Shown: positions 1 to 46,476 of the stretch, in pieces
Numbering within the stretch: position 1 is the first letter of the stretch
Layout of the letters: every line of letters begins with the position of its first letter
Made by a program: the position numbers and the translations under genes
Notes under the pieces: model-generated
The model's input: the letters and a program-made list of their open reading frames with translations, nothing else
What the model was told of the DNA's origin: nothing
The model's database searches: none
From: Abditibacteriaceae bacterium
GTDB lineage: Bacteria; Armatimonadota; Abditibacteriia; Abditibacteriales; Abditibacteriaceae
DNA length: 46,476 nucleotides
NCBI GenBank assembly: GCA_031425655.1
Contig: JANPJS010000092.1
Span: 1 to 46,476 of the forward strand
Direction: 5' to 3'

Positions 1-420
1 GTCAGCGACGGCGCCAGCGGTGTGGCGGGCGTTCTGCTGCGGCTTCGCAATAACAGCACGGGCCAGTATTATAACTGGACGACCCAAAGCTTCAATGCGG
101 CGGGCGCGGTCTACAACCCCAATGTGCTGGAAACTCCGGCGCCGATTGCGGTTAACCCCACGACTGGTGCCCGGACTTACACGCTGGCTTTGCCGACTCC
201 GTTGCCTGTGGGCAGTTACACGGTGACGGCCACGGCTTTAGACAACGCCTTCCGACGCGCAACGGCCACGGCGAACTTCACCGTAGCGGCACCGGCACCC
301 ACCATCCGCAGTGAGAAGCCGTTCGCAGACGAGCCTTCCGCGTTCACAGACGAGGAGCCATCGGCCTCACAGAGCCGCGCAGACGAGCCTTCCGCGTTCA
401 CAGACCAGCCTTCCGAGTAA
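1..420 (+). CDS. 3' end of a secreted/surface protein with an Ig-like beta domain and a low-complexity acidic tail (5'-truncated by the window edge)
   Basis: Frame is open from base 1 (VSDGASGVAGVLLRLRN...). LPVGSYTVTATALDNA is typical of bacterial Ig-like domains. The tail contains ADEPSAFTD twice. Confidence 0.7.
   Translation, partial: VSDGASGVAGVLLRLRNNSTGQYYNWTTQSFNAAGAVYNPNVLETPAPIAVNPTTGARTYTLALPTPLPVGSYTVTATALDNAFRRATATANFTVAAPAPTIRSEKPFADEPSAFTDEEPSASQSRADEPSAFTDQPSE
324..405 (+). repeat. 28-bp direct repeat within the coding tail
   Basis: cgcagacgagccttccgcgttcacagac at 324-351 and 378-405. Confidence 0.9.
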
Positions 421-431
421 CGTCCTGGTGC

Positions 432-608
432 GCAACTGCGGCAACAGGCGACTTCGCGGTAACGGTGATCGGTTGGGCGAGTGAAGTGCAAAGCGTGGAG
501 CAAGCCGGCAAGACGGTCACGCTGCTCTTGGCCGAGGGCACACTCAAAACCGGCGATAATGTCGGCGGTGCTTGGAACAGCAGCACAACTACGCTGACAG
601 CCGAGTAA
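432..608 (+). pseudogene. Possible orphan C-terminal beta-domain fragment without a start codon
   Basis: Frame 3 reads ATAATGDFAVTVIGWASEVQSVEQAGKTVTLLLAEGTLKTGDNVGGAWNSSTTTLTAE*, which is protein-like, out of frame with the upstream gene and lies before the terminator. Confidence 0.4.
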
Positions 609-633
609 CGAGTAACTTCGAGTCGCAAGACTG

Positions 634-667
634 CAAAGCCCCACGTCCAAATGGACATGGGGCTTTG
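634..667 (+). terminator. Probable intrinsic terminator hairpin
   Basis: caaagccccacgtcca-aa-tggacatggggctttg. Confidence 0.6.
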
Positions 668-710
668 TCTACGGCAGCAGAGGTGAAGTTGAAATCGAAG
701 TAAATCGGCT

Positions 711-767
711 ATTGGAACTCAAATGGGCGCGCTGAGAATTTCTCAGCGCGCCCATTTGAGTTCCAAT
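711..767. terminator. Perfect 27-bp inverted repeat directly after the LLM gene stop (terminator or REP-like)
   Basis: attggaactcaaatgggcgcgctgaga-att-tctcagcgcgcccatttgagttccaat, located between convergent genes. Confidence 0.7.
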
Positions 768-1838
768 TCAAGCTTTGGCAGAAAGATAGTCGGTTTTGGT
801 CAGTTGGCCTTGGTCTACGCCGCCCAATCCGGTGCAGGCTTGCGCGGCCAGTTCAAACGAGCGCAGACGCGCCGCGTGGTCATAAATCATGCCGGTAATC
901 ATCACTTCGTTTACGCCGGTTTGGGCCACGAAGTTTTCCAAGCTCTCGCGCACCGTTTCTAACGTGCCTACGAAGGAAAACGCCAGCGCGTGATCTATAT
1001 TTTGCTGTTCAAATTCGCTCCACGGGCGCTCATTGCCTTCCAAAGGCGGCGGCAACTGGCCGGGATTTCCGCGCCGCAAATTGATAAACGATTGCTGGAT
1101 GGAAGTGAAAAGCCGCTCGGCTTCGCTCTGCAAATCGGCAGCGAAAACATTCACGCCCGCCATCGCGTAGGGCTGCGCAAGCGTTTCCGACGGCTCAAAA
1201 TTGTCACGATAAATTTGTAGCGCATCCAGCAATAAATCGGGCGCGAAATGCGAAGCGAAGGCGAACGGCAAGCCAAGCTGCGCCGCCAAGTGCGCGCTGT
1301 AAACGCTGGAACCAAGCAGCCAAATCGGCACATGAAGCCCGACGCCCGGCACGGCGCGCACCCGTTGATGCGGCTGCGCCTCATCAAAATAATGTTGCAA
1401 TTCGCGCACATCGTTGGGAAAAGTGTCCACGCTCTGCGCCATGTCGCGGCGCAAGGCCCGCGCCGTCATCTGATCGGTGCCGGGCGCGCGTCCCAAGCCC
1501 AAATCAATGCGCCCCGGATACAGCGATTCCAACGTGCCGAACTGCTCGGCGATGACCAGCGGCGCGTGATTGGGCAGCATAATGCCGCCCGAACCGACGC
1601 GAATCGTTGACGTGCCGCCGGCGACGTAGCCGATGGCAACCGCCGTCGCGGCGCTGGCGATGCCCGGCATATTATGATGCTCGGCCAGCCAGTAGCGATG
1701 GTAACCCCACCTTTCGGCGTGCTGCGCCAAATCGAGCGAATTGGCTAAAGCCTGCCCCGCCGTGCTGTTCTGTATGATGGGCGACAAATCAAGAATCGAA
1801 AAACGCGGACGATTGCCCGGCGCGGATATGTTTTGCAT
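768..1838 (-). CDS. LLM class flavin-dependent oxidoreductase (luciferase-like, group 1)
   Basis: [43 protein letters not shown] and [12 protein letters not shown] motifs. Confidence 0.95.
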
Positions 1839-2074
1839 GAAACGTTTCTCCTAAGACTCCGTTTTCTGATGGCTGAGTCAGAATAACGCTCCCTTGTCGC
1901 TCTCTGCTTATCGAAGGGAATGATGTTTTCAGGACGAAACGGTTTGGGGCCGGGCCAATAATCGCGGAAACACACAATAAAATAGGCGCGCCATAATGCG
2001 GCGCGCCTTCCCTTATTTAAGACAGAAGAAACCGCTTTGGCTAAACTGCGCTGCGTTGGAAACCAGAACGCATT

Positions 2075-3445
2075 ATGAGCGAAACCGAAGGGCAACGAGA
2101 GATATATCGCCTGCGCGCCGCATTAGAGCGCAGCGAACGCAAAGTCGCGGCAGCCGAAGAAGCACTTGATCATCGTCAGCGGCAAATTGACGCGATGCGG
2201 CGCACCGCCGACGCGCTCTTTTCGCAGCTTTCGCCGGATGCTATGCTGCGCGAAACCATCGCTCTGGCGATCCATGTTTTGCGCGCCGACGGCGGCTCGG
2301 TGATGCTCCACGATGCCGAAGAAGACGTGCTGGTTTTTCGCCACGTCGTCGGGCCGGCTGCCGAGAAACTCATCGGCATGAAGCTGGATTTAAACAAAGG
2401 CGTGGGAGGACGCGTTTTTCGCACCGGAATACCGGCGCGCGTAGACAACGTTCACGAAAACGCCGATCATAATGCGATTGATAAAGTCACCGGCTATACG
2501 GTCAATTCGCTGATGAGCGCGCCTTTGAAGCGTTCTACCGGCCATTGTTTGGGCGTGATTAACGTGGTCAACGCGCGCCACAACTTCGACGACCGCGACT
2601 TGGAAGTGCTGGAAGTGCTGGGAACCGTCGCGGCTGCCGCCATCGAGAACGTCCATTTGGCTCAGGAAGCGCGTAAGGCCAATATCGTCAATCTTATCGG
2701 CGATATTTCGCACGATGTCAAGAATATGCTGACGCCGATTCAAACCGGCATTCTCACCTTGCAGCCGATGTTGAGCGATATGTTGGCCGACCTTGATAGC
2801 CTTCGCTCCAACTGCCCCGACGAAGAAGAATGGGGCTATCGCATCGAGCAAACGCTGCTGACCATCCGCGAAGATTACGAATGGATTCTTGAAGGCGCCT
2901 ACGACGCCGCCGACAAAGTGCAAACGCGCGTCAAGGAAATCGCCGACGCCGTTAAAGGCGAAATTTCTCCGCCGCAATTCGAGGTCGCGCAGGTCAACGA
3001 AATCGCGCGGCAAGTCGCGCAACTGCTGCGCAGCGTGGCCGGCAAATCGCGTGTGCAGCTTTTAATCGAACTCGATGAGGAACTGCCCGAAGCCGAATTC
3101 GACGGCAAACAGCTTTATAACGCGCTCTATAATCTGGTCAACAATGCCATCCCCGAAACGCCGCCGGGCGGCAGCGTGACGCTGCGCACGCGGTCGGAAA
3201 ACGAAACGCTTCTCATCGAAGTCGCCGACACCGGGCGCGGCATTCCCCAACCCGTGCTGGCGAAACTCTTCACCGACGACGCGATTTCCACCAAGCCGGG
3301 CGGAACGGGATTGGGCACCAAAATCGTCGGCGACATCGTGCGGCGTCACAACGGCACCATCGAAGTGCGAAGCGAAATCGGCAACGGCACTTGCTTTTCG
3401 ATTTGTCTGCCGCTGCGCCAGCCTACGACGGGTGAAGCGATTTAA
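2075..3445 (+). CDS. GAF-domain sensor histidine kinase (cytoplasmic; no adjacent response regulator)
   Basis: N-terminal coiled coil and GAF domain, H-box ISHDVKNMLTPI, N-box NLVNNA, G1 DTGRGI, G2 TKPGGTGLG. Confidence 0.92.
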   Translation: MSETEGQREIYRLRAALERSERKVAAAEEALDHRQRQIDAMRRTADALFSQLSPDAMLRETIALAIHVLRADGGSVMLHDAEEDVLVFRHVVGPAAEKLIGMKLDLNKGVGGRVFRTGIPARVDNVHENADHNAIDKVTGYTVNSLMSAPLKRSTGHCLGVINVVNARHNFDDRDLEVLEVLGTVAAAAIENVHLAQEARKANIVNLIGDISHDVKNMLTPIQTGILTLQPMLSDMLADLDSLRSNCPDEEEWGYRIEQTLLTIREDYEWILEGAYDAADKVQTRVKEIADAVKGEISPPQFEVAQVNEIARQVAQLLRSVAGKSRVQLLIELDEELPEAEFDGKQLYNALYNLVNNAIPETPPGGSVTLRTRSENETLLIEVADTGRGIPQPVLAKLFTDDAISTKPGGTGLGTKIVGDIVRRHNGTIEVRSEIGNGTCFSICLPLRQPTTGEAI

Positions 3446-3464
3446 AGAATCCCGCTGTTGAAGA

Positions 3465-3496
3465 AGCCCTGTCATTGCGACAGGGTTTTTTCTTTT
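3465..3496 (+). terminator. Rho-independent terminator
   Basis: agccctgtc-attgc-gacagggtt followed by a T-tract, about 20 nt after the kinase stop. Confidence 0.75.
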
Positions 3497-3511
3497 GGCA
3501 TGGCTACGGCG

Positions 3512-3687
3512 CAGTGGCATTAAGTTAAGAACGCCGGGGGTTCAAAACCCCACGGCAGGGAAGCCTGCGGCTGAGCGTCCTCTGGACGCAAGGCGAGCAT
3601 CGCGTCCGCGAGGACGTTGGGCGCTTGCGCCTCCCTGCCGGGTTTTTCAAAGCCCGGCAACGTCAGCCTCTTAACTTAATGCCCTTG
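3512..3687. mobile_element. MITE with IS4-like terminal inverted repeats and internal REP-like palindromes
   Basis: TIRs cagtggcattaagttaaga (3512-3530) and tcttaacttaatgcccttg (3669-3687), 17/19 complementary. Internal nested inverted repeats. No ORF. Confidence 0.75.
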
Positions 3688-3692
3688 GGCTG

Positions 3693-6530
3693 TCACGTTG
3701 CGGTTGTCGGCGCGATTTCTATCATCAGCGCGGCGCCGTTGCAATCTATCGTGAGGCGGCCTTGCTCATCGGCGATGGCCTCGCGGGTCAGAGGCGCGGG
3801 CAAAGCGGGCATGGGAAGCACTTCCGGCTCCGGTTTTTCGCCTTTTTTCAGCTTTTTGGGTGGTTTGGGAGGCGCGACGGGCTTGGGCGGTGGCGCGTCG
3901 GCGGGCAAAGCCAACGTCGTGATCGTCACGCGATGGCGCGAACCGGGCGCGATTTCGTAGGTGCCGGGCGTGCTGAAAAGTTCGAGCCGCACATTCGCGC
4001 TGTTGCCGGGCTTGATGTTAAAGGTTTCGCCCTGTGGCGTGAATTCCGCCGCGTTCGGCCAGAGCGCGATGCGGGCGTTTTGCGGCGCCAATTCCAGCAC
4101 GCGCGCGATCAGCGGCCCGCCGCCGATGTTGCGGACTCGCACCGGCAGCATTTGCGAAATCAGCATGGCGCCCGGTGGCGTGTAAGCGTGCAGAGCGATG
4201 ATTTGCGCGGCGTCTTCGGCATCGGGAATGGGCGCAACGCGCGTTTGCGCTGGTGCCGGCGCGCTGCCCGGCGGCGAAAACGCGCACGCCACGTTGCTCC
4301 ACAGCCAGTTGCCCGGCGCGCCGGTTTGCACTTGCGACCAATGGCGATCCGGCACATCTATCGCCAATCCTTCCGGCCCCGGCGCGCGATGGTTCAGCCA
4401 GGCCACGGCGTCCGGGAAATTTACGGTTTCGGGATACGCCGGGCCGCTTTCATCGCCTTGCGAGGCCGCAAAGGCTTGCGCGCCGGCTTGCACGATGCGA
4501 GCGCCGCGACTAAAAAGATCGCCGTGAAAGGCGTCGAAGCCTTTCATGCCCAATGTCCAGTTTTGCCACAAGCGTAGCGGCGCGAAGACCGCGCCGCCCG
4601 CGCCCGCCGGTTTCAGCGTGAGAAACGCCGCGCCGGTTGCGTCGTCGCCCCGCGCCGTCGCGGTCGAGCCGATAGTTATCGTTCCGGGCCGGGGCAAACC
4701 GGCGCCGACAGGGCCGGAGAAGGCTTTGCCGGTCAGTCCGAGGGCGGTAATTAAAGTGCCCGGCGCGGCTTCCGACCACGATGGGAAAAGCGGGTGCGGC
4801 GTCACTTGCGAAAAGTTCACATTGTCGCGGCGCATTTGCAGCGGCGCGGCGATGCCGAACAGCGAAAGCACAGCCGGCGGCGGCTCGCCCACACGTCCAG
4901 CGGATTGCGCCGCTCCGGCGCCCAAATCGGCGACAACTACGCCGCCTTCGTTGGCGTAGCGCGCCAATCGTTGCGTGACGGCGTCGGGTAGGGAAAGCGC
5001 CTGCGGCAAGAGCAACACTTCGTAGCGATTCAAATCGGTATTGGCATCTGCTACATCTTCGGGCGCCAGAAAATCCACCGGCCCAAACGCGCTGCCCCAG
5101 CGCAGCGCATAAACCAGAGCATCGGGTTCGCCGCGCGCCAGATTGTCGCCGAAGCCGAATAATCCACGCGCTTCAACGGTGTCGGGCGGTGCATCCGCGT
5201 TGTCGGGAGCGGCGGGCGTTTGCTGCACGCTTTGCCCTTCGGCCAAAGGCGTCAGCATGATGGCGGCGGTCGCTTGCGGCGCCTGATTCCACAGCACAGC
5301 GAAAGGCGGCATCTGCAAGCGTGACAGATTCGCCGCAATATTGGCGCGCAGATTGACGTTGCGTTGCAAATCCGGCCACGAATCGAAGGCCAGTCCGCTG
5401 GCGCCGTGCGCCAAAGCCGCATCCGTCCACGAAGCGATAAGGCGCGGCAGTTCGGCGGCGCTGAGCGAGGGATTGCCGTTGGTCGAAAGCGTGGGAATCG
5501 CCGCGAAATGTCCGGCGCGGCGCGCGACGGAAACGGCCTGCGGATTATGTGTCAGCGCGTCGGGTTGAGCCACGCTCGGCGCCATGTCGGGAACGGCTAC
5601 ATCAATGGTGTTGGGCAGGCTGAGCAGTTGCGCGTAGTCGGGTAGGCGTCCGGAAAAAAGCAGCGCGTCGGCGTCGGATTCGCGCAGGTTTTGTGTCCAG
5701 AATTGGAGTAAATCCCGATAAGCATCGGCCTTATAAAGCGCCACAGCTAAGGCCGCCGGATGAAAGGCCCAGCCGCGCCCGACGGCGTCCATCCAACTCG
5801 AACGCGGCAAGCCGGTGAAACTGGGCGTTTCCACTTCCTCGCTGGCCGGCAACGATGCGCCCAAGGCTTCGGCGGCAGGCAGCCGGGCATCGTCGAGCGA
5901 AGCGTAATGCTGGTTCCACTGTGCGTTCAGCACGCTCACATCGGCGTAATTGGCTTTGATCCAGCGCGTGAAACCGTCGCTGTCGAAGATGGGCAGACCG
6001 CGCGGATCGTCGGGCAGCATCCATCCGCATAAACGCGGCGTGTCGCCTAATTGCGTGATAGTTCCGGCGATCCAGTTGCTCCACAAAAGCGTGTAAGACG
6101 AGCTATCGGCGGCGATGCGCGGATGATCTCCGCCTTCGGGCGCGGCGGGCAATTGATAAATGATCCACAAACCCAGTCGCGCGGCGGCTTCGGCCAAGTT
6201 GCGCGTGGTTTTCAAATCGCCCGGCTCCAGCGAGCCGTCGGGCGCCGGCTGCCACGGCACGCGCACCACGAGCGTGTTGAAACCGGCTTCGCGGTATTCG
6301 TCGAGTTGCGCGATTTGCGTCAGGCCGTTGGCCCAGAAAAGCGGCAGAGGCCTTCCGCCTAAAGCGATGAATTTCTTGCCGTTTTGAACTTTGGAGACTG
6401 GAGACTGGAGGCTGGAGGCTGGCTGCGTGTTGGGAGCGACGGTAATCTGCGCCTGCGCCGCGAAAGGGCTGATGGCGAAGCCTGCCAACACCCAAAACCC
6501 AAAACCCAAAACCCGAAGTCTTACAGCCAT
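3693..6530 (-). CDS. Secreted GH42/beta-galactosidase-like protein with trimerisation domain (catalytic residues atypical)
   Basis: Start moved to ATG 6530, which overlaps the tatC end and gives a signal peptide ending AQA. FTRWIKANYADVSVLNAQWNQHYASLD resembles GH42. LNRYEVLLLPQ...LARYANEGGVVVAD resembles the trimerisation domain. Confidence 0.65.
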   Translation of the reverse strand: MAVRLRVLGFGFWVLAGFAISPFAAQAQITVAPNTQPASSLQSPVSKVQNGKKFIALGGRPLPLFWANGLTQIAQLDEYREAGFNTLVVRVPWQPAPDGSLEPGDLKTTRNLAEAAARLGLWIIYQLPAAPEGGDHPRIAADSSSYTLLWSNWIAGTITQLGDTPRLCGWMLPDDPRGLPIFDSDGFTRWIKANYADVSVLNAQWNQHYASLDDARLPAAEALGASLPASEEVETPSFTGLPRSSWMDAVGRGWAFHPAALAVALYKADAYRDLLQFWTQNLRESDADALLFSGRLPDYAQLLSLPNTIDVAVPDMAPSVAQPDALTHNPQAVSVARRAGHFAAIPTLSTNGNPSLSAAELPRLIASWTDAALAHGASGLAFDSWPDLQRNVNLRANIAANLSRLQMPPFAVLWNQAPQATAAIMLTPLAEGQSVQQTPAAPDNADAPPDTVEARGLFGFGDNLARGEPDALVYALRWGSAFGPVDFLAPEDVADANTDLNRYEVLLLPQALSLPDAVTQRLARYANEGGVVVADLGAGAAQSAGRVGEPPPAVLSLFGIAAPLQMRRDNVNFSQVTPHPLFPSWSEAAPGTLITALGLTGKAFSGPVGAGLPRPGTITIGSTATARGDDATGAAFLTLKPAGAGGAVFAPLRLWQNWTLGMKGFDAFHGDLFSRGARIVQAGAQAFAASQGDESGPAYPETVNFPDAVAWLNHRAPGPEGLAIDVPDRHWSQVQTGAPGNWLWSNVACAFSPPGSAPAPAQTRVAPIPDAEDAAQIIALHAYTPPGAMLISQMLPVRVRNIGGGPLIARVLELAPQNARIALWPNAAEFTPQGETFNIKPGNSANVRLELFSTPGTYEIAPGSRHRVTITTLALPADAPPPKPVAPPKPPKKLKKGEKPEPEVLPMPALPAPLTREAIADEQGRLTIDCNGAALMIEIAPTTAT
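6382..6517. repeat. Heptamer tandem arrays inside the 5' coding region of the GH42-like gene
   Basis: (ctggaga/ctggagg)n at about 6391-6422 and (cccaaaa)n at 6485-6517. Confidence 0.85.
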
Positions 6531-7591
6531 TTGATAAGCCAGATGGAAAGCGCGTAAAGCAGGCACGGAGGCACTGCACAAACGAGCAGCGTAATCGGAT
6601 CCCACGTCGGCGTGAGGATGGAAACGACTACGAAGATGACGATTACGACGTGACGCCAGTATTCGATGAGAATATTGCGCGAAACGATGCCGGTTTTGTT
6701 GAGGAAAATCGTGATTATCGGCACTTGGAAGCACACGCCAAAGACGAGCAGGGTTTTGCCGAGCAGGAGAATAATCGTTTGATATTCCCATTGCGGGTTC
6801 ACGCCTGCGGGCGTAAAAGCGCGGAAAAACTGGAAAAACAGCGGCGAAGTCACATAGGCCAAAGCGCAGCCTAAGAAAAACAAAATAATCGAGAAGGGTA
6901 AGAGAAATCCGACGTAGCGTTTTTCGTTGCCTGTTAAAGCGGGCACTAAAAACAACCAGGCCTGCAAGATGACGTAAGGCGCCGATATAATCAGGCCTGA
7001 AATCATCGAAAGCTGGATGTAAGTCGTGAGACCGGCCATCGGATCAAGTTGAACAATAGGGATGTCTCCGACCGGCGCGAGAAGCCACTCTTGAAACTGT
7101 GGAACAAAGCTCCAAGTCACGGCCATTGCCACCATGACGGCGCCAACGGCGTGCAATATGCGCAGGCGCAGCTCGCCCAGATGCTCGAATAAGCCCAATT
7201 CCACGTCTTTGGGCGCGTTTGGATCGGGTTCTTGTTCTAAAACGGCGCGTTCGGGGTCGTAAGGCGTGGTGGCGAGTTCGACTTCCGAAGTCGGTGCGCT
7301 TTGCAACTCGACCGCGTCGGCGGGCAAATCCGCAAGGGGCGCCAATTCGGGAATGGTCGCCAGATCAACGTCGCTCTGGCCGTTGGCTTCGCCGGTCACT
7401 TCGACTATCGCATCGCTGTGCGGCGGATGCGATTCGCGCGCGGCTAAGGCGGCCACGGAATCGGCACGCGGCACGGTTGCGTCCGGCGCGTGTTCTTCGT
7501 GCGCGGACTTTGCGGTCTCGGAATGCTCCGGCGATGCACCATTAACTGGTGCATCGCCGGAAAGGAAATCGTAAGGATTGTTATCGGTCAT
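6521..7591 (-). CDS. tatC: Twin-arginine translocase subunit TatC with a long acidic N-terminal extension
   Basis: LFEHLGELRLRI, QAWLFLVPAL..NEKRY, FGVCFQVP and ILTPTWDPITL motifs; about 6 TM segments. Confidence 0.95.
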   Translation of the reverse strand: MTDNNPYDFLSGDAPVNGASPEHSETAKSAHEEHAPDATVPRADSVAALAARESHPPHSDAIVEVTGEANGQSDVDLATIPELAPLADLPADAVELQSAPTSEVELATTPYDPERAVLEQEPDPNAPKDVELGLFEHLGELRLRILHAVGAVMVAMAVTWSFVPQFQEWLLAPVGDIPIVQLDPMAGLTTYIQLSMISGLIISAPYVILQAWLFLVPALTGNEKRYVGFLLPFSIILFFLGCALAYVTSPLFFQFFRAFTPAGVNPQWEYQTIILLLGKTLLVFGVCFQVPIITIFLNKTGIVSRNILIEYWRHVVIVIFVVVSILTPTWDPITLLVCAVPPCLLYALSIWLIKWL

Positions 7592-7619
7592 CGGCGAAGC
7601 AAGTTTAGCAGGGGCTTTG

Positions 7620-7695
7620 GAATGAAGAATTGAGAATGAAGAATTGAGAAATGCAGTCCGCTTTTTCTCAATTCTTCTTTCTCAATTCTTCATTC
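7620..7695. repeat. Empty inverted heptamer array (gaatgaa/gaattga family)
   Basis: 32-bp arms at 7620-7651 and 7664-7695 with 1 mismatch; one arm supplies the stop codon of the 7690-8745 gene. Confidence 0.9.
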
Positions 7696-8745
7696 GACGA
7701 CCTGTTCCAAAATAGCGAAATCTCCGGGATTCCACGACTGCGTGAGAATATAAAGCTTGCCGTTAACCTCGCGCAAAACCGCGTTGTGAATGTGCTGAAA
7801 AGTGGTCAGGCCAAGCTCTTCTTTGGGCATGATCGTCGAAACCACCTGATCGTTTTCCAGCAGATAAATCGGAGCGCCTTTAGCGCGATCCGGGCCGTCG
7901 AGCGCGGGAACCACGGCGTAGTTGCCGAAGTAGTCAATATCGCAGGCCAAAGTGCCTTCCGGCAGTTTGAGCGTGCCCAAATATTGCCCGTAGCGCGTGA
8001 ATCGCTCGATTTCGGCGTTCGGGCGGTCGGCGACATCTATGCGCTTCTTGCCAATCGGCACGGTAATGCTGTGCCCGGTTCCCATTTGGCCGGCGCCTTT
8101 GCCTTTGCCGCCAAACGACAAATCGTGCCAAGTGACGGTTAGCGGATTGAAGCTGATTTGCGCGGTCAGCACATAATCGAGGTCGGAATAGCCGGTGCTG
8201 ATGTAATAGCGCCCGTCCAAATAGTCAACGCCGGTCGGCGCGAACTTGCCGTTGCGCGCGAAATAATCGTTGACTTTGGCATCGCCCAAGTCTTGTCCGG
8301 CAGCGGGCTTTTCCAGCGTGTGCAGGAGTTTGCCTTCCAAATCGGTCGTGAAAACTTTGCCGTTGTCGTTGGCGGGAAAAGCCAAATATGCGGCACCGTC
8401 GGGGCCATACCAGATCGAGGTATTGTGCATATTCATGTTCTTCATGGCGTCCGCTGTGGGCAGCGGCTTTATCTGCGTCATCGCGGCATTCACTTGAAAA
8501 ATGCCCGCGCCTTTCAGGAAGAAATAGGTTTCTCCCTTGCCCGGTCGGTGATCTACCGCCGAGCCGCCGTGCGCCCCACGCAACGGCTTTTTCGCGTCTT
8601 CGGGAAAACGCTCCGAGGTAAGAACAACTTTGAAGCGCATTTTGCCCTGACCGCTGACAAGCGGCGCATCCGCCGCGCGCACTGTCGTTGCGGCGAATGT
8701 CATGGCGCCAAGCGCGAGAACGGCGGCAATTTTGGGACTAATCAT
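7690..8745 (-). CDS. Secreted NHL/6-bladed beta-propeller-like protein
   Basis: Start moved to ATG 8745 (AGGAG RBS, ATGA overlap with the Uma2 stop). Signal peptide MISPKIAAVLALG...VRA. GKGAGQMGTGHSI and IDVADRPNAEIERF are NHL-like. Confidence 0.7.
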   Translation of the reverse strand: MISPKIAAVLALGAMTFAATTVRAADAPLVSGQGKMRFKVVLTSERFPEDAKKPLRGAHGGSAVDHRPGKGETYFFLKGAGIFQVNAAMTQIKPLPTADAMKNMNMHNTSIWYGPDGAAYLAFPANDNGKVFTTDLEGKLLHTLEKPAAGQDLGDAKVNDYFARNGKFAPTGVDYLDGRYYISTGYSDLDYVLTAQISFNPLTVTWHDLSFGGKGKGAGQMGTGHSITVPIGKKRIDVADRPNAEIERFTRYGQYLGTLKLPEGTLACDIDYFGNYAVVPALDGPDRAKGAPIYLLENDQVVSTIMPKEELGLTTFQHIHNAVLREVNGKLYILTQSWNPGDFAILEQVVE

Positions 8746-9398
8746 GAAAATTCTCCTGTTGCTATCGTGGATTTTGCGTCTGAATTTGAGTCGGCTTCTG
8801 CTTCGACTGTTTTTTGCGGCACAGGTCGCAAATCGGGAAGATGAACGCGGGCGTAGATTTCCGAGAGTTTCACTCGACAGCCGATGGAATCGAGCACGAG
8901 TTCGTCTTCCCGCACATCCAGCATGGTCAAGATCCACGATTTATTACTTCCGCGATGAAAATGCTCGACGTGAACGCGGTTTTGCGCGATGAGAACGTAA
9001 TCCAGCAGCGAATCGCGCTTGCGAAACGCCTCGAACTTCGTAGTGCGGTCTTTGAGTTCGGTCGAAGGCGAAAGCACTTCGATAATCACGACCGGATTGG
9101 TTAAATTGTCGCCGCCTTCGACTTCGGCATCGCAAGCCACAACTACGTCGGGGTATCCGTAATCGCCCTCTTCGTTCATCTTCACGCGCAAGTCTTGTGA
9201 AAAGACCTCGCACGATTTGCCTTCCAGTTGATTGCCCAGCTTAATCGTCACATTATCCGTGATGCGAATATGCGTCAGGCTGGCACCGGCCATAGCGATG
9301 ATTTCTCCGCCGATGAATTCGCTTTTGGTTTCCGCCGCACACTCTTGCCGCAGATATTCTTCGGGCGTGAGGAACCACATTTTCGGTTCTGCAACCAT
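8742..9398 (-). CDS. Uma2 family (DUF820) PD-(D/E)XK endonuclease
   Basis: LTPEEYL..E...ETKSEF..GEIIAMAGAS, YPDVVV, NPVVIIEVLSPSTELKDRTTKF; GGAGG RBS. Confidence 0.93.
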   Translation of the reverse strand: MVAEPKMWFLTPEEYLRQECAAETKSEFIGGEIIAMAGASLTHIRITDNVTIKLGNQLEGKSCEVFSQDLRVKMNEEGDYGYPDVVVACDAEVEGGDNLTNPVVIIEVLSPSTELKDRTTKFEAFRKRDSLLDYVLIAQNRVHVEHFHRGSNKSWILTMLDVREDELVLDSIGCRVKLSEIYARVHLPDLRPVPQKTVEAEADSNSDAKSTIATGEFS

Positions 9399-9432
9399 GA
9401 TTTCGCCTCCGCGATTAGTTTAGCCAATGCGT

Positions 9433-10545
9433 TTACAACAGCGTGAGTTGCTCCGGCGGTTGGCCGTTGTGTTTGCGCAGCCAAGTCAGCAGGCTTTTCA
9501 TCGCCGAAGGTAAAGCCAAATGACCAATTTCGTCCCACTCGAACCATTCGCCGCCGTGCGGCTCGATTTCGATTTGAACCGCGAAACACGTCAACTCAAT
9601 ATGATGATGCGTGACGCCGTGCGAAATACTTTTTAAGGCCGCGCCGATGTTCGCTTCGACTCCGAATTCGTCGCGCAGCAGACGGCGTAAAGCGGCTTCG
9701 CAGCTTTCATCGCTTTGCGCCGTGACGCGCGGCAATTCCCACATTCCGCGCCACCAGATTTTGGCCTCGTGCGAACGCTGGCGCAGAAAAACCATATTAT
9801 CGCGCTGGATAAAAGCGCAGGCGTCGCGCAGTTCGATAAATGGGCGTTTGGTCGTGGCGTGCGGCAGTTCATTCTGACGATTGGCGGCAAAAGCGCCGCA
9901 AAAATCGGAAACCGGGCACGCTTCGCATTTCGGGGCGCGCGGCGTGCAGATTAAAGCGCCCAATTCCATTAAAGCCGGGTTCAGTTGCGACGGAATCGCG
10001 CCGCTGTTCGCTAATAGTTCGGCTTCGTGCCACAAACGCTTCTGGTTCGCGCCGTTTTTCAAGTCGCCTTCGAGCAAAAACAGGCGCGAAAAGACGCGCG
10101 CGACGTTGGCGTCCACAATCGGCGACGGCGCGTCGAACGCGATGCTGGTTACGGCTCCGGCGGTGTAGCGACCGACGCCGGGCAGGTTTAAAACGTCGCT
10201 TAATTCGCGCGGAAATTCGCCGCCGTGTCGCGTTGTCACAACTTGCGCCATCGCGTGCAGATTACGGGCGCGGCTGTAATAGCCAAGTCCGGCCCACAAC
10301 GGTAAAACTTCTTCAATTGAGGCGTCGGACAGGCTTTTTAACGTAGGAAAACGCTGGAGAAATCGCTGGTAAAAGGGCACAACGGCGGCGACTGTAGTTT
10401 GTTGTAACATTACTTCCGAGACCAAAACGCGATACGCATCGCGCGCATTTTCGGCGTTGCGCCACGGTAAATCGCGTTGCGCGCCGGCGAACCAAGCGCA
10501 TAATTTCGCAGCGAATTTCGCGCGGTCAAAATCACTTCTACTCAC
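9433..10545 (-). CDS. mutY: A/G-specific adenine glycosylase MutY
   Basis: RDLPWR, VSEVMLQQT, WAGLGYYSRARNLH, LPGVGRYTAGAV, VDANVARV, Fe-S motif CTPRAPKCEACPVSDFC, NUDIX-like C-terminal domain. Confidence 0.96.
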   Translation of the reverse strand: MSRSDFDRAKFAAKLCAWFAGAQRDLPWRNAENARDAYRVLVSEVMLQQTTVAAVVPFYQRFLQRFPTLKSLSDASIEEVLPLWAGLGYYSRARNLHAMAQVVTTRHGGEFPRELSDVLNLPGVGRYTAGAVTSIAFDAPSPIVDANVARVFSRLFLLEGDLKNGANQKRLWHEAELLANSGAIPSQLNPALMELGALICTPRAPKCEACPVSDFCGAFAANRQNELPHATTKRPFIELRDACAFIQRDNMVFLRQRSHEAKIWWRGMWELPRVTAQSDESCEAALRRLLRDEFGVEANIGAALKSISHGVTHHHIELTCFAVQIEIEPHGGEWFEWDEIGHLALPSAMKSLLTWLRKHNGQPPEQLTLL

Positions 10546-10551
10546 GCTTTC

Positions 10552-10557
10552 AGTTTA
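10552..10557 (-). promoter_or_regulatory. Candidate -10 box TAAACT 6 nt upstream of the mutY GTG (leaderless transcript)
   Basis: The minus strand reads ggcggTAAACTgaaagcGTG, and the same hexamer recurs upstream of many genes in the window. Confidence 0.55.
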
Positions 10558-10562
10558 CCGCC

Positions 10563-12194
10563 ATGCCAGTAGCCAACTCCGAAGAAACGCTTTATCTCAA
10601 AGAGCAACGCCGCTTTCGCCGTCTCGAAGCCTCGCTTCCGGTGTGGTTGGCCAGCGCCGACGATTTCGACCAACCCGGCGCCAAACCGTGGTCGCTGGGC
10701 TACACGCGCGATATTTCGATGGGCGGCTCCAAAGTTTTCGTGCCGACCGGCGAAGAAGAAAAATGGCGCGCCGGGCAGGCGAGTGGGGGCAAATGCCTGC
10801 TGCGTTTCGACATTCCCGGCTTGCACTCCGATGAATATGTGACCGGCCATGTGCGCCACATCGCGCGCGATAACGAGACCGGAAACTGCTGGCTGGGCGT
10901 GGAATTCGACGACGGCGCCGAACGCGCTCGCGGCGAAGTCATGCGCGCCGGTCTTAAAAGCATCAAGCAGCGGCGCGGGTTGCAATTCGGCCTCATTCTC
11001 ACTTTGGTGGTCATCGGTTTAGGCGGCTGGGTGATTAAAAGTCTGGCCGGGCGCAACGATGAATTGCGTGTTCTGATGCAGCGCGAAAATCGGCGCTTTA
11101 ACATTTTGTCGAGGCCGGGCTTAGTCGGAACGCGCGCCGAAGGCATCAGCGGTTTGTTTGAAAGTCAGGCGGTGCGCCAGCGCATTGACCAGTTGCAGGC
11201 GAACATGAGCCGCCTCAACAATCCCAAATTTCAGCAGGAAGCCGAACGCCAGCGCGAACAGGAACTCAACGAGTTGGGCTTTTTAAACCTGAAGCCGGTC
11301 CTCGGCGCGCAAGTTACGCTGGGTGTAGCGTGGCCGTATGGTTTTGCGTGGCCTCAAGTCACGCGCGATTTGGAAGAAGTTTTAGGGCGTCCGATTCCCT
11401 CGGTCGTGACATTTCGTGATTTCAAAGCGAATTTTCCCATGATTGACTGCCGCGAAGCGCGGGTGCGTGGCAAAACCCTGCAAATCACCTGGGAACCTTG
11501 GTATTTCAGCAATCCAAACGCGGTGAAAATGAGCGACATCGCGCGCGGCAAATGGGACAAATATATTGATAGCTGGGCCAACGCGGCGCGCAGTTTCGGC
11601 GGCGAATTGCATATTCGCTTTGGCCACGAATTCAACGGCAACTGGTATCCGTGGAGCGTGCCGGCTTTGAAGAAAAACGGGCAGGATGCCGGCGTTTATA
11701 TCGCGGCTTTTCGGCGTGTGCATGACCGCTTCACGCGCGCCGGAGCCGACAACGTGCGCTGGATTTGGTGCCTGAACGCCGAAAGCGTGCCCGACCAGCC
11801 GTGGAATTCGCCGCTGCGCGCTTATCCCGGCGATGCCTATGTAGACATCGTTTCGATTGACGGCTACAACTTCGGCACCGCTTTGCCCAACTCGCGCTGG
11901 CAAAGTTTCCGCGAAGTCTACACGCGCCCTTATACGATGATTTTGCGCAACGCCAGCCTCAAAAAGAAGCCACTGATGATCGGCGAAATCGGCTGCGCCA
12001 GTGTCGGCGGCGACAAAGCGCGCTGGATGCGCGACATGGACGAGCAACTGCGCGGCCCCTTTCGCAAAGTGTCGGGCATCGTCTGGTTCGAGGCCGCCAA
12101 AGAAGCCGATTGGCGCATGGTTTCTTCACCGCAAACCTTAACCGCCGCGCGCCAAATTTGGATTAAGGATCATTATCGGCGAGGAGAACCCTAA
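10563..12194 (+). CDS. PilZ domain - transmembrane helix - GH26 glycoside hydrolase fusion
   Basis: QRRFRR (RxxxR) and DISMGG (DxSxxG) PilZ motifs; TM FGLILTLVVIGLGGWVI; GH26 motifs ITWEPW, RFGHEFNGNWYPW, YPGDAYVDIVSIDGYN, PLMIGEIG. Confidence 0.85.
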   Translation: MPVANSEETLYLKEQRRFRRLEASLPVWLASADDFDQPGAKPWSLGYTRDISMGGSKVFVPTGEEEKWRAGQASGGKCLLRFDIPGLHSDEYVTGHVRHIARDNETGNCWLGVEFDDGAERARGEVMRAGLKSIKQRRGLQFGLILTLVVIGLGGWVIKSLAGRNDELRVLMQRENRRFNILSRPGLVGTRAEGISGLFESQAVRQRIDQLQANMSRLNNPKFQQEAERQREQELNELGFLNLKPVLGAQVTLGVAWPYGFAWPQVTRDLEEVLGRPIPSVVTFRDFKANFPMIDCREARVRGKTLQITWEPWYFSNPNAVKMSDIARGKWDKYIDSWANAARSFGGELHIRFGHEFNGNWYPWSVPALKKNGQDAGVYIAAFRRVHDRFTRAGADNVRWIWCLNAESVPDQPWNSPLRAYPGDAYVDIVSIDGYNFGTALPNSRWQSFREVYTRPYTMILRNASLKKKPLMIGEIGCASVGGDKARWMRDMDEQLRGPFRKVSGIVWFEAAKEADWRMVSSPQTLTAARQIWIKDHYRRGEP

Positions 12195-12199
12195 ACGGC

Positions 12200-12637
12200 A
12201 GTTTTGAGTTTTGAATTTTTAGTTTTGAGTTAGCGCGCAGTCTTATGGCAGACAGCATTATTCAGCAGAAGTCCTACGACTTTGCGCTTTCCATCATTCA
12301 GCTTTATATGGATTTGCAAAACCAGCGGGAATTCGTTTTATCGCGGCAACTACTTCGCAGTGGAACGAGCATCGGTGCGAATGTCGAAGAAGCATTAGCA
12401 GGGCAATCGCGAGCCGACTTTATTGCCAAGATGTCAATTGCTTCAAAGGAAGCCAGAGAATCTAACTACTGGTTGCGTTTGCTCCGCGACTCAAAATTGA
12501 CATCGGTTGACGTATCGCCTCAGCTTTCACAATCGGAAGAACTCGTGCGAATACTGACTTCGATTGTGAAGTCCACTAAGCAAAATTCATAATTTGATGC
12601 TGAGTAACTCAAAACTCAAAATTCAAAACTCAAAACT
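12200..12637. mobile_element. Putative cassette: four-helix-bundle gene enclosed by 33-bp inverted heptamer arms
   Basis: Arms at 12200-12232 (agttttg)n and 12605-12637 (caaaact)n are complementary at 32/33 positions. Mobility is inferred, not shown. Confidence 0.6.
12245..12592 (+). CDS. Four helix bundle protein (TIGR02436 / 23S rRNA IVS protein-like)
   Basis: KSYDFAL.II.LY, LSRQLLRSGTSIGANVEEA, SRADFIAKMSIASKEARESNYWLRLL; visibly AT-richer than its neighbours. Confidence 0.95.
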   Translation: MADSIIQQKSYDFALSIIQLYMDLQNQREFVLSRQLLRSGTSIGANVEEALAGQSRADFIAKMSIASKEARESNYWLRLLRDSKLTSVDVSPQLSQSEELVRILTSIVKSTKQNS

Positions 12638-13603
12638 ATGAAGGTCGTTCTCGAATCTCGCACTTACTCAGTGAAAGCGCATGACGAACTGATGCGCCAG
12701 TGGGACGAAGTGCGCTTCGAGCCGGGGCCGCTGAGCTTGGATTTGCGGCGCATCGGCTTCATTGATCCGTTTTCGATGTGCGCGCTTGTGCTTTTCCTCA
12801 ATCATCTGCCGTCCGAAGCTTTGCCGGTGAAATTAACTCTTCCCGGATGGCCGCCGCAAGGCGCGTTGCAAACTACCAAGCCGAGCGAAAAAAGCGCTCT
12901 TGAAACCGTGGCTAACGGCCCGGTTTCGTATCTCACGCGCATGGGTTTCTGGGACTTGGTGCGCGACCGCCTGGATTGCAGAGAAAACCAAATCCCCGTC
13001 TGGCCCAGCGATTTGCCGGAGCGCAAAGCTTTGCTCGATTTAACCGTCATGCATTCGCACGACGCCATCAGCGTGATGCTGCGCAAAACCGGCGAGATTT
13101 TGCAGGGCATCGGTTACAGCGTGATGGGCCGCGCCCATGTTTTAGAAGTGCTGTCGGAGCTTTGCTCGAACGTGCTTTTGCACGCTCAAGCCGAGTTCGG
13201 CGGCATCGCGGCGATGCAAACTTATCGCAACCGGCAGGGCACGCGCTATTTGGTCATCGGCATCGGCGACATGGGCATCGGAATGCGCGCCAGCCTTGCC
13301 GCCAACGAAAAATTCGCCGACCGACTTGATAGCGACACGCAGGCATTAAGCGTTGCGCTGCAAATGGGCGCCTCGCGTTTTGCAACCGGCGGACACGGCG
13401 GCGGCTTGCCGCGCGTGATGGAAATCGCGCGCCGTTACGGAGGCCGCGTGGCTTTGCGTTCGGGCATGGGCGCGCTTGCTTTCAACGGCAGCGACGAGCA
13501 AAAACGCTTGTTCGACGCGCCGCCGTTTCAAGGCACGCATTTGCGAATCGTGCTGCCCGAAGCCAAATTAAAAGCCGCCAAAGACGCGCCGGAATCAAAA
13601 TGA
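12638..13603 (+). CDS. ATP-binding protein: STAS-like N-terminus plus HATPase_c (anti-sigma/Ser kinase-like) domain
   Basis: LDLRRIGFIDP, SYLTRMGF, LSELCSNVLLHA, IGDMGIGMRASL and HGGGL motifs; no HisKA H-box. Confidence 0.75.
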   Translation: MKVVLESRTYSVKAHDELMRQWDEVRFEPGPLSLDLRRIGFIDPFSMCALVLFLNHLPSEALPVKLTLPGWPPQGALQTTKPSEKSALETVANGPVSYLTRMGFWDLVRDRLDCRENQIPVWPSDLPERKALLDLTVMHSHDAISVMLRKTGEILQGIGYSVMGRAHVLEVLSELCSNVLLHAQAEFGGIAAMQTYRNRQGTRYLVIGIGDMGIGMRASLAANEKFADRLDSDTQALSVALQMGASRFATGGHGGGLPRVMEIARRYGGRVALRSGMGALAFNGSDEQKRLFDAPPFQGTHLRIVLPEAKLKAAKDAPESK

Positions 13604-14457
13604 AAATTCTCGAAATCGCAAGCCGCAATAAATTCTGCTTCGTGCCTGTGCTGCTGATTTCTGCGGCTGTGGCCAAGCCGCACAAAGCGACACCGGCAAC
13701 GCCGGACACGCCGCGCTTCGTAATAGATGCCTCGCGTGGTTACTTGCTCGGCGCCAGCAAAGGCGGGCGCTGGGTCAAGGCGAAAATCGCCCGGCAATGG
13801 CTGCGAGGCGGCGAAAAATACACGCTTTACGACGCCAATCGCGTTGTGGGCACCGCCACGGGCGGCAAAGCTGATTTGCAAGGTGCGCCGTGCGAAGAAA
13901 CGTATTTCGTGCCTATGAAGGGTGCCGCGACGAAGCGCGTGAGCAGCATCGCGCTTTCCAATTCGGCCTCACGACCGCTGCGCCCGGTCAGTGAATTAAG
14001 CGCCTCGCAGCCGGTTTACCGCGCCGAAGTGATGAAATGGCTGCGGGCGCACGGTTTGAAGAATCCCAGTGTCAACATCGTCAAAATTTGGCGCGCCGAT
14101 CTGGATGGCGATGGCACGAATGAAGTGCTGATTTCCGCCGTGCGCCATCAGGGCAAAGCCGGGCCGGTCGGAAACATGAGTCCCAACGCGACAGCCGGCG
14201 ATTACTCGGTGCTCTTGCTGCGCCGCGTCACGAAAAAGGGTGTGCAAACCGTGGCGATGGATAGCCAAATCTATCCGCAGGCCAAAACTTTCAGTGCGCC
14301 AACGATCCACGAATTAATGTCGCTGCTCGATCTCAACGGCGACGGGCGCTTGGAAATCGTGGTGCGCGGGCGTTATTACGAAGGCGATTGGACGAGCGTT
14401 TACGAATATCTAAATGGCGCTGCACGCGAAGTGATCGGCGCCGGCTGCGGGGCGTGA
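13600..14457 (+). CDS. Secreted hypothetical protein with DxDGDG (FG-GAP/Ca-binding-like) motifs
   Basis: Signal peptide; ADLDGDGTNEVLI and DLNGDGRLEIVV; ATGA overlap with the previous gene. Confidence 0.75.
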   Translation: MKILEIASRNKFCFVPVLLISAAVAKPHKATPATPDTPRFVIDASRGYLLGASKGGRWVKAKIARQWLRGGEKYTLYDANRVVGTATGGKADLQGAPCEETYFVPMKGAATKRVSSIALSNSASRPLRPVSELSASQPVYRAEVMKWLRAHGLKNPSVNIVKIWRADLDGDGTNEVLISAVRHQGKAGPVGNMSPNATAGDYSVLLLRRVTKKGVQTVAMDSQIYPQAKTFSAPTIHELMSLLDLNGDGRLEIVVRGRYYEGDWTSVYEYLNGAAREVIGAGCGA

Positions 14458-14511
14458 CTGGATGCTGGATTCTTGATGCTGGATAGTCTGCATCGAGCAT
14501 CGAGCATCAAG
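14458..14511. repeat. Empty inverted heptamer array (ctggatg / catcgag family)
   Basis: ctggatg ctggatt cttgatg ctggata ... catcgag catcgag catcaag, between a stop codon and the next RBS. Confidence 0.8.
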
Positions 14512-14521
14512 AAAGGAACTC

Positions 14522-15571
14522 ATGTTTAAAGTAGGCTTGATTGGCGTCGGGCGCAAAGCGCTGACGATTGATGACGAAACGCGTTGGCTGCTGAATTACG
14601 ACTATCTGCCGTGTTCACACGCGGCGGCTCATTCGGCGTGTTCGGAAACGCAAGTCGTGGCGATTGCCAATCCGGGTTTGGATGCGCTTGCGGCCTATCA
14701 AGAACGCTTCGGCGCGGTGCGTGTTTACATCGATGCGCGCGAAATGCTGCAAGAAGAATCGCTGGATATCGTGAGCATCGCTACGCACGCGCATTTGCAC
14801 GCTGAATTGACGGTTTTAGCGGCTAAATCCGGCGTCAAAGGCGTGCTTTGCGAAAAAGCGATGGCGACTTCGTTAGCCGAATGCGATGCCATGATTGCGG
14901 CTTGCGCCCAAAGCAACACCAAGCTGCTGATTAACCATCCGCGCCGCTTTCATCCCGTTTTCGAGATGGCAAAACAGCTCATCGCCGAGGGCGCGATTGG
15001 CCGCGTTGCGATGGTCGAATGCTTCGGCTACGGCAAATTAATGCACAACGGCAGCCACGCTTTCGATGTTTTGACCGACTTTTTCGGCCCCGCCGCGTGG
15101 GTGCAGGGCGAACTCATCGAAACCGACGACCAAGCCGATCCCGACGGGCGCGGCCTCGTAAAAATGCGTAACGGCGTCACAGCTTTGGTAGATTTCGCGT
15201 CGGTTCAGCCGTTCACTTTCACCTTTCGCGGCGACGGCGGCTCGCTGACCATTGACCAATTCGAGGAAGGCTTGGAAATCACGCTTTACGAGTTGCAAGA
15301 TCAACGTCCGGCCCGTCCGTGGTTCAGCTATTCGCCCAAACGCGCCGTCCGTCGTCGCTATCACGCGCCGCAGAGCTTTGTTCTGCCGATGCAGGCCGCT
15401 GTCGAAGAATTAGCTGGGGCCATCCGCGAAAACCGCGCGCCGCGTTCGAGCGGAAACGACAACCGCGCCGCGATAGAAATGGGCATCGCGCTGCACGCTT
15501 CGGCAGAGCAGGGCGGCGTTCGCGTCGAACTGCCCTTTGGTGATTTGGAAAAGCGCGTCGTTTCGCGCTGA
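14522..15571 (+). CDS. Gfo/Idh/MocA family oxidoreductase
   Basis: VGLIGVG, DIVSIAT..HLH, VLCEKAMA, RRFHP, HNGSHAFD. Confidence 0.92.
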   Translation: MFKVGLIGVGRKALTIDDETRWLLNYDYLPCSHAAAHSACSETQVVAIANPGLDALAAYQERFGAVRVYIDAREMLQEESLDIVSIATHAHLHAELTVLAAKSGVKGVLCEKAMATSLAECDAMIAACAQSNTKLLINHPRRFHPVFEMAKQLIAEGAIGRVAMVECFGYGKLMHNGSHAFDVLTDFFGPAAWVQGELIETDDQADPDGRGLVKMRNGVTALVDFASVQPFTFTFRGDGGSLTIDQFEEGLEITLYELQDQRPARPWFSYSPKRAVRRRYHAPQSFVLPMQAAVEELAGAIRENRAPRSSGNDNRAAIEMGIALHASAEQGGVRVELPFGDLEKRVVSR

Positions 15572-15640
15572 AATAAATGTTTAGGATTTTGCCTGTCTGG
15601 ATATAATCCAAACGACTCATTGATCCCAAAGGAAACTACC

Positions 15641-16435
15641 ATGAAAACGAAGTTCGGTGCCCACCAGCGTAAAGCGTTCACCCTGATTGAACTGTTAGTC
15701 GTCATAGCGATCATCGCTTTGCTCGCGGCTATTTTGTTCCCGGTTTTCGCCCGTGCGCGCGAAAATGCGCGCAAGTCGTCCTGTGGCAATAACATGAAGC
15801 AGATCGGCCTCGGTATAGCGCAATATACCCAGGATTACGATGAGATGATGCCCATTCGCCGGGCCTCCGATGGTGCACAGCCGGGTGGCGGTTGGCCGGT
15901 AGTCATGCAGCCATATATCAAGAACGTGCAACTTTTCAAGTGTCCTTCCGACACTTCCACTCCTGCGGCAGGGAGAAGCACCAACTCTTACGCCATGCAC
16001 CATGATCACATTAATGGCGGCGTGAGCATCGCAGATTTTACGGCAACGGCCCAAACCATAGTGGTCACCGAGATTCGTGGTGCATCATTAGACTTTACCA
16101 ACACTGCCATTGCCGTCTATGACAACGATTCTCTGATATTGGGCACATCAGGATGGGGCGCTCTTACGCGCATGGGCAATGCTTTCAATAGCGCCGGCAG
16201 TGAGACTGACCCCAATAATAGGTATAGCGCGCTGCGCACTGCACACCTTGATGGCGCCAACTACCTTGCGGCAGATGGCCACGTTAAATTCACCAGACCC
16301 AGTCAAATTTGCGCGGGCCGCACTGCGCCTGCCACAACAAGCGGGCCTGTGCCCAGCGGTGGGACTGGCGGCAATGCTCATGGCACCGCCTACACCGGCG
16401 CCAATAAGTGCGCCTTGACGATGAGTCGCTTATAA
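15641..16435 (+). CDS. Prepilin-type N-terminal cleavage/methylation protein, DUF1559 with H-X9-DG motif
   Basis: [44 protein letters not shown] and [18 protein letters not shown] 15641 follows an AAGGA RBS, with TATAAT at 15602-15607. Confidence 0.93.
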
Positions 16436-16496
16436 CGTCGTCCACCCTTCTGCAAGCCGGTGCCGAGCACAACGGTGCCGCTCGTAAATGACTTTC

Positions 16497-16536
16497 CGAC
16501 ACGTTTCAGCGCGTCGTTTCGCGCTGAAACGTGTCG
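16497..16536. terminator. Perfect 17-bp hairpin between the prepilin-like and oxidoreductase genes
   Basis: cgacacgtttcagcgcg-tcgttt-cgcgctgaaacgtgtcg; lacks a clear U-tract. Confidence 0.5.
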
Positions 16537-16545
16537 AAACGTGCT

Positions 16546-17892
16546 ATGCAAACTTCACGCAGAGTTTTTCTTGGACAAATGGCCGCCGCAACGGTGGCCG
16601 CGCCCATCGCTGGGCGCGAATTGGCGGCGCAGGCTCAGGCGCCGAATAACGTTATTCGTCACGCCAGTTTTGGCTGCAACGGCATGGCGTTCGCCGATGT
16701 GCAGGCGCTGGCTTCGCATCCCGCGATCAAAGTCGTGGCCGGGTGCGACGTGGATGCCAGTCGCACCGCGGATTTCCGCAAGCGTTTTCCCGAAGCGCGC
16801 ATTTACAGCGATTATCGTGAATTGCTCGACAAAGAAAAGGATTTGCACTCCGTCAATGTGTCAACGCCCGACCATATGCACGCGCCGATTGGCATGGCCT
16901 CAATGCAGCGCGGGTTGCACGTTTATGGGCAAAAGCCGCTGACTCACAATCTTTACGAGGCGCGCCGCTTAACCGAATATGCGCGCGAAAAAAAGCTCGT
17001 CACGCAGATGGGCATTCAAATTCACAGCGGCCCCGGCTATCGCACGGCGGTTTCCGCGATTCAAAAAGGCGTCATCGGCAAAGTGAAGGAAGTCCACTCG
17101 TGGAGCGACAAAAAATGGGGCGACAACGGCGCTATTCCCGTCCGCGTTGATCCGGTTCCCGCTAATCTCGACTGGGACAAATGGCTCGGCGTGGCCGCAG
17201 AGCGTCCTTTCATCAACGGCTTTTATCATCCCGGCGATTGGCGCAAACGCCTCGATTTCGGGACGGGGACTTTTGGCGATATGGGCTGCCATATTTACGA
17301 TCCGGTCTTCAACGCGTTAGCCCTGACTGCGCCGATCAGCGTGCGCAGCGAAGGCGCCGCGCCCAACGCGCATTCGTGGGCGACCGATGCCGTTGTGCAT
17401 TACATATTTCCCGGCACGGCTTTCACCGACGGCCAAACCGTGCAAGTAACGTGGTATGACGGCGACCGCAAGCCGCCCGCCGACCTCCTGACTCCGTATC
17501 GCGCCAAAGACGCCGCGCCCGACGACCGGCGATATACATTTCCCGAACAAGGCAGCGTTTTTATCGGCACCAAAGGCGCCATGATTTTGCAGCACATCGC
17601 CATGCCGCGCCTCATCGGCGACGAAGTGAAAGATACGGTCATTGAACAAGTGCGAGGCACCGACCACTGGCATCAGTTCGTGGACGCGATTTTAGGAAAA
17701 ACCCAAACCAGCGCCAATTTCGATTACGCCGGGCCGCTGACCGAAGCGATTTTGTTGGGCACCGTCGCCTCGCGCTTCCCCAAAACCACGCTGCAATGGG
17801 ACGTGGCCAACATGAAATTCCCCAACGTGCCCGAAGCCGATCAATATGTGCGCCGCGCTTATCGCAAAGGCTGGGAAGTCAAAGGGCTTTAA
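16546..17892 (+). CDS. Tat-exported Gfo/Idh/MocA family oxidoreductase
   Basis: SRRVFLG twin-arginine signal; VSTPDHMHA, HVYGQKPLTH, LDWDKWLG, WRKRLDFGTGTFGDMGCH. Confidence 0.92.
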   Translation: MQTSRRVFLGQMAAATVAAPIAGRELAAQAQAPNNVIRHASFGCNGMAFADVQALASHPAIKVVAGCDVDASRTADFRKRFPEARIYSDYRELLDKEKDLHSVNVSTPDHMHAPIGMASMQRGLHVYGQKPLTHNLYEARRLTEYAREKKLVTQMGIQIHSGPGYRTAVSAIQKGVIGKVKEVHSWSDKKWGDNGAIPVRVDPVPANLDWDKWLGVAAERPFINGFYHPGDWRKRLDFGTGTFGDMGCHIYDPVFNALALTAPISVRSEGAAPNAHSWATDAVVHYIFPGTAFTDGQTVQVTWYDGDRKPPADLLTPYRAKDAAPDDRRYTFPEQGSVFIGTKGAMILQHIAMPRLIGDEVKDTVIEQVRGTDHWHQFVDAILGKTQTSANFDYAGPLTEAILLGTVASRFPKTTLQWDVANMKFPNVPEADQYVRRAYRKGWEVKGL

Positions 17893-17945
17893 AGTGTGAA
17901 GTGCGAAATGCGGAGTGCGGAATATTCAATTCGCACTCCGCATTT
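17893..17945. repeat. Inverted heptamer array (agtgcgg family) left of Uma2
   Basis: agtgtga agtgcga aatgcgg agtgcgg aat ... attcgc actccgc attt. Confidence 0.85.
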
Positions 17946-17962
17946 ATTTTGTCGGGCTGAAT

Positions 17963-18526
17963 TTACGAAAAAATCTCGTTGACCGGGCACTCGAAGCCGG
18001 GCAATACCTCGCCGCCGCTGATAATGTCGCCGCGTCGCAGAATTTGAGCTTGCGAGGCCGAGACGTGAATGTGAATCGTTTTGGAGGTTGGATAAGCGAT
18101 CCAAACTTGCCGCGTGCCGCCCTCGAACCAATCCTGAATTTCGGCTTCGATTTCTTCGGCGCGGTCGCCCGGCGAAACGACTTCGACCGCTAAATCCGGC
18201 GCGCAGGGGCAGAATTTTTGTGTGATCTTGCCACCGATGCTTTGTAGCGTGGCATTAGAAACGAAAGCCACATCGGGAGCGCGCACTACGTCGGGATTAC
18301 GGCGCAGAATAAATCCAGTCCCACCTGCGACAACCTTTCCCACCATCACACACTTGACGTATGAATTGAGCAACGCGCCGATAGCGGCAGCGATAACGCC
18401 ATGCTCGGCTCCGTGAAACGGCAAGCGATGCACAACTCCGCGCACGAGTTCAGCTCGACACGACGGGAAAGACATTTCGAAAAACTCGTCTGCTGTCACC
18501 AATTTTTCCAGAGTTGCCGTGTCCAT
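17963..18526 (-). CDS. Uma2 family (DUF820) endonuclease
   Basis: ELVRG, VRAPDVAFVS, APDLAVEVVSPGD, GGEVLPGFECPVNEIF; GAGGT RBS. Confidence 0.93.
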   Translation of the reverse strand: MDTATLEKLVTADEFFEMSFPSCRAELVRGVVHRLPFHGAEHGVIAAAIGALLNSYVKCVMVGKVVAGGTGFILRRNPDVVRAPDVAFVSNATLQSIGGKITQKFCPCAPDLAVEVVSPGDRAEEIEAEIQDWFEGGTRQVWIAYPTSKTIHIHVSASQAQILRRGDIISGGEVLPGFECPVNEIFS

Positions 18527-18561
18527 CGTGTTACCTCACTGCTATCTTACAACGCAGTTTA

Positions 18562-18619
18562 AACGCGAATGCGAGGCGCGATGTAAAATTCCGCACTCGG
18601 AATTCCGCACTCCGCACTT
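18562..18619. repeat. Inverted heptamer array (agtgcgg family) right of Uma2
   Basis: aacgcga atgcgag gcgcga ... attccgc actcgga attccgc actccgc actt. Confidence 0.85.
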
Positions 18620-18620
18620 G

Positions 18621-20090
18621 TTACATCGGAGCGCCGCGCCGCAAGAAAATCTGCGCGTGTTCGATGGCTTTGGCAGAAAACGAGAACGCTTTGCCGACTT
18701 CGATGCAGCCACGATTCGACGGCAAAACTTTCGACGGATTTAATGTATTGCCGGGATTGAAAACGCGGCGCACGTCGCGCATCGCCGAAAGCGTGTCGGG
18801 CGTGAAAGCGTATTCCATCAGCGAGAGTTTTTCGACTCCGATGCCGTGTTCCCCCGTCGCGCTGCCGCCCCAATCTATGCAGCGGCGCAGGATTTCTTCG
18901 CCCGCTTCGAGCACAATCGGCAGTTGCGCCGGGTCGCGCTCATCGAACAAAATGCACGGGTGCATATTGCCGTCGCCGGCGTGAAACACATTGGCGACGC
19001 GCACGCCGTGCCGGTTGGCGATTTCTTTAATCTCGCGCAGCATCGGCGCGATTTTTGAGCGCGGCACCACGCCGTCCTGCGTGACATAACTGGGTGTAAT
19101 GCGTCCAATCGCGGCAAAAGCGCCTTTGCGTGCCGCCCACAAAAGTTTGCGTTCTTTGTCGTCTTTGGCGCGGCGAACTTCCCTTGCGCCGCGCTCGTGA
19201 CAAATCTGCGCGGCGCGCTCGTATTCCTCATCGGCGGCTTCTTTTAAACCGTCGGTTTCGATCAAGAGAATCGCGGCGGCATCGAGCGGAAAACCTAATT
19301 TATAGGCGGCTTCGATGGCCGGAATGAAGACATCGTCCAACATTTCGAGCGCGGCGGGAATAATGCCCGCGCCGATGATGGCCGAAACGGTTTCGGCTGC
19401 GGCATCGAAATCATCGAAAATTGCCAGCATGGTGCGCGTGGTTTGCGGCACGCGCGTCAATTTGACCCACGCTTTGGTTACGATGCCGAAAGTGCCTTCG
19501 CTGCCAACTGCGACGCCGGTCAAATCGTAGCCGGGCGTGCCTTCGAGACCGCTTCCCAGCCACACGATTTCGCCGTCGGGCAAAACCATCTCGACGCCCA
19601 GCGTGTGATTGACCGTGATGCCGTATTTCAGCGTGTGCGGCCCGCCCGAATTGTTGGAAATGTTGCCGCCGATAGTGCTGGCCGCTTGGGACGACGGGTC
19701 GGGCGCGAAGCAAAAACCGTAAGGCGCCGCGAACTGCGTGAGATGCAGATTCACTACGCCGGGTTCGACAAGCGCGCGGCGATTGGGAATGTCCACTTCT
19801 AAAATGCGGTTCATGCGCGTCAATGCGACCATAATCGCGCCCGATTCGGCCATCGTGCCGCCGGCCAAGCCTGTTCCCGCACCGCGCGGCACAATCGGCA
19901 CACCGTTGCGGTCGGCGCAACGCACGACAGCCGCGACTTGCTCGGTCGAAGACGGCAAAACCACGACTTCCGGACGCCGCTTGAACGCCACGCAAGCATC
20001 GCATTCGTAAACCATCAGTTCATCGTCGCGCGAAATCACCGCGCCGTCGCCGACGATGGCGCGCAATTCGGAAAGCAGTTGAGGATTCAT
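18621..20090 (-). CDS. glcD: Glycolate oxidase subunit GlcD-like FAD-linked oxidase
   Basis: PRGAGTGLAGG, APDPSSQ..STIGGN...NSGGPH.LKYG, GSEGTFGIVT, FHAGDGNMHP, GEHGIGVEK. Start moved to MNPQLL (ATG 20090). Confidence 0.88.
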   Translation of the reverse strand: MNPQLLSELRAIVGDGAVISRDDELMVYECDACVAFKRRPEVVVLPSSTEQVAAVVRCADRNGVPIVPRGAGTGLAGGTMAESGAIMVALTRMNRILEVDIPNRRALVEPGVVNLHLTQFAAPYGFCFAPDPSSQAASTIGGNISNNSGGPHTLKYGITVNHTLGVEMVLPDGEIVWLGSGLEGTPGYDLTGVAVGSEGTFGIVTKAWVKLTRVPQTTRTMLAIFDDFDAAAETVSAIIGAGIIPAALEMLDDVFIPAIEAAYKLGFPLDAAAILLIETDGLKEAADEEYERAAQICHERGAREVRRAKDDKERKLLWAARKGAFAAIGRITPSYVTQDGVVPRSKIAPMLREIKEIANRHGVRVANVFHAGDGNMHPCILFDERDPAQLPIVLEAGEEILRRCIDWGGSATGEHGIGVEKLSLMEYAFTPDTLSAMRDVRRVFNPGNTLNPSKVLPSNRGCIEVGKAFSFSAKAIEHAQIFLRRGAPM

Positions 20091-20102
20091 GGAATAGATT
20101 TT

Positions 20103-20232
20103 CTCTCGTCCTGCCCAGAGGGCACCCGACGCCAAGCCGCAAAGAAGGGCAGTTTTGGGTGCTGCGCTTCAAATTGCGCGGTAGTTTTTGCTTTTCAATG
20201 TTTTTCTTCGCGGCTTGGCGTCTTTGCGAGAG
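20103..20232. repeat. Inverted nonamer-type repeat (cgcaaag-nc family) with a 20-nt insertion in its left arm
   Basis: ctctcg[tcctgcccagagggcaccc]gacgccaagccgcaaag ... cttcgcggcttggcgtctttgcgagag. Confidence 0.8.
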
Positions 20233-20233
20233 A

Positions 20234-20878
20234 TTATTTTTGAAGCCGAGTCACGGTTTCCTGGCGCGCGGCGAAGCAGAGTGCGATGGCTAATGCGTCG
20301 GCCACGTCGGGCGGTTCGGGGATAGCGGCAAGACGCAGGCGCGCTTTGACGGCGGCTTGCACCGCGCTTTTTGAGGCGTGTCCGTTGCCTGCGATGACTT
20401 GCTTGACTTCGTTGGGCAAAAACGAGTGAACCGGCACGTTCGATTGCTGCGCCGCTAATAGAAAAACGCCGCGCGCCTGAGCCATGAGCAGCGCGCTGCG
20501 CGGGTGCTGATACATCGAAAACAATTCTTCAATGACCACAACTTCGGGCTGAAATTCTTCGATAATCTCGCACAAACCTTTAAACAGCGTTTGCAATCGC
20601 AACGGCATCGCATCCGTGGCTTTGGCTTTGAGAAAACCTGCTTCGACCATTTGAGGAAGTGACGAGTGACGAGTGACGAGTGACGAGTCTGAATTCGTCA
20701 CTTGTAATTCGTCATTCGTCACTCGAATCAGGCCGTAGCCGGTGCGATGCAAGCCGGGATCAACGCCTAAAATCAACGAGGCGTGCGGCAGATTTTCCAA
20801 ACGTCGTGCGCGCTTTTCCTGCGAACCGTCGCCCGCGTGCGAGGAAGTGGGAATTGTCGGCAGAGGGCGGGTTTTCAT
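20234..20878 (-). CDS. ruvC: Holliday junction resolvase RuvC with an in-frame repeat-derived insertion
   Basis: ILGVDPG..TGYGLI, VVIEE, QARGV, VKQ.IAGNGHASK..VQ, PPDVADALAIA. The start codon is uncertain. Confidence 0.93.
   Translation of the reverse strand: MKTRPLPTIPTSSHAGDGSQEKRARRLENLPHASLILGVDPGLHRTGYGLIRVTNDELQVTNSDSSLVTRHSSLPQMVEAGFLKAKATDAMPLRLQTLFKGLCEIIEEFQPEVVVIEELFSMYQHPRSALLMAQARGVFLLAAQQSNVPVHSFLPNEVKQVIAGNGHASKSAVQAAVKARLRLAAIPEPPDVADALAIALCFAARQETVTRLQK
20658..20725. repeat. Inverted heptamer array (agtgacg family) inside ruvC
   Basis: (agtgacg)x4 ... attcgtc acttgta attcgtc attcgtc actcg. Confidence 0.9.
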
Positions 20879-20920
20879 AGATAACATCGGCAATGTAGAA
20901 AACGCTTTGCTGTGGAGCTG

Positions 20921-21030
20921 GGAACCCTCCCCTAACCCCTCCCGTAGGAGGGGAACACGCGTTTTCCTTTCAAGTTTGGCCTTGAGCAGCGTGAATTCCC
21001 CTCCTACGGGAGGGGTTAGGGGAGGGTTCC
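20921..21030. repeat. REP-like palindrome with perfect 35-bp arms (CCCTCCCCTAACCCCTCCC type)
   Basis: ggaaccctcccctaacccctcccgtaggaggggaa at 20921-20955 and its exact reverse complement at 20996-21030. Confidence 0.9.
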
Positions 21031-21054
21031 GCCAGCAGCAAAAATGGAATCTAT

Positions 21055-22374
21055 TCAGGTTACGTCGTCGGGTTTGCGGATCAGTTTTAGCGGAATCGTC
21101 TTTTTTGCGCCTTCGTGCCAGAGTTCGATTTTGACTGTATCGCCGGCTTTCTTCTTCGCGATTTGCGCTTCAAGGTCGTCGGCGCTTTTAATGGGTTGCC
21201 CGTCCAACGCGCGCAGCACGTCGCCTTCGACCACGCCGGCGCTCACTGCCGGCGATTTCGCGTGAACGTCTTTGACCAGAACGCCCTGCTTGTCGGGCAA
21301 GCCGAATTCGGCTTTGAGCGTGTCGGTAATGGTTTCGGTGCCGATGCCTAAAAATGGATAATCCACGCGCCCTTTGGCCAGCAATTGGTCGGCGATGGCT
21401 TTGGCTTTGGTGATGGGAATACTGAAACCCAGCCCGGTGCCGATGCCGTAAATCGCCGTGTTGATGCCGATAACTTCGCCGTTGATGTTGCACAAAGGCC
21501 CGCCGCTGTTGCCCGGATTAATGGCGGCGTCGGTCTGGATCATGTCTTTCAACTGATGCTTGCCATCCTGACTTGTCGGCACCGGAACGCTGCGTCCGAC
21601 AGCGGAAACCACGCCCAGCGTGACCGTATTGGCCTGTGCGAACGGGTTGCCGATGGCAATCGCCCACTGGCCGATTTGCAGATCATCGCCGCTTTTCATC
21701 GGCGCAAGTTTGGCTTCGGCGGGCGGCTTTTTGCTGAGCCTGACGACAGCCACATCGCTGCTGCGGTCGCGTCCGATGAGCTTGCCGCTGAATTTCTGGC
21801 CGTCGCGCGTGGTGACTTCGATTTTCTTGGCGCCCACACCGCTTTGCGGGTCGGTGACGACGTGCGCGTTGGTCAGCATGATGGCGCGCTCTCGATCAAT
21901 GATGACGCCGGTGCCTTTGCCGGCGCGCGGGCCTTGACCAGCGCCGGGATCGGGCAAAAATTCGCTGCTGCCTTTGGACGGTGCCAGTTCGGTGTCAATG
22001 TTCATCACGGCGGGCGCGACTTTGGCCACAGCCTCGACGATGCGCTCCTGCTCGCCTCTGCCGGAGAAGCCGCCCGACGGGCCGCCGGGCGCGATGAGCG
22101 GGCCACGTCCGCCTAATATCATGCCGAATCCGATGAGCGCGCAGGCTAAAACGCCGCCGCCGAGCATCGCTAAAATCGGATTGGTTGGCGACGGCGTTTT
22201 AACCGCAGGCGTCGTCGGCCCGCTGCCGCCGGGCAACGGCGCTTCGGGCACCATAATGGCGGCGCGCATCGGCGTTGCGGATTGCGTTTGCGGCGTCGGC
22301 GACAAACTTTGTGGCGGCGATGGTTCTGGCGTCGGAGCCGGTTCGGGCTTGGGAAAGGAAAACGGGTCGTTCAT
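21055..22374 (-). CDS. HtrA/DegP-like trypsin serine protease with one PDZ domain, membrane anchored
   Basis: LTNAHVV, SDVAVV and IQTDAAINPGNSGGPL catalytic triad motifs; C-terminal PDZ; Pro-rich N-terminus and TM helix. Confidence 0.94.
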   Translation of the reverse strand: MNDPFSFPKPEPAPTPEPSPPQSLSPTPQTQSATPMRAAIMVPEAPLPGGSGPTTPAVKTPSPTNPILAMLGGGVLACALIGFGMILGGRGPLIAPGGPSGGFSGRGEQERIVEAVAKVAPAVMNIDTELAPSKGSSEFLPDPGAGQGPRAGKGTGVIIDRERAIMLTNAHVVTDPQSGVGAKKIEVTTRDGQKFSGKLIGRDRSSDVAVVRLSKKPPAEAKLAPMKSGDDLQIGQWAIAIGNPFAQANTVTLGVVSAVGRSVPVPTSQDGKHQLKDMIQTDAAINPGNSGGPLCNINGEVIGINTAIYGIGTGLGFSIPITKAKAIADQLLAKGRVDYPFLGIGTETITDTLKAEFGLPDKQGVLVKDVHAKSPAVSAGVVEGDVLRALDGQPIKSADDLEAQIAKKKAGDTVKIELWHEGAKKTIPLKLIRKPDDVT

Positions 22375-22387
22375 GGAAGTTGTATGG

Positions 22388-22460
22388 AGCGGGGCTGACG
22401 CCCTCTTCCAAACATTGAATGCTCAAACCAACCTGTTTGGAAGAGGGCGCCAGCCCCGCT
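22388..22460. repeat. REP-like inverted repeat in the protease leader
   Basis: agcggggctgacgccctcttccaaaca / tgtttggaagagggcgccagccccgct (27 bp, 1 mismatch). Confidence 0.85.
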
Positions 22461-22509
22461 ATGCTGAATCTCAGTTTAATCGTTAAGGCACATACGACGC
22501 TTTTATGAA

Positions 22510-25083
22510 TCAGGGCGCGCGTTTGAGCGATGCGCTGATGTCGGCGGCGAGTTCTCTGGCTTTGGCGGCTTCGCCCAATCGTCCGGCGTGTTCGAAGCTT
22601 TGCGCCGCCGTGGAAATATAATTGACCGCGTTGCGAAACGCCGTGCGGTCGTCGCTGACATAAGCCAGTTCGCCCCACGCCAGTCCGGTTTGCAAATTGG
22701 TTTGCGCAAACTGAAGCGGCGTGTCTGCTTCGTTGAAAACGCGCAATGCGCCAACGAAACACGACAGGGCCGCGCGCAAATTTTCACCGCGCTCGCCACC
22801 GGGCAGCTCCGCCATCGCGTTGCCCGTCGCGCTCATCAATTCGGCCCATTCGCGCGGCGTTTCCGCTTCCTTGAAAACGCGCTGAGCGGTTTGAAAACAC
22901 GCGAGGGCGCGTTCCAAGTTGCGCGCTCGTCCGCCGCTCTGAGCTGCGACGTAGGTTTCGCCCATTTGCATTTGAATGCGCGCCCATTCTCGCGGATGGC
23001 GGCTTTCCGAATACAAACGCAGCGCTTGCTCGTAGCAGGAAATCGCGCGGCCCAGATAATCGTAAGGCCTGGAGCCGGAGGTATCGAGCGCCACTAAATC
23101 GCGGTGCGCGGCGGCCATGTGAATGTGGATTTCGCCCCATTCGCGCGGCGCGGCTTGCGGTGTGGCCACGCGCAGCGCCGCGCGATAGCGTTCGATGGCC
23201 GCTTTTAGATACTCGTGCTTCGCGCCTTCGCTGCATTCGCCCGCCAAAGCGCGCTGCACAGTGCCCATTTCGATTTGTGTTTGCGCCCATTCGCGCGGAA
23301 ATTCATCGCTGGTGAAAACGCTGAGCGCGCTTTCGTAATGCGCCAACGCTAAGGCCAAAGCCGGCGACCGCGTCAAAAAAGGCGTGTCGAGCAGGGCTTT
23401 GGCTAAAGTTGCGTGCGCCCGCGCCCACACTTTGGCTTCGATGCTTTCCAGGTCGCGCTCGTCTAAGGCGATTTCGCCCCACCAACTGAGAATTTCACGC
23501 GCCCTCGCCGCGCTTTGGGGCGAAGTTTCGCCTTGTTTCAAGGCTTCTTCGTGTAATTTTGTCCATTCTTCCAACGCGCCTTTGGGGTCAATGGCCCATT
23601 TGTGAAACCAGACTAAAGCTTCCTGGCCGCGCTCGCTCCAATGATGAGAAAAGTTCAAATGCGCTTCAAGGGTTTGGTCGCGGCGCTGTTGTTCGAGCAA
23701 AACGCCACGCACCGCCGGCTCAATGCGCCAGCAACCGTCGCCTTGATCTTCGACGAACGAAAGTTCGGTAAAGCGTTCCCAGTTGCGTTGCCAGGCATCG
23801 TCGGAAAGGCCATGCGAGGCCGGAGCCGCTGCCGCATCGCAGCGCGGCGTGAGCGCAATTTCAGTCAACCAATCGGCCTGCTCGGCATCACGAAACGATT
23901 TTAAAAACAGGTTGCACAGCTTTTTGCCCGGCCCTGCGGAGGAAACCAAAGCGAACGAGGCCGCGCCCGGATCGGGCTTGCCGGCACGCCGCGCGTTTTG
24001 CACGGTATCGGCGCATAAGGCCAGCCACAGCGGCAGGCTGTCGCCCAACTGGCGGTTCGTCCACTGATTGAGAAAACCACCGCTCAGGCCGGGCGATGAG
24101 CTGCGCATAATGGCGCGCTGCAACGACGAAGGCGCTTCGGGATGCGATGGCCCGATGCCGCAGCGCGCTAAAAAATCCTGCGCCTGCGTCGGCGTCAATC
24201 CGCCGATTTCCGGCTGTTCCAAATCTGTTTTTGTCCAGTCGCCGTCGTTGCCGGCCCACGGCAGCGGCTCGCGCGCTCCGATCACTAAAAGCACGCCTTG
24301 CATCAGGCAAAATGCGGCCAATTCGCGCACCCAACCGTCCACATGATGCGCGAATTCCGGCAGCAGCACTTGTTCGCCCGGCCACAGCGATTCGTAGGAA
24401 TCGAGAAACAGCACGCCTGCGATGGCCTTGCCGGGACGGCCCCAAAACCCAGCGCCCAAGTCGCGGGCGAAATAATCTACCAACTCCATAGCCACGTTCG
24501 GATTGTTGTCCGCCACGCGCCGCACCAGCGATTGAATAATGGGCAGGCCGTCCTCGCCGAGGGCGAGCCAGAAATTGGCGCCCGCGGCAAGGCTCGCTTC
24601 TTTATTGAGCTGCGTGTGAGCGCTTTGAGGATGCGCCAACATGGCCTTTGCCAGTTGATACAATGGCTCCAGCGACGGGCACCACGCCAAAAACGGCGAG
24701 GCGTCGTTGGCTTCTGCCGCTAAAATCAGCGCGAGACATAAATCGTAGCGCGGAAAGCGCAGTCCGAAATTCTCCTGCAACGTCACGCGCCACGAAGTCA
24801 GCACTTCCCGATAGGCTTGAGGCCGGTCGTTGACGTTGCGCAAATTGAACCACGCGTGCGGAATCGGCGGCACGACATCCTGCAATCCGGCGTGCAGAGC
24901 GCGCAGCAGCATGGATTTTCCGCAGCCTGTCGGGCCATGAAAAACCAGCACGCGACCGCGTTCGTCGCTTTCGGCTTCCACATAATGCCGAAACGCCGCG
25001 ATTTGCTCTTCGCGCCCGACGAAAACCGACGCCGGAAGCGGAGAGGGCAGGGTGGAATTTGGCGCAGGTAATATCTCGCTCAT
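22510..25083 (-). CDS. STAND-like P-loop ATPase with C-terminal TPR repeats
   Basis: FVGRE, Walker A GPTGCGKS, Walker B VLFLDSYE; about 5 TPR units of the form ALxxFxxxxxPREWAxxQxxMG. Confidence 0.82.
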   Translation of the reverse strand: MSEILPAPNSTLPSPLPASVFVGREEQIAAFRHYVEAESDERGRVLVFHGPTGCGKSMLLRALHAGLQDVVPPIPHAWFNLRNVNDRPQAYREVLTSWRVTLQENFGLRFPRYDLCLALILAAEANDASPFLAWCPSLEPLYQLAKAMLAHPQSAHTQLNKEASLAAGANFWLALGEDGLPIIQSLVRRVADNNPNVAMELVDYFARDLGAGFWGRPGKAIAGVLFLDSYESLWPGEQVLLPEFAHHVDGWVRELAAFCLMQGVLLVIGAREPLPWAGNDGDWTKTDLEQPEIGGLTPTQAQDFLARCGIGPSHPEAPSSLQRAIMRSSSPGLSGGFLNQWTNRQLGDSLPLWLALCADTVQNARRAGKPDPGAASFALVSSAGPGKKLCNLFLKSFRDAEQADWLTEIALTPRCDAAAAPASHGLSDDAWQRNWERFTELSFVEDQGDGCWRIEPAVRGVLLEQQRRDQTLEAHLNFSHHWSERGQEALVWFHKWAIDPKGALEEWTKLHEEALKQGETSPQSAARAREILSWWGEIALDERDLESIEAKVWARAHATLAKALLDTPFLTRSPALALALAHYESALSVFTSDEFPREWAQTQIEMGTVQRALAGECSEGAKHEYLKAAIERYRAALRVATPQAAPREWGEIHIHMAAAHRDLVALDTSGSRPYDYLGRAISCYEQALRLYSESRHPREWARIQMQMGETYVAAQSGGRARNLERALACFQTAQRVFKEAETPREWAELMSATGNAMAELPGGERGENLRAALSCFVGALRVFNEADTPLQFAQTNLQTGLAWGELAYVSDDRTAFRNAVNYISTAAQSFEHAGRLGEAAKARELAADISASLKRAP

Positions 25084-25397
25084 GGTGAAGGCATCGAGAG
25101 TTTAACCGTCCGCTTTTCGTTAGCGCGATATTGGAAGCGACAATTTATCCCTGTCCCACAGTTTCGGATTGGTTATTCATGTTACGCAGTGGGATGTGTT
25201 AGGTGAGTTGGTTATACCCTAAATTAATGTTGAGACGACGCACAGCTATAATCTGTTGATTTAACGGCGCACCGACACGAAACCGCTTTGTTTTTTTAAC
25301 GAAGGCTTCCAAATTGACAGCGCGAGCCTGGTTCTCAGCGCCATCGAAACCCATGATTAACCAAAGCCCGCTCAATGTGCGGATACGGGGCATTAAC

Positions 25398-28300
25398 ATG
25401 AAACTTTGCAATCACTTTCACATCTTCGCGCTCGGTGCGACCCTATTTTTCTCCATCGGCGCAGCCCACGCCGCGCCGATTACGCGCTCGATTTCCAATC
25501 CTCTGAAGCTGCATTGGCCGCATGAGTTGGTGCATTTCGACGTGCCTGCTACGGGCGTTTCCGATGAAATGTCGGTGCAAATCGGAGAAGAAACACGACC
25601 GGCACAAGTCGAAAAACTCGAAGGCGGCAAGGCGCGCATTTGGTTTATTGCTTCGCTCAAAGGCGGCAACGACGCGCCCAAAGAGCAAGCCGTCACTTTA
25701 GTTGCGGGCAAAAATGCTTCGCCGCTGAAGATTTCGCGCGGCGAAAACTGGATCACGATTGACAACGGCGTTTCGCAGTTTCGCGTCCCCGATTTTGCGT
25801 CGCGCGCCGATTTCAAAGCGCGGCCTTTGAAAGAAATGCCGACCGTTTTAGGCGGTATCAAAGGGCAAAACGAAACCGGCGCTTTTTACGGCAAATCGTG
25901 GTTTGAAAGCGAGAATATCGTCACCAGCGCTCGCACCGAAATTCTCGCGTCCGGGCCGGTCTTCGTCACGGTGCGCGTAACGTATAATTTTGCGCCGCCC
26001 CAAGGCGCGAAACCGGGAACGGACTATTCTTATCAAGCGACGCTGCGTTTCGTGTCCGGCGATGCGTGGATTGACGTCAGCGAAAAATACAATCTGCCCA
26101 CCGACGCGCACTATTGGCTCGAACTCAAAGACGGTTTGGAGCCAGATACCGTGATGTTCGTGCCGTGGTTTTCTTACGAAGCGTTCGGCGGCAATGTTGA
26201 TATGCAATTCACGAAATTGGAGCCGCGCGCCAAGCAGCGCGGGCCGTTCGTGGCGATGCGCCCGCGCTGGAATCAGATGCCGGGCGGCGGTCAGGACTTT
26301 TTCGTGACGCGCGGCGGGCCGTCGCCTTATCGCGCCAAAGACGGCCCTCTCGTGACGCCGCCGAATTACTCGGCGACGGCGCCTGCGGTGGGAATCATCG
26401 CCACTAATCCGATGAAATGGCTTGATCCCTACGCCCAAACCATCAACGCTTACGCCGAAAACGGCACCACGGCTCGACTGAAATTTCCGCTCAAATCCGG
26501 CGCGCGTTCTTATGCGATAGTCGTCGGCCCGCGCGGGCAACTCGATGATACGGGCAAAATCAATTCGCTGGTGCGCCGCCATACCGATTGGACTCTGGAT
26601 GACCAAATCAACAAATACGTCTTGGAATGGCCGCGCAACCCGGACAAGGCCGGGCCGCACATTTTTATCACGCGCGCCGATTTGAAACGCTTGCAGGACG
26701 ATTTTAAAAGCGGAAAAGACACGCCGGAAATGCGCGTTTTGAAAGAATTTGTCGCCAAGAAAGATTCGCTCAAAGGCGCCGACAAAGACTTGTTGAATCT
26801 CATTACGGGCGAACCGGCCAAAAAACCGAATCTGCCCTCGGCGGAGTTATGGTTGCAGCGCCGCTATCAGGACGATTTTCTCAACCCGACCGGCCAAACC
26901 CGCAAAGTCAGCATGGCATTGGCCGATTTGTTCAGCGGCGGACAGCCGATAGGCGGCGCGAGCCAGGCCGCGTTGGGCTATATTTTTTCCGATCTCAATC
27001 AGTGGCCGGGCTACGAAAACGGCTGGGGGCCGGGCAATCCGAATTTTCACACCGATAAATACATGGTGGCGATTATGGCGGGCGCGGCGATGCTCGATCA
27101 TCCCGATTCGTCGAAATGGCTCGCCTACGGCAAGAAAAATTTCGATGAAGACCAGAAAAAGGTGCTGCTCGCGCCTTCGGGTGTGGGCTACGAATGTCCC
27201 GGCTATGCGGGTTACTCGCTCGGTTTGCAAATGGAAATCGCCGAGGTGTTCAAAAACACAGGCTACGGAAATCCGGTTGTCGAAAACCCGCTTTACAAGA
27301 AAACCGGCATTTGGCACCGCCATTTATTGACGCCTCTCGATGTGCGTTTGGGCTTGCGCCACGAAGCGCCGATTGGCGACACGCATCGCTGGAATTCGGG
27401 AGCGCAGGAGAGTTTTGGACGGCTGGCGAAGTTTTATAAAGAGGCCGATCCCGCCTTCGCCGGCGAGATGATGGGCACTTACAAACTGCTGCGAGATCAG
27501 GGTTTGCGCGGCTCACTCCGCTCCGATTTAATCGGCGTAGATTGGAGCGTTGCCCCGACGCCATTGGAAAAAATGGACTGGGGCAGCGGCGAATTTTATG
27601 GCTTCGGCTCGATCATGCGCAGCAATTTCAACACGCCGCGCGAAACCTTCGTTTCCTTCAAAGCCGGCCCCGCGCAGGGCCATTATCACAACGACGAACT
27701 CAGCTACCACTTTTACGGCCAAAACACGCCGCTTTCGCTCGATTACAACTGCTCTTATCACCCGCGCGGCGATCACGCGGCTTTGCACAATTCGATGACT
27801 TTCGGCATCACCAAACCGTTCACGCACGCCGGCGATGCCAAAGCGGTCGAAGCAATGGAACAAATCGGCGGCACGGCGCGCGTCGGCGCGTGGAAAAGTT
27901 CTGCGGTTGCTGATCTCGTTGTCGCTGAGCGCACCAGTGAATCGCTGACGCTGTCGCCGATTTATCCCGATGACGCCAAGTTTCAATATCCCTATCCCGC
28001 CCGCAAAGCGCCGGTTCCCATCACGCACCGGCGCTTTTTGGCTTTGGTTAAGCACGCGCCCGGCAGCAAATTAGCCGATTATTTAGTCGTGCGCGACGAA
28101 ACCCGCTCGGCGGATCGGCAGCAACTCAACATCCATTTATTGGCGCGCGATGCCAAACGTGACGGCCAAATCATCCGCGCGACGGGGCAGTGGAACACCG
28201 ATGCGCTGGTTTATCTGGCGAATCCCAAAGTCGAAAAAGTGGATGTTGGGCGCTGGTATTATTTCGACGAATACATGAGCGGGCCGGGCCAATACGGCGA

Positions 28301-28733
28301 CGGCAAAAGCGAAGCACACCGCGTCTGGGCGCAGAAAATCCGCGACAGCGACGGCGAGGCTTTGATTCCGCCGGTTGGCTGGAAAGACAAATGGATGGTC
28401 GGCGAATATCAAAAATGGCTCAAAATCGAAACCGCGCCCGGCACGCCGATGACGTGGGTTTTGTATCCCAAAAAACAGGGAGAAGCCGAGCCGCAATTTG
28501 AAACCCTCGAAGACGGGCGCGGCGTGCGCGTCCAATTGGGCGACGAAACCGACGAAGTTTTTCTGAGCACGCAATGGCCGGCGGGCGCGAAAACCCCCGG
28601 TCAAGCATGGATTACTCAAAACGGCAAGATGACAAGTTTGCTTGCCGGCAACACGTTGCCGCCTTTGGGCGAAATCAAAAACGACGCCGGTTTATCGAGC
28701 CGCATCGTAGACGATGCCGCACCGATCAAATGA
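25398..28733 (+). CDS. Large secreted protein, heparinase II/III-like polysaccharide lyase candidate
   Basis: Signal peptide MKLCNHF...AAHA; NPNFHTD; G.GYECPGY; FKAGPAQGHYHNDELSYHFY and HNSMTF resemble the heparinase II/III C-terminal domain. Confidence 0.6.
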   Translation: MKLCNHFHIFALGATLFFSIGAAHAAPITRSISNPLKLHWPHELVHFDVPATGVSDEMSVQIGEETRPAQVEKLEGGKARIWFIASLKGGNDAPKEQAVTLVAGKNASPLKISRGENWITIDNGVSQFRVPDFASRADFKARPLKEMPTVLGGIKGQNETGAFYGKSWFESENIVTSARTEILASGPVFVTVRVTYNFAPPQGAKPGTDYSYQATLRFVSGDAWIDVSEKYNLPTDAHYWLELKDGLEPDTVMFVPWFSYEAFGGNVDMQFTKLEPRAKQRGPFVAMRPRWNQMPGGGQDFFVTRGGPSPYRAKDGPLVTPPNYSATAPAVGIIATNPMKWLDPYAQTINAYAENGTTARLKFPLKSGARSYAIVVGPRGQLDDTGKINSLVRRHTDWTLDDQINKYVLEWPRNPDKAGPHIFITRADLKRLQDDFKSGKDTPEMRVLKEFVAKKDSLKGADKDLLNLITGEPAKKPNLPSAELWLQRRYQDDFLNPTGQTRKVSMALADLFSGGQPIGGASQAALGYIFSDLNQWPGYENGWGPGNPNFHTDKYMVAIMAGAAMLDHPDSSKWLAYGKKNFDEDQKKVLLAPSGVGYECPGYAGYSLGLQMEIAEVFKNTGYGNPVVENPLYKKTGIWHRHLLTPLDVRLGLRHEAPIGDTHRWNSGAQESFGRLAKFYKEADPAFAGEMMGTYKLLRDQGLRGSLRSDLIGVDWSVAPTPLEKMDWGSGEFYGFGSIMRSNFNTPRETFVSFKAGPAQGHYHNDELSYHFYGQNTPLSLDYNCSYHPRGDHAALHNSMTFGITKPFTHAGDAKAVEAMEQIGGTARVGAWKSSAVADLVVAERTSESLTLSPIYPDDAKFQYPYPARKAPVPITHRRFLALVKHAPGSKLADYLVVRDETRSADRQQLNIHLLARDAKRDGQIIRATGQWNTDALVYLANPKVEKVDVGRWYYFDEYMSGPGQYGDGKSEAHRVWAQKIRDSDGEALIPPVGWKDKWMVGEYQKWLKIETAPGTPMTWVLYPKKQGEAEPQFETLEDGRGVRVQLGDETDEVFLSTQWPAGAKTPGQAWITQNGKMTSLLAGNTLPPLGEIKNDAGLSSRIVDDAAPIK

Positions 28734-28747
28734 CTTTGGAGAAGAGT

Positions 28748-29614
28748 ATGAAATACTTACTTCCCGTTTTAAGCGCGCTGCTTTTGTCATGCGGCGGCAT
28801 GGCCCAAGCGCAAGAACCGGCGTCGGAGGCTGCGAAGATTGAAAAGGACGCGCAAAGCATCAATCCCGGCATTGTGTCCTACACGGTTTCGAGCGGTTAC
28901 CAGAAAGGCCCGAACGCGCTTGAGGTTTTGCTACCCGACAATTTTTCGCGCGACAAAAAATATGCGGTGATCTACGTTTTGCCGGTGAATACAGGAACCA
29001 AAGGCAACTGGGGCAGCGGTATTGTCGAGATGCAGAAAGCGAATTTGCAGAACACCTATGGCGTGATCGTGGTCGCGCCCGCTTTCGATACCGAGCCGTG
29101 GTATGGCGACAATCCTGCTGCGCCCAAAGTGCGCCAATCGGCTTATGTGCTTGATGTGGTGATTCCCTTCATTGACCGCGAATATCCAACCGTCGCCGAA
29201 GGCAAAGGGCGCATGGTGCTTGGTTTCAGTAAGTCGGGGCTGGGCGCGATGAGTTTGTTTTTGCGCAACTTGGAGATTTTCGGCAAAGTTGCGGTCTTCG
29301 ATGCGGCCACCGGGCCGGACAGTCAGGAGATTTTCAAGACGTGGGGCTTCGCTGAATCGTATGGCTCACGCGAAAATTTCGACAAATACGATCCGATGCT
29401 TTTGCTGGGAAAAGCCGCGCCGAAACTCAAGGGCGGCCCGCGCCGTATCGTCATGATGGCGGGCGGCCCCGGATCGCGTTTGGGCGTGGACATGATGCAA
29501 ACGCGAATGCGCGACGGCGGCATTCCCTTCGTTTACGTTCTCGGCTCGAATATGGGCCACAGTTGGAACACCGGATGGCTGCCCCTCGCCGTCGCCGCGC
29601 TGATGAGCCTATAG
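28748..29614 (+). CDS. Secreted alpha/beta-hydrolase (putative esterase)
   Basis: Signal peptide; EVLLPD...KKYAVIYVLP; VIPFIDREYP; nucleophile elbow GFSKSG; C-terminal HSW. Alternative start at 28730. Confidence 0.8.
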   Translation: MKYLLPVLSALLLSCGGMAQAQEPASEAAKIEKDAQSINPGIVSYTVSSGYQKGPNALEVLLPDNFSRDKKYAVIYVLPVNTGTKGNWGSGIVEMQKANLQNTYGVIVVAPAFDTEPWYGDNPAAPKVRQSAYVLDVVIPFIDREYPTVAEGKGRMVLGFSKSGLGAMSLFLRNLEIFGKVAVFDAATGPDSQEIFKTWGFAESYGSRENFDKYDPMLLLGKAAPKLKGGPRRIVMMAGGPGSRLGVDMMQTRMRDGGIPFVYVLGSNMGHSWNTGWLPLAVAALMSL

Positions 29615-29653
29615 CTGCCCAATCGAAAAGAATTTAAACGTCGCCAAGAACTT

Positions 29654-30601
29654 ATGCAGACTTCGAATCCTGTGTCCTCGCCGCGCGAACTGGAAATTCA
29701 AGCCGAACAATTTCGGCGCGATGGATTTCTCATTGTGCGCGGCGCTTTGCAACCAACCGAGTTGGAACGCTTGCGCGAATTGGCGCGCGGCATTCAGGAA
29801 AAAACGCGGCGCACTTTGCCCAAAGGCACGCGCTTTTGGAGCGGCAGAGAAGATAACCGCGCCGTTATTTCCCCGGAGCTTCAGCCGATGGCGACTTGGG
29901 GCGTTAATGAAATCACGCGTCCCGAACTTTTGCAATGGGAACTGGTAAACGTGTTGGGCCACCCTGTCGTGGATGCCGTGACGCAAGCTTTGCTGGGGCC
30001 GGAGCCGCGCGCGTGGGGCATCAAATTGTTATGGACGCCCAAAGTTGTCGGCTACGATTTGGAGTGGCACCGCGATCAACTTGGGCAGGATTTCTACGAT
30101 TGGATTCACTTCAAGCCCGCCGCGCAGGATCACGTTCAATACAACGCGGCCTTGAATGAAGACGATTGCTTCATCGTCGTGCCCGGCTCGCATCGCCGCG
30201 CCCTAAGCGAAGCGGAATGGGACGCGATTCGCCATGAGCCAACGCGCGATTTGCCCGGTCAGATCGTGGCGGCGTTGGAGCCGGGCGATGTTTTGTTCAT
30301 GGATGCGCACGCTTTGCATCGAGGTCGCTCGGATGTGAATCGTGACCGCCTGACTTTGCATTATTCGGCGCAGGCGCAATGGGTTCCACTTAAGCCGTGG
30401 GGTCAGGAAGAGCATTTCGCGTGGATTAATTCGGACGAATTCATCCATCAATTGTCACCGGCCACGCGCCCTTATTACGAACGCTTGAAGACGGCCCGGC
30501 GCACCGATGATGCGATGGAATTCGTGAAGCAAATCGCCGCCGAACACGGCTGGAAACGCCCCATCGAAAACCAGGCCGCGTCTCGCGCAAGCGCCGGATA
30601 A
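29654..30601 (+). CDS. Phytanoyl-CoA dioxygenase (PhyH) family Fe(II)/2OG enzyme
   Basis: FRRDGFLIV, WHRD, VVPGSH, LEPGDVLF....LHRG, RLTLH. Confidence 0.88.
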   Translation: MQTSNPVSSPRELEIQAEQFRRDGFLIVRGALQPTELERLRELARGIQEKTRRTLPKGTRFWSGREDNRAVISPELQPMATWGVNEITRPELLQWELVNVLGHPVVDAVTQALLGPEPRAWGIKLLWTPKVVGYDLEWHRDQLGQDFYDWIHFKPAAQDHVQYNAALNEDDCFIVVPGSHRRALSEAEWDAIRHEPTRDLPGQIVAALEPGDVLFMDAHALHRGRSDVNRDRLTLHYSAQAQWVPLKPWGQEEHFAWINSDEFIHQLSPATRPYYERLKTARRTDDAMEFVKQIAAEHGWKRPIENQAASRASAG

Positions 30602-30701
30602 AAACAGGAAGCCACAACCCATAGCGGCGTTAAATGGATTTGCGATTTGGGATGTTCATGCACTTCCTGAACGCGCCCTCGTTTTGAGAATGCCCTTTTC
30701 C

Positions 30702-30922
30702 CGAATCGCAGATGACCCCATAAATTCGGCTGCAAGTGCGCTTCGACGGCTTCGTCGGCGGTGCCCGTAGCGAAAGCGCTCGCCTGATGCCACATTGCAA
30801 GGCAGGGCAAGTTCTAATGCGATTGTCCAGACATCGCAGGGCAGGCGATGCTTAGTCCATTCGCGCGCGGCTATACTGCCTCGAAAGTTGTAGAAATCCG
30901 GCGCGATCATGCAAAAAAACTC
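30702..30922 (+). repeat. Left copy of the direct repeat (blocks A and B) flanking the DUF559 gene
   Basis: Block A 30702-30787 matches 31909-31985; block B 30831-30922 matches 32066-32157 at 89/92 positions. Confidence 0.9.
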
Positions 30923-31010
30923 CTCCTACTGGTGCGGCAACGATTCTCAAATAGGCTTTAAAGATCATTGGCGGCGCCCGTAGGGAAAGTATTCTCCCTA
31001 TGGCTGCGTT

Positions 31011-31850
31011 TTAACGGAATGGAGCAAAGAGGCTGAGTTGTTGGTAGCCGTCGGCGCCGGAGGCGGCCCACTGCTGCCCTCCACATGCGGTCATCAGGCC
31101 GCCGCGTTGGTTGATGGTTTCTCGAACTTTGTGCATACAATCAGGCAAGTTATCGTGCAGTGCGCGGCTGTTGAAGCGCAAAACGGCCCAGCCTTGCGTG
31201 GTCAGCGCATTGTCGCGCGCATTATCGGCGGGGATACGGTCGCGTTGGGCGTGCCATGTGTCACCATCGCATTCAACATCAATGGCGCCTTGACCACAAA
31301 AAAGCGCAAAGTCAAGGCAGTATGTCGCTTTGCCGGCTTTGAGATAATATTGCCGCTCCGCTTCGATACTCTGGGTTTTGAAGGCTTCCCATAATTCATC
31401 TTCCAACGGGCTTTCGTGAAAAAGATCGTTGATTTCCAATGCGTTCTGAAACTTTTTCAGGGTAGTCGGGATGAAAACGATACGCCGTCCCCGCGCGCTG
31501 AAAATTGGCCGGGACAGCTTTTTCAATTCGCCCAGTTCCAAACAATAATAGTCGGCATCAGCGCGAGCGTGACCGGGCTGGTTGGGAAATAAGTCGCGGC
31601 GCTTAACAATGCGGCGCCCTTTGATTTCCGTCCAGTAATTTATGGCCCATCCTTCGTCCCCGAAGATTTTGGTCTGATAGAAAGCGATATGGTGCGCCAC
31701 CACTGCACTTGGCGCACTTTTGACGGGAATGCGATACCAATGCTCATCACGTGCAATGGCAAAGTCGCGTTTGTTGTTCATCAGCGCGACCAAAACCTGT
31801 TGCGCGGGCGGCACTTGATAAGGAGCGAAACGCGGGCCTCTGGTCTTCAT
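31011..31850 (-). CDS. DUF559 (Vsr-like) endonuclease with an N-terminal WYRIP (PUA/EVE-like) domain
   Basis: ESPLEDELW..., YCLDFA...IDVECDGDTWH, DNARDNAL...GWAVLRF; GAGGAG RBS; TATACT -10 at 31887-31892. Confidence 0.88.
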   Translation of the reverse strand: MKTRGPRFAPYQVPPAQQVLVALMNNKRDFAIARDEHWYRIPVKSAPSAVVAHHIAFYQTKIFGDEGWAINYWTEIKGRRIVKRRDLFPNQPGHARADADYYCLELGELKKLSRPIFSARGRRIVFIPTTLKKFQNALEINDLFHESPLEDELWEAFKTQSIEAERQYYLKAGKATYCLDFALFCGQGAIDVECDGDTWHAQRDRIPADNARDNALTTQGWAVLRFNSRALHDNLPDCMHKVRETINQRGGLMTACGGQQWAASGADGYQQLSLFAPFR

Positions 31851-31908
31851 GCTTTCTCCTCACAAGTATTCGTGCTGCGTGCTTTCAGTATAGAACCGTT
31901 TCACTCGT

Positions 31909-32157
31909 CGAATCGCAGATGACCCCATAAATGCGGCTCAAGGTGCGCTTCGTCGGCGGTGCCGGCGGCGAAAGCATTTGCCTGAAACTGGTTAGTTAAG
32001 GCACCGAGAGTTTAACCGTCCGCTTTTTGGTTAGCTGAGAGCGCGGTTCTCGTCACCATCATGCCACATCGCAGGGCAGGCGATGCTTAGTCCATTCGCG
32101 CGCGGCTATACTGCCTCGAAAGCCGTAGAAATTCGGCGCGATCATGCAAAAAAACTC
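31909..32157 (+). repeat. Right copy of the direct repeat (blocks A and B) with an interposed block C
   Basis: Matches 30702-30922; block C 31998-32035 matches 25088-25124. Confidence 0.9.
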
Positions 32158-32449
32158 AAGTCCCATCTGGGAAACCATCGTGATGTGCGGCAGTTTTGTG
32201 CTGCTGTGGGGCTGGTTTCTGGCCCAAAAAGCCGCCGAGCGCGATCACGCGCCGCTGCCGATTTTCTGGCACGCCGCGCTGATTTTAGCGCTTGGTTTGC
32301 TCGCTTTTATCACAGTTCGGCGCGTCAAGCGTGTGCAGCGCGCCTTGCGCGGCGAAGACGAAGACGGCAACGCCACGCCGATATATCCCATGTTCGGCAC
32401 GCCGCCGCCCAATAAATCCAACGACTCAAAAGGAAAGCCTCGCCCATGA
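32144..32449 (+). CDS. Small two-TM membrane protein
   Basis: Two hydrophobic helices and a basic tail; TATACT at 32107-32112; ATGA overlap with the next gene. Confidence 0.75.
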   Translation: MQKNSSPIWETIVMCGSFVLLWGWFLAQKAAERDHAPLPIFWHAALILALGLLAFITVRRVKRVQRALRGEDEDGNATPIYPMFGTPPPNKSNDSKGKPRP

Positions 32450-33525
32450 AACAACGCTGTTTAATGATCGGCGCCGGAGGCATGGCGCGGGGCTGTATTC
32501 AAAACTTCTGGACGCCGTTTCGAGATAGCATGGAGTTCGCCGGCCTCGTGGATGTCAACCGCGCGGCGCTGGACGAAATGGGCGATTTTCTCGGTTTGCC
32601 CGCGACGGCGCGGTTTACCGACACGCGCGAAGCCTTCGCGCAAAGCGAAGCCGATTTTTGCTGCATCGTGACGCCGCCACAGTTCCATCAGGAAGCCGTC
32701 GAATTGGCCTGCGCGCGGGGTATGGACATTCTTTCCGAAAAGCCGATTTCCGATAGTTGGGACGGTTGCCGCGCGATTTATAAAGCCGTGCATCAAGCCG
32801 GCGTCAAGATGATGGTGACGCAAAATTACCGCTACAACCCGACGATGCTCACGCTGAAAAAGGCCATCGCCGAGCTTGGCGCTGTGAATTACGTCGTGGC
32901 GCGCTACGCCGAAGATTACCGTGTGCGCGGCGCGTGGGGCGCGGCTTTTCGCCACCAAATTCCGCATTCGCTGCTTGTCGAAGGCGCGATTCATCATTTC
33001 GATCAGATTCGCAATCTTTCCGATGCCAATTGCCGTTTCGTGACGGGTTTCGAGTGGCATCCCGGCCACACGCGCGGCGACGACGCGAAATGGAAGGGCA
33101 GCGATTCGTTCGACGGCGAGCCGTGCGGCCTTTTCGTGATGGAAATGGAAAGCGGCAGCTTTGCCCAATACGAAGGAAATAATCTGGCGACCGGTAAGGT
33201 CAACGGCTGGCATCACGAATACTATCGCGTGGAATGCGAAGGCGGCGTGGCCATTTTAGATAGCGACCTCGTCGTGCGCGTTGACAAGCGCGGCGCCAAA
33301 AACATGGTGATTTCGCATGAAGTGCCACTCGAAACGCCGCGTTTTGTAGGCCATTTGCAAATGCCGGCGCAGTTTCTCGACTGGCGCGACGGCGGCCCGA
33401 TTCCTCCGACTGCGCTGGGCGACAACATTCAATCGAGCGCGCTCACCTTCGCCGCGATTGAAGCCAGCGAAACGCGCCGCGCCGTGGACGTGCAGCAAAT
33501 GGTGCGCGAAGCGATTCAAAATTAA
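32446..33525 (+). CDS. Gfo/Idh/MocA family oxidoreductase
   Basis: IGAGGMA, IVTPPQFH, ILSEKPI, QNYRY, EGAIHHFD. Confidence 0.92.
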   Translation: MKQRCLMIGAGGMARGCIQNFWTPFRDSMEFAGLVDVNRAALDEMGDFLGLPATARFTDTREAFAQSEADFCCIVTPPQFHQEAVELACARGMDILSEKPISDSWDGCRAIYKAVHQAGVKMMVTQNYRYNPTMLTLKKAIAELGAVNYVVARYAEDYRVRGAWGAAFRHQIPHSLLVEGAIHHFDQIRNLSDANCRFVTGFEWHPGHTRGDDAKWKGSDSFDGEPCGLFVMEMESGSFAQYEGNNLATGKVNGWHHEYYRVECEGGVAILDSDLVVRVDKRGAKNMVISHEVPLETPRFVGHLQMPAQFLDWRDGGPIPPTALGDNIQSSALTFAAIEASETRRAVDVQQMVREAIQN

Positions 33526-33625
33526 AAATGCAAAGTGAAAAATGTAAAAAGAAGCGCGCAATTTCATTTTCGACGCCTTCGCTATCGCTGATGATTTTTG
33601 CATTTTTAACTTTGCATTTTGCATT
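33514..33625. repeat. Inverted heptamer array (atgcaaa family) spanning a stop codon, a start codon and a signal peptide
   Basis: attcaaa attaaaa atgcaaa gtgaaaa atgtaaa ... ttttgca tttttaa ctttgca ttttgca. Confidence 0.8.
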
Positions 33626-34187
33626 GGCTTCCGCCGCTCCCATCACGCAAATGCGCGATCTCGATGGCGATGGCAAAATCGAAAAATTGGTGCTTGATCC
33701 CACGCAAAGCTCGACTTTAACGGTCTGGCGCGGCGGCAAAAAAGTGTGGCAGGGCATTCCAAAACGCTATGCTCCGTGGAAGCTAACAACCGGCGACGTG
33801 GACGGCGACGGCAAAATCGAAATCGCGCTGGGCGTGCATAAAGCAACGCGATTTTTCCCCAAGCCGCATAATTGCTGCTTCGTGTGGGGTTGGGATGGCC
33901 GGCGCGCTTATAAAAAATGGCTCGGTTCGGCGTTGTCGAAGCCGTTTTCCGATTTCGCGTTCGGTAATCTCGATTCCGACCGCGCCGATGAACTGATTGC
34001 TCTGGCCACGCGCCGCGACGGTAAAAAGTGCGTCGTCGTTTACTCGTGGAACGGCTTCGGCTTCGATGCCGATTGGGAAAGCGGCGCGTGGAACGGGGCG
34101 CGCTTGATTGGTGTAGAAAAGGGAAAACTCATCGTGGTCGCAGATGGTCGTCGTGTTGTGGTTACGCCTCAGGAGAAAACGCCATGA
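33528..34187 (+). CDS. Secreted protein with DxDGDG (FG-GAP-like) motifs
   Basis: DLDGDGKIE, GDVDGDGKIEI, KKWLGSALS, YSWNGFGF; signal peptide. Confidence 0.78.
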   Translation: MQSEKCKKKRAISFSTPSLSLMIFAFLTLHFALASAAPITQMRDLDGDGKIEKLVLDPTQSSTLTVWRGGKKVWQGIPKRYAPWKLTTGDVDGDGKIEIALGVHKATRFFPKPHNCCFVWGWDGRRAYKKWLGSALSKPFSDFAFGNLDSDRADELIALATRRDGKKCVVVYSWNGFGFDADWESGAWNGARLIGVEKGKLIVVADGRRVVVTPQEKTP

Positions 34188-36289
34188 AATGCTTTACGCC
34201 TTTATTAGTCGTAGCTCTGGCCGGCGGCGCGGGCGCTCAAAGCGCGCGATTGCAGCCTTATAAAGTCGCGCCGAAATTGAAAAACGTCGCCAATTACGCC
34301 GATTTTAAGAAAAAAGCGAAGCTTTTGCCCGCGCACGAAACCATGCTCGTGAAAAATGGCTTCGCCGCGCGTCCCGGCCAAATGCGCCAGCTTTTTCACA
34401 TCTATGAAAACAACGATTACCAAAACCTGCCGTCTTTCGTGACGACCGACACGGTTTTGCAGCTTTATCACATCTTTTTCGATTACACGCTGCGCACGGC
34501 GGAAAAAGAGTCGTTTTTGCCGGCACTGAAAAAATTGACGACGGGAATGCTGGCGGGCAGCATTACGCAGTGGAAAAGTGCGAATGACGCGAAAATCAAA
34601 GCGGCGGCGCTGAAAAACGTGGCCTTTTTCGCCGTCGCCGACCGATTGCTCGGACAAAGCGGCGCCGCGCCCGACGAAGCCTTAGCTTTGGCACGCCGCG
34701 AACTTGATTTAATCTCCAAACACGGCGGTTTTGCGAATGGCGCGATTTTCCCGTATCGCATTGATTATTCGCAGTTCGTGCCGCGCGGCCACTACACACG
34801 CAGCCCCGAATTGCGGCGCTTCTTCGGCGCGATGATGTGGTATGGATTGGCGCCTTTCAATTTGCGCGACGATGGCAAAAAATGGCTGCCTGAGCAAATC
34901 CGGCAGGGCGCATTGTTGGCGCGCACGCTGCGCGAAAGCAAACTCGACGCGGCCTGGCAGACCATTTATGAGCCGACCGTGTTTTTTGTGGGCGCTGCGG
35001 ATGACCTGTCGCCCGGCGATTCGCTGCGCGCTTGGGACGAAGTTTTCGGCGCGAACGCGAGCCTCGAATCTTTAGCCGACGACGCCAAACTGCTGGCTTA
35101 CGCCGCCGCGCTGGAAAAGCGCAATCGCTCGAAGATTCATCCTGATTTCGGCTTGCTCGGCAATGTGCCCAAAGGCACGCCGAACATGATTAAAGGCCCG
35201 TTTTCGGTCGGCGCGCAAGTGCGTTTCATGGGTCAGCGTTATATTCCCGACAGCGAGATTTTACAGCGTCTTTCCAAACCGATGGTGCGCGTTTTTCCAT
35301 CCGGGCTTGATGTGATGAGCGTTTTGGGAAACAAGCGCGCCACGCAGATTCTCGATGCGTATCCGCAAATTTACAACGCGGGAAAGTGGGATGCTTACCA
35401 AAGCACGCGCGCCAAATTAACCAGCGAATTTGCCAAAAGGCCGCGCGCGACGTGGTCGTCGAACCTTTATTACGGTTGGTTGGATGCGCTGCGCATTCTT
35501 CAGCAAACGCCCGCGCCGGGCTATCCGTCGTTCATGCGCAACACGGCGTGGCAGGATAAAACGCTGCACACCGCGCTCGCTTCGTGGGCCGAATTGCGCC
35601 ACGACACCATTCTTTACGGCAAGCAAAGCGTGGTGCAATGCGGCGATGGCAGCCCCGAACCACCGTTCGTAAAAGGCTATGTTGAGCCGAATCCGCAGTT
35701 TTACGGGCGCCTTTTGCAACTCACGCTCGATTCGCGGCGCGGCTTGCAATCGCGCAAATTGCTGCCCGAAGTGCTGACGCAAAAGTTCGAGGAATTCGAA
35801 AATTTGCTGACTTTTCTCAAGCGCGTTTCCGAAAAAGAACTGCGCGGCGAAAAGCTGACGCGCGACGAATATCTGGAAATTCGCTACTTGGGCGGCAAAC
35901 TGGAATACATGACGGTTTCCGTCGTGACCAGCGACACCGGCGGCCCGGCGACGTGGGAATTACTCAGCGAAACCGAGCGCGACATGGCCGTTGTTGCCGA
36001 TGTGCATACCGGCGGCGGAATGGCGCTGGAAGAAGGCGTCGGGCACGCGATGGAAATCTACGTCGTGGTGCCGATTGAAGGCAAATTGTCGCTCACGCGC
36101 GGCGCGGCGTTCTCGTATTTCGAGTTCAAGCATCCCATCAGCGACCGCCTGACCGACGAAAAATGGCAATCGCTGCTCAAAGCTGGCAAAGCTCCCGCGC
36201 CGCCGGTCTGGACGAAATCGTTTATCGTGCCCGGTCCGGCGCGCAAAATCCCGCCGTCGGAATTGGAAACTTACAACAGCGGATGCTGA
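34184..36289 (+). CDS. DUF3160 domain-containing secreted protein
   Basis: IDYSQFVPRGHYT, MMWYG, ALASWAELRHDTILYGKQS, GYVEPNP, RLTDEKWQ. Start moved to ATG 34184 (AGGAG RBS). Confidence 0.88.
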   Translation: MKCFTPLLVVALAGGAGAQSARLQPYKVAPKLKNVANYADFKKKAKLLPAHETMLVKNGFAARPGQMRQLFHIYENNDYQNLPSFVTTDTVLQLYHIFFDYTLRTAEKESFLPALKKLTTGMLAGSITQWKSANDAKIKAAALKNVAFFAVADRLLGQSGAAPDEALALARRELDLISKHGGFANGAIFPYRIDYSQFVPRGHYTRSPELRRFFGAMMWYGLAPFNLRDDGKKWLPEQIRQGALLARTLRESKLDAAWQTIYEPTVFFVGAADDLSPGDSLRAWDEVFGANASLESLADDAKLLAYAAALEKRNRSKIHPDFGLLGNVPKGTPNMIKGPFSVGAQVRFMGQRYIPDSEILQRLSKPMVRVFPSGLDVMSVLGNKRATQILDAYPQIYNAGKWDAYQSTRAKLTSEFAKRPRATWSSNLYYGWLDALRILQQTPAPGYPSFMRNTAWQDKTLHTALASWAELRHDTILYGKQSVVQCGDGSPEPPFVKGYVEPNPQFYGRLLQLTLDSRRGLQSRKLLPEVLTQKFEEFENLLTFLKRVSEKELRGEKLTRDEYLEIRYLGGKLEYMTVSVVTSDTGGPATWELLSETERDMAVVADVHTGGGMALEEGVGHAMEIYVVVPIEGKLSLTRGAAFSYFEFKHPISDRLTDEKWQSLLKAGKAPAPPVWTKSFIVPGPARKIPPSELETYNSGC

Positions 36290-37380
36290 GCGCTCAGAAG
36301 TCAGAAGTCAGAAGCCGGAAGTCAGAAGAACGTGGCTCTCACTTCTTCTGGATTCTGATTTCTGTCTTCTGTCTTCTCACGTCGGCTCAAAGTCAAAGCG
36401 TGTCGTTGGCGGCGGTGGGCGATGTGCTGTTAGATCGCGGCGTGGCAACGCAGCTTCGCGCGCACGGCACCGATTATCCGTTTCAATTCGTCGCGCCGGT
36501 TTTGCGTTCGGCGGATGTTGCGTTCGGCAATCTCGAATGCCCGATTGCCGAGCGCGGGCAAAAAGTCATCAAGCCTTATGTTTTTAAAGCCGATCCCGCC
36601 TTCGCGCCGTGTCTAAATGCCGCCGGGTTTGATATTCTCTCGTTAGCCAACAATCACGCGCTCGACTGCGGGCGTTTGGGTTTAGACGAAACGATGGCCA
36701 CGCTGCGCCAGCGCCAGATTCGCTGGGTCGGGGCGGGAATTAATCGAATGCAGTCGGAAAAAGCCACGATATTGAAAGTGCGCGGCCTGCGCGTGGCGTT
36801 CGTCGGATTTTGCGAGTTTCTGCCCGAAGGCGTGTTTCTCAACGATGAGAAAACTTCGATTGCCTTAGCCGATGAAAACCGCGTGCGCATCGCGTTAGAG
36901 AAAGCGCGCTCGCAAAGCGATGTTCTCATCGCTTCGTTTCACTGGGGCGTTGAATATCAAAATCGTCCGAGCGCGCGTCAAAAGTTATTGGCGCGCGTGG
37001 CGGCCAAAGCGGGTGCCGATTTGGTTTTAGGCCATCATCCGCACGTTTTGCAGGGCGTGGAAATCCTGCCGCGCGGCGACAAAGCGGCGCGCGGGCGCAA
37101 AACCGTGGTAGCGTATTCGCTGGGCAACTTTTTGTTCGACGCGCCTTCTCGTTGGGCAAAGGAAACGCGCGATTCGGCGATTTTTCGCTGCACGTTCGAT
37201 AAAACCGGCGTGCGCTCCGCCGAATTCGTGCCGATGATTATCGAAGATTGCCGTCCACGCCCGGCGCGCGGCGCGCAAGCAACGGCTTTGCAAGCGCGCC
37301 TGTCGAAGCTCTGCGCCGAATTGGGCACGAAGTTGAAGCAGGGTCGGGTGCTTTTGCCGGCTACAAAGGGCGTGAAATAA
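36283..37380 (+). CDS. CapA/PgsA family metallophosphatase-like protein
   Basis: AVGDVLLDR, FGNLECP, SLANNHALD, FHWGVEY, GADLVLGHHPHVLQ, AYSLGNFLFD. Start moved to ATG 36283. Confidence 0.92.
   Translation: MLSAQKSEVRSRKSEERGSHFFWILISVFCLLTSAQSQSVSLAAVGDVLLDRGVATQLRAHGTDYPFQFVAPVLRSADVAFGNLECPIAERGQKVIKPYVFKADPAFAPCLNAAGFDILSLANNHALDCGRLGLDETMATLRQRQIRWVGAGINRMQSEKATILKVRGLRVAFVGFCEFLPEGVFLNDEKTSIALADENRVRIALEKARSQSDVLIASFHWGVEYQNRPSARQKLLARVAAKAGADLVLGHHPHVLQGVEILPRGDKAARGRKTVVAYSLGNFLFDAPSRWAKETRDSAIFRCTFDKTGVRSAEFVPMIIEDCRPRPARGAQATALQARLSKLCAELGTKLKQGRVLLPATKGVK
36294..36377. repeat. Inverted heptamer array (tcagaag family) encoding the CapA signal peptide
   Basis: (tcagaag)x3 ccggaag tcagaag ... 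tcttctg gattctg atttctg tcttctg tcttct. Confidence 0.9.
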
Positions 37381-37398
37381 CAGGAGATTGTCTCGATT

Positions 37399-38634
37399 AT
37401 GGAACATTCGATTCGCAACAAGCTGTTCGTGATGATGGTGCTGGAACTCTTCATCTGGGGCGCCTGGCTGCCCAAGTTGTATGACTATATGAGCCTGCTC
37501 AAATTTGAGCCGGGCCAAATTTCTCTGGTGTTCAGCATCTTCGGCATCGCCTCGATCATCGGAATTTTCTTCAGCAATCAGTTCGCGGATCGCAATTTCG
37601 CAGCAGAGAAATTCTTGGCTTTCAGCCACCTGATCGGCGGTCTGGCTTTGCTCGGCGTTTCCATGCAGCGTGAATTTTGGCCGTTCTTCACCTGCTTTTT
37701 GATCTATGGAATTTTCTACGTGCCGACGCTTTCTGTCGCTAACTCGCTGGCTTTTGCCAACCTGAAAGAGCCGGCTAAAGAGTTCGGTTTCGTTCGCATG
37801 GGCGGCACGATAGGCTGGGTTATCGCGTCGTGGCCTTTTGTGTTTTTGCTGGTCGGCGACAGGGCCACAGACCCGTCTTTCGTGAAGTGGATATTCGTCG
37901 TAGCGGCGCTCGGTTCGTTCGCTATGGCCGCTTACAGCCTGACTTTGCCGCACACGCCGCCGCGTAAAGATGTCAAGGGCATGGACAAATTGGCATGGCT
38001 CAGTGCCTTGAAACTGTTGGCCACGCCTTACATTTTGCTGTTGTTCATCGTGACTTTCATTGATTCCGTGATTCACAACGGCTATTTCGTGCTGTCCGGC
38101 ACTTATTTGCAAAATCGCGTCGGGATTCAGGGCAATCTGAGCATGGTGGTGCAAAGTCTGGGGCAAATCGCCGAGATTTTCGCCATGATCTTTTTAGGCC
38201 GCGTGCTGGCAAAACTGGGCTGGAAAACCACGATGATTATCGGTATCGCCGGACACGCGGCGCGCTTTTTGATTTTCGCGCTGTGCGCCGATATTCAGCC
38301 GCTAATTATCGCTGTGCAGTTGCTACACGGCATTTGCTACGCGTTTTTCTTTGCCACGGTTTACATCTTTGTGGATGAGGTTTTTCCGCACGATGTGCGA
38401 ACCAGCGCACAGGGATTATTCAACCTGCTCATCGTCGGCATCGGCAGCGTTGTGGCGGGCATCATCTTTCCGCTCTTGCAGGCGCGTTACACGGTCAACG
38501 GTGTGGCAGACTGGCAGGCGATATTTATGGTGCCGACAGGCATGGCACTGCTCGGCATGGTGCTGATGGCTCTTTTCTTCAAGCCGCCGTCGGCCCGTCC
38601 CGATGTCGTCGGAAGCGCTAACACACCGCATTGA
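37399..38634 (+). CDS. MFS transporter, nucleoside:H+ symporter (NupG/XapB-like) family
   Basis: LELFIWGAW, QFADRNF, VRMGGTIGW, SLGQIAEI, LHGICYAFFF, SAQGLF; about 12 TM segments. Confidence 0.9.
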   Translation: MEHSIRNKLFVMMVLELFIWGAWLPKLYDYMSLLKFEPGQISLVFSIFGIASIIGIFFSNQFADRNFAAEKFLAFSHLIGGLALLGVSMQREFWPFFTCFLIYGIFYVPTLSVANSLAFANLKEPAKEFGFVRMGGTIGWVIASWPFVFLLVGDRATDPSFVKWIFVVAALGSFAMAAYSLTLPHTPPRKDVKGMDKLAWLSALKLLATPYILLLFIVTFIDSVIHNGYFVLSGTYLQNRVGIQGNLSMVVQSLGQIAEIFAMIFLGRVLAKLGWKTTMIIGIAGHAARFLIFALCADIQPLIIAVQLLHGICYAFFFATVYIFVDEVFPHDVRTSAQGLFNLLIVGIGSVVAGIIFPLLQARYTVNGVADWQAIFMVPTGMALLGMVLMALFFKPPSARPDVVGSANTPH

Positions 38635-38703
38635 GTCACGAAAATTTCACGCAGCTCCACGAAATCGCGCGAACGCGAAAGGCTGAGCGATGCGAAAACA
38701 ACT

Positions 38704-39642
38704 ATGATCGAAGTCGAAAATCTTTCCAAAACCTACGGCAGCAGTCGGGGCGTGCAGGGCGTGACCTTCAAAGTGGGCAAAGGCGAAGTCGTGGGTTTTT
38801 TGGGGCCAAACGGCGCCGGAAAAACCACCACGATGCGCATTCTCACTTGCTTCATGGCGCCGACGGCGGGCACGGCGCGCATCGCCGGGCATGATATTCT
38901 CGAAAACTCGCTCGAAGTGCGGCGCAATGTCGGTTATCTGCCTGAAAACGCCCCACTTTACCCGGAAATGTCGGTGCGCGATTACTTGAGTTACGTCGCG
39001 GCCTTGCGCGGCGTGCCGAAGAACAAACGCGCCGAACGCCTCGAAGCCGCGCTTGACGCCGGCAGCCTTGAAGACAAAGCCGACACGCTGATTTACAAGC
39101 TCTCCAAAGGCTACAAACAGCGCGTCGGCATCGCGCAAGCCGTGGTTCACGACCCGCCGGTGCTGATTTTGGATGAGCCTTCGGCGGGCCTCGATCCGCG
39201 CCAGCGCGTCGAAACGCGCCAGCTTATTCGCTCATTGGCCAAAGATCACACCATTATTCTTTCCACGCACATTTTGCCCGACGTGCAGGAAACTTGCTCG
39301 CGTGTGGTGATTATCAATCAGGGTCGCCTCATCGCCGAAGACACGCCGCAGCATTTGGGCGGCGAGCGCGGCGACCGCATCACGCTGGTCGTCAGTCGCC
39401 CGTCCGCCGACGCTTTGGAAAAATTGGAGCGCATCGCCGGCATCACGAAAGCGAGCGAGGAACCAATCGCCGAAAACGCGGCCAACGAGCGCGTTTTCGT
39501 CTTGGACGCGACGGCGGGCAAAGACGTGCGCGAAGAAGCCGCACGCTTGTGCGTGAACGAAGGCTGGGGCCTGCTGGAACTCAATCGCCAGCGTCGCAGC
39601 CTCGAAGAAGTATTTTTGGAATTGACACGAACGGACGAGTGA
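38704..39642 (+). CDS. ABC transporter ATP-binding protein (GldA-like)
   Basis: GPNGAGKTT, LSKGYKQRVGIAQA, LILDEP, LSTHIL. Confidence 0.95.
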   Translation: MIEVENLSKTYGSSRGVQGVTFKVGKGEVVGFLGPNGAGKTTTMRILTCFMAPTAGTARIAGHDILENSLEVRRNVGYLPENAPLYPEMSVRDYLSYVAALRGVPKNKRAERLEAALDAGSLEDKADTLIYKLSKGYKQRVGIAQAVVHDPPVLILDEPSAGLDPRQRVETRQLIRSLAKDHTIILSTHILPDVQETCSRVVIINQGRLIAEDTPQHLGGERGDRITLVVSRPSADALEKLERIAGITKASEEPIAENAANERVFVLDATAGKDVREEAARLCVNEGWGLLELNRQRRSLEEVFLELTRTDE

Positions 39643-39647
39643 GCGGC

Positions 39648-39729
39648 AGTTTTGAATTATGAGTTTTGAGTTTTGAGTTGCGCTCCGGTCAACTCAAAAT
39701 TCAAAATTCAAAATTCAAAATTCAAAATT
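39648..39729. repeat. Empty inverted heptamer array (agttttg family) abutting the next ATG
   Basis: agttttg aattatg agttttg agttttg agttg - cgctccggt - caact (caaaatt)x5 ATG. Confidence 0.92.
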
Positions 39730-40449
39730 ATGAATAAGATCGGACTTATCGCCTGGCGCGAGATGCGCGGCTATTTTTCGTCGTGGCTGGCTTACGTTTT
39801 AATCGCCGGCTGGCTGCTGATTGCCGCGTTGACCTTCTTGACAATCTTGACTTTTTACGACCAGTCACAGGTTTTTTCGCTGGACGGATTGTTCGGCAAC
39901 CTGATTGTGTTTTTGCTTTTCATGGCGCCGATTGTCACTATGCGCTTGATCGTCGAAGAGCGCAGTCAGGGCACGTTGGAAATGCTGCTGACCTCGCCGA
40001 TTACCGAATGGCAGGTCGCTATCGGCAAGTTTTTGGGTGGCTGGGGCTTCATCGGCCTGATGCTGCTGCTCACGACGCACTTTCCATTTTTCGCCACACG
40101 CTACGGCTCGATTGACACCGGCCCGGTCTGGGGCAGCTATCTCGCGCTGAGTTTGGTGGGCGCGGCGTTCGTGGCGTTTGGCCTGTTTTGCTCTACGATT
40201 ACCGCCAGCCAGGTCGTGGCGGGTTTTCTGACCTTCGTCGGCCTGATTTGCTCGTGGATGCTCGGTTTTTTTGCCAATCCGCAAGCGAGCGAGTGGGTTC
40301 AGTTTATCGGCCAGCTTTCGGTTTTTACGCACTTTCGCGGCATGATGTCCGGCGCCGTTGACACCAAAGATTTAATCTATTTCGCGTCCGTCACGCTGTT
40401 TTTTCTATACGCAACGGTGCGTTCGCTGGAAAGCCGCAAGTGGAACTGA
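39730..40449 (+). CDS. ABC-2 type permease (GldF-like)
   Basis: IAWREMRGYFSS..AY, TMRLIVEERSQGTLEMLLTSP, GKFLG, LESRKW. Start moved to ATG 39730. Confidence 0.92.
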   Translation: MNKIGLIAWREMRGYFSSWLAYVLIAGWLLIAALTFLTILTFYDQSQVFSLDGLFGNLIVFLLFMAPIVTMRLIVEERSQGTLEMLLTSPITEWQVAIGKFLGGWGFIGLMLLLTTHFPFFATRYGSIDTGPVWGSYLALSLVGAAFVAFGLFCSTITASQVVAGFLTFVGLICSWMLGFFANPQASEWVQFIGQLSVFTHFRGMMSGAVDTKDLIYFASVTLFFLYATVRSLESRKWN

Positions 40450-40453
40450 GCAA

Positions 40454-40485
40454 GTGCGGAATGGCGAGTGCGGAGTGCGGAATTG
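40454..40485. repeat. Single-arm heptamer array (agtgcgg family)
   Basis: agtgcgg aatggcg agtgcgg agtgcgg aatt between a stop codon and the next start; no partner arm. Confidence 0.75.
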
Positions 40486-40492
40486 AGTGATT

Positions 40493-42073
40493 ATGGCAGA
40501 GAAGCAAACTGAAAAATCTTCGATATTGGCGCGCAACGCCGGCGCGTTTTTGATGGCGGCGGCGCTGTGCGCTTTGGGCGCTGTGATGGCTTACGGCTCG
40601 ACGCTGAAAATTACCAGCCCGCTTGTGATGGGCTTTGCCGTCGTGGGTCTGGTGTGCTTGGGCGCGTGGTTTGTCGGGCGCAGCCAACAGGCGGCGATGC
40701 CGCGCGATCAATGGTCGAAGCAGCGTTCAATGATGGGCGCCAATTCCATGTTTTCGACGCTGCTGTTTTTGCTGCTTTTAGTTAGCGTGAACTACATCGC
40801 GGCGCGGCGGCACAAAACCTTCGATTGGACCAGCAACAAAGTCAATATTTTGGCCGAGCAAAGCGAAAAGGCGCTGCAAAAATTAGCCGGGCCGGTCACG
40901 TTGTCTTACGTTTACGCGCCGGCTCAGGGCCAACTTGGGCCGGGGCCGGCGGAAGTGGTGCTTCTCGATAAATATAAAAACGCGTCCGACAAAATCCGCG
41001 TAAACATCATCAACGCCGCCGAAGAGCCGGGAAAATTGGAAGCCTTGTCACTGACCGGCTTCAACGGTCGGCCCGTGGTTTTAGTGCAAAGCGAGGACAA
41101 AAAAACCGGCGGACGGCAGCAGGTTGACATCGTGGATGAGCAAAACCTGACTTCGGCCTTAATGAAATTGGGTGAACAAAAAACGCGTGTTTTCTATCAT
41201 CTCGTCGGCCACGGCGAAGCCTCGCTTGACGGCGGCAACGCCAGTTTCAGCCAGGCTAAAGCAAAGCTGACTTCGCAAGGTTACACCTTCAAGCCGCTGA
41301 GCTTAGCGACGGGAAAAGCCGCGATTCCCGGCGATGCCGCCATCGTCGCGGCGCTGAATCCAACCGCCGATTTATCGGCGGGCGAAGCCAAAATTCTCAC
41401 GGATTACATGGCGGCCAAAGGGCATTTACTGGTGCTTTTAACGCCGTCGTCGCGCCCGATGCCGCGCTGGCGCGCTTTGGCGAAATCGCTTGGCGTGACG
41501 CTGCTCGACGGCTTTGTGGCCGATCCGCAGCAATATGTTAGCTCGCCGCAAGTGCCGGTCGCGCAGGTCAGCGATGTCACCAAGCACGCGGTTTTGGGCG
41601 GCGTCGGACAAAATACCGCCGTCGTGTTTCCCGGCGCGATTCCGATGAAAGTCGCGTCTCCGCAAGGCTTAACCGTGACTTCGGTGCTCGAATCGTCGCC
41701 GGCCAGCAAAGCGGTGCCGTTTAGTCGCACCGGCGCGATGCAGGATGGCCCGTTTACGCTTCTGGCCGCAGCCGAACGCAGCGCGGCGCCGGGCGCGCCT
41801 TCCGGCCCCGATATGCGCGCGGTTTTCGTGGGCAGCGGAGGCTTGGGCGCCGACACCAATTTTGGCGCTTATGCCAACGGCGATATGTTTTTATCGGCGG
41901 TGAACTGGGTGGCCGGCAACGAGCTTTTGGTTTCGATTCCGCCCAAAGAGCCGGTGCGCAACACCTTGGATATGCCGCCCAGCGTGCGCCGTTTCTCCGT
42001 GATTTTTTCGGTTTTCACGCTGCCTCTCCTCGTTCTGCTGCTCGGCGGTCTGATGTGGTGGAAACGGCGCTGA
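40493..42073 (+). CDS. GldG-like ABC-type uncharacterised transport system auxiliary component
   Basis: N-terminal TMs, FDWTSNK, EQNLTSAL, GHGE, NGDMFLSAVNW, C-terminal TM ending WWKRR. Confidence 0.88.
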   Translation: MAEKQTEKSSILARNAGAFLMAAALCALGAVMAYGSTLKITSPLVMGFAVVGLVCLGAWFVGRSQQAAMPRDQWSKQRSMMGANSMFSTLLFLLLLVSVNYIAARRHKTFDWTSNKVNILAEQSEKALQKLAGPVTLSYVYAPAQGQLGPGPAEVVLLDKYKNASDKIRVNIINAAEEPGKLEALSLTGFNGRPVVLVQSEDKKTGGRQQVDIVDEQNLTSALMKLGEQKTRVFYHLVGHGEASLDGGNASFSQAKAKLTSQGYTFKPLSLATGKAAIPGDAAIVAALNPTADLSAGEAKILTDYMAAKGHLLVLLTPSSRPMPRWRALAKSLGVTLLDGFVADPQQYVSSPQVPVAQVSDVTKHAVLGGVGQNTAVVFPGAIPMKVASPQGLTVTSVLESSPASKAVPFSRTGAMQDGPFTLLAAAERSAAPGAPSGPDMRAVFVGSGGLGADTNFGAYANGDMFLSAVNWVAGNELLVSIPPKEPVRNTLDMPPSVRRFSVIFSVFTLPLLVLLLGGLMWWKRR

Positions 42074-42076
42074 TTT

Positions 42077-42144
42077 AGTGACGAATTACGAGTGACGAGT
42101 GACGAATTTTCAACTCGTCATTCGTAATTCGTCACTCGTAACTT
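42077..42144. repeat. Empty inverted heptamer array (agtgacg family) abutting the next ATG
   Basis: agtgacg aattacg agtgacg agtgacg aatttt caa ctcgtca ttcgtaa ttcgtca ctcgtaa ctt ATG. Confidence 0.9.
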
Positions 42145-43512
42145 ATGAAATCTCTTCGTTCCACGCTGATTTTGCTGGTCGTCGTCGCGGCTTTGGGCGG
42201 CTACATTTGGTTCAACGAGCGCGGCCCGATTGCCGAAAGCGGCGCGACGGTTTTGCTGCGAAGCGACCCAAACACAGTCGAGCGCGTGGCGATGCAATGG
42301 CACGGCGCGTCCGTCGAATTGCGTAAAAACGGCTCGCGTTGGATGGCGGAGCAGCCGAAAAAAGCCATCAGCGTGCCCGCCGATGCCGACGCTGTGAAAA
42401 CGCTGCTGAACGATTTGCAATTGCTGCAAACTGCGTCGGTTTTGCCCGACGAAGCGGCTAAACGCAAAAATTTTGGCTTGGAAAAGCCCGGTTCATCGCT
42501 CGGAATCGGCGGCGCGAAAATTGAATTCGGCGCCTCGCCGTCCTTCGATTCCACGAAGGTTTACGCGCGCATAACCAACGACGGCAAAACGCAAATCGCG
42601 CTTTTGCCGTCGTCGCTGGGCACGGCGGTGGCGAAGTCGTTCAACGATTGGCGCGATAAAGCTGCGCTGCGCGTAACCTTAGACGAAGCGCAAAAAATCA
42701 CGATAAAAGCGCCGGCGATAAGCGCGACTTTCGAGAAAACAAAAAGCGGCGAAGACGGCAAGTCGAGCGAATGGAAAATCACTTCGCCCGTTGCTGCGGA
42801 GGCCGATTCAAGCACTATCGAGGGCCTCATCGGCCAACTGCCGATTACCAAAGCAACGCGATTTTTGGACGACAAACCGCAATCGTTGGCGAAGTGGCAA
42901 CTGGATAAACCGCAGGCACAAGTTGAATTTTCGACGCCCGACGGCCCGCGCTCGTTATCGCTGGGAAAATCGCTCGCGGCGGGCCACGCGGCGAAAAATT
43001 CGCTGTCGGCGGCGGTTTTCGAGGTGCCGAATTCGCTTTTTGGCCTGCTCAACCGGCCTTTACGCGATTGGCGCGCGAAAACCGTGGTGAAACTCGATGT
43101 TGACAACGTCGCCGAAGTTGAAATCGCGGCGCGCGGCGGCAAAAAGAGATTTGCCAAAACTGACGAAAAATGGCGCGAAGCCGGCGCGAAAGTGGGCACG
43201 ACCGCCAAAGAACAGGAAGCAGCCGATGCCGCGCATCGCGCCGTAATGGATATTCTTCTGGTTCTGCAAGCCTTGAGCGCGACCGGTTTCGTGGATAAAC
43301 CTGCCGCGCCGGCCAATTACGGATTCGATAAACCGCTGCTTGATCTCGTCATTGACGGCACCACGCATTTGCAAATCGGCACGTCCGGCGGCAAATTCTA
43401 TGCTCGCACTGGCAGCGGCGCGAATTTCGCCGGATCAGTTTTCGTGCTTCCCAAATCGGCGTTCGATGCCTTGAAATCGCCGCTCGATACACTTTTCGGG
43501 GTGAAGAAATAG
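42145..43512 (+). CDS. DUF4340 domain-containing protein
   Basis: N-terminal anchor followed by about three units of W...P....AD...V..LL..L ... FGL.KP ... G ... DWR.K; typical last gene of Gld-like ABC operons. Confidence 0.82.
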   Translation: MKSLRSTLILLVVVAALGGYIWFNERGPIAESGATVLLRSDPNTVERVAMQWHGASVELRKNGSRWMAEQPKKAISVPADADAVKTLLNDLQLLQTASVLPDEAAKRKNFGLEKPGSSLGIGGAKIEFGASPSFDSTKVYARITNDGKTQIALLPSSLGTAVAKSFNDWRDKAALRVTLDEAQKITIKAPAISATFEKTKSGEDGKSSEWKITSPVAAEADSSTIEGLIGQLPITKATRFLDDKPQSLAKWQLDKPQAQVEFSTPDGPRSLSLGKSLAAGHAAKNSLSAAVFEVPNSLFGLLNRPLRDWRAKTVVKLDVDNVAEVEIAARGGKKRFAKTDEKWREAGAKVGTTAKEQEAADAAHRAVMDILLVLQALSATGFVDKPAAPANYGFDKPLLDLVIDGTTHLQIGTSGGKFYARTGSGANFAGSVFVLPKSAFDALKSPLDTLFGVKK

Positions 43513-43517
43513 GGTAA

Positions 43518-43848
43518 TCTCTCGCAAAGGCGCAAAGGCGCAAAGATTTTCTAAATAAAAGACAAATTGAATTTAGAAAATCACCTTACGCAGTGGAGTG
43601 TGTTAGGCAGGCGGACTAAAGAAGGGTTGTCATTCTGAGTCCTGCCCAGAGGGCACCCGGAAGAATCTCGGCCTCTGCGTTATCTTTGCTCATGCTCGTG
43701 TGGAGCCTCTTATGCAGAGATTCTTCGCAAGCTCAGAATGACTCATCACCTTGTTGGTTGACCTGCCTATCACACCCCACTGCGTAAGGTGATTTAGAAA
43801 ATCCTAGCAACTATAAAAATCTTTGCGTCTTTGCGCCTTTGCGAGAGA
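43518..43848. repeat. Inverted nonamer (cgcaaaggc) repeat enclosing a MITE
   Basis: 33-bp arms at 43518-43550 and 43816-43848 with 1 mismatch. Confidence 0.9.
43582..43791. mobile_element. 210-bp MITE with 30-bp TIRs and an 11-bp target-site duplication
   Basis: TIRs caccttacgcagtggagtgtgttaggcagg and cctgcctatcacaccccactgcgtaaggtg (2 mismatches); atttagaaaat at 43571-43581 and 43792-43802. Confidence 0.88.
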
Positions 43849-43876
43849 CAAATTTGCGAGAGGCAAAAAGGAAAAT

Positions 43877-44698
43877 ATGAAATTTGGGATTTGCTGCGGG
43901 CCGGGTTCGTTCGTGCCGCAGGAGCAAAACGCGGCGCAGTCGAGCATCGCGCGCATGATGGGCGTGATGCAGGACGCCGGCGCCGATTATGTCGAGTTTG
44001 CGGTCGGATCGGTGACGGGCAGCGAAGAGGATTTCGAGAAGCTGCGCGCCGATTTGGAGCCACATTCGCTGAAAGCCGAGGCGTTCAACTCGTTTATTCC
44101 GGCCAAGCATCGCATCACCGGGCCGGACGTGCGTTTGAACGAAGTTTTGGAGTTTTGCGAACTGGCTTTGGGCCGTTGCATGGCTTTGGGCGGCAGCGTC
44201 GTGGTTTTGGGCAGTGCGGGAGCGCGCAAAGTGCCTGAAGGCTTCGATGTCGCCGAAGCCGAGCGCCAATTCGTGGAATTTGGCCGCGCTCTGGGGCCAA
44301 TTGCCGACGCGATTGGCATTGACATCGCCATTGAGCCGCTCAACAAAAAAGAAGACAATTTTTGCGTCAGCGTGGCGCATGGCACAAAGTTGGTGGACGC
44401 GATTTCGCATCCGCGCATTCAGCTTTTGGCCGACCTTCATCACATGGTCGAAGAAGGCGAATCGCTGCTGCCCGTGGCTGCTGCGGGAGCGCGTTTGAAG
44501 CACACGCACGTTGCCGATTTAGGCCGCGTTGCGCCCGGCTATGCGTCGGGCGGTGAAGTCAATTTTGAAGGCTTTTTTCGCGCTTTGAAAGCGGCGAATT
44601 ACGACGCGCGCTGCTCGTTCGAGGGCAGTTTCGGCGATATTGAAGCGCAGTCGAAGCCGGTTATCCGCCTGATGAAACAGCGTTGGGCGCAGGCGTAG
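43877..44698 (+). CDS. Sugar phosphate isomerase/epimerase (TIM barrel) family protein
   Basis: GADYVEF, VVLGSAGAR, IAIEPLN..E.NF, LLADLHHM, HTHVAD, CSFE. Start moved to ATG 43877. Confidence 0.9.
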   Translation: MKFGICCGPGSFVPQEQNAAQSSIARMMGVMQDAGADYVEFAVGSVTGSEEDFEKLRADLEPHSLKAEAFNSFIPAKHRITGPDVRLNEVLEFCELALGRCMALGGSVVVLGSAGARKVPEGFDVAEAERQFVEFGRALGPIADAIGIDIAIEPLNKKEDNFCVSVAHGTKLVDAISHPRIQLLADLHHMVEEGESLLPVAAAGARLKHTHVADLGRVAPGYASGGEVNFEGFFRALKAANYDARCSFEGSFGDIEAQSKPVIRLMKQRWAQA

Positions 44699-44700
44699 TC

Positions 44701-45171
44701 ATGGCGAAGGTAACCGCTTTAAGTGCGCGCTTGATGCTGGTGGCGGTTGTATCGCTGCTGGCCGCTTCGGTGGCCGCGCTTTATTGGGGCGTTTGCAAAA
44801 CATGGAAAGCCATCGCGTCCATCGTGGAAAATTCGGGCGAGTCGGCGACGATTGCCTTCCACCTGATTCAGATGCTCGATGCGTTTCTCATCGCGATTGT
44901 GCTTTACATATTCGCTGCCAGCATTCACGAATTGTTTGTCGGCAAACTTGATTTGCCGTCGTGGATACCGGCGCATAACCTGACTGAACTCAAAACCAAG
45001 CTCAGCAGTCTGGTGATTTTAGTGATGGCGATTGAGTTTTTGGGCAAGCTATTGAAGGATACTGAGTCCACAATTTTGCTCGATACGGCCATAGCCGTCG
45101 CGCTGGTTTCCATGACGCTGATTGTTTTCATGCGTTGGAGCGACAAGCCCGGTAAAAGCGCCGATGGCTAA
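44701..45171 (+). CDS. YqhA (UPF0114) family membrane protein
   Basis: LDAFLIAIVLYIF...IHELFV, LP.W...NLTELKTKL. Confidence 0.85.
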   Translation: MAKVTALSARLMLVAVVSLLAASVAALYWGVCKTWKAIASIVENSGESATIAFHLIQMLDAFLIAIVLYIFAASIHELFVGKLDLPSWIPAHNLTELKTKLSSLVILVMAIEFLGKLLKDTESTILLDTAIAVALVSMTLIVFMRWSDKPGKSADG

Positions 45172-45252
45172 ATGTCAGCCGACGGCAAACTGTCACTGGC
45201 CCCGATTTTGCGAAATGCGGAACGACTTAATTTTGTCCTGGGAGGAATGAAA

Positions 45253-45864
45253 ATGTCACAAGATTCTGGAAATTACTGGCGCGGTTTGGTGACCGGCGTG
45301 TTGTTCGGCGCCGCGACGGCGCTGCTTTTGGCGCCCAAACGCGGCGAAGAAGTCCGGCAGGAAATCGCCGACAACGCTTCGCAGTGGAAAAATCGCGCGG
45401 TGGATTTGGGCACGCAAGCCGGTTCGACTGTGGCCGAAAAAGCGCACGATTTGAAAGATCGCGGGCAAGATTTGCTGGCGCAAGCCCAAAAACAGGGCGC
45501 CGATGCGCTCGAAGACGCCAAACACAAGGCTCAGGAAGTAAAAGCGCATCTCGCCGATGCTGCCGGCGATGCCAAATACAAAATGCAGGCCAAAATCGGC
45601 GAAGTGAAAGAGCAGGTGCAGGCTACAACCGAAGACGTAAAGGAAGCGGTGCAGGCAAAAGTTGAAGACGTGAAGGAAGGGGCGCAGGCCAAAATCGAGG
45701 ATTCGCCCGCGCCGGAAAAAGTGGCGGAAACCGCCGCAAAATTGGCCAAAACCGCCGACATAGCGTCCGAATCCGCATCCTCTGGTGATAACGACGCGAA
45801 GAATGACGGCGATGAGGCCAACGGAAGCAAAGGTAATGGCAAGTCGGCAAAAGCGAAAGCGTGA
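45253..45864 (+). CDS. YtxH domain-containing protein
   Basis: GLVTGVLFGAATALLLAPKRGEEVR followed by LEA-like helical repeats; GGAGGA RBS at 45241-45246. Confidence 0.88.
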   Translation: MSQDSGNYWRGLVTGVLFGAATALLLAPKRGEEVRQEIADNASQWKNRAVDLGTQAGSTVAEKAHDLKDRGQDLLAQAQKQGADALEDAKHKAQEVKAHLADAAGDAKYKMQAKIGEVKEQVQATTEDVKEAVQAKVEDVKEGAQAKIEDSPAPEKVAETAAKLAKTADIASESASSGDNDAKNDGDEANGSKGNGKSAKAKA

Positions 45865-45937
45865 TTCGACGCGCGTAGACGAGCTTACTTTCTAACCCAA
45901 GTTGCTATCTATGGCGCCTCTTGTTGCCGGGCGGCTG

Positions 45938-46012
45938 TTGATCTTTGACAAACTAATCCGCAAGCTGCAATCGAAAGAATTGCAGCTTACGGATTAGTTT
46001 GGCAAAGATCAA
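45938..46012. repeat. Long inverted repeat (34-bp arms), terminator- or MITE-like
   Basis: ttgatctttgacaaactaatccgcaagctgcaat / attgcagcttacggattagtttggcaaagatcaa, 2 mismatches. Confidence 0.8.
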
Positions 46013-46137
46013 AATGACGGAATGCCGTTCTATAAATACGCTTGCAAACGCGCTCTGACGGCTACGCAAAACCTGCTCATCGGCATAAAATTTCGAAATA
46101 AGTAGTCGGATAGAATGAGTTTAGACCCACAACAGTA

Positions 46138-46293
46138 TCATTCCGACCGGAGCGCGGGTGCCGTCAGGGCAGGAAGGAACGAACGAAGCGGGCGCCCTTT
46201 GGGCAGGGTGGAGGAATCTTGCATCTGGCCGTAATACGAGAACAAGATTCCTCGACTGCGCCGCCAAACGACCGGCGGCTCCGCTCGGAATGA
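46138..46293. repeat. GTCATTCCGAG-type palindromic repeat carrying two 20-nt micro-element copies
   Basis: tcattccgaccggagc...gaggaatcttg / caagattcctc...gctccgctcggaatga. Confidence 0.82.
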
Positions 46294-46476
46294 CACCCGC
46301 GTTGCTCTCATCTATTTTTGTCCAATTACTTACCACAATAGTCCGGTAAGAATCAAACAGCCCATTGGCCAATGTCGAGGCATTGAAGATAGGTGGTTTG
46401 GTGTTTATTCAAACTCAGGTCAAGACCTAAGTTTTGAAAAACTCTGTCGGTCCAAAGTTGGTTGGTGAAAAGCAGT

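Follow-up and report, generated by a model that had tools for sequence, protein, structure and literature searches.

A four-helix-bundle gene enclosed by five-core heptamer arms at an operon junction of an Abditibacteriaceae bacterium

Two kinds of described bacterial elements resemble the locus analyzed here, and each of them has already been published separately: ORF-bearing intervening sequences (IVSs) and gene-less pairs of heptamer arrays. The IVS of Coxiella carries heptamer repeats inside its stem (PMC4990558), and paired sites with 'five tandem heptanucleotide repeats' have been described for Geobacter (PMC2700814). Our literature search, outside which lay most subscription journals and the bioRxiv supplements, found no link between heptamer pairs and a PF05635 gene. 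The present locus joins two questions, namely the role of the PF05635/TIGR02436 family and the reason why heptamer repeats crowd bacterial intergenic DNA.

The window, i.e. the whole stretch of 46,476 nucleotides that was analyzed, is contig C92 of a 5.98-Mb genome which is 97% complete. It contains a cassette of 438 bases wedged between two operon genes (Table 1). The arms of the cassette are 33 nt long each, lie 372 nt apart and are complementary at 32/33 positions (97%). The initial annotation had described heptamer arms enclosing a four-helix-bundle gene, and its coordinates as well as the complementarity were reproduced exactly. Each window arm comprises 4 x 7 plus 4-5 bases, i.e. five cores, and the third unit is an AAT variant in the 5' and the 3' arm alike. 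The TAA of the upstream GH26 gene is located 5 nt before the 5' arm. As RNA the cassette and the hairpin at 39648 are both predicted to fold far better than shuffles (z -6.2 in each case), of which 0/100 and 0/200, respectively, were as good.

A long stem of terminal inverted repeats around an S23p-family ORF, as in rRNA IVSs, is present in the cassette. Insertion in a 16S or 23S rRNA gene is not: the window gave no Rfam match, and the neighbours of the cassette are protein genes. The cassette is a variant of the ORF-bearing IVS design located outside rRNA, and it is a general one. A terminator scan detected nothing at its arms, and a profile search found no transposase within it, the PF05635 gene being the sole cargo.

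Table 1. Features at the cassette and at the hairpin at 39648; positions refer to the window
Feature	Position	Strand	Basis
Upstream host gene, PilZ + glycoside hydrolase 26 (GH26)	10563..12194	+	Profile match; TAA stop 12192-12194
ACGGC spacer	12195..12199	+	End motif common to other AGTTTTG-family copies
5' arm, five in-phase A(G/A)TT cores at 12200, 12207, 12214, 12221, 12228	12200..12232	+	Sequence
Four-helix-bundle gene, PF05635/TIGR02436, 115 aa, no Shine-Dalgarno (SD)	12245..12592	+	Profile match
3' arm, five AA(C/T)T cores, abuts next ATG	12605..12637	+	Reverse complement of 5' arm, 32/33
Downstream host gene, HATPase_c domain	12638..13603	+	Profile match
Stop of ABC ATPase gene, upstream of hairpin	39640-39642		Profile match
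Gene-less hairpin, AGTTTTG unit family: five cores, 9-nt loop, six cores	39648..39729	+	Sequence
ATG of ABC permease gene, downstream of hairpin	39730		Profile match

The ORF of the cassette matched PF05635 (E 4.6e-24, 85.1 bits, cut-off 33.8) and TIGR02436 (E 4.3e-29, 100.9 bits, cut-off 24). A structure model of the protein, built from 91 aligned sequences (pLDDT 95.8), predicts a fold of four helices. The model resembles 2RLD (BT_0352, about 50% identical) with a Z of 19.3 and an rmsd of 1.5 over 110 aligned residues, and 2GSC (Xcc0516/XCC0516) with a Z of 16.0. Both structures consist of five chains, and these together with the title of Lin et al. 2006 suggest that the cassette protein is likely a homopentamer. 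A structural relation of the family to Avd had been stated in the initial annotation. The fold does resemble Avd, but weakly, since the Z of 13.1 is tied with unrelated bundles; in a profile search Avd ranked third with an E of 0.092. The closest homologue found was an Abditibacteriaceae record (L186) with 78% identity, and the nearest homologues found outside this family were Chloroflexota proteins with 70-72% identity.

In total, seven PF05635 genes were present in the genome and all of them were enclosed by inverted tandem arms, whose unit differed from gene to gene and in one case was an 8-mer. The arm test required a score of at least 14, which six of the seven genes reached, the remaining one scoring 12. 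Among relatives, 50/64 PF05635 genes scored at least 14 and 14/64 below; this sample comprised 70 of about 150 listed matches from 61 genomes, from which one gene of the own genome and five others (two at contig ends, three broken or fused) were dropped. The same score was reached by 58/4363 control genes of this genome, called with a simple in-house predictor, and 0.8% of cross-paired flanks passed the test. In GTDB 553 homologous loci were confirmed; of the best 80, 77 were scoreable, and 45 of these, from 13 named phyla, were armed, with 32 below the threshold. The predicted enrichment of arms around family genes was thus found in the own genome, in the relatives and across phyla. With Uma2 genes as a further control, 1/18 was enclosed by arms.

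This lone enclosed Uma2 gene (PF05685) is located in the window at 17892-18619 on the minus strand between five-core AGTGCGG arms, and a portion of its hairpin core is duplicated. Homologues from Nostocales mostly carried the 3' arm only, with 4-13 AACTCC(T/C) units and a decayed 5' arm (L189-L192, L194, L198, L226, L230, L233 and L255). Additionally, long inverted 8/9-mer arms with 2-3 copies enclosed small genes at C45:32813-33196, C215:20791-21186, C228:10649-11035, C260:1527-1931, C298:36500-36820 and C126:3928-4302. These form a parallel cassette system of another period and count, and the genes putatively encode GxxExxY proteins.

Genome-wide, exactly five in-phase cores were found in 240/408 arms, and five was the mode in 6 out of 10 unit families: AGTTTTG (136/186), AATGCAA (17/20), AATTGAG (11/14), AGTGACG (37/56), AGTGCGG (14/14) and AGTGAAA (7/12). 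The other four families showed no clean peak at five; GGTTTTG was tied between four and five cores, and GATGAGG, AGTCAGA and GATGCTG were not cleanly five. Armed cassettes from the 13 phyla carried five cores in 53/90 arms, and the 8/9-mer repeat families of the genome have 2-3 units. Five cores and five subunits together suggest one core per subunit. TRAP is a ring that binds spaced triplets, which the proposed five-core ring would resemble. In the DGR complex five of five Avd protomers contact the RNA stem-loop, and flipped-out RNA bases are held in crevices between the protomers (10.1101/2023.10.23.563531).

The type of core was associated with the clade of the protein. At least three in-phase A(G/A)TT cores were present at 73/81 homologues of at least 50% identity and at 5/59 below 45%, counts that come from kin rather than from independent samples, with the distant group stemming from one phylum. 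Among random flank windows 21/760 had such cores. Where the GC content of the flanks was at least 50%, 24/25 loci carried them. All 64 of the 3' arms with three or more cores began A(G/A)T, which in 61 cases was continued to A(G/A)TT, and the core detector demands just purine-N-T. The linker was variable (TTG, AGG, GGG, AAG, ACG), a change occurring in both arms together. In a tree of 73 proteins, in which many forks were unresolved, the window protein grouped with copies from other genera bearing A/T-rich AATTTTG-like arms, and 8-mer arms fell mostly into one group. Silent sites were saturated (pS 0.80-0.86) while pN was 0.14-0.26; the gene is therefore under purifying selection, and the core persists longer than neutral sequence does. 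Part of the tie between clade and core could, however, stem from a joint transfer of gene and arms, even without recognition. Published support for our interpretation comes from the heptamer repeats inside the Coxiella IVS stem and from Rehm et al. (PMC4692102, supplement 2 row 27), in whose table a GGGAATC array of 4 units extends over the start of XCC0516, the gene of 2GSC. Within the table of that source the array has no inverted partner, which counts against our interpretation.

The initial annotation had regarded the cassette and the hairpin at 39648 as filled and empty forms of one element. Both sites start with stop-N-CGGC-AGTTTTG and end with CAAAA(C/T)T-ATG. The common context is thus real, but it is a family trait, as CGGC stands immediately 5' of 24 arms in the genome, and it does not tie the two sites to each other. 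Likewise, the arm abuts the ATG at both sites, but this holds for a minority of 7/75 oriented AGTTTTG hairpins, the modal gap being 3 nt. The genome contains about 90 gene-less AGTTTTG hairpins with short loops; 86/93 loops were distinct, and their similarity to the cassette interior did not exceed that of shuffled sequences. The hairpin at 39648 is therefore an ordinary sister hairpin, and its status as an empty allele of 12200 was ruled out.

Altogether 465 period-7 arrays of 68 units were found in the genome, compared with 10-100 for the periods 5, 8, 10, 11 and 13. Hairpins contained 355 of the 465 arrays, and heptamer hairpins numbered 241. When the interiors of 75 long hairpins of the genome were searched for remnants of genes, only the intact genes and weak repeat-derived matches emerged. 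Neither the AGTTTTG loops nor these interiors support a descent of gene-less hairpins from filled copies, which counts against the explanation preferred below. By eye, copies of the GATGAGG family had loops in common, and so did copies of the AGTGAAA family. The AGTTTTG pattern matched 343 times in this genome and 23-58 times in congeners, and 16/27 family genomes had no match. All four family genomes with a close homologue of the cassette gene had AGTTTTG arrays. On the other hand, 7/11 family genomes with such arrays had no close homologue, which also counts against our explanation; in one of the family genomes (G011, one contig, 5 pattern matches) nothing matched PF05635.

Further heptamer arms or hairpins of at least six unit families besides AGTTTTG were located in the window at 6392-6514, 7599-7716, 14458-14508, 20657-20725, 33520-33625, 36291-36377, 40451-40484 and 42077-42144. 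At 43515-43848 hairpins are nested: 8-mer (GCGCAAAG) arms surround a 41-nt REP-like inverted repeat (43571-43802), which itself encloses another palindrome. This suggests that elements insert in one another's loops, and a comparable nest was seen inside an AGTTTTG hairpin on contig C258. Moreover, direct repeats at 30702-30922 and 31909-32157 (60 and 92 nt, 85% and 97% identity, respectively) bracket a minus-strand gene at 31011-31850.

The hairpins are concentrated at operon junctions, in agreement with the initial annotation. Of 197 placed hairpins (a further 15 fell within gene calls and 14 lay at the edges of contigs) 178 lay in co-directional junctions, compared with a background of 1931/2787 (p 8e-12), and convergent junctions were under-used (13/197). 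In 69/75 AGTTTTG cases the 5' arm began between -8 and +7 of the upstream stop, and often it supplied the stop. The proposal that folding brings stop and start next to each other also held up, since in 48/55 junctions without SD the predicted fold would leave them within -5 to +12 nt. The distances from stop to arm and from arm to start did not covary (rho 0.05, p 0.70), and unpaired arrays had a polarity of 7 vs 4. AGTTTTG hairpins also flank the genes at C207:4868-5864 and 16119-16625, whose N-termini presumably are those of the ribosomal proteins L2 and S11; such hairpins would be tolerated in essential operons.

The comparison of orthologous junctions revealed turnover. The downstream HATPase gene was found in 27/60 relatives. 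In one of them (G001) the gene and the 3' arm of the cassette are present at the GH26-HATPase junction, with the contig cut upstream. Seven relatives with a direct GH26-HATPase junction lacked an intact gene, as anticipated for a gene that is not fixed there, and the hairpin found in its place was another one in each of them: heptamers of other units in three, non-heptamer hairpins in two, a REP-like one in one and, in G010 (L029), 8-mer arms enclosing a short gene remnant that belongs to another PF05635 clade (E 1e-5, compared with 5.5e-4 for the best of 300 shuffles). An empty allele of the same unit, which had been expected, was thus not among these seven junctions. As a candidate for a strain-level empty allele we considered skips of 371-381 bases, which occurred in the public run X1 only (4 of 11 listed runs compared). 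Because the sequence between the arms differed in these reads and loose ends fell at the arm borders, we interpret them as other hairpin copies, and the candidate was rejected. The junction of 39648 could be matched in 11/26 relatives: three congeners had heptamer hairpins of other units (GGTTTTA, GCTNTTA), and among eight other family genomes three had unrelated hairpins and five none or a short remnant.

In the congener G003, 185 orthologous junctions were scored across 1.2 Mb. A hairpin was present there at 26/45 junctions with a heptamer hairpin in our genome vs 14/99 without. Judged by eye, the 45 junctions held the same family in 7 cases, another heptamer in 27, a tight or empty junction in 5 and other or none in 6. 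Occupancy was correlated in the by-eye set (p 1.7e-7) and with a stricter automatic classifier (p 1e-4); the latter gave 10 hairpin-hairpin pairs, one of them mis-phased, and the count by eye was used instead. Filled and empty alleles at orthologous sites, as known for MITE/REP-type elements, are therefore present, the occupants being mostly of another unit. The empty alleles are stop-start pairs that overlap or nearly touch. At the five empty sites no target-site duplication was apparent by eye, although the species compared are already about 20% diverged in protein, so that one may have been missed. Junctions filled in relatives mostly have a different gene-less hairpin in this genome. The best fit is a replacement of hairpins by copies of others in the same genome, since every genome uses a unit set of its own; stepwise change of the unit in place is a possible alternative.

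Based on these results we lean towards the following explanation, which builds on the observed anatomy, the tie between gene and arms, the five-core length in several unrelated families, the tie between clade and core and the exchange at junctions. The cassette at the operon junction would encode a protein that is likely a five-subunit ring binding one arm, with one AGTT/AATT core per subunit, and it would be selfish and moved by host enzymes or enzymes in trans. The protein would be a pentamer like its solved homologues and would read single-stranded arm nucleic acid, most likely RNA. The ring may protect or open its own arm type and so set arm length and core sequence. The hairpin would be tolerated because it extends from the upstream stop to the following start codon, so that folding out would leave the two within about 10 nt of each other and translation would remain coupled. 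Cassette and gene-less forms would spread as selfish passengers and overwrite hairpins already at junctions. Their movement may be due to host repair or recombination, or to an enzyme supplied in trans, because the cassette has no transposase and no reverse transcriptase was found; the genome carries six Y1_Tnp transposase genes outside the cassette. The evidence for recognition is stronger than that for movement. The overall idea of the initial annotation, a transposase-free element that targets junctions, was largely right, but its pairing of 12200 with 39648 did not hold.

The alternative which survives best, though we consider it unlikely, is an mRNA intervening sequence, in which RNase III cuts the 33-bp stem, frees the gene loop and splits the operon mRNA. 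Architecture and protein family are as in the Coxiella IVS, which is cut by RNase III mid-stem (PMC4990558); RNase III is encoded in our genome and the stem is predicted to be stable. However, mismatches read in the mRNA sense were G-U in 100 and A-C in 138 cases (p 0.016), and 33 vs 75 near start codons. Selection for an RNA stem, implied by the initial annotation, was thus not seen. The lower number of G-U arises because 3' arms are purer than 5' arms (213 vs 151 AGTTTTG units). Cutting would also leave the five units and the clade-specific core unexplained. Excision as an mRNA IVS can nevertheless operate alongside the preferred ring-bound cassette.

The higher purity of the 3' arms speaks for a domesticated translation control, to which we assign a slightly lower probability. 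Here the A-rich 3' arm would replace the SD, and the ring or ribosomal protein S1 would regulate many operons, so that the element would not be selfish. Translation control has been proposed for TAACTGA arrays (PMC4679880). SD-like motifs were found at 3/69 arm-abutting starts vs 29% genome-wide; the latter value compares with 4% in controls, so the host does use SDs. However, the missing SD is partly trivial, because the arm fills the SD position, and an SD follows the arm in 12/67 hairpins. Furthermore, congeners hold different units, or none, at one junction, and 16/27 family genomes gave no AGTTTTG arrays.

Passive repeats are improbable; in this case slippage and fold-back copying would generate the arms within tolerant gaps, and the gene would have landed in a hairpin as a hitchhiker. 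Variant units common to both arms of one hairpin amounted to 34, compared with a mean of 14.5 and a maximum of 27 in 2000 shuffles. This points to fold-back copying or to selection for pairing, and the former is what passive repeats predict. The distinct loops, the persistence of arrays without the gene and the single Uma2 gene inside such arms fit as well. Left unexplained are the 7/7 armed PF05635 genes vs 1/18 for Uma2 and the sharp five-core peak, as well as the fact that GC-rich and AT-rich hosts alike have kept one core although silent sites between them are saturated. Very improbable is Avd-like retro-mobility, in which the ring would recruit a reverse transcriptase in trans and the RNA hairpin would be copied into new junctions: the Avd-like fold, the weak profile similarity, the role of Avd as a reverse transcriptase partner (PMC6182149) and the preference for transcribed stop-start junctions, which fits an RNA stage, are outweighed in our view by the absence of an RVT_1 match from this genome (97% complete), G001 and G002, with only a broken piece in G003, so that the array-richest genus lacks an intact reverse transcriptase in the four genomes searched, while 20/23 other family genomes have one although AGTTTTG arrays are scarce or absent in them.

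An exact prediction follows from the five-core rule and from the tie between clade and core: a given protein X should recognize its core Y in five copies spaced at 7 bases. BT_0352, whose structure is solved, is available for such an assay. If it is true, there would be a natural family of small rings that differ in repeat specificity, and a route for hairpins within operons that leaves translational coupling unbroken. A broader and more tentative proposal is a new class of enzyme-free selfish elements. In these a pentameric ring would count five 7-base units with clade-specific core codes, competing families would overwrite hairpins at stop-start junctions, and the ring would open or shield the stem for downstream translation. 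Such a class would explain why 7 is an over-represented repeat period in bacteria and would give PF05635 a function; ORF-bearing rRNA IVSs, and possibly the Avd of DGRs, would be its offshoots.

REP/RAYT and MITE pairs consist of autonomous and non-autonomous copies. The present system resembles them in having few gene-bearing copies, many gene-less hairpins and a repeat family per gene clade. It differs in that the cassette gene is no transposase, the arms are tandem arrays, the loops differ between copies and convergent junctions are rarely used. With Avd of the DGRs (4DWL, 8UB7-8UBE) the protein has in common the four-helix bundle, the five-chain family structures and a putative RNA binding; identity is only about 15%, and in contrast to a DGR the cassette has no reverse transcriptase, template repeat or variable repeat nearby.

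The ORF-bearing 23S rRNA IVSs (Coxiella helix 45 with S23p; Leptospira) likewise encode a protein of this family within the loop of an approximately 30-bp stem, with heptamer repeats before the ORF and a poor SD or none (PMC4990558). Unlike these, our cassette is located between protein genes and has its many gene-less sisters in the same genome. The heptamer pairs GGGAATC of Xanthomonas (PMC4692102), TAACTGA of Beggiatoaceae (PMC4679880) and those of Geobacter (PMC2700814) agree with our arrays in the period of 7, about 4-5 units and the inverted arrangement between aligned genes, as found here for 355/465 arrays in hairpins and for the co-directional junctions. They also share the purine-rich arm near the stop and the complementary arm near the start, and they do not occur at the same genes in sister species. 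The parts of these sources consulted name no partner gene for the published pairs, whereas our arms go together with PF05635 genes, and the type of core with the clade of the protein.
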